From Eledone cirrhosa (lineage: Eukaryota): a stretch of 64,000 nucleotides of DNA. The notes below the pieces were generated by a model. The model had not been told where the DNA came from, searched no databases, and was given only the letters and a program-made list of their open reading frames with translations. Location of the stretch: the NCBI GenBank assembly GCA_964016885.1, contig OZ024742.1, positions 250,728,001-250,792,000 on the forward strand. Reading direction: 5' to 3'. A program made the translations under genes and the position numbers. Positions 1 through 64,000 of this stretch are shown here, in pieces (within the stretch, counting starts at the first letter, position 1; the number at the start of each line of letters is the position of its first letter).

Positions 1-73
1 CCTCTACCGATACTGCCAATCCACCGCCTTCTAAAATAATGCTTTCCACATACATATAAATGCATGGTTAAAT

Positions 74-262
74 AATTGTTTGTTTCAACTTTTGGTACAA
101 GGCCAGCAATTATCCCAGTGCATTACTGGTACTTTATTTTATCAACACCGTAAGGATTAAAGGCAAAGTTAACCTCGGTGGGATTTGAACGCAGACCATA
201 AAGGGCCGTAACTCTATGCTGCAAAGCATGGTGTCCGACCCTCTACCGATACTGCCAATCCA
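74..262 (-). mobile_element. tRNA-derived SINE, family A (central GCCTTTCATCC..GTCGATAAAATAAAGTACCAG domain, (ATT)n tail)
   Basis: Reverse complement of the element repeated at 7103-7340, 10005-10668 and 62328-62511; B-box-like G(A/C)GTTCAAATCC. Confidence 0.8.
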
Positions 263-639
263 TGTGCATAGTAAAATAATGCACCATATATACACACATT
301 TATAGTAAAAGAAAATGTACCACATAAACACACGTTATGCATCCTGAGGGTATGAAAAGCAAAGATGGCGTCAACGGGATTCAAACTCAGAATGTAATGA
401 ACTGTAACTAAATACTGCCAGACATTTTGTATGACACTAACAATTCTGCCCGATCTACTCCAATGCCCTACATCAAAACAAAAACACCCAACACAAAATA
501 ACCAACAGTATTCACAGAATTTAAATAAGTCAGCAGCAGTGAAACAATATGCTGCTACAAACACACAAACAGACACTCTTGAATTAAATAATACCCAACA
601 CCACATATTCAGCAGTATTCCTGGATGAAAAGAACTTCG

Positions 640-1100
640 TTGCTTTGATCCTTAAACCTATCACCCTCACCCTGCCCCTTTGATCTTTAAATTTATCTCT
701 ATTACCCTATTCCTCTCGTCCTTAAAGTTACCTCCCTTTCCCTGTCCCTCTGATCCTTAAACTTATCTCATTTCCCTGTCACTTTAATCCTCAGAATTAT
801 CTTCTTTTCCCCATCCCCTTTATCCTTACACTTATTTCCCTATCCCTTCGATCCTTAAACTTATCTCCCTTTCTCATTCCTTAAACTTTTCTCCATTTTC
901 CCTGCCCCTTTAATCCTTCAACTTCCCTCCTTTTCTTCTTGTTCCTTTGATCCTTCAAATTCCCTCCCTTTCCTTGTTGCTTTGATCCCTAAATTTATCT
1001 CCCGTTCCCTGTTGCTTGGATCCTTTAAATTATCTCCCTTTCCCCGTTGCTTTGATCCTTAAACTTATCTCCCTTTCCCCAGCTCCTTTGATTCTTAACA
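640..1100. repeat. Pyrimidine-rich ~35-bp minisatellite, about 13 degenerate copies
   Basis: Recurring TTGATCCTTAAACTTATCTCCCTTTCCC(C/T)GTTGCT unit. Confidence 0.8.
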
Positions 1101-2684
1101 CAAATAAAATTAAGATTTTTCATCTGGAGTTGTGCAAACATCTGTACTAAACAAATGCACAGTCTTGCTAGCAGCTAAAACTATTGTTAGAGACTGCCAC
1201 CTCCATCACCGCCACCAATGACAACATCACCGCAACCACCACTACTGCCACCACACCACCATGTTTTTCTTTGTCTATTATTTTCTATTCTAATATTATC
1301 TGCCAATATAAATAAGTAGTTTGATGTTACCAGATCCTGAAAGAATAACCTTGCCTTACCTCATGCATACATACATGTATATGTGTGTGCGTGTATATGT
1401 GTGTGCGTGTGTGTGTGTAGAGAGAGAGAGAATCAACTAAGGAACAGAACATAGAGGAGATTCAATTGAGAAAAGAAATGAGTTGAAATGTTAGTGTATA
1501 TATAAATATATATAAACATGCACACAAATTTATAGACACACGCACACATATTCAGAAATAGATGGCAGTGACTTTGAAGTTTCAGTGTTACCACTTCATC
1601 TCACTTTCATCCAAACAGCTCACTCCAAATCTAATATGCATCTGTTCAGGCTTTGAGGTGACTCTAGGCTCTGTGTTTATAGGTACCCTGCAGCAAGGTG
1701 AATTAAAATCAATTGTTGCATTACTTATAAGTAATTTTCAAGGGCAGCGAATTGGCAGAGTCATTAAAACGTTGGATAGAATGCTTTGCAGTGATCATTC
1801 TAGTTCTCTCTGTTCTCTGAGTTCAAATCCTGCTGAAGCCAACTTTGCCTTTCAACATTTTGAAGTCGATAAAAAAAATACGAGTCAAGTACGGGGTTCG
1901 ATTCTGCTTCTATATCTTTCTCATTTCCTCTCTCTTCTTCTCTGGAAGAAATTGGTTGTGTTCAGACCTAATGAGGGTGTAGATTCTTGCAAGTTTAAAG
2001 TGACTAAAAAATGTTGTATGTCATGTCAGTGACCCTATGACACAACCAGGAGTTTTGTGTCCAGACATACATAAAAGATTAGAGACCAGGCCCAAATGTT
2101 TACAATAGAGTGGAGTCTTTGTGCGCACTTTGAGTTCAAAATCCACTGAGTTCAATTTTGCCTTTTATTCTCTCAAGACCGAAAAATAATGTACCACTCC
2201 AGTACTGCCGCTGATTCTTCCTCTATGTCTCTTTATCACATCCTCTCTCCCTCTTTCTATGGAAGAAATCAGCTGTGTTCAGACATAGAGAGTGATGGGT
2301 TCCAGCAGATTTTAAATGTCCAAGACAATGGCAGTCCCATGATTTAATCAGGATTTAAGGGTCCACGAATGAGCCTCACTTAAGGCACATCAATGGCCGA
2401 GTGATGATGTTAAACTGGGTGATAGATTAAATCTTTCACAAACGCCACCTGCTTTTCACACACACACACATACCTACATGCATACATATATATATCGAAG
2501 CCTTGGAGTGGGGAGACCCAAGACATCCTGGGATGAGGTGATAAAAGCTAACCTTGCCCAATTGCAGCTCTCAAAGGTGATGACACAGGACCAAGACCTC
2601 TGGCATTACACAGTAATTCAGAAGACCTGACTTCCCATAGGTACAAGCCGAAGCTGAAGCATATATACAGTTTGCCCCTAACCC

Positions 2685-2950
2685 CCTCCCACTGTAAAGT
2701 GGTCGTGTAGGTGTCACCACAAAAAGCACCCAGTCCACGTGGTCGTGTAGGCGCCTCGGTAAAAAAGCACCCAGTACTCACTGTAAATGAGGTTGGTGTC
2801 AGGAAGGGCATCCAGCTGTAGAAATCAAGCCAAAATCAGTTCTGTATGAGCAAGACATGGTCACCTGACCTGGCATTGCACACAACAGGACAACCCGTCT
2901 AACTCACGCTAGCATGGAAGAATGGACATAAAATGGTGATGAAGATGATG
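2685..2950 (+). mobile_element. RTE-type 3' tail (SINE family B tail or short LINE 3' fragment)
   Basis: CACTGTAAATGAGGTTGGTGTCAGGAAGGGCATCCAGCTGTAGAAA...GCTAGCATGGAAG..GGAC..AAA(TGA)n matches the RTE 3' UTR at 60650-60849. Confidence 0.8.
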
Positions 2951-3044
2951 ATATATATATGCTAATACATAAACATGTGTATATATGTGTGTGTGTGTGT
3001 GTGTGTATATGCATATATGTCTGTGTATGTATACATTTATGTAC

Positions 3045-3080
<36 letters not shown>

Positions 3081-4604
3081 GTACATAAATGCATACATAC
3101 ACGCCCATATATATATATATGGCTGTGTGTGTGAATAATGTGGGTCAACAACTTAATTAAACAGACACAGGCAGGTAGATGGAGAGTAAAGGGCAAGTAT
3201 CTAGGTACCCCCACCCCCTGTTTGAAACACGGGGTTGGTCGGTGGATGGTTGAGGTACAAAAGTGAGGGGGAGAGAGATGGAGTAGAGGGACTATTGAGG
3301 GTGGGGGGAGAGGAACATGAGGTAACTTGTTTATTAGTTGAGAAACAAATAAGTATTGGGAACGGGGTGGGAGAGAGAGAGTGAGAGAAATGATAAAGAG
3401 AGAGATAAGTGAGGAAAGAAGAAGTGGGGGTGAGTGAGAGAGAGTGAAACACTGAGAGAATGGGAGAAGGATAGAGATAGATATGATAAAGAAAGAGGAG
3501 AGGATAAGTGGGGCAGATAGAGTGAAAGACAGAAAGAATGAGAGAGGAATAGAGAGAGATATAAGTGGTAAAGAGAGAGAGGGATAAAGACAGATAAACA
3601 GAAATGTTAGAGAGGGAGGAGAGAATGTTTTAAAATGAGATAGAGAGATGGTGGGGAGGACATAATGATAGAGAGAGAGAGAAAGAAGAGAGTATAAAGA
3701 GAGGGGAAAAGAACATGTGATGAGGCAGACAAAACCTGCTGTGGAGAGAGAGGTGGAGAGAAGAGGAGGGGAAGGTGGTAGATTAATGGAAAGATTTACT
3801 GGGGGTTATTATTGCAGTAGCAGCAGTAGTAATATTAGCAACAACAGCAGTTAATTAGTGCAAGACACACACATGTTAATTGGCAGCAGATGGTGTCTCT
3901 CCTTGTGGTACACAGAGACATAGACACAGACATGGAGGATGGGAGTAGAGGGGGGAGGAGTCAAATATCAGGAAGTGTCTCAGCTATTTATTTGGTTACA
4001 CTCAGCCATAGCACTACTATTACACAGATCTAGGGCTAAGCACTGCCCCACCCTCACCACCGCCACCTTTCGCCAGTCTTAAGAGGTATTCATGTACCCA
4101 GCAAGATTGAAGAGTTCTCAAACCCATTTGGTTACCAACCACTTTACAGAGAGAACTAGGTGCATTTTATTGTAAAACCAATGATAGATAAGTTGTCAAG
4201 TCCTAAATGTTGCATATTGCAATAGATAAACATGGTTAGAAAAATCTCACTATTGTTTCAAGAATTTTAACATGATTTTAAAACTAGAACTTAAAGATAT
4301 TAACAATTTAAAAAGTTTATTAAAAATCAATGTTTTGTCACAGTAACTGTTTAGAAAATAGAATTTACCAAAAATGACAGACACAAAATAGTTTGGTATT
4401 CTGCAACATAGATGAATTATAAATATACAATGTATTCATATTCTGAGTTCAAATCCCGTCGAAGTTAACTTTGCCTTTCGTCCTTACGGGGTTGATAAAA
4501 TAAAGTACCAGTAATGTATTGGCTAATTGCTGGCCTTGTGCCAAAAGTAGAAACAATTATATAGACATAGCAAAGGATGCAGTGTTTAAAACTAAAATTA
4601 TCTT

Positions 4605-5116
4605 TGTTAACCATTTCTAGTGAAAGACACTGCCTATGATTTTCAAACCATTTTGAAAGTAATCAAGAATTTGGAGTAATTAAATTAAAGATGCTTACAT
4701 AACATTATGATGGAAGATTTTTAGATAAATGTAAAAACTTTAACCCTTTCTTACCATATTTCTAATAAAAGATGTGGTGCTTATGATTTTGAAATAATTT
4801 TGAAAATAATTAGGAATTTTGTATGATTTATTAACTAATTTTCTCATAATCAAGCTGTTTTTTTGGAACAAATTATGATGGAAGGTCTTTATATAAATAT
4901 AAAGACTTTAACCTGGCTGTATCCGCCCAGAATTCTCTCCTCTCTTTCTATTCAAACTGGCTGTATCTAGCCATTCATACTGATGTTAAGGTATTGTTAT
5001 AAAATAAATATCAAAATCTCATAGATTTGATATTATGTGAGATATTATATGCAATAAAGCCTTTACTGTGAAAATATAATAGTAAATATAGAGTAATGTA
5101 AATGCTAAAGGGCTAA
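4605..5116 (+). mobile_element. Degenerate TTAA-type MITE pieces; 4908-5116 is a left-truncated copy of the MITE at 54452-54680
   Basis: TTAACCC(T/A)TTTC starts at ~4607 and ~4740; internal sequence and the AATGCTAAAGGG end are shared with 54456-54676. Confidence 0.6.
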
Positions 5117-7102
5117 CAGTTTTGTATTATAGAAACAGGGATGGTTTCAGATGGGTTGGTATCAAAAAGGTTTAGTAACAAAATATGCCAAGTCCTTGTG
5201 ATGATGTGGCGAAGCAGATTTTGGCAAAGATGTTTTACTAAGGAAATTTTCATGTTACATGAAGAATTGAAGAATGGTAGAACTGAGGCATGGCAGATGA
5301 AGGAGGGTTTGTATAGGGTGATAGTGAGTAAAAGAAGCAATGGAATTGTAGCGAAGTATTAACTGAGTAGAATACATGAGAGAGGGTAAGATAGATTGAG
5401 GATAGATAGAGAGATTAAAGAATAGAGAAGGAGAGACAGATTGACAGAAATACAGACAGATTGAAGCATAGACAATGATGGATAAACAGACAGGGGCAAA
5501 GAAATGGGTGGATTGAAGGACGGACAGACAGATAAATAGATAGAGAGATTTAAAGACTCTGCATGAAACATCAAAATTCATGTTAGCCCATGGCATTCAA
5601 ACTTATATGTAATTGTGTACAGCACAATCTTTTGCCAGACAAACCATCACTATTTCCTTCAGACTATAAAGAATGATTAATAAGCCACAGTGAATTGTAA
5701 ACAAGATGAGGCTAGACTCTAGAAACAGATGACTTCCTTGTTGTATATATTGACATAGATTTTCAACAGTTACCAACCCAATAGATTGTTATTAGTTCAC
5801 TATAATAACCTTGCTGTAACAGGATGGATAGTAAATCAGTTTGACATATCACCTACAGATTTCCTAGTAGCAACTTAGAAGGTCATTGGCCCACATCAAA
5901 CAAAAAATAAATAATAATAAAAAAAGCTGGATGTTTTATTAGTGAAATATTGAAATGATGAAATACTATGCCTGTCACCTTAAACAAAATACAGATCTAA
6001 AGTATTAACATTTATCAGATAGTCTCATGTGAAACATTATCTCTGTGTGTCTGCCTGCTCATGCTTCTGTGTTATTCTGTGTATATGTGTCTGCCTGTCT
6101 ATCTGTCAATGTGTTTCTATGTCTGTCTCATTGTGTGTCTATCTGTCAGCATGGTAACTGTCTTTAGGACTACAAGTGTCTAGCTCCAGCTAGCTGCTAT
6201 CCCACTGATACTGATCAGATCAAGTTGTGTAATTTTAGAGGGGTACAATAGATAGAAAGTACAAAGGTTTGATAAGAGATCAGTCATCATGAGTGAGGGT
6301 GGGGCGTTTAGTGTCATCTCATAAATATCATCATCATCATTAACAAATCATTGGATTGGCAGAATCAATAGAGCATCAAACAAAATGATTTTCAGTATTT
6401 AGTTATGACACTTTATACTATGAGTTCAAATCCTGCTGAAGTCAATTTTGTCTTTCATCCTTCTAGCATCATCATCAGCATCACCATTTTACACCCATTT
6501 TGCTATGCTTGCATAACTAGCTGGTTTGGGATTTCTTTATCCCAGCTTCCCACCATTTGTTTCAATTACTGGGGTCAATTTAATCAATTCCCTGAAAAAA
6601 TTATCATTTATGGTGTTGTGTCAAAATTAGAAACAATTACTATTATTGAAATTCTGCTGAGTTCAATATTGCCTATCATCCTTCCAAGGTCAATAAAATA
6701 AAGTACCTGTGAAATACTGGGGAGTGATGTAATCAACATCCTCCCTTCCCCTCCAAATCATTGATCTTGTGCCTAAATTAGAAATCATTATTAATATTTT
6801 TCTGATTAGTCTTTGGGACTTTGAGCTTGTGCTGCAATTAGAAATCCTTCTGTCATGACATTTAGTTGAGCACCATTTCACCAGTTTTGTAAATATTGCT
6901 TGTGCATGTCTACTTCCTCTCTATTTAGCTTTTTCAGGTATTGGCCATGTATAGGTGGTGGTGGTGGTGGGGGGGGGGGGTTCTTGCCATCGTTTTAGCA
7001 TGACATTCTAGAGATCTGTTTTCAATTTAGATTTTATCATTTTTACCATTTCTGTTGTTTCTTCTTTTTTTCATATATTATTATTATTATTATTACTTAT
7101 AT

Positions 7103-7340
7103 AAGGGCGGTGGATTGGCAGAATCGGTAGAGCGTCAGACAACATGCTTAGCGGCATAGAATTATGGCGCTTTACATTCTGTGTTCAAATACTCCCGAAG
7201 TTAGCTTTGCCTTCCATCATCATTACAGAATCAATAAAATAAAGCACCAGTAATGCACTGGGGTTGATTTGGTCGACTTTCCCCTTCCCTCCAAGTTGCT
7301 GGCCTTGTGCCTAAAGCAGAAACAATTATTATTATTACTA
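7103..7340 (+). mobile_element. Full-length SINE, family A
   Basis: GGCGGTGGATTGGCAGAATCGGTAGAGC head (A-box-like), GTTCAAAT B-box, conserved body, GGCCTTGTGCC..AGAAACAATTATTATT tail. Confidence 0.85.
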
Positions 7341-7499
7341 TTATGCAGGTTTTATACAATTTCTTGTCACATAATTACCTACGACCTGGGACAACAGAAG
7401 GTAAATGAATGAGAACTTGCTTTCAGCTACTTGCATGGGGGTGTACTATTATTTTCAGGGAGAAATGTGTTTTGTATACACACACACGCACATATATAT

Positions 7500-7700
7500 A
7501 TAAGAAAATGAGGGGGGGGGTCAAAATGAAAAAAAAAGAGATGTCCTACACGAGTGAAAGTATAAGGGAAAAAAGATGAAATCGAAAATGCAACTGGAGT
7601 CTTTTTAAGAATATTTATTTGTTTCCTTTACCGATTTCACAGTTCTTATGCTTTTCAAAAGTAGAATTGAGATGGAGGGTTTGTGGTTTTTCTCGCATAT
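7500..7700 (-). mobile_element. Dispersed repeat carrying a hammerhead-like variant; sister copy at 37660-37805 (+)
   Basis: About 140 bp near-identical in reverse complement to 37660-37805; both copies abut (TA)n. Confidence 0.7.
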
Positions 7701-7752
7701 ATATATATATAATTCAATATTCAAAAAAAATCAAGGGTATGAAATTATTATT

Positions 7753-7932
7753 TATTTCAGGGCTACTCTCCCTTTTCAGATGCAAAGGTGAAACAGTCCA
7801 AGACAAAGCAAATGAATGATTAGAGTTTTCAGAGGTTTTCTTCCTAACTGGTCCTGAAAACTCTAATTGTTCATTTATTTTGTCTTGGACTGTTTCAGCT
7901 TTGCATCTGAAAAGAGGGTTAGTCCTGAAATA
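7753..7932. repeat. Long imperfect inverted repeat (~80-bp arms, ~21-nt loop)
   Basis: TATTTCAGGGCTA...TAGAGTTTTCAG (7753-7832) pairs with CTGAAAACTCTAA...AGTCCTGAAATA (7854-7932). Confidence 0.9.
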
Positions 7933-10004
7933 TCATACCAAAATACACTGGGTAAAATGTTACTTCGTTTTGTTTTGTTTCATTTACCATCATTTGTCCT
8001 TCGTATTTTCTACCACATTGTACTGGCTTTAAAAAAAACTTATCGGTGATTTACTATAGATAAATAATAACTTGGTGTTGAATATATATGAAGTAAAGAG
8101 ATATATAAAGTATTGTTTAGATTAAGTGTAGAATGTCAACTTTTAAGGCAAAAATTTTAAAGACTCCCTTCAATCACCAATAACCATGGGATTTGTATCT
8201 AGAAAGTTCCCCTCTGAGGCACAAGCCTTGGCAAGGTGTTTTTGTGGAAGATTAGCAGTAGCCCATACATACCAGTCTCTACTTTTCCATACCACCGATA
8301 TTGTTAAAAGGAAAAGCAACAGTGAGATCACAACTCATTTCTAAAACTGAGTGAGCTGGAGCAACATGAAATATAGTGTCTTATTAAAGGACAAAACGCA
8401 TCGCCTAGTCCAGAAACTGGATTCCAATCTCACGATTGTGAATCCAACTCTCTAACCACTAAGACTGTTAAGGTATGTTGTGTTAATTTACAGGTACTCT
8501 GTAAATCATACTTAGATAGAGAGGGCTCTTTATAGAATAGGTGCAAAGTAGTAAATACTATTTTTTTTTTATTTTCTTTCACACCTAACGCCCCTATGAA
8601 GAGTGGAACTATTTTTGTTGTGTTATTATTATCATATTATCATTAGTCTTATTTTTTATTGTGTGCTGTCACTGCATCGCTGAGCACGACTGTGCATCTT
8701 GGGTATGTGCAGTATTGTTTGTTTGTTGTTTCTATTGTATTGAAAGAGAGAAGGGGAGACAGATTGTGAGAGAGAGAGAAGAGTAAGAGAGAGAGTGAGT
8801 GGATGAGTGGAAGAGAAAGAGAGTGAATGAGAGGGAGCGAAAGAGAGTGAATGAGAGGGAGAGAAAGAGAGTGAATGAGAGGGAGAGAAAGAGAGTGAAT
8901 GAGAGGGAGAGAAAGAGTGAAAGAAAGAGAAGCAAACAGATAGAGACATTGAGAAAGAAAGAGAAGCAAACAGATAGAGACATTGAGAAAGGGAGAGATA
9001 GAGACATTGAGAAAGGGAGAGAGAGAGACAAAAGCAAACACATATTCAAACAATGAGAAAGAAAAGTAATGCAAGAGAAGCAAATAGATATAGTAAGAGA
9101 AAGAGATACACACACAAACAGAGGGGGAGAGAGTGAGACAGAGACAAGCAGACTATATAGTTATGATGGACATTTCACAGTAATAGTAATGTAGATGTGT
9201 GAGATGGAAATAGGTGATTAAGATAAATATGGCAGCTGTAGCAATAGGGCTAACACATGTCTACATCTGTGTGTGTGTGTATGAGTGTGCACGTTTCTGT
9301 GTGTGTAATGGCTGCTATATGTCTACATCTGTTTGTGTGTGTAAGGGCAGCCACATGAGTATATTTTGTGCGCGCGCGCGTGTGTGAGTGTGTGTGTATG
9401 TCTGCCACATGTACATCTGTGTATACACACCACACTGCAATAGCACCTATATCACAGTTAGTGAAGTAATGCTATATATTTAGCTTATAAGAGAATATAT
9501 GGTGATGGTATGAAATAACTACAGATGAGGTGACATACGTGTAGTGAATATGATGCCTTTGGTCCACCATACCAGTTGGTACTAATACAAAAAGGGTACA
9601 GTCAAGTTGTATGAGGAAGAGACCTGTCATACAGTGACAGTCTTCTGATTAGGCTCATAAAAATAACTTAGTTACCACACCATGTCCCTTCTCAATGCAT
9701 CATCATCACCATTTAGCATCTGTTTTCCCTGCTAAACTAGTCCGTACTTAATCAGAGCTACTGAACACTCATTTACATAGATTTCCACATTTCACAGAGT
9801 GTGCTGGGTAAGTTTTATTGTGGTACCAGCACAAGGGAGTTTGTCATGTCTTTGACATAAATAAAGAGTCCTCATGACCCTTTATTTGGCAAGTTTTCTA
9901 CAGTTCGGTGCCTTTCCTATCACCAACCAACAAGATGTATCATTTATAGATTTGGCAGATACTTTGGTATTAGTTAAGAGAAAAACAGATTATTATTATT
10001 ATTA

Positions 10005-11750
10005 TAAGGGTGCTGGGTTGGCAGTATCGGTAGAGTGTCAGACACCATGATTTGTAGCATAGGGTTGTGGCCCTTTATGTTCTGAGATAGAATCCTACCG
10101 AGGATGGCTTTGCCTTTCATCCTTATGGGGTCAATAAAATAAAGCACCAGTGAAGCACTGGGGTCGATTTAATCGACTTTTCCCTCCCCCAAATTACTGG
10201 CCTTGTGCCTATAGTAGAAATCATTATTATTATTATTATTAAGGGCAGTAGATCAGCAGAATCGATAGAGCATCGGACACCATGCTTTGCAGCATAAAGT
10301 TACGGTCCTTTACAGTCGAGTTCAAATCCCGCCAAGGTTAGCTTTGCCTTTCATCCTTACAGGGGTTGATAAAATAAAACACCAGTAATGCACTGGGGTT
10401 GATTTAATCGACTTTCCCCTCTTCCCAAATTGCTGGCCTTGTGCCTATAGTAGAAATGATTAGTATTATTATAAAGGGTGGTGAATTGGCAGTAACAGTA
10501 GATGGTTGGACGCCATGCTTTCTAGCATAGTTACATCTCTTTAGAGTCTGAGTTCAAATCCCGCCGAGGTTAACTTTGCCTTTCATCCTTACGGAGTCGA
10601 TAAAATAAAGTACCAGTAATGTACTGGGTAATTGCTGGCCTTGTGCCTAAAGTAGAAACAATTATTATAAAGAACTGATTGAAAAGATTCCAGGCCTCAT
10701 TTGCTTATCGATTGGGGTGAAGTTTGTCAAATAGGACCATAGAAACAGTGGTCTTTCCATTGCTGCTGCTGCTAACTACCAGCTGCGACTATTGACAGAA
10801 GGAGCAACATGAAATAAAGTGTTTTGCTCAAGGACATAATGCATCAACCAGTGTGAAAATCAAACTCACAACCTCACAATTGCAAATCCAATTCTCTAAC
10901 AACTAAGCCGTGTACTTCTTTCACTATTATTATTCTGTCTATTAAAGGGTGGTGGACTGGAAAAATCAGAGCATTGGAGAAAATGCTTTGCAACTATTAG
11001 TTATGTCACATTGTATTCTGAGTTCAAATCCTGCTCAGGTAAAATTTGCCTTTCACCCTTCCAGGATTGATAAAATAAAATAATTGTTTCTACTTTAGGC
11101 ACAAGGCCAGCAATTACCCAGTGCATTACTGGTACTTTATTTTATCTACCCCGTAAGGATGAAAGGCAAAGTCAACCTCGGCGGGATTTGAACTCAGATC
11201 GTAAAGGGACGTAACTATGCCATTGATAAAATAAAATAATTGTTTCTACTTTTGGCACAAGGCCAGCAATTACCCAGTACATTACTGGTTCTTTATTTTA
11301 TCGACCCCGTAAGGATGAAAGGCAAAGTCAACCTCGGCGGGATTTGAACTCAGGCCGTAAAGGGACGTAACTATGCTGGAAAGCAATGTACTGAGATCAG
11401 ACTAATCAATTTTCCTCTCCCTCCAAATTGTTGGCCATGTGCCTAAATTAGAAACCATTATTGATAATTGTTTCTACTTTTGGCACAAGGCCAGCAATTA
11501 TCCAGTACATTACTGGTACTTTATTTTATGAAAGGCAAAGTTGACCTCAACGGGATTTGAACTCAGACCGTAAAGGGACATAACTATCCTAGAAAGGATG
11601 GCATGCAACCCTCCACCGATACTGCCAATTCACTGCCCTATTGATAATTGTTTCTACTTTTGGCACAAGGCCAGCAATTACCCAGTACATTACTGGTACT
11701 TTATTTTATCGACCCCGTAAGGATGAAAGGCAAAGTTAACCTCGGTGGGA
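10005..11750. mobile_element. Cluster of at least 8 family-A SINE copies (about 4 on +, then about 4 on -) plus a family-B head remnant
   Basis: + copies ~10005, 10241, 10475, 10945; - copies ~11082, 11237, 11465, 11645; tRNA-head remnant at 10800-10915. Confidence 0.85.
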
Positions 11751-12592
11751 TAAATATGATCTATGTCTTAAGTCTCAACAAGGAACTTAGATATAGTTTG
11801 TTTTCATGAGTATATGAGCACTGTCCAACAGGGCAGTCTTTTGTAGGAGAGCAATTTGTGACTTGAGTTCTATTTGCTTGAAATAACCTTTGAGTATTAG
11901 GTGTCCTTTTGCCATCATGGACCACCACCTTCATGCACCAAGACTGAGCAGAGCTTGATTTTCCACCTTGAGTCCAGGTTTCCTAATGAACTCAGCTCCC
12001 CTCCACAATTTCTTTAATCTATATTTAGCTTTGCACACATGCTCCTACCTTATCCGCACACATTCACCCCTATGTCATGGTCATAAATACACTCACAGTT
12101 TTGTACAGACCAACAACAAACAAGCACATACACACACTCTTAAACTTATATACACTTAGAGCTTCATACAAACAACACACATGCACACACACACATACAT
12201 ATCCACTCTAAATATAAAAGGATTTTTTTTATTTTTCAACGTGATATGGACTCCTTCCATCACAATCTTTCAAAAGATGGCCAACTGAACTTCTTATACC
12301 AAAAACGTTCTTAACAGTTTTCCAAGAGATGGCAAAGTGAACAGACCTTTTCTCAGAGAAATTATTTTCATTTCTACCCTTGCTCCCTCTCATTTATCCT
12401 TCTATTTCCTCTTTAATTTCTCATTCTATATTCTAATGAAGGACTAGCATCCAAAACACTAAGACTATTCCGACTATATTAAATGTGAAACTAATAGATA
12501 TTCATTGAACCTCATCTGTTGTGGCTTTCTATATACTTTTCACATACATGTGTGTGTATATATTATTTATATATATATTTTTCATTTTCATT

Positions 12593-12918
12593 TCATTTTA
12601 TGTCCACTTTTCCCTGCTTGCAAGGGTGAGACGGAAACTGATGCTGGCTTGATTTCTACAGCTGGATGCCCTTCCTAACACCAACCTCATTTACAGTGAG
12701 TGCTGGGTGCTTTTTTCCGTGGCACCTCCACGACCACTTTGCAGTGAAATGATAGGGACCCCTGGCTCTATCATCTCATTTTTACAGCTGAGTAAACTGG
12801 AGGAAGGTGAAATAAAGTGTCTTGCTCAAGGAAACAACACATCACCCGGTCTGAGAATTGAACTCACAACCTTTCGATTGCAAGGCCAATGCTCTAACCA
12901 CTAAGCCATGTGCCTCCA
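12593..12918 (-). mobile_element. SINE family B (tRNA head, CCTTGAGCAAGACACTTT core-like domain, RTE tail)
   Basis: Reverse complement begins GGAGGCACATGGCTTAGTGGTTAGAGC...GAGTTCAATTC; homologous to 55395-55790. Confidence 0.85.
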
Positions 12919-12937
12919 TTTATATATATATATATAT

Positions 12938-13153
12938 ATTAGAAAATATATAGCTTTCACCGTATTTTTGACTAAAGGAATTTTTAGCTTGATAACGGGG
13001 TTTAGAACCCTCAGATAAATGGAAAAAGATGAGTATTGACGTACATGTACGTCAATACTCATCTTTTTCCATTTATCTGAGGGTTCTAAACCCCGTTATC
13101 AAGCTAAAAATTCCTTTAGTCAAAAATACGGTGAAAGCTATATATTTTCTAAT
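12938..13153. repeat. Perfect 216-bp palindrome with no spacer
   Basis: 108-bp arms are exact reverse complements; centre GACGTACA|TGTACGTC at 13045/13046. Confidence 0.97.
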
Positions 13154-13188
13154 TTCAAACTCGCTCACTGTTTCAAAACATACTTACT

Positions 13189-13222
<34 letters not shown>

Positions 13223-13267
13223 TAGCGTGGAAGATGGACGTTAAACGATGATGATAATGATATATAT

Positions 13268-13495
13268 ATCATCATCATCAACACCGTTTTACATCCACTT
13301 TTCAATGCTAGCATGGGTTAGACAAGTTGTCCTGTTGTGTGCAATGCTAGGTCAGGTGACTGTATGTTGCTCATACAGAACTGATTTTGGCTTGGTTTCT
13401 ACAGCTGGATGCCCTTCCTAACACCAACCTCATTTACAGTGAGTACTGGGTGCTTTTTGTCATGACACCTACACAACCACTTCACAGTGTGGGCT
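13268..13495 (-). mobile_element. RTE-type 3' tail / SINE family B 3' part
   Basis: Reverse complement of the tail at 2685-2950 and 55600-55790. Confidence 0.8.
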
Positions 13496-14119
13496 ATGCG
13501 TTTTTTCTTTCTCTCTTTATATATATATATATACACACACACACATATACTATGTATATATGTGTGTGTGTGTATGAGAGAGAGGAGAGGCAGGATGAGA
13601 AAAAGAGAAAGCATGAGTGAGAAGAGAGACAGAGGGACAGCAACAAAATACAAAACAAAAGTAAGTTTTCAATCTTACATAATAATGAAAGAAAACGTAT
13701 TATTAAGACAGAGAAAAACATGTGTGCACATGTGCATGTGTGTATGAGTGTGTGTGTGTGCATGTATGTAATATTTATGCATTAAAAAGTCCAAATTATA
13801 AAAATTTGGTGGAAATATGTTCAAGAGAATGTATAAATAACACCAATGACGATGTAGTAAATGTAGAAAAACAATGTTTAACTGTAAAATAATCACTCCA
13901 GATATTTTAGCACCTTATTTATGTAGAATTTGAAGTTGATGAAAGTTGGCAAAATATTAACCCCAAATATAATTCAACCCCGATTTTAGCATCGATATTT
14001 TGTCACATATTTCTCAGCTTATATATGAGTATATATGGTAATAAGGTTGTTATGTAACATTTTTAATGCTATACAGGCTACCAACAAGGGATGCGTGACT
14101 TTGATGTTAGTCCTATGAG

Positions 14120-14330
<211 letters not shown>

Positions 14331-14566
14331 TATAAACATCAAAAGTTAATCTAAATTAGAAATATACAAAAGTAATCATTTCCCAAATGAAAGAGAAAAT
14401 AGAATTAATTTTGTTGTTTTCCCATGAGGATATATCCTGGGTTGTTGGCCAAAAGAAACAGGGAACTTATATTAAGATGGAGCCTATTTTAAACTGAAAT
14501 CTTTGATGAAGTCTTGAACAATTTGAACATATCTTTTAAGAGGCTGTTAACAGTTAAACACACACG

Positions 14567-14643
<77 letters not shown>

Positions 14644-16153
14644 CAAGGGTAAACATGTCTATTTATATATACATATAAATTCATATCTATATACAAACAG
14701 AACAGGCTTTAACCAAAGCTATGAAAAATGTGTATATATATACATGAGTTTATCTATTTAAACATGTAAACATGCATTATTTATGTATTTCTCCATAGCA
14801 AGAACAAGATGACAGCTTTACTAAAGTTTTGGTCTTTGTTGAAATCTTCATCAGTAGCTATCTACATTTTTCAGTATCCATGGAAGACATTATATATGTG
14901 GCAGAAACAGAGAATTGGATCTGCTAATTCCTAATTTGTTTATTTCAAGATAATTATGATGATGATCTTGAGAAGGGAGAGGGACAGTAGAAATAAGACA
15001 CATATGATGATGATGATGAGTGTGATGATGATGGTGATGTAAACAGTTTTTTTTTTGTATGTAAATTCCATTTACTTCACAACATCATCATACATATAAA
15101 TCTACATATGAGAGATTTCCTACCCTAAACTCAGCTGTTGATAACTAATTCAAGGTCTTTTCCAACATGGTTCAATTCTATTTGAGCAGAACATAAAGAA
15201 GGAAATGTAGTGTGGTATGGAGTTAATGAATACCAATTGTTGTACAAGGATGATATGTTGCTCCCCACACATACACACATCGAGAAAGATTGCAGAGAAA
15301 AAGATTCCCAAAGGTTACACATGGGAGGAGACAACTAAGAAAAACAATATGCCAGACCTTTAGTATTTCCCCCACAACAACTCCACATATGTCAGTTTGT
15401 TTAAGAGATTTCTCTCTTCCCACATCATTTCAGAGAATTGAGAGATATTTAGGGATTTTTTAAATGTTTTGTTTTATTCTTTTTTTTTTTACTAAGATAG
15501 AAGATAACAAAAGAAGATTTAACATGAGAGAAGATTTAATCAAGAGAGAAGAATGATATTTACTAGTATGGAGGAGGGGGGGGGGGGCTGCTAACCTGAA
15601 AAAACAAAGGAGAAAGTATAAGAGTTGTGTGTGTGACAGCGTGACCTACAAGAAAATCAGTAACCACTATAGACAACAGGAATAAGTGAAAACATTTGGA
15701 GAAATGTGCCAATATTTTACAGAGAAATAAGCTGGAACTGGTTAGTGCTACTATTATTATGTCAACAATACGATGTAGGGAAGAAAATATATATCAATAA
15801 GGTGGATATATAAAACAATAAGGTGGATATATATATATATAAAACAATAAGAATTAGCAGAAGAAAAGATAAAGTGTGATAGCTTTTCCTGAAACTTTCT
15901 CTGCTGGTGAAACCTAGATTTATTAAACAAAATATATCCATAGAGTGTGAGAGGTAAACAATGTTTTGAATAGCAACATGTGGACATAAATATGATTATG
16001 TTAGAGACATGGAGAGTTCAACTAGGGAGGGGGGGGGGGGGGGTAAGGAAAAGGAAAGGGTAAGAAAGAGAGGGTAAGGAGAAAAAGAGGGATAAAGTTT
16101 ATGAAGACAGACAGAACGCCCCCATCTAACAATACTTCATGGTTAATAGAATT

Positions 16154-16667
16154 ATGGAGCAAAAATAACTTGAGCAGTTACATCATGGATGAGCTGTCTC
16201 TCAGACATTTAGATAAACACAAAATTTGTCGAAATGTTTAGAAATGTAGAAAATATGGAATGCAGGATAATAGCTGTGAACACAGCTTAGAAAATTGGGT
16301 AAAATGCCCCTATAACGTGCAGCTGCTAAGAAAATTGAATCCTGTACCTCTCAAATTCGAACTGAGCACTGTCCCATTGCGCTAAATGACCCCTGACACC
16401 AGTTACCACCTTAAATAAAGCTAAATATCAGCTCTTCAATGTGACAGTCTTTTGTAAGTAAACATGTTGAGAGATATCAAGTTCAATTCTCTGTAGCAGC
16501 TGTTGGCCAATTTTCCATCAATAGGGTATTTTACCTAATTTTCTAAGCTGTATTCACAGCTATTTTCCTGTGTTTGAGATTTTCTATATTTCTAAAGATT
16601 TCAAAATGTCACAAAAATTGATATTTAATAAAAAAAAATTTTACCGGTCTTAATCATTATGCTCCAG
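16154..16667. mobile_element. Old non-autonomous DNA transposon / MITE with long degenerate TIRs
   Basis: TGGAGCA... / ...TGCTCCA ends; internal ~85-bp arms (AATAGCTGTGAACACAGCTTAGAAAATTGGGTAAAATGCCCCTAT vs ATAGGGTATTTTACCTAATTTTCTAAGCTGTATTCACAGCTATT). Confidence 0.7.
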
Positions 16668-16972
16668 TCATACCTTAAAGTTGATAATATCAACCCCAGT
16701 ACTTATTTTTTGTTAATAACTTATGTTATTAATGGTTTTTATTTTAACTGCGATGTTACAGGATATACACACTTACTCACACACATGTATATATAAAAAA
16801 ATAGTCGTATATACATACTGGTATCTCCAGTATGTATATACGAGTTATAACATGTATGTAGTCTAGAAGCAATAATTTCAAAGAGATCATGCGATGAGAC
16901 TTTTTGTTTTTGTAGTAGGCTTTCATCATTTTGGATTCCATTGAGCATTTTAACAAGCTACAGAGTCATATT

Positions 16973-17202
16973 TATATATGTTGAACAATGAAAAAAGGCG
17001 AAGTTGAGGGTTGGTCAGTAAATTGTTTTACGATCGTTTCAGAAGGTTGATTGATCATAATAAATCAATATAGTGACTAATCGAGAGTAGTTATGTCACT
17101 ATATTGATTTATCATGATCAATCAACCATCTGAAATGATCGTAAACAATGAATTGATTAAGCACTCAACTTCACCTTTAGTTTTTATTGTTCAACATATA
17201 TA
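16973..17202. repeat. Long imperfect inverted repeat (~105-bp arms, 17-nt loop) flanked by (TA)n
   Basis: TATGTTGAACAATGAAA...AATATAGTGAC pairs with GTCACTATATT...TTATTGTTCAACATA. Confidence 0.92.
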
Positions 17203-17349
17203 TATATATAACAAAGAAAGTGTGGTAAGAAACCAGATGGACCATAACGCACCAGAATACTCAATACTTAGGGTAGTAGAGTTGGTAATAGAGTCGGATC
17301 TAGCTGTCGAAACGGCCCGAGCTTAGCCGTCGGGGTCCTGATTCTTTTC

Positions 17350-17390
<41 letters not shown>

Positions 17391-20087
17391 TTATAATCTG
17401 TATATATACAAAGAGTCTTCTGTAGTTTCTGTCTACCAAATTCCACTCACAAGGTATTGGGCAATCTGAGGTTATAGTAGAAAACACTTGTTCAACAAGC
17501 TACACAGTGAGACTGAACACAAAGCCACATGGTTGCAAAGTAAACACAGCCATTCACTTTTCATATATTTTATGGTGTCAACATTTTCATTCATTGTACT
17601 TCTGGAAGGGAAATATGCCAGTGATAAGTTCACAGGAGCACAATAAAAACTTTGACAATCTGGAACGAATAAGAACTGTAAAGTAGTTGACATTAGGAAG
17701 GGCATTCAGCTATAGAAAGTATACCAAATATACAATATATAAGCAAGATTAAGCCACTCTGACCTGACTGGTCTCATACTGTGACAACCTGACCAACCTA
17801 TGCCTGTATGGAAAGCAAACAAAAATGAAGATGAGGATGAATGTGACAGTTTTCATTTGTCTTTCCCAATAGCTACACCATGAATTAGGTGTATTTTATT
17901 GAGTTGCCACCAGTATGAGAAAGGTTACCTCTCAAGACTATAGTGTCTCTTCTATACTGTGTTAGTTTTAAGTTTTCAGAGTTACTCCTCTCCTAGACAG
18001 GTTGTCTTCACTGTAGCTTTGAGGAGTTCACGTCTAGCCCATGTAGACATTTAGTCAATAGTACAAAATTAGTACATTAGTCAATAGTACAAAATTATAC
18101 CACCAAGACTACTATCACCATCACCAAACACTAACATCATCATCATTGTACCAAGACAAACACAACACACCAATGTACCCAGTGATAACAAACATGTTTC
18201 AGTTAAGGTCACATATTTTTTAATTTGACTGAGAACAAAATTATTTTAGTTTTTGGAGCAAAACCTGAATTAGTTGTGGGTGTATGCATATACACACAAA
18301 TATATATATATATTATATATATATAAAACACAATGCACACATATATATATATGTATATGTGTGTGTGTGTGCGCGCATGTGTGTGTGTGTGTGTGTGCGT
18401 GCGCGCATGTGTGTGCGTGTGTGTGTGTGTAAACAAATATATATATATGTATATATATATATACGTTATATAAAATGTTTATGTTAGCCACAGGGTCTTA
18501 GCATCCTACTTTAGTTTCCTTCTGAACATATTTTTATAGAAATACTTATTAACTCCCTGATAAAACAGAAGGTTTGTGGTGGTGTGTGACTATGAAATGG
18601 AGTTTTTGTGGTGGTAGTATTGATGCTGTCGTTGGTAGTAATGACGTTGTTGTTGTTGTTGTTGATGGTGGTGGTGGTGGTGGTAGTGTGGGGGGGGGAG
18701 AGAATGTTGTCTGAGTCGTAATAACCCATGGCCGGGCTTCTAGGTTTTCAGGTATTTCGCACACACACACATGCTCATCTTAAACAATTACAGCTATAAG
18801 GTATAGGTATCAGTACCTCAGCCAAAAAATAGAAAATTCTCACCCGACCCCTAGTCCCTGCAAGGTCCTTAGGTTTCTACCTAGCCAACCTTATAAACAC
18901 TACATCGTTGGTTTTTATTGGTGTTTGAGTTTGTGATGGTTGGAGCTATGGTGTTATTTTATATCAAACAACTTTGTTTCTTAATGTCACATCAACTTTA
19001 GACTGGAGGCTCACCAATGGATTCTCCACTACTCATATTTGAAAAAAAAAAAAATTCTATTATTCAATTGTGTCTTATGAAATATGGGTGAGAGGTGCGA
19101 GATTGATGGGGCTGAATGGATCTATACTGACTCGGCTTTTTAAGCAAGTGGAAGAAACTGAGAGAAGGCCTTTTCAATGCCTATGAGGCAAAAGGGTAAC
19201 CAAGGGTTTGGTGTAGGGTTCTCGCTGGAATTACCTTAAAATACATTTCTTCCCAGTATTAGAGAAGTGGTCCTTGTTGAGCGTCAAGCAAGATGCTTTA
19301 CGATTTGAGTTCAAATCCCGCCGAGGTTAACTTTGCCTTTCATCCTTACAGGGTCGATAAAATAAAGTACCAGTAATGCACTGTGTAATTGCAGGCCTTG
19401 TGCCAAAAATAGAAACAGCTATTGTAATTGTTTTCTATTGTTGTGTACATTTATTACAAATGCCATTATTGTTGTCTTCATTGTTTTCTCTTTACTGATG
19501 TCCATTTTGCTACACTCAATATAAACACCACCATGTTATTTTCTTTTGTCTTTGTATTATCTCCAATGTCTTGGGGTCCTTGTAGCCAATAAAAGAAATA
19601 ATTATTCAATACTGGAGTGTGCATGTGTGTGGGGGGGGGGGGGGGGTATGCGTATGTATGTGTGTGTAAGTGCACGCACGCTTATGTGATCTTTCTATAC
19701 TGGGAAGTGAGTTGTGAAAGATGGGAGTGAAAAAAGTGTAAGAGGTGGCAAGGTTAAAATAATCAAGAGAGGAGATAGTGGGGACACACCCTGCTTTCTA
19801 TGCTGGAATAGGTTATTTTATTATTATCATCATTATTACAACAAAAAAAACCACACTGTATCATCCTGTACTGTCTTTAATGTCTCCTTAATGTGAACCC
19901 TGTGTGGCAAATAAAGAAAGCATTATTATTAATGTTTTAATTTTATTATCTTTTTTTTTAACATTGTTAAAATTAGTTTACACACAAAACCCACACACCA
20001 ACGCACACCTTGTTTTGTACTGTACTGTCATAATGTTTTTTTTTATGTAAACCCTTTGTAGTTAATAAAGAAACCGTTACTATTATT

Positions 20088-20290
20088 ATGGCAGTGCATT
20101 GGCAGTATCAGTAGAAGGTCGGATGCCGGGTCAGATGCCATGCTTTGTAGCATAGAGTTACGGCCCTTTACGATCTGAGTTCAAATCCCGTCGAGGTTAA
20201 CTTTGCCTTTCATCCTTACATAAAATAAAGTACCAGTAATGCACTGGGATAATTGCTGGCCTTGTGCCATAAATAGAAACAATTATTATT
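20088..20290 (+). mobile_element. SINE family A
   Basis: Same head, body and tail as 10475-10668; another copy at ~19260-19425. Confidence 0.8.
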
Positions 20291-20662
20291 ATAGTGTCGG
20301 AGTTATAGAAGGGGTTACAAGATGTTAATTTGAAGGAAACATCCACTATAGTATATGTGTTGTTCCTGGGAGGGCTGTATTTTGAAATTCCTTTTGAGTG
20401 ATGTTTCCTGGAACTTCCTTGGTGAATTTTTCCTGTCTCCTTTGTCCTCTGATCACAACTGGTATGGTTGGAGAGTTCATGTCCCATTTTCTGGAGATCT
20501 TAGTCACAAGGTCTTTATATTTAGACAGTTTTTCCATGAACTTAACTGAGGTGTTGTAATCAATCAGCATACAGGTTTTATCTTTAGGGTTTGAAATTAT
20601 GATGTCTGGCATATTTGCTTTGATTTCTCTATCTGTCTGCATTGGTATGTCCCATAGGATGG
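20291..20662 (-). mobile_element. 5'-truncated, degraded R4/Dong-like non-LTR retrotransposon (restriction-like endonuclease C-terminus)
   Basis: Translation QTDREIKANMPDIII..KDKTCMLID...EKLSKYKDL..ISRKW...IPVVI has the REL PD..D motif; both ends lie in (TAA)n-like tracts. Confidence 0.7.
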
Positions 20663-20760
20663 TATTATCATTATTAGTAGTAGTATTATTATAAAATGCG
20701 GTGGAGGGGCCAGAGAGAAACCATTATCTGAGGCTTGAAAAGAGGAGGAAATGTTATTCC

Positions 20761-20852
20761 AGCTTACCATTGTCTTCATTTCTCTGAGATAACAAAACAT
20801 GTTAAACACTTACCTAGAAAAGAGAGAGAGAAAAAGAAAATAGAAAATTAGT
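20761..20852 (-). promoter_or_regulatory. Candidate recursive splice site (branch point, polypyrimidine tract, AG|GTAAGT) with a 46-nt cryptic exon at 20813-20768
   Basis: Minus strand reads CACTAAT TTTCTATTTTCTTTTTCTCTCTCTCTTTTCTAG|GTAAGT...ACAATG|GTAAGC. Confidence 0.55.
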
Positions 20853-21924
20853 GATTATATACACTGAACTGACAATAACAACTATAACAACAACTATTAT
20901 TACTATCATCATCGTTTTAACGTCCACTTTCCCTGCTAGCAAGAGTTGGACGGGTCTACATAGACTAAGCCAGTACTAAAACAAAGCTACTAATCTCCCA
21001 GACAGGCCAAGGATCTGCATCTTGCTTATATACAGTCTCATGTTCTACCAAGTGTACAGGAGAGGTTGTCCTGTCTTGTTTGGCAAGCTTTTTATCACTA
21101 GAAGCCCTTCATATCATCAACCACTTTACACTATGTACTGGGTGCGTTTATCATGTAGATCACCAACACTAGAGAGACTGTCATGTCCTTGACATGACTG
21201 AAGGGTCCTCCCGACCCTTATATACATACTACTATATACATGACTGCATAGTGCATTGAGATAGCTACAACATTTACAACTACTGCACTGGTGACCATAC
21301 AATGTAATGAGATGAGTACAACAACAACAGCTACAACAACTACAGCAGCAAGAACAATTATAACCACCATCAAAACATCAACAACAAACAACAGCTACTT
21401 CAATTTCAACAGTTTGGAAATGCTACAGGCAAGAGATGGTGGTAGTGGTGGTGATGGTAGTGATAGTGGGAGTGGTAGTAGTGATGGTGGTGATGTTATT
21501 GGTGCAATGATAAAACAACAACATGCACACAGAATCAAATTACACCAGTTGCAGGGAATCTTGATGTTCTTCTGTGAGCAGTTCTCACTTAATGAACCAC
21601 TCCACCACATTTCTTACATTTCTGGATGTATATCACACAACCCCATTACACACACACACACAGTATGTGTGTACATGTATGTATCATATATGAGGACTTT
21701 TCAATTGTGTCAAAGACATTACAACATGTTGGTGCTATGATAAAATGCACCCTGTGCAGACAGTAATGTGTAGGAACATGTGAGATGCAAACCCCTACCC
21801 ATATGAGAAGTCAGTAGTTTCCATTAAGTATTCACTTCATCTACAACTCATCCAACCCCTGATTGGGAAAAATGGACATTAAATGAAGCCAATGGTGATA
21901 TATGTGCGAGTGTGTGTCATCATC

Positions 21925-23270
21925 ATCATCATTTTTACGTCTGCTTTTCCGTGCTTGCATGGGCTGGACAGGTCCTACTCAGCACGGCATCTCTCCACTT
22001 GTCACGTTTCTTTGTCATCTCCATCTAACAGTCTTAACAATTTGAGGTCCACTCTCACAACTTCTGCCCAGGCCTTTCTTAGTCATCCTCTATTGTGGCT
22101 TCCCTCCACTGGGATTTCCCGGCATTTCTTCACCCATCAGTCATTCTCCATGTGCATCCCATGTCCATATCAATGCAGTCAGTCTTCTCTCTTGCACACC
22201 ATCTCGGATTCCCCTTAAACCCAGCTTCTCTCTCAGCTGGTCTAAGCTCTGCTTTTCTCTCACATTTACATTGCAAATCCAACAAAACCTGGTTACTTCA
22301 TTTCTCTCTAGACCATGCATGTCCTCTGTGGTCACAGCCCATATTTCACTACCATGTAGTATTGTGCACCACACACAGACGTCAAACAACCTTCCTTTTG
22401 TACATAGGGAGAAACCTGTTGCTATCAAAAGTGGGAGCAGTTCTTTAAACTTCTTCCATCCTATCCTTATTTTAGCTATTATACTCTTGATGCACCCTCC
22501 TCTGCTGCTAATTAGATAGCAGAAGTTATCATGCCCACTTCCCTGATGGAATCTGGGTCCTGTCTTCTCTGCTACTCACTAACATTTTTGGCTAAGTTTA
22601 CTCTCGGTCTTTTGATTCCAAATTCAGTTTCCATAATCGGAATTTATTTTCTACCTCTTTTTTGGTTTCAGCTATGAGGATCAAATCATCTGCATAGAGA
22701 AGCTCCTATGGGCAGCCCCTTTTAAGCTCCTGTTATGGCCTGAAGAACTATGATGAACAGCAGTGGGCTAAGAACTCCTACCTGTACCATGAATTCCTCG
22801 CTAAACTCATTTCCTATTGTCACTTTACTGACAGCTCCTCTGTACATAGCTTACACTGCTCTCATAAGCCATTCGTCTACACCTAATTTCCTGAAAGACC
22901 ACCAGATCAGGGTACTCTGACAGAGATCTTCTCTAGATCAACAAAAGCTAAATATAGTGGTTAATTTTTGGCTAGAAACTTCTCTTGTAGTTGCCTCACG
23001 AAGAAGAGTACTTTTCCCAGGCATGAAACCAAACTGCATCTCCTCTATTTTTACTCTTTTCCCTAATTAGCTGTGCTATAACTCTTTCAGTCACTTTCAT
23101 AGCTGTGTCCATTAGTTTTATTCCTCTATAGTTGCTCCTTTCTAGAGCATCACCATTGCCCTTGCATCAATTTATGATTGTATAGCTGTGCCAGTCACTG
23201 GGTATGACTCCATCATGTATTACTTGATTTACTATACGGGTTATTATTTTGACTCCTATCATCTATTGCT
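21925..23270 (-). mobile_element. Degraded RTE LINE 3' part, related to the intact element at 57 kb
   Basis: Translation IATGFSL.TKGRLFDVCV..TILHGSE.WAVT.EDM..LERNE...LREKLGLRGIR; RT remnants (LLYADD-like); (GAT)n tail at ~21918-21932. Confidence 0.85.
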
Positions 23271-23274
23271 AGCT

Positions 23275-23740
23275 GTCAGCTTTTCAATATTCATAGCTAG
23301 AAGGCTATTTATTCGTAAATATACCGTATATCATTAGATATAGGAAATTCACACATTTTATATGTATGTATATATATATAAATATATATATATATATACA
23401 TATATATTATATATTTTATATATATACAGATATGTGAGAGCAAAAACTTTAATTCTATTTTAATTCTACTTTTAAGCTGAGCCAGCTTAACAGCTCCATA
23501 TGCAAATGAGGCTAATCAGCCCATCTACATAGGCAAAAATATATATATTTTCGCCTGTTTCCAATTCCAGCAGAGAACAGAGGAAGTACTGTCCTGATGA
23601 TAGCTAGAGCCAGAAAACCCTTGGCAGTCATCCCCCACTACGTCTGCTGAAATCCGCTAGACAGCGCTATCCATTAGTTTTTCAATATTCATAGCCAGAA
23701 GGTTTTCGAAATATTTATGCGTAAATATACCGTATATATA
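23275..23740 (+). mobile_element. Penelope-like LTR-type remnant with partial terminal direct repeat and a degenerate hammerhead (23588-23628)
   Basis: TTTTCAATATTCATAGC.AGAAGG...CGTAAATATACCGTATAT occurs at ~23281 and ~23679; CTGATGA..GAAA lies between them. Confidence 0.5.
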
Positions 23741-23774
23741 TTTGTGTGTGTGTGTGTATATATATATATATGTG

Positions 23775-24503
23775 TGAGACATGGGCATTGTGTGCAGAGG
23801 ATCTGCGCAGACTGGAGAGGAACGAAGCTTGCATGCTCCGTTGAATGGAGCATAAATGAACTAAGTGAGAAATTAGGAATAAGAGGGATCAGATGCTGTT
23901 TACTCGAGAGAAGACTACATTGGTATGGTCACGTGATGCGCATGAAAGACGATAGCTGTATAAAAAAGTGCAGAGCAATTAAAATAGACGGAAGCTACGG
24001 AGGAGGTAGACCCAGAAAAACCTGGGACGATTTGATAAATTCTGACCTTACACACTTACACTTCTCCAAGACAATGTCACTGGACCGAGATCTTTGGCGC
24101 TACGCAGTAATGCAGAAGACCCGCCTTGACTAAGTACAAAGCGAAACCTACAGTCAGTAGGCTTCTCCTAACCAAAAATACATCCCCACCCCACTACCCT
24201 TACCCCCACCCCCATCTAAAGTTATGTCGGTGCCACAACATCCAGTCCTAAATAAATGAGGTCGTGTAGGTGTCACAACAAAAAACACACAGTCCACGCT
24301 GTAATGTGGCTGTGTAGGTAACACGGTAAAAACCTCTCAGTCCACACTGTAAACATGGTTTGTGTTAGGAAGGGCATCCAGCCGTAGAAAACCCGCCAGA
24401 TAGTCCTATACGAGCAAGACAACCAATCTTGCATCACGTGGGACAACTCCCGTCTAAACCCATGCTAGCGTGGAAGATAGACGTTAAACAACGATGATGA
24501 TGA
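23775..24503 (+). mobile_element. 5'-truncated copy of the 57-kb RTE family
   Basis: INELSEKLGIRGIRCCLLERRLHWYGHVMRM...DRDLWRYAV plus the 3' UTR and (GAT)n; high identity to 60070-60849. Confidence 0.92.
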
Positions 24504-24733
24504 TTTATATATATATATATATATATATAAGTATGTATACGTACATACATATATGTATACAGATGTACAATAGTATGTATACATATATACATACATGCAC
24601 ACATATATATATGTACGTATGGATTCACCGAACATTTATTATAATGCTCGGTGTGTTTGTAAACAAGCATCCCGTATTAAGCCGTAGTGTCTAGCAACCA
24701 TCGTTGCTCGTTTGTTCAACACTGACAAAGGAA

Positions 24734-24774
24734 CGCTGTACTAGTTTCAAGCTTATTAACTATCGTCAGCAACG
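24734..24774 (-). ncRNA. Minimal type-I hammerhead ribozyme within a (TA)n-flanked repeat at ~24620-24935
   Basis: Minus strand: CGTTG CTGACGA TAGTT AATA AGCTT GAAA CTAG TA CAGCG; intact core, stems I and II, palindromic ACTAGT stem III. Confidence 0.75.
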
Positions 24775-24931
24775 TATACCTTCCTGCCAGATTGTTGAAC
24801 GTATATACTTACCTTATGCATATTAACGGCTGAGTAGCCCAATTTGCATATCGAGTGGGTTAATAGGCCGGGTGCACCTTAAGTAACAGCCGTACTAAGA
24901 GTGGGAAATGAAATTTTGTTTCATTTTTTCC

Positions 24932-24972
<41 letters not shown>

Positions 24973-25106
24973 AAAATTTTGCTCTACATGGCTGAATACA
25001 ATAAATGTAATCTGAGTTTTTCAAATATTAATAACATTCAATTTGTTTGCAATTATGCAAACAAATCGAATGTTATTAATATTCAAAAAACTCAGATTAC
25101 ATTTAT

Positions 25107-25143
<37 letters not shown>

Positions 25144-25379
25144 ATACATGTATGTGTGTCTGTAGTGAAAAGGAAGTATAAAGTCACACTGTTTTATTCC
25201 TCACATACGGGAAGTCCACTAAGACAACCAACAAAGTGTATATGGTACTGGTGTATATTCAAATCTCATGTAGGGGCTGATGTTTAGCCTCAGGTCAGCT
25301 CTTATCAAGTAGACGTTAGGATCAAAAGTGAGCCAGCCATAACCATTCAACCATTTTTTACATAGTATCTTTGAATACT

Positions 25380-25672
25380 CTATCTCCCACTTCAACAATC
25401 CCTCCAATCTGGAGTGGTACTCTTTAACATCAACTCTGAAGGAGTGAAAGACAAAAATGCCAGAACAAACACCACAAGGCACCCCATCTCCCACTTCGAC
25501 AATCCCCCCAATTTGGAGTGGTACCCTATATCAGCAAACCTAAATGGATAAAAGACAAAAATGCCAAAGCAAACACCACAAGGCACCCCATCTCCCAATC
25601 CAATAATCCTTTCAATCCCTCCAACTTGGAGTGGTACCCTGTATCATCAACTCTAAAGGGATGAAAGACAAA
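25380..25672. repeat. Tandem repeat, ~104-bp unit, about 3 copies, SINE-body derived
   Basis: CATCTCCCACTTC.ACAATCCC.CCAA.TTGGAGTGGTAC...AAGACAAAAATGCCA repeated; reverse complement resembles the family-A central domain. Confidence 0.8.
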
Positions 25673-26517
25673 GAATTAATGACTATTGACAGATTAGGGA
25701 GACGACTATAGCAATATTTTGGTTAAAAAATGCCTTTTGTTCTGCAACACTGGCACCATCTGTTGCAATATTGCATACATACACCCATACACACAGACAG
25801 GTACACACATACTCACAAACACAGACACATCTGCACACACATACAGACACACACACTCATAAACAGGTACATACACACACATATACACACTCACTCACAC
25901 AAACACACACACATAGACATGCAGATACACACACACGAACGTCTGCACTACATCTGTGTGGCTGTACCAACATAACTGTCTGGACATTCTAGAAATAACA
26001 ACAGCCTCATTATTATTATTATTATTATTATAAATAAATCATCAGCATTATTATCATTATTGTTTTTGTTATTATATTATTATTACTACTACTGCTGCTG
26101 CTACTATTACTAATCTCAGTTGTTATTGTTGTCGCTGCTGTTGTATTAACTGAGTCTTTTGAAAGAATCAGGAAAAAGCCAGTGCTGTTTATTCTGGTGA
26201 AGATGATGATGTGGCAAATGAGAAGGTAGGTGATAACCAATCAGTCACCATCACTAATGACGTAACAGCTGTCTGGAACAACTAACAGTGTACAGTATTG
26301 CTGGGAAACTAGTATTAATACCAGACTAGTGCAGGAGGAGAATGATAGAGAAAAGATGACAGTACATGTGCCCGCTCTGCATCCCACCAAGCATTGAGTA
26401 CTACTCTGATTTGTAGTCTTCTTAGTCTTTGTACCTTTGACACACAATATTAAAACATACATAGAATAAAATTATAAGTCTAAATTGGTTATTTGCTCTC
26501 AATTTATTATATATTGA

Positions 26518-27500
26518 CTAGCAGAATGGCCTGGCGTTGCTCGGGATTCTAAGCATAGATTGGCATGTTTATCCCTCCTTTCTGAAACAGTACAGAGAAG
26601 TATGGAATACCTCGGCCTCGGGATGGTGTCTACATTTTGTGCTTATAAAAAAAAATTGTCGTAGCTTACCAGGGGTTTAACTTAATTGGGTGCCTGAGAG
26701 TAAAATGTTCAACCCACGGAAGCCAAGACGATAGGGTTAAGTAAAAAGGCATTCGACAAACCGAACGGGTATATTTGATATATATTTATCCTTATCGAGC
26801 CTCGTGAAATAAATACGTCTGTTTATATTTTGTTATTGTGTATGCAAAAATATCTGTACACGAATATATAATTATATATATATATATACTAGCAGAATGG
26901 CCCGGCATTGCTCAGGATTCTAAATATAGATTGGCATGTTTATCCCTCCTTTCTGAAACAGTACAGAGAAGTATGGAATACCTCGGCCTGCGTATGGTGT
27001 CTACATTTTGTGCTTACAAAAAATATCTGTACACGAATATATAATTATATATATATTAAAATAACAGATTAAAGTTTAAGGAAAGAATCGCTGCTTTCAC
27101 CCTTAGCGGGATCTTCTGAAACTAAAAAAATCAATCTGTGAATGCAGAAGTAAATATTTCGAAAAACGTTACACACTATATATATATACACACTATATAT
27201 ACATATATACACACACACACAGATAGCGAAGTCAATGTTTTCATAGTGTCGTAATGCAGACAGCCAGACATACAGACAGATTATAAGGGCGCGATGTTAT
27301 AGCTATGTATCTATCTAAAAAGAGATCGCTAACCAGCGCCTAATGCAGTCCCTAGGGCATTGAAAATTTGAAATATTTTTTACTCAAAACACTCACACGA
27401 CCATAAGTATTACATGTGTAAAGTTTGAAAAAAATCGGTTGGGTGGTTCTCGAGTTTTAGGGGGACAGACAGATATTCTGTTTTATATATATATATATAT
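26518..27500 (-). mobile_element. Non-autonomous Helitron-like sequence: two tandem 3' ends and a probable 5' end
   Basis: Minus strand GC hairpin (CCCGAGCAACGCCAGG) followed by CTAG|T at 26518-26521, and again at 26889-26892; ~130 bp duplicated; (ACAG)n and TATATAAAA-type end near 27460-27500. Confidence 0.65.
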
Positions 27501-27767
27501 AAAAACGTATGTATGTATGTTTGTGTGTGTATATATGTGTGTATGTATGTATAATGTTGAACAATGAAAAGATAAGGTGTAGTTGTTAATTAATCCACTG
27601 GATTTATTTGATCTGTATGATAAATAATCATAACATATCGAGCTCCCCAGAATCTCCAAAACTAAGTGGATATCTCCATTTATAAATTTGTGTACATATA
27701 TATATATATATATATATAAAATAAAGTTAAATAAAAGTCAAATGATTAAAATTTAGCTTTGTTGATT

Positions 27768-27822
27768 ACTGCTATATATATTTCAGTGACAGCCATCTTT
27801 GGCTGTGACCTCTTCAGGCAGT
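27768..27822 (-). ncRNA. Minimal type-I hammerhead ribozyme
   Basis: Minus strand: ACTGC CTGAAGA GGTCACAGCCA AAGA TGGCTGTCACT GAAA TATATA TA GCAGT; 5-bp stem I, long stem II, palindromic stem III. Confidence 0.75.
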
Positions 27823-28224
27823 TTGAATGAATATGGTATAGACAAGTACATATGTTGTTTAGGTGTATGATATTGTCAATACTCTGATATGCCCAGTTCC
27901 TTGTTGGGTTGTTAATTCATTGGGGAACTGGAGTCAGTTTTATTTAATTTTATTTAACTTTATTTTACACTACTCCGGAGTAACCAAACCAACCTGCGCA
28001 CTTCGTCGAGTGCTCCAGCCTGCATACTGAGGTGTTGGTATACAACCAACATAAACTCAAAATCTATATATATATATATTCAAGAACTCTACAGGCAAAA
28101 CTCCAGAGTAACAAGACTCACTTTTTAGCCTTAATATAAATGAATATTAAAACTCTACTTCGGTATTGAGTAGTCCTTTCTCTCAGTCGTCAACCACATA
28201 TGGATATGTGTGTGTGTGTGTGCA

Positions 28225-29198
28225 TATCTTCTTTGTCCACTTATTCCTGGGAAAGTTTTTGGGGCAGAGTCCTCAAACAAGCCTTCCAGCAGGTCCTGTC
28301 AGAAGCAACTGTCTCCAATTGATCTGGTGAAACTAGCTGAGCTCATGGATGTTTTCCAACCATCTTGCTCAGGGTTTACTCCTGGGTTTCCTGCTGGCTG
28401 GTTTCTCTCATAAAAATCTGTCATGAGACATTCTGTCCACATGTTTGTAATATCAAAGCTGTGATCTCTCAATTTTGAGAAGTAGTGGCTCTCTCTTGAG
28501 TAACTCCCTAATCTCTTGAGCTACACAACTGTTACTTCAAAGACCCTTCGGAGGAACTCCATTTTGGCTACTTGTATTCATGATCGTATTCTTTCAGTCA
28601 TTACCCAAAATTCATGACCAGAAGTAAGTGTTGGCATGAATACCAAATTGAAGAGTTTGGATTTGACATCTACCCACCTTCTTCTGATGAGCAAATGCTG
28701 AAGCTGGTGTATTACTGCATCAGCTCCTGTAATTCTTGCACTTAATTCAGCGTCCTGCCTTCCATTACTCATTAACACAGCTTCGAGATACTTCAATTTC
28801 ACTACCTGTTTCAGTGGAACTCCATTCACATGTAGAGTGCACTGTGTAGGCTTCCTTTAGAGGACAAATGACTTAGTTTTCACAGCACTGATTTTCATTC
28901 CAGCCATGCAGTACTCGGCATCAAACCTATCAAGTGCATGCCGGAGATCACCTTCAAATGAATTAAGTAGTACCATGTCATCTGCAAATTCTAGCCGACT
29001 GATGCTACACCTGCCATTCTTGATACCATTTCCAACATGGTTGTGCAAGTCAATCCTCATCATGAAAATTATGAACAGGAGAGGTGACAGTATGCACCCT
29101 TGACAGAGTCCAACTCCCACATTGAATGGTTTTGACTTAGCACCATTTATCCAAACACAATTATGTATAGAGACTTTAGAGTAGCAAGAAGCTGTCCA
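28225..29198 (-). mobile_element. Degraded RTE LINE fragment, second RTE family (Expander/Rex3-like)
   Basis: GVGLCQGCILSPLLFIIFM...LEFADDMVLL; LKQVVKLKYL...PTLTSGHEFWVMTERIRS; same family as 61420-62240. Confidence 0.85.
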
Positions 29199-29792
29199 TC
29201 AATCCCATACTACTGTGTACACATATATATATATATATATATATATCTGTGTGTATATATATATTTGTGTGTATGTGTGTGTGTATGTATGTGAGAGAGA
29301 GAGAACATATGTCCATACACACACACATGCACACAGGCATATACTATAGAGATATGCAACACACTCCCAAATCTCCACCACTTTCATCACAGCCACCATC
29401 ATTAACACAAACACCACCAACAACACCAACACCAGCACAATCACAACCAGCGCCAACATAACAACCACTAATATCTATTGTCTACAAACTTTTATCTCAC
29501 TTCCTCTCCCTGCAACTCAGGAACACTAAGGAACAATGACAGGAACAACACCCTACCCCCACCTATTCCCAGCTCTCCCTCACCACACACCACCACACTT
29601 ACTCTCACTTCTCTAGTAGTTTGATTCCATGGTTTGGATTTAGCATTGGATTTATTGAAAGTGGTGGTGATGGTGGTGGTGATGGAAGTGGTGGTGGTAA
29701 GGTGATGAATCTATTTAAGTAAGAGTTTTAAAATAATCATTAATTAGTATGGAGTCATTGATCAGCAGCACCATTAATGACAACAGGATATA

Positions 29793-29886
<94 letters not shown>

Positions 29887-30365
29887 CATACATATATATA
29901 TACACAGATATATATATACATATATATATATACATACCCTTGCAAGCAGGGAAAAGTGGACGTAAAATGATGATGATGAGAGAGAAAGAGAGAGAGAGGA
30001 GGGAGAGAGAGAGAGAGGGAGAGAGAGAGAGAGGGGGGGGGACACAATGAACAGGACATTACCTTCCTCCTCCTCCCTGTTCCTCACACCAACCCTTATT
30101 AAACATTTGACAAAGAAAGGAGTAATGTAGTATTTGTTGTTTTATTGTTGTTTATTAATACATACCATTGAAGACCAGAAAACCACAGACATGGAGAGGG
30201 GGAAGAGAGAGAGTGAGAGAGGCTAGGATTATTTTAGATCAAGTAGTACATTTAATGACCAATGTCCACCAATTGTATCCTTGCTCTTCCTTCAACTAGC
30301 CATTGTCCAGCAGTGATAAATTATGGTTTTATTTCAATGAATCCCTCACTCTCTGTCTCTTTCTC

Positions 30366-30399
<34 letters not shown>

Positions 30400-30934
30400 A
30401 ATATATATCAACAGTTAAAGCCAGTGTGCTGTTCAAAGCACTCAATGCTGTTATGAAGTATGTCTCTTGTTGAGTTGTATTCCAGAGTTAAGGCAGCTGC
30501 AGTGTACAGAGTGTAAATAAAGTAGGATTGAAGTCACGTCACTGTGTCATAAGAAACCACTAAAATGATTTGTGTCAGAAAGGGCATCCGGCTGTGAAAC
30601 ATTACAGCAAAAAATCTCATCAAACCCATTCCAGCATGGAAAAAGCAATGTAAACACAATGATATATACATACCCACAGACTATATATATATATATATAT
30701 GCATGCATGGTCCCGTAACTCCTGATAGAGTCATAGGGGCGCCGTATTCACATATGGCATTTCTTGGGTATTTTAAGCCTGGCAGAGCCCCTCCCTCTCC
30801 AGGCCTGAGTACAGCATATTTCTTTTAGATATATATATATATATATATATATATTTAAATAGCCCTGTACAATACCTAGAGCACCCTTCTTTCTTCTACC
30901 TTTTCTACTGAAATACTTAATATACATACATATA

Positions 30935-31480
30935 TACAGGGCGATCAAAATTGATGGTAGTTACGGAGTAGGTAAACCCAGAAAAACCTGGGATGATCTG
31001 ATAAATTCTGACCTTACACACTTGCACCCCTCTAAGACAATGTCTCTGGACCGAGATCTTTGGCGCTACGCAGTAATACAGAAGACCCCCCCCCCCCCTT
31101 GCCTATGTACAAAGCGAAACCTAGTCAGTAGGCACCTCTTAACCAAATATACACCCCAATCCACTACCCCTACCCTATCCTCCCACTCCCACCAACAGCA
31201 GGAGATAATGAGATCGAGATCGTGTAGGTGTCACAACAAAAAACACACACAGTCCACGCTGTAATGTGGCTGTGTAGGTAACACGGTAAAAAGTTCCCAG
31301 TTCCACACTGTAAATGTGGTTGGTGTTAGGAAGGGCATCCAGCCATAAAAAACCTGCCAGATAGTCCTATATGAGCGAGACATGGTCACCCAACCAACCT
31401 TGCTTCAAGTGGGACAACTCCCGTCTAACCCATGCTAGCGTGGAAAATGGACGTTAAACAAAGATGATGATGATGATGAT
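30935..31480 (+). mobile_element. Short 3' fragment of the 57-kb RTE family
   Basis: SKTMSLDRDLWRYAV plus the 3' UTR and (GAT)n. Confidence 0.9.
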
Positions 31481-31986
31481 ATGTGTGTGTGTTGGTTGAT
31501 CCAAGCAATCAAGTAACTATGGGTAAGCAAGCATAAGCACTACACATCATGAGTATCTATAAGGTATTACATATATTGTATCAGATGCTGTATCAATATT
31601 AAGTACGAAGAGACAGTTTTACATATTTAACTTCAGTTGATTGTCTTACATCACATTTTTATGCCTGCTGTAACCTGAATGAACAACATTCCTTCAAATA
31701 TGGGCATACCAAAACGAAACCTTGTTTACATTTTCAGCACTTGTCTGATGGCAAGGCATTAAATAACTATTAGATAAGGACATTTTAATGTCTTTGAAAT
31801 GAACATAAAAGGTGTAATATAATACGATAAACTAAAGTTTAATATGTAAAATTGTCTCTCTTTTTCTTACATATATATATATAGATATATATATATATAG
31901 ATATATTTATATATGATGAGGCATGGAAAAGTAGACGTTAAATGATGATGATATATATGTATGTATATATTTATATATACACATAC

Positions 31987-32033
<47 letters not shown>

Positions 32034-32044
32034 ATATATATGTG

Positions 32045-32080
<36 letters not shown>

Positions 32081-32294
32081 CTTTCTATATAGCTATGTGT
32101 GTATATAATATATCAATAATACAGACAGATAGACAAACATATAGATCTCAGCTGATTGTAAACTGAGAGAAACCAGTTCAGTCATACTCACCCACCACCC
32201 CTACATAAAACTTTCCAATCAACCCAAATTAACCGACTTCTGGAATTGTTTTACTCCACACAATCATGGCATTCACTTGCCAAAAATTAGCTAA

Positions 32295-32319
32295 ATTACA
32301 CACACATACATATGTGTGT

Positions 32320-32354
<35 letters not shown>

Positions 32355-32384
32355 CATACATACACACATCTATATATATACATC

Positions 32385-32446
<62 letters not shown>

Positions 32447-32481
32447 TACATACACACACACATCTATATATATACATCTAC

Positions 32482-32512
<31 letters not shown>

Positions 32513-32533
32513 TCTATATATATATACATCTAC

Positions 32534-32566
<33 letters not shown>

Positions 32567-32747
32567 TCTCTATATACATATATATAGACACACACACACA
32601 TCTATATATACATCTACATATATATATACACACACACACATCTCTATATACATCTATATATATAGACACACACACATCTCTCTCTCTATATATATACACA
32701 CATCTATATATACATATATATATATACACACATCTATATATACATCT

Positions 32748-32806
<59 letters not shown>

Positions 32807-33134
32807 ACTCTATATACATCTACACATATATATATATATATATACACACACGCACACATCCATATATACATCTACATATATATACACACACACATATCTA
32901 TATATACATCTACATATATATATATATAGACATATGTACATATACACATACATATACATACACAACATATATACATATGTATATACATCTATATATACAC
33001 ACACACTCTCATACACATGTACATATACAACTGTAATCACTTCCTGCACGCTGCCTCACAAACCTGGTTCATTTATATGCCTCAGTACTCTTCCTTTTCA
33101 CCTAATGAATGTCCTATTACACACACAAACACAC

Positions 33135-33225
<91 letters not shown>
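32295..33225. repeat. Cryptic (TA/CA/TCTA) microsatellite and (GA)n tract
   Basis: Directly visible. Confidence 0.95.
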
Positions 33226-33226
<1 letters not shown>

Positions 33227-33418
33227 TGTATGTAAGTAGTGTGTTGACAGTGAATGGCAAAGGTGATATTAAAAGCAAGAGAAAGACCAAAGCAGTAGTA
33301 GAGAAAGACAAGAGATAAGACAATTAGATGTAATTCTATTTGATTTATACTAAATAACTGCTTTACTGAGGAAATACAGTCAACTATGTTGGTTACTGGA
33401 CATAGGTCTACATTTCAG

Positions 33419-34490
33419 CCAGACTACACCACAGCAATATAGCCACATGTAACCCAGACTAGACAACAACAATATAGCCACATGTAACCCAGACTACACC
33501 ACAGCAATATAGCCACATGTAACCCAGACTAGACAACAACAATATAGCCACATGTAACCCAGACTACACCACAGCAATATAGCCACATGTAACCCAGACT
33601 ACACCACAACAATATAGCCACATGTAACCCAGACTAGACAACAACAATATAGCCACATGTAACCCAGACTACACCACAATATAGCCACATGTAACCCAGA
33701 CTACACCACAACAATATAGCCACATGTAACCCAGACTAGACAACAACAATATAGCCACATGTAACCCAGACTACACCACAACAATATAGCCACATGTAAC
33801 CCAGACTACACCACAACAATATAGCCACATGTAACCCAGACTAGACAACAACAATGTACCCACATGTAACCCAGACTACACCACAGCAATATAGCCACAT
33901 GTAACCCAGACTACACCACAACAATATAGCCACATGTAACCCAGACTAGACAACAATGTACCCACATGTAATCCAGACTACACCACAATAATATGGCCAC
34001 ATGTAACCCAGACTAGACCACAACAATATAGCAACATGTAACCCAGACTAGACAACAACAATGTACCCACATGTAACCCAGACTAGACAACAACAATATA
34101 CCCACATGTAACACAAACTAGACCACAGCAATGTACCCACATGTAACCCAGGCTAAACCACAGCAATATATCCACATGTAGCCCTGACTAGACCACAACA
34201 ATGTGCCTACATGTAACCCAAACTAGACCACAACAATGTGCCTACATGTAACCCTGACTAAAGGACAGCAATACACACACATGTAACCCAGACTAGACCA
34301 CAACAATGTACCTACATGTAACCCCGACTAGGTCAGCAATATACCCACATGGAAATCAGACAAGACTACAGCAATGTTCCTACATAGTAACCTACCACAG
34401 CTAACAGCAATGTACCCACATCTACCCTACCACAGCCAACAGCAATGTACCCATATCTATCTTGCCACAGCTAACCACAATCTACCCATC
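33419..34490. repeat. 35-bp minisatellite, about 30 copies, with two interspersed variants
   Basis: CCAGACTACACCACA(G/A)CAATATAGCCACATGTAAC and CCAGACTAGACAACAACAATATAGCCACATGTAAC; degenerates rightwards. Confidence 0.95.
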
Positions 34491-35351
34491 TTTGGAAGCA
34501 TATCAGACGGACTGTACCTGTAATTCAAATTCTCATTGAGAATTACATTAAGGGTACATGTGTCTGTGGAATGCTCAGCCACTTATTTGTTAATTTCTCA
34601 AATAGGCTGTTTTGTTGATTGGACAACTGGAACAGGCTTCACTAAAACCATTAGCGGTCCATTCTAGTCCATGAACCATGTGACTTTACTCTGTGAGTAA
34701 CATGACATCAGCTTAATGGCCTCACCTTTCAGTTTTAGGTTTTATCATTTGGAGCTAGATCTAAGGGAAAGTGTTCCTCAATAAACCAAGCATACCTGGT
34801 GAACTAAAAGCCATTATTTCTCAGGTAATTACAGCAATAATATGGGCACAACATGGCCAAATGGTTAAGGAGTTTGCTTTATAATCATAGGTTGCTGGTT
34901 TGATTCCACTGAATAGCATCTTGGGTACATATCATTTATCATAGCTTTGGGAGTGAAACGGGGTAAATGGAAGCTTGTAATTTAAAGGACCAGCCCTGCC
35001 ATACACTGTGGCATGCTTAATCTGAGAATTATATTAAGGGCACATAAGTCTATATGCTCAGCTACTTTCATGTTAACCTTCTGGAGACTCCAGGTGCATT
35101 AAGTCTCCAATAGAGTAATCTCCCCTTAATACATAATGCGGTATCAAGGGAAACAATTCATAAAACTTTCTAGCATGCTGAAGATTAATTTCAGGAGCAG
35201 GATATTCTATCATTCCAGAACATATATTATTGAAACTAACTGAGGTCCATTCCACAACAATAGTTCATACACACGTCTAGTATGTAGATACTTCCAAGCC
35301 AGACTGTGTGTGCGTGTGTGTATGAAATCATGGAAAGCATTTGGATGGGCT

Positions 35352-35692
35352 CCAAGGTTAACTTTGCCTTTCATCCTTATGGGATCGATAAAATAAAGTA
35401 CCAGTAATGCACTGGGATAATTGCTGGCCTTGTGCCAAAAGTAGAAACAATTATTTTCAAGATTAAAGGACAACAGATTGGCAGTATCAGTAGAGCATCG
35501 AACAATATTCTTTGCAGCATAGAGTTACGGCCTTTTACGTTCTGAGTTACAATCACCCTGAGGTTAGCTTTACCTTTCATCCTTATGGGGGTCAATAAAA
35601 TAAGGTACCAGTAATGCACTGGAGTCAATTTAATCAACTTTCTCCTCCCACCTATATTGCTGGCCTTGTGCTAAAAAGTAGAAACAATTATT
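35352..35692 (+). mobile_element. Two tandem SINE family A copies
   Basis: Conserved body and tail; both copies end with AGTAGAAACAATTATTTTCAAGATTAAA. Confidence 0.8.
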
Positions 35693-35924
35693 TTCAAGAT
35701 TAAATGAACAGTGACTTATATGATACGTATATATTTATATATATGTATGTCGGTGTGTGTGTGGCTGTCTCTGACTATGTGTATATGTGAGTAAATAAAT
35801 GGCAAACATTGTTCTGAATGTTTAAACAATAGAGGTTGCTAATATCTTATAGTTAATATCATTAAACACCCTACACACACACACACATGTATATACACAC
35901 ATATATACACACACACATATATAT

Positions 35925-35985
<61 letters not shown>

Positions 35986-36093
35986 TGCACACCCAAATAT
36001 GCATAGATATTTATATAATATTGTCACTGTTAGATGATCGATATCTATCAAAATGACATATGTTCCCTTATACAATATATTGAGTGGCTTTTG

Positions 36094-36252
36094 GAAGAAG
36101 AAAAAGAAGAAAAAAAAAAGAAGAAAAAGAAAAAGAAAATAGATGAAAAAGAAAAAGAAGAAAAAGAAGAAAAAGAAGAAAAAGAAGAAAAAGAAGAAAA
36201 GAAAAAGAAAAAAGAAAAAGAAAAAAGAATAAAAAGAAGAAGAAAAAAAGAA
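36094..36252. repeat. Purine tract (GAAAAAGAA)n
   Basis: Directly visible. Confidence 0.9.
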
Positions 36253-37699
36253 GTCTTGAGGGGGAGGGTGGTTGTCTTTGTACCATTTTAAATGCAGTGA
36301 TACAAGAATATAGAATGCAGGCTGTATTGGACAGAAGGTGGTTCTTTTAGATGTTTTCATGAAATAATCAAGAAAGAATTTAAGACAGATTGTCAAACAA
36401 AAGCCATCCTTACTGATCTTGGTTGTACTTGTGTGTATGTGTGTGTCTTTGGGCTTGTCTCTGCATGTATGTGTGCATATAGATGTGCAGGCATGTATCT
36501 GTGTCTGTGTGTGTATGTGCATATATGTGTATAAGTGTGTGTATGTCTTTTGGTGTGTGTATATGTGTGTGAGTGTGTGTGTGCATGTGTCTTGGGGGTT
36601 TGGCTGTGTGTGGGTGTCTAAAGTAGTTATGAGAAATACCAGCTGATGTGCAAACATTTTGTCCCAGTCTTACAAACAGCTGAAATGATCTTCAGCAGGT
36701 TTGTGTTTGTGCGATAGTATGTGTGTGTATAAAGACACTTTAAATTTGGAGGACAATGAGACAAGAGAGAAAGAGATAGAGGGAGAGAGAGAAAGAGACA
36801 GAGGAAGAGAGAGAGGGGGAGGCAGAAAGAGAGAATGTCACGTGTGTATGTTTGCTTGAGAATGTGTGTGTGTATGGGTACAGATGCTCAGTTCAACAAC
36901 ATATATACTACACTGTACTGTACCAATCTCAATAGGAAATCATTAATGAGTCCAGTAGAAGAAAAAAAACTTGGAATACTGGCCATGCTGTAGCACTAAG
37001 TGCAATAATATTTCTAATCAATATTGATCAATTGTATGTGCCCCCTCCCCTACTCCCATACCAACAGGTATATCTGATGTTTTGTTGTGTTGTTGGTTAT
37101 GATGATGAGTGTTCCAGTTGTTCAAACAAGGAAAGTGCCTGCTCTGGAAATTAACATGCAAGTGGCTGAGCATTCCATAGATACATATACACCCCATTAA
37201 CATAATTCAGAGGGAAATTCAACATGGTATAAATATACTCATTTTTTCCAGCTGAGAAGACTGGAACAGCATGAAAATAAAGTGTCTTGTTTAAGAACAC
37301 AATGCACCACTAGGAATTGCACTTATGTCCTCACAATCAAGAGTCAAACACCATAATGACTCAAAACAATACAGCATGTAGAGAGACATGTAGATCAGCT
37401 AAGATATACACAGACATACAGACAGACAGGCATAGACATACAGACACAGACATATATCTAGAGGCAGAAGTAAAGATGTTACACAGACTGAGATAGAGAC
37501 AGTGTCACAGATACATATGCAGATACACAAACAGATACCGAGAGAAAGAGAGGGAGACACACACAAACAAAAGCACATATATACATACAAGCACATACAC
37601 AAAAACAAGCAAATACATGCATAGAGACACAAGCAGATGCATATATATATATATATATATATATGTGAGAAAAACCACAGACCCTCCATCTCAACTCTA

Positions 37700-37735
37700 C
37701 TTTTGAAAAGCAGAAGAACTGCGAAACCGGTAAAG
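37700..37735 (+). ncRNA. Hammerhead-like variant (UUGANAA core)
   Basis: CTT TTGAAAA GCAG AAGAA CTGC GAAA CCGG TA AAG; perfect stem II and palindromic ACCGGT, but a non-canonical core. Confidence 0.45.
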
Positions 37736-38259
37736 GAACCAAATAAATATATATATTTTTTAAAAATAAGACTCCAGTTGCATTTTCGATTTCATCTTTT
37801 TTTCTCTATATATATATATTTATATATATATATTTATATATATATATATATATAATCAAGGTTTAGCAAATAAGAAAAAGTTTAAAAATAAATTTTTAAA
37901 AATTCACTGTACCTGCTATGGTTACCTTTACCGTACGGTTTATATAGGTAGATAAAGAAACACAAATACATAATGCATATACAGACAGAAAGATACGTGC
38001 ACAAACACACAATATTTTCTTTACCGATGTCAACTGTGTGTCATGGGTGACTAGCCATCATCACAACCACCAGTATCACACTACTCCATCACTCCTCGAT
38101 TTACTGACTCTTTGACCACCTACTGTCTATTTCAACAGACATGGCTGAAACATCACCACCACCAACTTAGTGATGTGCCTTCATTTATATATATATATAT
38201 AATGTATCTATATGGTGGTGGTTAATAACATTATTAATAATTAATTCTATCGTGCAATG

Positions 38260-38925
38260 CCTGTGGATGAAGATATTTTTTTAAAGTGAGGAAAGACTGT
38301 GCACAGAGCCAATCCCACCCTATGAGCGACAGTAGCTATAACCCGAAAAGAAGAAAAGATCAACATCATCGGTAACTACTGAGCCGCAGGTTTATATCGG
38401 AGTTATCCCAGTTTCTTGAGTTGCCTTCTCCTAGAAGAATGCCCTGTGGTTTAACCGTGCGATCGGGTGTCTAGCCCGACTATTTCTATATCCCCGCGTA
38501 TATACATACACATGCACCCATGTATATACACATATACATACATATGTACATGTGCATATACATATTTACACACTTTCGGATGGCCATTGACTCTTATGAG
38601 TTCTTCCGCCCTTTGTCGTGTTTTGTTTTTTGTCCTGCAGGGTGTCCAAAATCACCTTTCTCACCAAGTAAACTTGGTGGGGTTGCCGGTTTAGTTGCTG
38701 ACGACCCAACCATGCGACAGGTTGTACTGGGTTACATGTTACCAATAGCACTCAAGAGTGACCCAACACACATATATTTATATATATATACATACATATA
38801 TACATACATATATGGTGGCTGCCAACTCATTTTCGAGTACGGCCACTACTTTATATCCATGTAGGAGAACCCCTACGAGTGTGACTTTTAAGTCCAGCCA
38901 GCAACTTGAAAAGTCTGGTACAAAC
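38260..38925 (-). mobile_element. Divergent copy and fragment of the ~550-bp RTE 5'-UTR-like unit
   Basis: Homologous to 39648-40200; minus strand contains CTAGGAGAAGGCAACTC. Confidence 0.65.
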
Positions 38926-38940
38926 ATATATACATACATA

Positions 38941-39605
38941 CAAAAGCTACAACAATGTGGAAGACATCCATGTACATAATATGAAAGAGTACTTGTGGAA
39001 TGTTCCAGTAAAAACCCCAATAAAATGCAGGCATAACAGACCAGATATTATGATATGGGACAGGGAGAAGAAAACATGTACAGTAGTGGAAATTAGCTGC
39101 CCAGCAGATGCCAATATAATATCAAAGATTAGTGAAAAGGAGAATATTTATGTAGAACTGATGAGAAATCTGCAGATACTCCACCCTGATTACACCTTCA
39201 GATTTATGCCTGTGATTATTGGGGCACTGGGATATGTTAGTAACTGCCTCAATACAAATCTTGAGAAGCTAGGCTTCACAGGAACAGAAAGAACACAACT
39301 AGTTAGGAAATTACAAGTACAATCCATTAATGGAACAATAAAAATATGTAAAACATTCCAAAAATGTTGCATCTAATAACTGCATATACACATGTACAGA
39401 TACAAAGCATATACACATGCACACATACAACTCAAAACATCCACATCCACACATACAAAACATCCATATCTACACATGCATGCATACATACATATCTACC
39501 TAGTTGATGTTGTGTAAATTCCAATGAGAGAGTCTTGTGTCTATGTTAGAAACCGACTCTCTCTCTATTGGTAAAACTTTGTGAAATTATAAAACCAGAA
39601 GAACA
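38941..39605 (+). mobile_element. 5'-truncated R4/Dong-like non-LTR retrotransposon: REL endonuclease C-terminus and 3' UTR
   Basis: Open frame to the stop at 39376: WNVPVKT..CRHNRPDIMIWDREKKTCTVVEISCP...EKENIY..L......MPVIIGALG; both junctions lie in (TACA)n. Confidence 0.8.
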
Positions 39606-39647
39606 CATACATACATACATATATACATATATACATACATACATATA

Positions 39648-40200
39648 TGGTGGCTGCCAACTCGTTTTCGAGTACGGCCACTACTTTATATCCATGTAGG
39701 AGAACCCCTACCGATGCGCTGAACGAGTGTGACCTTTTAGTCCAGCCAGCGACTTGAAAACTCTGGTACAAACACTACACTTGTGACAATTATTGACACA
39801 TAGTGCTGCGCCCATGGTACCATGTGACGACAAGTGCAGAGAGATCTCCAGATATAAAGCAATGCCTATGCCGTGAAGCTTTTATAGTGAGCAAAGGCAC
39901 TGCACAAAGCCAGTCCCACTCTCTTAACCAAGATGATATTTACCAAAAAGAAGAACAAGTCAACATCATTGGATACCATCAGGGTTGCAGGTGTTATATC
40001 AGAGTTTTCCTTCTCCTAGAATTCTGCCTTGACAAAGGCTAAGGGGTCATCTCTCCATGTGATTTTGGATGGCCATTGACTCTTAAGAGCTCCTTTGCCC
40101 TTTGACAGGTTTTGTTTTTAGTCCTGCAGGATGTGCAAAGTCACCCTCCTCACCAAGAAACCTTGGTGGGGTTGCCAGTTTAGTCGCCAATGATCCGACC
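39648..40200 (-). mobile_element. ~550-bp non-coding unit resembling an RTE 5' UTR
   Basis: Near-identical to 42730-43271; minus strand has CTAGGAGAAGGAAAACTCTGA, a motif recalled from RTE-clade 5' UTRs. Confidence 0.65.
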
Positions 40201-42259
40201 ATATATATATATATACATACATATATATACACATACATATATATATATACATATATATACATACATATATATACATATACATATATATATATATATACAT
40301 ACATATATATACATATATATATATACATACATACATATATATACATATACATATATATACACATACATATATATACACATATATATAAATATAGATACAC
40401 ACACATATATATACACACACATATATATACACATACATATATATATATATATACACATAAACACATACATATATATACATATACATATATATATACACAT
40501 ATACACATACATGTATATATATATACATACATATATACACATATACACATACATATATATACACATACATGTATATATATATATACATACATATATATAC
40601 ACATATACATACATATATATATACACATATACATACATATATACACATATACACACATATATATATACACATATACACATACATGTATATATATATATAC
40701 ATACATATATATACACATATACACACATATATATATACACATATACACACATATATATATACACATATACACATACATGTATATATATATATACATACAT
40801 ATATATACACATATACACATACATGTATATATATATATACATACATATATATACACATATACACATACATGTATATATATATATACATACATATATATAC
40901 ACATATACACATACATGTATATATATATATACATACATACATATATATACACATATACACATACATGTATATATATATATATATACATACATATATATAT
41001 ACATATATATATATACACATATACACATACATGTATATATATATACATACACATATATACACATATACACATACATGTATATATATATACATACACATAT
41101 ATACATACATGTATATATATATATACATACACATATACATATATACATACAAATACATACACATATACATGTATATACATACATACACATATACACATAC
41201 ATGTATATATATATACATACACATATACACATACATGTATATATATATACATACACATATACACATACATGTATATATATATATACATACACATATACAC
41301 ATATATGTATATATATATACATACACAAATATACATACATATATATATATATACATACACATATATACATACATATATATATATATACATACACATATAT
41401 ACATACATATATATATATATACATACACATATATACATACATATATATATACATACACATATATACATACATATATATATATATACATACACATATATAC
41501 ATACACATATATACATACATATATATATATATATACATACACATATATACATATATATATATATATACATACACATATATACATAGATATATACATATAT
41601 ATATATACATACATATATATATATACATACATATATATATACATACATATATACACATACATATATACATACATATATATATAAATACACATACATACAT
41701 ACATATATATATATATACATATATACATACATATATATATACATACACATATATACATACATACATATATATTATATACATACATCTATATATACATACA
41801 CATATATACATATATACATACATATATATATATACATATATACATATATATATATACATATATACATACATATATATATACATATATATATATACATACA
41901 TATATACATACATATATATATACATATATATATACATACATATATATATATACATATATACATACATATATACATACATACATATATATATATACATATA
42001 TACATACATACATATATATATACATATATATATACATACATATACATATATATATACATACATATATATATATACATATATACATACATATATATATACA
42101 TACATATATATATATACATATATACATACATATATACATACATATATATATATACATATATACATACATATATACATACATATATACATACATATATATA
42201 TACATACATATATATATACATACTCATATATACATACATATATATATACATACTCATAT

Positions 42260-42314
<55 letters not shown>

Positions 42315-42325
42315 CATACTCATAT

Positions 42326-42366
<41 letters not shown>

Positions 42367-42522
42367 TACTCATATATACATACATATATATATATATATA
42401 TATACATATATACACACATATATATATACATATATATATATATACATACATACATATATATATACATACATATATTATATATATATATATACATATATAT
42501 ACATACATTTATATATACATGC

Positions 42523-42571
<49 letters not shown>

Positions 42572-42729
42572 CATGTACATATATATATATACATACACAT
42601 CTATATATACATATATATATATATACATACATATATATATATACATACATATATACATGTACATATATATATATACATACACATCTATATATACATACAT
42701 ATATACATATATAAACATACATATATATA
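40201..42729. repeat. 2.5-kb compound (TA)/(CA)/(TACA) microsatellite
   Basis: Almost exclusively alternating purine-pyrimidine; source of the long YI/HT pseudo-ORFs. Confidence 0.98.
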
Positions 42730-43271
42730 TGGTAGCTGCCAACTCGTTTTCGAGGACGGCCACTACTTTATATCCATGTAGGAGAACCCCCACCGATGCG
42801 CTGAACGAGTGCGACTTCTTAGTCCAGCCAGCAACTTGAAAACTCTGGTACAAACACTACACTTGTGACAATTATTGACACATAGTGCTGAGCCCATGGT
42901 ACCATGTGATGACAAGTGCAGAGAGATCTCCAGATATAAACCAATGCCTGTGCCATGAAGCTTTTATAGTGAGCAAAGGCACTGCACAAAGCCAGTCCCA
43001 CTCTCTTAACCAAGATGATATTTACCAAAAAGAAGAACAAGTCAACATCATTGGATACCATCAGAGTTGCAGGTGTTATATCAGAGTTTTCCTTCTCCTA
43101 AAATTCTGCCTTGACAAAGGCTAAGGGATCATCTCTCCCGGTGATTTTGGATGGCCATTGACTCTTAAGAGCTCCTTTGCCCTTTGACAGGTTTTGTTTT
43201 TATTCCTGCAGAATGTCCAAAGTCACCCTCCTCACCAAGAAACCTTGGTGGGGTTGCCAGTTTAGTCACCA
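42730..43271 (-). mobile_element. Second near-identical copy of the ~550-bp RTE 5'-UTR-like unit
   Basis: Direct repeat of 39648-40200 with the same left boundary. Confidence 0.7.
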
Positions 43272-43329
43272 TATATATATATACATACATATATACATAC
43301 ATATATATATACATACATATATACATACA

Positions 43330-43375
<46 letters not shown>

Positions 43376-43610
43376 TATACATACATATATATATACATAC
43401 ATATATATATACATACATACATATATACATACATACATATATACATACATACATATATACATATATATACATACATACATACATATACATATATACATAC
43501 AAATATGCATATACATACATATACATACAAAATAACAGGTCCATATTTTTTTTTCTCTATAAACATTTTTTCCGATTCCACGCTTCCCGTCCCTTCAATC
43601 TTTCTAATTT

Positions 43611-43653
43611 ATCATTCTTTCTGATGAAGGACTAGCGTCCGAAACGTTATGAT
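43611..43653 (+). ncRNA. Minimal hammerhead ribozyme in a dispersed Penelope-like repeat (~43540-43720)
   Basis: CTGATGA A GGAC TAGC GTCC GAAA CG TTA; palindromic AACGTT; sister copies at 48683-48717 (-) and 12430-12463 (+, decayed). Confidence 0.7.
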
Positions 43654-46483
43654 CCTCTTCCTGCTAATTCAAGCGTTAAACTAATATATTCCTTCCATAT
43701 ACTGTACCGATTGTGTTCTTATTTATGTTTATCTTTTACATACATACATATAGATATATATCTACACATTTGTGTATATGTGCATGTGTAAATAAAGTTT
43801 GTATATATATATATATATGCACATAACATATGCACAGATACACCCATATAAAGGTTATGTGAGAAGACACGTGTGTGTAGAACACTGCAATTGTCCAACA
43901 CTACCACTGCCCCACTACCACCAGAACGCCCACCATCACTCTCACTACTGGTACTATCAGCAACACCACTACTACTACTTCGTCAGCGACATTACAGTAT
44001 CAAGTCCAGTTAAAGGTCACACGTACAACATACATAAACTATACTGTTTCGAGGGATTACATCAAGTATACATCACCACCACCACCACTGTCACTACCAT
44101 AATCACACTGCCATCTCCATCACACAACCACCATCACACCACAGCCTGCAACCAATAGTGTCATTATTGACTGGAATAGACCTCCGTCGGTTTCGACGAT
44201 GAATGTTTCATTTGTCCAATCAACAGAACAGCCTACTCATGAAATAAACGTAAGTGAATATTCCACAGACACTGGTATTCTTGACCTAAGTTTCAAGAAA
44301 GGTCAGCGGACTTCCACACAGTGTCCGTCTCCGTCAACCCAATTACAGCCATAAAGTCTCACTCCAGTGAGATCAAACCTGGCACCTTATGATTGTGAAG
44401 CGAACGTCTTTATATAAAAAATAATAAAAAGAAAAAAAATGCCAAGATGCAGGGGAGACAACTGTAGTTGACTAACTATACAAAGTGGAAAATATTTTTC
44501 ATGTGTCTTCCAATTTCATATTGATAAATATTTATATTATCAAACAGAATAATCTCATAGATTGTATACAGAAACGCATAATATTAAGTAACAGCTTCAA
44601 AACTTTCACTATAAAATATGAATTAAAAAATTATGAAGAAACTCTAAACTGGTTATGTCCCTTAACGTTCTGAGTTCAAATTCCACCGCAGTCAATGCCT
44701 TTCACCCTGTTCGTGCTAATCCCGACCCTAAGAATATGAGGCAATAAATAGAAATACACAGTCGTGATACTTCTACTGAGATTGAATCCTCCACTCCATA
44801 ATAGACATACATGATGTCTAACTCCCGTCAAGACGGACATAACGGAGTAAAACTTTAAAGAACGCGGTAACGCTAAAAAGGGAGATAACTATAAATGTAC
44901 TACTAGAAGGTTGCTTATATTCTTACAAGAGTAACCGCCCTTTGCAAGAAAAGTACAATAATTTTATTGTTTGTGCTGTTGTCGACAATACGACTAAATA
45001 ACATACGTTGAAGTCACGCTAAAACTTCTGCGAGGAAAGCAATTTATTTCAGGCATTGCCAACATATTTCAATACATTTTTAAGCAAACTTTCCACTGAA
45101 TAATTTTCCCCTAGGTATGCAGTATGATTATCGAGTTCGCTTTGCACCCACGTAGTTTCGGGTTCACCCTCACTGCATGCCACCTTGTGCAAATATCTTC
45201 TACCAATGTCTCGGTTTGACCAATACTTTGTGAGTAGAATTTGATGGATGGGAACTGCAAAAGCCCAAGAGGGTTCGTGTCTATATAGGTTTCTGTCCCA
45301 TTCAACAAAAAGAGGTGATAAATTAAGTAACAGACATGGAATAAATAAGTACTGGGGTCAATATCATTGACTAAATCACTTAAAGGAGTTGTCTCAGCAT
45401 GGCCATAAATAGAAATATATAAGCAAAATCACCAAACTATTCTCAACCATAAATTGTAATTTTCATTAAACCATTACCTATCACACAGACATGCTTTCAG
45501 TGTTATAATATGGCTGAATGATTCACAATCATTAGTTCCCAAGGTCGATCCCACTGAGTGGAATCTTGAGCAAGTACCATCTACAATAGCCTGGGAGCTT
45601 GTGAGTGCAATTAGGAAGATGGAAACTATGAAAGCCCGTCAAAAGGCCAGCCTAGTGACACAATGTGTCATCCTGAATCTCCTTCAGAATTACATTAATG
45701 ATACACAGGTCTATAGAATGCTCAGCCACATGCACAACAATACAAGATTAACTGTACCTATAATTAAAGGAGCTAACCTTATCATGCACAGTGTGTTACA
45801 CTGATTCTTACTGGGAACTACATTAAGGGGACCTGCACTTTAATTTTACGAGTGGGTTGTTCTATTGATCACCATCTGGAAAATTCAACGGTGAGATTCT
45901 ATTACACAAGGCTGTTGATGGAGATATAACTGTCACAGAAAGGTTTACAGAGAACTTGTGGTGGTGGTGGTGGAGGGATCAGATGAGAAGCGGGCATCTT
46001 TACTGAATTAAGGTTCACTGCAACAGTTCTTCGTCAGTTCATCCAGACCAAACCCAAACAAAGGGTTCAGAAGGTTTTTCAATTTTATCAAGGATATAAC
46101 AACTTCCCCAGTGTTGATGTCACCCAGTACACTCTGTAAAATGGTTGGGGGCAGGAACGGCATCCAGCTATAGAAATCATGCCAAAACTATTACATATGT
46201 ATGTATGACATAGTTTCCGACCTGTCTGGGAGGACAGTAACTTCAATTAAGTTCTAACTTAATGATTCGTTCAATCTAGCACACAAAGGAACATGGACGT
46301 TAAATGATGATGAAGATGATGATTATAATATATATACACATACACACATATATATATATATATATAGACACACACACACATATATATATAAATATATACT
46401 CTTATGTGGTTGACAGCTGAGAGAAAGGAGTACTCAATACCTAAGTAGAGTATTAGTATTCAATATTATTAAGGCTAAAAAGT

Positions 46484-46540
46484 GAGTCTTGTTACTCTGG
46501 AGTTTCGTTTGTTTATCACAGAGTCATCAGACAAGAACTC
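46484..46540 (-). ncRNA. Hammerhead ribozyme with a degenerate stem II, in a dispersed repeat (~46400-46560)
   Basis: Minus strand: TCTTGT CTGATGA ...GAAA CTC CA GAG TA ACAAGA; a truncated sister copy lies at 28095-28200 (+). Confidence 0.65.
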
Positions 46541-48682
46541 TTGTCTGCAACAGCCCCAAGCAAATTAATGTGTTGTGAGTATGTGTTGTATATGTGGTAA
46601 TGTATGTAGTCTATATATGTGTTTGTCTGTGTGTCACTAATTATTAGATAGTGTTTTTTAACTCCTGTATAACACAACAATATCTGTTACAATAGATGAG
46701 CCCAGTTTCTACCACAAACATAAATAATATCAAACGGCGATAAAGACATTTATCTAATTTATCTCAACAAAATCTGTTTCCTTTTCTCCATCCTTGTCTC
46801 ACATTTCACTCTTTCATTCTTCCTATCATTCTCACTTTCCACCTCAGTATATTTATCTCTATCTATATATCTTGCCTTTCTCCTTATTATCTGTCTGTCC
46901 CACCCCACCCCACGTCACCCCCTCTCTCTCTCTCTATCTATCTATGTCTGTCATCTGTTTAAACAAGATCTCTTTCAAGATTGATATTCTTCAACCTGTA
47001 TACACTACTATTGTTCTGTTGTGGAATGTGTCTCAATGTATTCAGAAAATGGTAAATTCCTGTAGAAAATTAACTCTATTGTTACCAAACTGACCGAAAA
47101 TGTTCCTGGTGTTACAATGCAATGCACCATTTTAAATTGTTTATATTTATCTAAAATAATTCCATCAGGATTTTATCTTAGAACTATTATGTTCCAAACA
47201 ACTTCATAATGAAAGTTAGTTTTACTAAGTCCTTCTAAATTCTTCATTAATTTTTAAATTATTTGAAAATCCCAAACAGTGTCCATTCATTAGAAATAGG
47301 GTAATAGAAGGATTAATAGGGCTAAAATAATCTAATTTAACCCTTTTATGAATGGGCCAGCGAGAGATCTATGTTTCTGTGCATGGTATGTGTGCATGTA
47401 TGAGCATATGAATGTATGTGTGTACTTATACATATATATATTTGTGTATGTCTGTATGCATATGTGTGCGTCATGGCAATATAACCCTGACATAAAGGAC
47501 CTGAAACTCAATTACGTTAATTTGATAACAAGCTTTGAAATTCGCCACCAATAACAATTTATATAAAAGAAATCTCACGTCCAAAATAAATATATGTTAA
47601 TAACAGGTGTCCTAGCACAGTAGACAATGCCACAGAACAATATTATTAAGAAATTTAACCACACTGACGCAACAGAAGCAGCACCAAGAAAAATACACAA
47701 AGATCACATTTTGTATAGTATAGAAACTAAATGTAACCTTGTTATAGAATAGATGAACACATAATTAAAAAAAAATAATAAAACAGAATGTGTTGATTCT
47801 CACCACAAACTCATAGTTAGAATTTAAAATCTCCTCATTAAGATGCAACTACAGTCTGGTAAACCATAAAACGTACTGTAAATGACCAATGTGATATATA
47901 TATATTTCAATGCAAACATGACAGTTGTGAACTTCATGATCAAAATGATTACTTTGGTCACATGAGCACTACACTTTCCCATTAAGTAACCATGCACTTC
48001 CAACAAGATGCCATTGCAACACATTTCAATACAATATGTGTAAAAAAAAATAAAAATCAGGAGCACTATATTAGTTGATAACACTACAATTCTATACAGA
48101 ATTCTCACGCGAAACAAGATGAACAAATACAAGTATAGAGGCTCAACTAATATCCGAATATAAACCTAACATTAACACAGAAATACAGCATACGCAAAAA
48201 CAATTATAACTGCCATGCATCAACTGTTAAGAAATTTCAAAATCAGGTGTCTATAATTTTCTACCAATTGCTTGGTAATCTGCAGCCACTGCTAAACACA
48301 TGATTAATATACAACACTAGTATGACCGTTCTGATTCTGAAGATGACCACCACGAGTGTGACCATTCTAATTCTAAAGATGGAGCTGTGAAGACTTCAAT
48401 ACATTTATATACACATATGGATTTAGTGTTCCAAACTAAGTATAAAGAACAAATAAGAAAATATTATACAAAAAGCAAACTTTAATAAAAATGATCAAGC
48501 TTTAACACATCCATGATTTCTATGTAATATTTTTCAAAGAAATGCTGCTGCCTACTTATACAAGTGTGTGTGTGTGTGTGTGTACGTGCACGCATGCCTG
48601 CGTGTGTATAAAAAATATCAAAACAAATGGCACAGTACATGGAAGAAATATATTAGTTTAACACTTGAAATAACAGGAAGAG

Positions 48683-48717
48683 CTTTAACTTTTCGGACAC
48701 TAGTCCTTCATCAGAAG
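48683..48717 (-). ncRNA. Minimal hammerhead ribozyme, same family as 43611-43653
   Basis: Minus strand: CTT CTGATGA AGGAC TAGT GTCC GAAA AG TTA AAG; flanks are homologous to 43540-43720. Confidence 0.6.
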
Positions 48718-49359
48718 ATAGAGTTAGAAATAGAAGATAAATAGAAAGTAAAATGTGATGAGAGGAAGGAACAAGGAAAATATAAAAAAAAAATTGGGGA
48801 GAAAAATAAAACATGTGCATATTCATATAGATAGACAGACATTGTTGATACAGTGTGACTGTTGTAAGAAAAATGTCAAGATTTTTTTATAGTTCCACTA
48901 CCACCACCATTTAATGAACAGTTGTCATCATAAACCTGTCAGTTTCCTTGACAACTACAGCAATGACATCATCATTAACAACTACAACATCAAAAATCAA
49001 CTTCATCATCAACAACAACAGTAATCATAAGCATAATTACATCTTCAAGAAGATGTCTTACATTTATTTACCTACAGTAAATATAGCCTTGACCAGGAGG
49101 TGTTGATGTCATCAAACAGTGTCCAACATTCATTGGGTGTTTCAACCCTCAACCATAATACCCTCTCACTGGTAGGTCATCAGTGATGGCCAAATTACTA
49201 TCTAACTTCACCTCCTGGTTTCCAGCTTATCTCCTTTCTCCTGCTCCAAAGCCAACAACATTGACAGTAATAATAAAAATAATATCAACATCAATAACAC
49301 TGATATCAATAACAACAACATCAACATCACTCGCAACAACTACATCCTAATCATCAACA

Positions 49360-51500
49360 TCAAGATGTCAACACTGTACTCCAGAACATCCTGAGTGCAA
49401 TATGGACAGCACGTGCAGCATCGGTGCTACGTAAGCAGAAAAAACATCCCAAAAGTGCAATTTGGGAGACTGCAACGGTCCGTCTTGCCAGAAAAGAACG
49501 GCGCAATGCTGAATGTGAGTACAAACTGCACAAATCAGACATTAATAGGAAGAGGCGAAATAGATCGTCCAACCACCTCAAACAGGTGACAAAAAAGGTA
49601 GTGCTTCAATTTGAGCAGTGCATAGCAACCAGCCCTGACAGTAAAGTGTTCTGGAAGTATGTTCACTCAAAGCAGAGGCCTCACTCTCCAGTTGGTCCTC
49701 TTTGCAATCCCCACACAAGCCAGGTTACTGACGACCCCAAGGAATGCACAGAGCTCATTGCTGAATGCTATGCAGGCATTTTCCCTATTGAAGACCAGAG
49801 TGTACCATCTCCACCACCTATGACACCGGACTCTATTACAACACCTGCAATGCTGCGACGTCACCTAAAAAACAAACGCAACCATGCCTCTCCTGGTCTT
49901 GATGGTGTTACGTACCTGCTTCTTAAACGTCGTGGGTACTTCCTTCTGCACCAGTTATCACGCTTCTTCCAATTCTGTCTGAACAACAGTGCTACTCCAG
50001 AACAGTGGAAAACTGCCAGTGTCATTCCTCTGTTCAAAAAGGGTGACCGCACATCACCTGTGAACTATCGTCCAGTCAGTCTTACTAGTTGCATCGCCAA
50101 ACTGATGGAATCCTGTGTCAGAGAAACACTTTGGAACTTCTGGAGCTCTCACAGTCTTATCCGGCCCTCGCAATTTGGATTTATCCCCAACTCCAGCTGC
50201 TGTGATCAACTTATAGAGTTTCTTGAGGACATCACCCGGATCACTGATGGCGGCTCATGGGTGGATGTTGTTTACCTTGACTTTGCGAAAGCCTTCAATT
50301 CTGTGCCACACAAAAGGCTTATGGCAAAACTCTCTGCAATGGGTGTGAAGGATGATCTTTTTAACTGGTTGAAGTCCTTCATTCTCAGTCGAAGAGAGGT
50401 AGTCACGGTTCTGGGACAGCATTCCTCACCATATGAGATGTCATCTGGTGTACCACAGGGATCTGTTCTTAGCCCCCTTTTGTTTGTGGCATATATTAAT
50501 GACATAGATGCCAACTAAAGAATGCCACGGTACTAAAGTACGCAGATGGCATCAAGCTGTACCTTGAGATAAAAAGGACAGAACCTGAACACTATAGATC
50601 TTGCTTGCAGTCTGACCTGGACACAATGCAACAATGGATCTCAGACTGGCAACTCAAGCTAGCTGTGGACAAGTGCACCACCATGCATTTTGGGAGTAAA
50701 AACCCAGCGTCCACATACTCCCTCCACAGCACTAATATCAAGAAGTCTTCTTGTGAATGTGACCTGGGCATTACGGTCAGCAGCGATTTGCGTTGGACGA
50801 AGCATGTCTCTAAAATTGTCAAGAGGGCCGAGGGTGTCTTAGCATCACTCAGCAAGACCTTTGTCAGCCGCGCTCCAGATATCTAGTTAAGGCTGTACAT
50901 GGCTATGGTGTGGCCACACTTAGAATTTGCACACCAGTCTGGAACCCCTATCTTGCTCAGAGCATTGACCGCCTGGAAACTGTTCAGAGACATGCAACCA
51001 AGCAAATACCCTCCATCGGGCATCTACCATACTCTGAGTGCCTTGCTTTCCTGGGCATGGATGCATTGAAGCTCCGACGCCTGGCAACTGACTTGGTAAA
51101 CACCCACAAAATTGGTAACCATCTTGCCAACAACAACCCTGAGTACCTTTTTGATTTCCATGTGTCTAACACACGTGGACATGGCCACAAAGTCAGAAAA
51201 CAGCACAGTTCCCGTGACTTTCGGAAACATTTTTTCACGCTCAGAGTTGATGAAGCATGGAACAAACTACCTGCATCAGTTGTTAGCTGTCGAGACACTG
51301 CATCCTTTAAGGCATCCATGCTTCCCGAGATCCGCCAACACTACAGCTAATGTTCCCCCTCCATACACATACACACATGTATACCATGACTCATACACTA
51401 TTCACTTCCCTGACATTTGTGTATTATTCTATGTACTATACATACACCTTTGACGAGTTGTAGTGCACCTGAGCACTTTACACAATAATTTCATTATTAT
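49360..51500 (+). mobile_element. 5'-truncated, disrupted CR1/L2-group LINE (reverse transcriptase pseudogene)
   Basis: SPGLDG, VIPLFKKGDR..PVNYRPVSLTS, QFGF, VVYLDFAKAF, GVPQGSVLSPLLF, YADGIKLY, TRGH..K; stops at 50516 and 50884, frameshift near 50910; ends in an (ATT)n-like tail. Confidence 0.92.
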
Positions 51501-52229
51501 AATCATCAGAAGCACCATGCCACAACCAGTGAAGAGAAATGGTTACTGTACCCAAGTGGGAGATGTGTGATGTGGAGATGTCTCAGTAAACACAGGCCAG
51601 AGTTGAAGACATTTTAATTGTCATTCAGGATGCAAATATTATGATTATTAACATGTGTGGTGTAGGTGAGTTTATCTGGTTTAGAATAGGTACAATGTAT
51701 GAAATAAAAAGAACTGAAATTTAGAGCTCAACCCTATACAGGTTTAACTGGCCACCTACCGGGCTGTATATTTTATTGGAGGTTTCTTAGGTGTTTTAAT
51801 GATAGCAATCCCAGTCCTATCATGAAAAGCAATGTGAAATGAAACATCTTACTCAAGAAAACATGCTACCCGTTCCATGAATCGAACCCACAGCATTAAG
51901 ATCATAATTATTAGGTCATATACCTTCACAGGAGGGATTTAATAATATAACTTTCTTATTATTAAGCTGCCATTTGGAACATAACAAAAGTTATTATAAA
52001 GAATTATGATGGAAAGTATTTTAATAAAGATAAATTCTTTAACCCATTCATTACCATATTTCTAATGAAAAACACTGCCTATGATTTTGATATAATTTTG
52101 GAAATTATCAATATAACTAACTTTCTCAGAATGTGTGACAAAAGAGCTTTGACAAACAATTTTCTCATTATTAACCTGGTGTTTTGAACATAACCTAACA
52201 ATGGTTCTAACATAAAATTATTAAGGAAG

Positions 52230-52445
52230 TATTATGATGCACATGGCTGACAATCACTGGATGAAGAAGTGCCAAGAAATCCCAGTGGATGGAAGATCTG
52301 GGCAGATGTACTAAAAGCTGATTTTGAATTGTTCAAGCTCTCAGAGGAGATGATGAAAGAATGCAACAAGTGGAGAAATGCTGACAAAGACTTGTCCAAC
52401 CCATGCAAGCATGGAACAGTAGACATAAAATGATGATGATGATTT
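52230..52445 (+). mobile_element. Degraded RTE 3' end
   Basis: PRNPSGWKIWADVLKAD-like coding remnant followed by CCCATGCAAGCATGGAA..GAC(A)TAAAA(TGA)n. Confidence 0.6.
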
Positions 52446-54451
52446 TAGATAAATATAAACAATTTAAAACACAGCTTTGAATATTAGAGCCAGGGGCAGT
52501 TTGTTATCTACAGTAAAATATAGAGGGACAAAGTGTAGTGTGAGGTAATAATACTAAGTAAGACAGGTAACGACAGGTAATGGCAGGTGTGTCAGGTAAC
52601 AAGGCAGTAACTACATAGTCAGTCAGTCAGTCTCTCCCTTTCTCTCTCTCTAGGAAAGTATATTCTATCAAATGAAACCACAGTGGAATTGGAGCAGCAG
52701 CAACAACAACAACTACAGCAATATTAACAGCATCATAACAACAATAATGTCAGTAGAATTGGAACACCAACATTAATGTAACTGTAGTAACAACACCAGA
52801 GACACCACTACCAACATCACCAATAACACCACCACCACCACCAACAACAACACCACCAACTACAATGTAACTATTGAGAGACAACAACAACAGGGAACTG
52901 AAGCGACAACACCAACAGTGGCATCACCACCAGCACAACACCACCTACAACAACTACAGTGGAATTGTAGAGACAACAATAGCAACAGGAATGGAACAAA
53001 GTAAGGAATGGTAAATAAACATAGAAATGCCATAATTACTCAAAGAAGAGATATCTATATATATATATATATACACATATCTATCTATATATATATATAC
53101 ACACACATATATATATATATATCATCATCATCATCGTTTTACGTCTGTTATATATATATATATATATATATCATCATCATCATTTCATTTCATTTTACGT
53201 CTGCTTTTCCCTGCTTGCAAGGGTATATATATATATATACACACACACACAGATACTGATATATAGTGAGAGAGAGGGACACATAAGCTAATGATATGTA
53301 TATGCACAAACAAACTATTGGATATACGGTGTGTTAAGTAAAGGGTGAGTATATATAGGCACACACAACCTAATGGTGTATATATCTAGACACATACACA
53401 ACCTAATGATGCATATACTAACACACACAAGCTAATGGCGCGTGTGTGTGTGCAGTCACACAAGATTGTGTGTGTGTGCGTGTGTGTATATATGTGTAGA
53501 CACACAGGAACCATTGGCACTACTTTAAGGCACAGAAATAGGTAACTAAGGAATGTGGAACATCAGCAACAATAATAATAGACAATAGTAGTTTGGTTTT
53601 GCAGGTAATTCTACTGCAAATGGTTTCAACTGGTGCTGATGGGGAGTGGGGATGGTTTTTTTTTTTACAACTTTTGATGTCACTACTCCCTCCAATTATC
53701 TCTACCACCACCACCACCCAGGGGTTGATAAAATAAAGTACCAAATAATACTAATAACTAGCTGACTTCTTGGAAAATCCATAATATATTCCTCTGACAT
53801 ATACTGTAGATACTCATATATAAGCACCTGCCAAAAAAAAACAATGGTAAAATGGGGTCAGCTTATATTTGAGGTCAATAGTTTGCTGATTTTCGGCAAC
53901 TTTAAATTCTTCATAAATGTGACGCTAAAATATGTATTTCTACTATTGTTTTTCATGTGCTTTGAATAACAATGGTATTAAAAATGGTCAGAAATTGGTG
54001 AAAGAGCATTACATAATAGTCTTGTGAAACAAAAACTACAATGTTTGTTCCAAAATTAAGGGAAATTATGTTTTTATTTAAATGTTTATTAGACGTAGAA
54101 GACAGCACAAGCATGGTCTGCTGTGGACCAACTAGATAAGGTGTGGAAATCTAACATAAACACAAAAACAAGTTAGATAATTCAAAGCTACAGTGGAATC
54201 AATCTTACTGTATTCCTGTGGTAACAGTACCTATCACCAAAGCTTTAGATGATTGCTACACCTGAAGAAGGATAAAAAAGATCAAACCTCTTGACCTACA
54301 AACAAAATTCTCTATGGCAACTTCTTGCACATAAGCCATACCATTCATATCAGATGTCTCCAACTTGCAGGTCTCATGTCATGAGAGGCAATGAACCTGC
54401 TACATGTGAAACAGAAATGCAGGAGACCTCTCAAGACATTAAAGAGAATCA

Positions 54452-54680
54452 TTAACCCTTTAGCATTTAAACTGGCTGTATCCGGCCAGACTTCTATCAC
54501 TTCTTTCTGTTCTAACCGGCCATAACTGGCCCCTCATACTGACATTAAGGTATTGTTCTCAAAATAAATAATATCAAAATCTCATAGATTCGATATTATG
54601 TGAGATAATTATCTGAGGCAAAGCCTTTACCGTGAAAATATAATAGTAAATATAGAGTAATGTGAATACTAAAGGGTTAA
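54452..54680. mobile_element. piggyBac-type MITE with TTAA target-site duplication
   Basis: TTAA CCCTTTAGCATT ... AATACTAAAGGG TTAA; second copy at ~4908-5116; appears to interrupt an older RTE remnant (~54250-54780). Confidence 0.85.
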
Positions 54681-55394
54681 GGAAGATACAGGATTATCTG
54701 CTGAAGAACTTAGGCAGTTAATATTGGATCATATGAAATGGAAAGGTTTTATCATGTTACAACAAAGAAGTGGATGAATTTAGTAGTTAGTAAAAGAGGT
54801 ATTGGTATTAACTACACTAACAAAAACATCAGTAAGTTTCCTTACCATAGAGAATTTAACTAAACAGATTGTAATAACCAAATCTAAAATAACCCTATCT
54901 AAATTTTACTCTGTGTTTTATTTATTGTCATTGGATAAGCTAATCTAACTGGAAACTTAATTCTTTGTTAACAGATCGCAGTTAATTATACTCAAGTGCA
55001 TATGTTAAATAATTGATGATTAAAAAAACTTAACTACAGTCTCTGCTTTTCCCTCCTAACCACCACCAGCTATAGTTCTGAGTATGTCATGTGTGTGCGT
55101 GTTTGATTGTCAGTAACATACAGTAAATAAATGGCCTTTTCCTTCTTCTAATTTATAACATTACTACTTTGATCTCTCCTCAATACAGGTAAATAGCAAA
55201 CTTTTTCTTTTGCCTCACACTACTACTGTCTTTCTCTCTTCAACATTCATATTCTTCTCCCTCTCTCTATCCACTCACTATTACTGTTACATCTCCCATC
55301 AAAACTTTCTTTCTTGCCTTCTGAACCCCACAACCCTGTTACATACATACAATTATAATATTTATATTAATAATATTTATATTGATAATAGTGA

Positions 55395-55792
55395 AGACAC
55401 ATGACTTAGTGGTTAGGGCATTGGGCTTGCAATCGAAAGGTTGTGAGTTCAATTCTCAGACCGAGTGATGTGTTGTTTCCTTGAGCAAGACACTTTATTT
55501 TACATTGCTCCAGTTTACTCAGCTGTAGAAATGAGATGATAAGACTGGGGTTCCTATCATTCCACTGCAAAGTGGTCGTGGAGGTGCCACAGAAAGAAAG
55601 CACCCAGCCGACACTGTAAATGAGGTTGGTGTTAGGAAGGGCATCCAGCTGTAGAAATCAAGCCAGAATCAGTTCCTGTATGATCAAGACAAGGTCAACC
55701 GACCGGGCACTGCCCACAACAGGACAACCCGTCTAACCCATGCTAGTGTGGAAGAACGGACGTAAAACGGTGATGATGATGATGATGATGAT
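55395..55792 (+). mobile_element. Full-length SINE family B (tRNA head, core-like domain, RTE tail with (GAT)n)
   Basis: CATGACTTAGTGGTTAGGGC A-box, GAGTTCAATTC B-box, CCTTGAGCAAGACACTTT, and a 3' tail homologous to the RTE 3' UTR. Confidence 0.88.
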
Positions 55793-55970
55793 AATAATTG
55801 TTTCTACTTTTGGCACAAGGCCAGTACATTACTGGTACTTTATTTTATCGACCCCGTAAGGATGAAAGGCAAAGTTAACCTCGGCGGGATATGAACTCAG
55901 ATCGTAAAGGGACGTAACTCTATGCTAGAAAGCATGTCAGACCCTCTACCGTTGCTGCCAATTCACCGAT
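55793..55970 (-). mobile_element. SINE family A inserted in the tail of the family-B SINE
   Basis: Reverse complement of the family-A sequence, flanked by GATGAT/AAT repeats. Confidence 0.85.
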
Positions 55971-56386
55971 GATGATGATAATAATAAGGGTGGGGCAGGG
56001 TTGACTATATATTGGATTGATGGGATGTTGTTAAATAGATGTGTTGGTGTGTGGAGTGGGGTGCTGTATGATACTGTGTGAGTGTGTGGCTCAGGTTGTG
56101 TTTGCGACTGTGTGTATGTGTGTAGCTGTGAGGCTGTGTTTGACTGTATGCATGTGAGAGAGTGTGTGTGTGTATTGTTGTGAGGTTATATATGAATGTG
56201 TGTGTCTGTGTGTGTCTGTGTGTGTTTGTATGTAACATGATCCAACTGTAGGTATATTTTAGGGAGCTGGGTATATATATATATATATATGTGTGCATAT
56301 ATAGACCATAAACAGTAAGGAGTTACTTCACAACTGTCTCTGTACATCATATCATAGGTGAGAGGCAGGAAGGGAGTGTGTGTGTA

Positions 56387-56445
<59 letters not shown>

Positions 56446-56583
56446 CATAAATAGTGAGTAGCTAATACATAACTGTCTCCATACATCATCTAATAGGAGA
56501 GGGGAGGGAGTAATGTAGACTATGTGCCTTGTATATATATATATATATACACAGCTGCATATACACACAGTATACATACATAT

Positions 56584-56635
<52 letters not shown>

Positions 56636-57061
56636 TTATATGTATATATATATATATATATATACATATAAATATGTATGTATACTGTGTGTATATGCAG
56701 CTGTGTAGTTTATCACACCTCCATTTCACCTCCACCACACTCGCATCTCTCAGCTTCAAATACTACCCCCCCCACACACACACACACACACAAATTTATA
56801 CCCCCAAACAACCCAATAGTGGAAGCTACTGTTTGTCAGCACAGAGGGTGCCCTCCCCTCACCCTAAGGTATGGGGGGGGGGGGGGGTCACTGTGTGTGG
56901 GTGTGTCCTTACAATACTCAATGTACAGGTCAGTACACATTCAGCTGACTTGATAAAACAGTTGAACCATGTGTGTCTGTGTACATATACGCACACTTGT
57001 ATATCTATATACATATCTACACATACACACAGATATACCTACATATATATATATACACACA

Positions 57062-57185
57062 TTATCATCATCACCCTTTTACATCCGTTCTTCCACGCTA
57101 GCATGGGTTACACGGGTTGTCCTGTTGTGGGCAGTGTCCGGTCGGCTGACCTTGTCTTGCTCATATGGGAACTGATATGTAACCA
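57062..57185 (-). mobile_element. RTE-type tail fragment
   Basis: Reverse complement of 55670-55780. Confidence 0.8.
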
Positions 57186-57186
57186 T

Positions 57187-57218
<32 letters not shown>

Positions 57219-60200
57219 GAGACTGCGGAATCCTGGAGAGTGGAGGTGAGAGAGAGAAAAATCTGGACGCTCAGCGACAATGCCAAAGATAAAGACAAAT
57301 TCACCTCTTGGACGAGAATGCGAGCACTCCTCATTGTTTCGACCGCGGACGGCTAACATAACCCCATCGCCCCCCGCCCCTCACCGCCCCCAACCCCCAA
57401 ACGCAATCCAAAACTTCAGAGTTGGTACCATAAATGTAGGCACCCTAAAGGGTCGCGCTAACGAGGTTGTAGAAATGCTTGAACGTAAGGAGGGCGATGT
57501 TTGTTGTATTCAAGAGACCAGGTGGAGGGGTGGGTCTGCTAGGTTCATTGAGGGTAAAAAACGATGTTATAAGCTTTTCTGGGTGGGAAACGACGATGGG
57601 CTGGGTGGAGTAGGAATCATGGTAGCAGAAAAGTGGGCAGATAAGATAATAGACGTAAATAGAGTGAACGACAGAATAATTAAAATACGACTTGTCCTCA
57701 ATAGAACTACGGTGACAGTAATATCTGCGTACGCACCCCAATCGGGACTGCCCGGCACTATAAAAGACAGATTCTATGAGACACTGATGCTAACTACCTC
57801 CCAAATATCCGACAGTGACTATATAATTATCGCAGGCGACCTAAATGGTCACGTTGGACAACATTGTGACGGCTACGACGAAATCCATGGAGGCTATGGG
57901 TTTGGTACTAGAAATGAGGAAGGCTCCAGAATCCTGGAATTCTGTGATGCAAATAACCTAACTATCTGCAACACTAACTTCAAAAAACGTGACAATCACC
58001 TGATCACCTATAGATCCGGGGAACACACAAGCCAGGTAGATTATATCCTTACCAGAAGACGTGACAGAGTGTCTGTTGTAAACACTAAATCCCTCCCCCA
58101 TGAAGAATGCACCTCCCAACATAGACTGATAATTAGCGACCTCATAGTCAGGACGAGACGTACTCGACAACAGAAGAGGACTATCCTCAGGAGGAAAATA
58201 TGGAAGCTAAAGGACCCCACAGCCAGGAATAAATTTCAAAGCATATTACTTGATGCTTTCGACAGTAAGGAAGAACATTTAGAGTCGGACATTATAGAGG
58301 GAGAGTGGGAATTTCTGAAAGCAAACCTGCTGTTGGCGACAGACGAAGTCTGTGGCTGGAGCAGGCCTGTAGGCAGGAGGAGAGTAACATGGTGGTGGAA
58401 CAGTAAGGTGGAGGGGTCAATTAAGGCCAAAAAGCAGGCTTGGAAAGTATGGCGGGATGGGGGAAGTAGAGAGGACTATCAAGTGGCCAGGAGGGAAGCT
58501 AGGAGACAAGTGTACTTAGCAAGAAGGGAAGCTGAGGAAAGAAAGTTCAAGCATGTTCTACAACGCGATGACCAAAAACGTGAGGTGTTCAGGATTGCTA
58601 GGCAATGCGTCAAGGAAAACCGTGATATTGTCGGGGAGAAGTGTGTACTAAACGACGATGGCACACTTGCCATCACCGACGCTGATAAGAAGGTAGCTTG
58701 GAAGTGTCACTATGAAAGGCTACTAAATGAGGAGAATAATTGGGAGAAAGGCAGTCTCCCCCATATCGACCCAATAGAGGGACCAGCAGTGTTAGTCGAG
58801 GGGAGTATAATAAGTAAGGCAATCAAGGATATGAAGACGGGTAAAGCGGCTGGGCCTTCGGAAATAGTTGCTGAGATGCTGAAGGCATCTGGCACGGTGG
58901 GACACACCATGGTCACCCGCATAGTTAACCAAGTCGTACAGAATGGGGTTGTTCCGAAGGACTGGCATAGCAGCATCATCGTTAACTGTTATAAGGGTAA
59001 AGGAGACGCCCTAGATAGGAGTAACTATAGAGGCATTAAATTAATCAACCAGGTCATGAAGGTCACGGAAAAAGTAATAGCGCAACTAATCAGAGAGAGA
59101 ATTGACCTAGATGAAATGCAGTTCGGGTTTGTGTCAGGCAAAAGTACCACAGATGCTCTTTTCATAGTACGACAACTACAGGAGAAGTACCTAGCTAAAG
59201 GTAAACCCCTCTACTTAGCTTTTGTCGACTTGGAGAAAGCCTTCGACAGAGTCCCCCGCTCCATTATCTGGTGGGCTCTTAGAAAACTAGGCGTTGACGA
59301 ATGGCTTGTGAGGGCTATACAAGCCATGTATAAAGAAACAGTCAGCAAGGTTAGAATTAACAACGAATATAGTGAAGAGTTTAGCGTAAAAGTTGGCGTC
59401 CATCAGGGCTCTGTTCTCAGCCCACTACTATTTATTATTGCCCTTCAGGCTATAACAGAGGAGTTCAAGACAGGCTGCCCATGGGAACTCCTATACGCAG
59501 ACGACCTGACACTCATAGCGGAATCAATGGCCGAGCTAGAGAAGAAATTCCAAACATGGAAGCACGGCCTAGAGTCAAAAGGACTTAAAATTAACCTGGC
59601 TAAGACCAAAGTACTAGTTTGTAGGAAAGAAAACAAGGCGGCGGTCCCTTCTGGGAAATGGTCGTGCTCGGTGTGTAGGAAAGGCGTAGGTAGAAACTCC
59701 ATTTTATGTCCTAAATGCAAAGTATGGGTGCATAAAAGATGTAGTGGGATCACAGGTAAGCTAACTAAGAACATAGATTTTACATGTGGCCGGTGCTCTG
59801 GTGCAATAAGTAGCAGCAAGTGCCCACAAAATACTAGCTCTTTCAATTGCGCAGAGGGTTCTATAGAAATAGTGGACAGCTTCCGTTACCTGGGCGATAA
59901 AATCAGCAGTGGGGGAGGGTGCTCTGAAAGTACTGTAGCTAGAGTCAGAACTGGTTGGAAAAAGTTCAGAGAGCTTATACCACTATTAGCTGCTAAAGGG
60001 TTCTCACTAAAAATGAAAGGCAGGTTGTACGATGCCTGCATACGAACAGCAATGCTGCATGGCAGCGAGACCTGGGCATTGTGTGCAGAGGATATACGCA
60101 GACTAGAGAGGAACGAAGCTTGCATGCTCCGCTGGATGTGTAACAGTAATATACGTGAACGGCAAAGCATAAACGAACTAAGGAAAAAATTAGAGATAAG

Positions 60201-60845
60201 AGGGATCAGATGTTGTTTACTCGAGAGAAGGCTACGTTGGTATGGACACGTGATGCGCATGAAAGTCGATAGCTGTATAACAAAGTGCAGGGCAATAAAG
60301 ATAGACGGTAGTCATGGAATAGGCAGACCTAGAAAAACCTGGGACGAGCTGATAAACTCCGACATCACACACTTACACCTCTCCAAGACAATGTCACTGG
60401 ACCGAGACCTTTGGCGGTACTCAGTAACAGAGAAGACCCGCCTTACCTAAATATATAGTAAAACCTACTCCAGCCAGTAGGCATCTCTAACAAAATACAC
60501 CCCGTCCCACCACCACCACCCGATCCACACCACCCCGTTCTATGTAAAGTTATGTTGGTGCCGCGCCATCGAGGCCGAAACAAATGAGATCGTGTAGGTG
60601 TCACGACAAAAAAACACACAGTCCACGCTGTAATGTGGCCGTGTAGGCAACACGGTAAAAACCTCCCAGACCCACACTGTAAATGTGGTTGGTGTTAGGA
60701 AGGGCATCCAACTGTAGAAAACCTGCCAGACAGTCCTATGCGAGCAAGACAATCACTCTTGCCTCAAGTGGGACTACCCCCGTCCAAACCCATGCAAGCG
60801 TGGAACACGGACGTTAAACGTTGATGATGATGATGATGATGATGA

Positions 60846-60849
<4 letters not shown>
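57219..60849 (+). mobile_element. Apparently intact RTE-clade LINE (~3.6 kb) inserted in (TA)n
   Basis: ~60-bp leader, single 1056-aa ORF, ~380-bp 3' UTR, (GAT)n tail, (TA)n on both sides. Confidence 0.95.
57280..60450 (+). CDS. RTE LINE ORF: APE endonuclease, reverse transcriptase and PHD-like zinc finger
   Basis: GTINVGTL, CIQETRW, SAYAPQ, AGDLNGHVG, QVDYIL, SQHRL (APE); NYRGIKL, QFGF, FVDLEKAFD, GVHQGS, LLYADD (RT; YADD at 59494-59505); C4HC3 at 59659-59796; no stops. Confidence 0.97.
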   Translation: MPKIKTNSPLGRECEHSSLFRPRTANITPSPPAPHRPQPPNAIQNFRVGTINVGTLKGRANEVVEMLERKEGDVCCIQETRWRGGSARFIEGKKRCYKLFWVGNDDGLGGVGIMVAEKWADKIIDVNRVNDRIIKIRLVLNRTTVTVISAYAPQSGLPGTIKDRFYETLMLTTSQISDSDYIIIAGDLNGHVGQHCDGYDEIHGGYGFGTRNEEGSRILEFCDANNLTICNTNFKKRDNHLITYRSGEHTSQVDYILTRRRDRVSVVNTKSLPHEECTSQHRLIISDLIVRTRRTRQQKRTILRRKIWKLKDPTARNKFQSILLDAFDSKEEHLESDIIEGEWEFLKANLLLATDEVCGWSRPVGRRRVTWWWNSKVEGSIKAKKQAWKVWRDGGSREDYQVARREARRQVYLARREAEERKFKHVLQRDDQKREVFRIARQCVKENRDIVGEKCVLNDDGTLAITDADKKVAWKCHYERLLNEENNWEKGSLPHIDPIEGPAVLVEGSIISKAIKDMKTGKAAGPSEIVAEMLKASGTVGHTMVTRIVNQVVQNGVVPKDWHSSIIVNCYKGKGDALDRSNYRGIKLINQVMKVTEKVIAQLIRERIDLDEMQFGFVSGKSTTDALFIVRQLQEKYLAKGKPLYLAFVDLEKAFDRVPRSIIWWALRKLGVDEWLVRAIQAMYKETVSKVRINNEYSEEFSVKVGVHQGSVLSPLLFIIALQAITEEFKTGCPWELLYADDLTLIAESMAELEKKFQTWKHGLESKGLKINLAKTKVLVCRKENKAAVPSGKWSCSVCRKGVGRNSILCPKCKVWVHKRCSGITGKLTKNIDFTCGRCSGAISSSKCPQNTSSFNCAEGSIEIVDSFRYLGDKISSGGGCSESTVARVRTGWKKFRELIPLLAAKGFSLKMKGRLYDACIRTAMLHGSETWALCAEDIRRLERNEACMLRWMCNSNIRERQSINELRKKLEIRGIRCCLLERRLRWYGHVMRMKVDSCITKCRAIKIDGSHGIGRPRKTWDELINSDITHLHLSKTMSLDRDLWRYSVTEKTRLT

Positions 60850-60936
<87 letters not shown>

Positions 60937-61419
60937 AGGGAGGAGACCAGTGGTTACATCTAAAGTACACACCCACTGATGTATTGAGAGTAGAGGGGGA
61001 CTGGAGACATGCATATAGCTCCATTAAGTCCAGGTGTGGTGTGAGTGTGGGTGACCACATCAAAACATTTCTATAACAATACTGAGACACATAGGTAACA
61101 CTGGAAGCCAATAATGCTGGTGCTCCAGCATGACTGCAGTCTAATGACTAAAACCAGTAAAAGAATGTAAAAGAAAGAATATGGTGGTAGAGGGAACATT
61201 ATAGGATTATTTGTAAATTGTATATACAGCTTGTACAGTGAAGGGACATTCCCTTCACCAGCTATCAACTTGAGATCCACCACCAATGCCTCCACCATTC
61301 CACCAGCAAATTGGCAGAGTCATTAAAACATTAGATTAACTCTTTTGGTACCAACTGCCTCAAAAAACCCTCTGCCTCTATAAAATAAGACCACCCATTT
61401 TAAAGTTCTTCTACTTCTT

Positions 61420-62240
61420 CACCCACTTGTTCTTGGGAGGGTCGTGTGGGCAGAGTCCTCAAACACTCCTTCCAGTGGGTCCTCTCAGAAGCAACCATCA
61501 CCAACTGATCTGGCTGGAAATAACCAAGCAAGAGCAGCCAAGCTCTTGGGTGGTATCCAACCATCTTGCTCAGGGTTTACACCTGTGTCTCCTACTGGTT
61601 GGCTTTGCCTGTAAAATCTGTCCTGCGATTCATACCCGAGATATTCTAACCACATGTCCAGAGTATCGGAGCTGTGATCTCTCAATTCGGAGAAGTAGTG
61701 GTTCTACCTGGAGTGACTCTCTGAACTACACACTCTACTCCAAAGACCCTTCGGCGGAATCCTATTTCGGTTGCTTGTATTCATGACCACATTCTTTCGG
61801 TCATTACCCAAGGTTCATGACCATAGGTAACAGTTGGCGCAAATACCAAATTGAAGGTAGCAAGTTTGGCTTTTACACCTACCTCGCTTCTGATTACTGA
61901 ATGCTAAAGCTTCCAGTACCAGCTACTGCAATTCTTGCAGTTAATTCAGCCTCCTGCCTTCCAGCCCTTGTGAATATGGCACCGAGATACATGAACTTCT
62001 CTACCTGCTTCAGTAGAACTCCATTCACGTGTAGAGTGCACTGCACAGGCTTCCTTGAGAAGACAAGTGTTTCAGTTTTCGCAGCATTGATTTTCATTCC
62101 AGCCATGTAGCACTTTGTATCAAACCTATTGAGTGCATTTTGGAGATCACCTTCTGTCGAGTTAAGCAACACCATGTCATCTGCAAATTCCAGCTGACTG
62201 ATTTTACACCCGCCAATCATTATACCACTTCCAACCCATT
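61420..62240 (-). mobile_element. Degraded RTE fragment, second family
   Basis: ISQLEFADDMVLL...MKINAAKTETLV...LKQVEKFMYLG; homologous to 28225-29198. Confidence 0.85.
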
Positions 62241-62327
62241 TTAAAGTTTCCCACTTGGATTAAAATAGTCCAACATAATTTGATATAAGAACCTTCTGTT
62301 ATGTTACAAATATCATCTTAATAATGA

Positions 62328-62511
62328 AATAATTGTTTCTACTTTTGGCACAAGGCCAGCAATTACCCAGTGTATTACTGGTACTTTATTTTATCGACCC
62401 CGTAAGGATGAAAGGCAAAGTTAACCTCGGCGGGATTTGAAGTCAGAATTGCAAGGGCCGTAACTCGATACGTCAAAGCATAACGTCCGACCCTCTACCG
62501 ATACTGCCAAA
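62328..62511 (-). mobile_element. SINE family A
   Basis: Reverse complement of the family-A sequence; AATGAAATAAT occurs on both sides (probable TSD). Confidence 0.85.
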
Positions 62512-62839
62512 TGAAATAATGATTTTAGTAAATCCCTCCAAATACAGTGTATTTCATCAGAAATATTGTCACAAATGTGTTTACACTTGATACTATAGAT
62601 TTTCAACTTTTATTTAAATTAAATTCTTCCAACAAAATTTTATATAAGAACCATGTTAAGTTACTATCGTAGTAATGAAATTATTTTAGTAAATCCTTCC
62701 AAATTGTTCATTAATTTATTGTAATTGAGAATATTTCATTAAAAATATAGCCATGAAAGGGTTAAATGTTTTGCAGTATTTCTTCTAATTTTTCATGATA
62801 TGTACATGTATATATATATATATGTATATTATGCTGGTA

Positions 62840-63130
62840 CCACAAAACATCCAGCCCATACTTTAAAGTGATCATGTAGGGGTCACAGCAAAAAGCACCC
62901 AGCCCACACTGTAAAGTGGACATGAAAAAGACACGGCAAAAAGCACTCAACACACACTGTCAATGTGGTTGGCATTAGGAAGAGCATCCAGCCATAGAAA
63001 ACCAACCAGAAAGAATCCTATATGAGCGAGACACAATCACCTGATCCAACTTGCCTTTAAATGGGACAAACACGTCTAACCCATGCTAGCATGGAAGATA
63101 GACATTAATCAATGATGATGATGATGATAA
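62840..63130 (+). mobile_element. Older RTE 3' UTR copy
   Basis: CACACTGT..TGTGGTTGGCATTAGGAAG.GCATCCAGCC...CCCATGCTAGCATGGAA...(TGA)n. Confidence 0.75.
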
Positions 63131-63769
63131 TGATAACTTCCAAAACCATCAAGGTTAACTTTGCCTCTCATCGTTTCAGGGATCACTAAAGAAAGCGCCA
63201 GTCCAGGGCAAATGTATTGGTGGAATTGTTAGAGCATTGTTTGTGTGTTGTGTTGTTTGGTGCAGAATGTGTGTGTGGAGGGAGTGGGGTATCATCTTAA
63301 ACCTATTTTTCCATGCTTGCAGGGGTTAGAGATGTCTTTTCCAGTACAGCTTCCTTCTACTTATTGCATTCCTTCGTTATCATCTCTGTGAGGTTAATTG
63401 CTTTTAGATCAACTCACACTACATCTTCCCAGGTCTTCTTCTGTCTTACTCTACTGCATCTTCATTCCACTTGGATCTCTTGGCACTTCTTCACCCAGAA
63501 ATCATATTTATGTAACATGTCATTATCTAATACATGTGGGGGGGGGGGTTGTGAATGAGTATTTGTGTGAGTGTGTAAGCACAGTTTTGAAATTTTTTTA
63601 AGAGAAAGACAATATTGAGATTGGTGTGAATATGTGTTTGTGTGTGTGAGAGTGAGGAGAGAGAGAGGGGTCTAATTAAAAGTTAAAGATAATAGAGAAG
63701 ATGGCAAAGAGCCAAAGATGGTACAGAATAGACACTATGTTGAAACATCAACATAGTTAGAGTGGACAA

Positions 63770-63990
63770 TAACAAAAACAACCATAACAGCAACCACAAC
63801 AACAGTAACAACAATAACCACAATAGCAACAACCACAGTAGTAATAACCATGAAAACAACTACTACAACAACAGTAACAACAATAACCACAACAGCAAGA
63901 ACCACAGCAGTAACAACCATGAAAACAACTACTACAGCAACAGTAACAACAATAACTACAACAGCAACAACCACAGCAGTAACTACTCAT
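63770..63990. repeat. (ACA/GCA/GTA) low-complexity repeat with a ~75-bp internal duplication
   Basis: AACCATGAAAACAACTACTAC occurs twice, 72 bp apart. Confidence 0.8.
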
Positions 63991-64000
63991 CACCCTGTCA

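Follow-up and report, generated by a model that had tools for sequence, protein, structure and literature searches.

Recursive splicing elsewhere and the layout of the octopod site

That introns are spliced recursively in both flies and vertebrates is established; the vertebrate sites, in long brain genes, were reportedly described by Sibley in 2015. A literature search, with thin coverage of subscription journals, gave no description of recursive splicing in molluscs, in agreement with the initial annotation, which was aware of none. An octopod class of sites with fly-like fine features would add a third large bilaterian branch, and would bear on whether recursive splicing is ancestral or has re-evolved with giant introns.

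The Drosophila ratchet points with cryptic RS-exons (Ubx, kuz, Bx, luna; PMC8605326, 10.1101/006163) offer the first comparison; here and below, statements from cited papers refer to the portions of those papers that were available. In flies, most branch points of ratchet sites fall between -36 and -21, and TT at -6/-5 is present at 99.5 % of the ratchet points, compared to 43.8 % of introns (10.1101/006163). The site described here resembles these in its adjoining acceptor and donor within a long intron, its strong pyrimidine tract and TT at -6/-5, its cryptic out-of-frame exon, about 50 nt long and followed by a weaker donor, and its exon-to-site junction; several same-strand sites per intron, as in flies, were found in the same genome on contig C21. 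Unlike in flies, where segments span 2.6-63.6 kb (mean 18 kb), the segment here is 118 kb (41-68 kb on C21), and the branch-point consensus is inconsistently enriched in the octopod class. Of eight features defining fly ratchets, five were found here and none failed: an AG|GT with strong acceptor and U1-type donor, a junction with an upstream exon, a very long intron, an RS-exon and the TT.

With the vertebrate recursive sites in long brain genes the locus shares AGGTAAGT, an intron longer than 50 kb, a place in an early intron and an RS-exon (PMC8797253). The numbers differ: about 20 sites in mouse (PMC8797253) compared to at least 77 strict-pattern candidates here, which is nearer the fly count. 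SFPQ-repressed cryptic last exons are similar in having an acceptor deep in a long intron, an early stop and a possible truncation (PMC7997972), whereas the indications of cleavage here are candidate hexamers only. The available portion of that paper sets cryptic last exons apart from recursive sites, gives typical RS-exons as lacking cleavage signals, and describes the pairing of a ratchet with a terminal exon as atypical (PMC7997972).

The window, i.e. the whole 64,000-nt stretch analysed (G000:C3:250728001-250792000), carries the site on its minus strand (Table 1). Re-reading of the sequence located every feature of the initial annotation in its place, including the stops in all three frames of the 46-nt piece, a short ORF and an inner 16-nt piece. 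The frame of the upstream exon runs through 12 residues of the 46-nt piece and then meets TGA at 20778-20776. The description of the surroundings as non-repeat DNA applies to an island of about 200 bp that is single-copy in the genome, but not to its flanks, a locally repeated element above 20900 and an old repeat (about 20680-20320) that matches the genome at 43 other places (68-97 % identity). Within the old repeat, and inside the joined contig described below, lies a 125-aa open frame (20346-20723, minus strand) with a weak, below cut-off Pfam match to L_protein_N; we presume that it resembles a retrotransposon endonuclease. Elsewhere in the window, an intact retrotransposon ORF of 1066 aa (57250-60450, plus strand) encodes an endonuclease and a reverse transcriptase, and a PHD finger sits within the RT region as an insertion. 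There are also a block of AT/ACAT microsatellite spanning 2.5 kb (40201-42730) and a minisatellite whose 35-bp unit is present about 28 times (33419-34375).

Table 1 Features of the site, in positions of the window
Feature	Position	Strand	Basis
Branch-point match CTAAT	20851-20847	-	Sequence; branch A predicted at 20848, 35 nt 5' of junction
Polypyrimidine tract, 30 nt, single A, TT at -6/-5	20846-20817	-	Sequence
Acceptor TAG	20816-20814	-	Sequence and usage in run X4
Putative ratchet donor GTAAGT, re-formed on joining of upstream exon; would be re-used	20813-20808	-	Sequence, matrix score
Cryptic RS-exon, 46 nt, frame-shifting	20813-20768	-	Sequence
Second (RS-exon) donor GTAAGC	20767-20762	-	Sequence; 8.2 bits; read through in X4
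Coverage by joined X4 contig, extending into old repeat	20813-20240	-	Contig alignment
AATAAA, three, candidate cleavage signals	from 19947, 19822, 19455	-	Hexamer matches
A9 runs, two, candidate internal priming sites	20044, 19959	-	Sequence
Window share of the 118,153-nt intron segment	20814..64000	-	Joined X4 product; segment start outside window

The weight matrices behind the bit scores are rough ones based on general knowledge. Among 8,954 AG|GT occurrences in 1.464 Mb, both strands counted, the site (22.3 bits) was the sole one to reach 20 bits or more, the next scoring 19.0. After joining, the ratchet donor scores 9.4 bits, compared to 6.2 bits for the upstream exon's own donor, and by this rough matrix the RS-exon donor is the weaker of the two at the site. 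The inner acceptor scored 7.3 against 12.7 for the main acceptor, and its use would leave an intron of 30 nt. No second strong ratchet site was seen in this AG|GT scan of the host locus; a weaker one (GTAAAT, 18.0 bits), without a second donor, lies 58.7 kb downstream. An apparently strong local strand bias of the AG|GT scores lessened when every base was counted once.

Use of the acceptor and the likely host gene

Four sequencing runs of one study cover the stretch, X1-X3 from one sample, which may be the source of this DNA, and X4 from a second. The X1-X3 contigs match the genome straight across the site, unjoined. The single X4 contig at the site matches the genome from 20814 down to 20240 and carries 29 non-matching upstream letters. 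In the 3.0 Gb these letters have a single match, on the same strand, where a 133-nt exon ends and GT follows. The joined product thus lacks 118,153 nt between this exon and the acceptor at 20814. We infer that X4, a run of unrecorded type, is an RNA run, since the join has GT and AG ends. The junction is that of one contig from one sample with 30 upstream letters, the bridge threshold being 31. The possibility that the 29 letters were pyrimidine tract skipped as a repeat was ruled out.

The junction from an upstream exon into 20813 that had been predicted was thus seen, and of the proposed giant minus-strand intron the used acceptor and the 118-kb segment were borne out, its stepwise removal being a prediction for this gene. 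Joined to an upstream coding exon, the site does not behave as an alternative start exon. Beyond the junction the X4 contig continues for 574 nt, passing both donors and the inner acceptor with no further join; it crosses 20783 and 20768 unjoined, against the suggested 16-nt microexon and the optional inclusion of 46 nt as a cassette. No junction leaving 20768 was present in this sole X4 contig, and contigs drop rare variants. Further X4 pieces cover 20166-19781 and 19621-19396; the mean depths going downstream are 16.6, 9.0 and 2.8, and no X4 contig covers 20815-20828, although neither contig depth nor holes can rank the parts.

Exactly 30 letters of the upstream exon precede the junction in the contig. 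In a 31-mer graph, a contig start at this point suggests a sister product whose next base would not be G; for the unspliced path the branch would come two bases further on. The next residue of the homologue after this exon is V, consistent with T as the next base. The start of the contig is an indirect hint that the exon may have a second splice partner, one not beginning with G.

The upstream coding exon (133 nt, G000:C3:250866967-250867099, minus strand, phase 0 to 1, then GTCAGT) is by HMMER 67 % identical to residues 54-92 of Octopus sinensis Elf-2 (P0029), and a second exon, 3.3 kb further upstream, matches residues 32-53. The host gene is, judged by this similarity, likely an Elf/E74-type ETS transcription factor. 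The two N-terminal exons agree with the ELF1/2/4-E74 subfamily in matching consecutive parts of Elf-2, but their identity is just 59-67 % and the ETS exons were not located in the genome searches. Word-based homologue searches, Pfam and the atlas gave no match for the 133-nt exon, HMMER alone finding one. The third HMMER hit (P0030), a tape-measure-like protein, was taken as chance. An unnamed 65-aa protein (P0028) reads the homologous exon into its intron, with a similar start, which suggests that the donor position of the exon is kept in a relative. The fly gene FBgn0000567 is presumably Eip74EF. For FBgn0000567 the available portion of supplement 5 of PMC6110457 has two recursive-site rows, neither of high confidence.

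The gene should continue 3' of the site, because the homologue extends for about another 250 residues, with the ETS domain at residues 249-328. Residues 93-343 were not found in 1.464 Mb around the locus, and scans of about 1.02 Mb lying 3' of the site revealed no downstream exon, their yield being transposon ORFs and unconvincing short candidates. Among the 17 and 16 genome-search matches there was no Elf-type ETS exon; the ETS matches were 35-58 % identical, and the 12 that were aligned resemble other subfamilies. The sequence has a gap of 200 N at 133 kb downstream of the site, next to a large low-complexity block, and the 3' (ETS) exons are therefore probably missing from the assembly. Possibly the host gene is truncated or has really lost its Elf/E74-type ETS exon. 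The limits of the transcription unit could not be drawn from base skew or repeat orientation.

The upstream neighbour of the host gene is a TRPM2-like channel gene (G000:C3 about 251,135,700-251,191,400) with compact introns and a NUDT9-H-type end, mostly 80-100 % identical to TRPM2 of O. bimaculoides; an exon of 99 % identity marks the genome as that of an octopod. The channel gene was ruled out as the host, since its end, at about G000:C3:251,135,700, corresponds to that of the O. bimaculoides homologue.

A genome-wide class of similar sites

When a strict pattern of 15 pyrimidines and NYAG|GTAAGT was searched in 3.0 Gb, it occurred 77 times, compared to 12 times read backwards. Hexamers of the same composition in the place of GTAAGT occurred 15 (GAATGT), 5 (GTAGAT) and 8 times (GTGAAT, counted within 37 rows), so that about 80-90 % of the strict-pattern sites exceed the shuffled controls (77 vs 5-15). 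The variant GTGAGT was found 21 times vs 8 backwards. The pattern without AG gave no excess (49 vs 56, many of them repeat copies).

Forty-seven of the 77 sites were examined, namely the first 30 listed minus two copies and the site itself (27) and then the next 20; the controls were 20 of 28, i.e. all 13 starting with GT and the first seven GAATGT. A second donor of at least 6 bits within +12 to +112 was present at 31/47 class sites vs 5/20 controls (p=0.002); it was found at 16/27 sites of the first set (shuffle 5.5), and this was replicated in the fresh set with 15/20 (shuffle 3.4). The distances were mostly 30-80 nt and spread over all three phases. TT at -6/-5, which the site itself has, was seen in 42/47, compared to 7/20 controls and 8/18 ordinary TRPM2 acceptors. 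Enrichment of a CTAAY branch point in the first set (9/27 vs 2.8) was not replicated in the second (1/20 vs 0.95).

Class neighbours within 1 Mb were on the same strand in all nine pairs (one a duplicate), compared to 34/57 pairs at any distance. One such pair on C21 is 210 kb apart, and a scan of 200 kb of that interval revealed three added same-strand sites. They score 22-24 bits, compared to 18.1 for the next best, and all three have TT as well as a donor at +43 to +49. The result is five same-strand AG|GTAAGT sites 41-68 kb apart (G000:C21:21750091-21960730), with no convincing coding exon in the 200 kb scanned. As read from the DNA, this arrangement is what a ratchet ladder would look like. 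Existing total-RNA data from cephalopods could directly test this ladder and the 77 strict-pattern sites. On C4, four minus-strand strict-pattern sites lie within 1.2 Mb (G000:C4:227982510-229161979), each with a second donor, and probably mark another giant gene.

Probable recursive splicing and competing explanations

The site is a used acceptor, at which a 118-kb intron segment of the likely Elf/E74-type gene ends, and it is probably a ratchet point of the fly type, its cryptic exon measuring 46 nt. The joining of the upstream coding exon to the AG at 20814 was seen in one contig. After the fly model (PMC8605326), the cryptic exon and its own donor would then help to define the acceptor, and the re-formed GTAAGT would prevail over the donor at 20767 and be spliced to downstream exons. 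The 46 nt, with their frame shift and stop, would be kept out of the mRNA because the re-formed donor beats that of the RS-exon. Such onward splicing would leave the mRNA without a trace, and the read-through contig would be an intermediate. The fly-type layout, the contig start, the length of the homologue and membership of a genome-wide class, the kind of site that had been proposed, together make recursive splicing the explanation that we regard as likely. Against it count the mouse AGGT junction candidates, 19/84 of which were recursive and 46/84 unannotated exons in the available portion of the study (PMC8797253).

This base rate speaks for the acceptor opening a terminal exon, alternative or sole, from which a short, ETS-less product would be made and the GTAAGT not re-used; a poly(A) signal lying about 0.9-1.4 kb beyond the acceptor is then predicted to end the transcripts. 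The unspliced X4 contig and the pieces following it, the stop 12 codons after the junction, the three AATAAA and the lack of either a downstream exon or a ladder in the searches of the host locus all agree with such an exon. However, an intermediate would also show read-through, AATAAA is frequent in DNA of about 63 % A+T, and a terminal exon leaves the perfect donor, the second donor at +46 and the TT unexplained, all of which are typical of a class that is largely in excess of its shuffled controls. We therefore consider a terminal exon alone unlikely. The two fates are not mutually exclusive, and it is conceivable, if rather doubtful, that the site is a switch, at which re-splicing would give the full ETS factor and cleavage and polyadenylation about 1 kb downstream a stable mRNA that encodes a short product lacking the DNA-binding domain. 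If so, fly-type ratchets would be widespread in octopod giant introns, some of them doubling as terminal exons.

Main inclusion of the 46-nt piece as a poison cassette exon leading to nonsense-mediated decay would fit its frame-shifting length, its stop in the host frame and the good acceptor and donor on either side of it. The ratchet donor nevertheless outscores the exon donor by the rough matrix, and X4 lacks a joint at 20768, which is weak evidence because such mRNAs would be degraded; on balance we consider this explanation very improbable. Less credible still is a chance cryptic acceptor at a TC-rich tract (splicing noise), an alternative start or the 16-nt microexon. The controls do predict 5-15 chance sites per hexamer genome-wide, but the inner acceptor of the microexon is the weaker one, with its very short intron and the contig crossing it unjoined, and the main site is the best in 1.46 Mb, has its junction as a full contig and carries every hallmark of the class.
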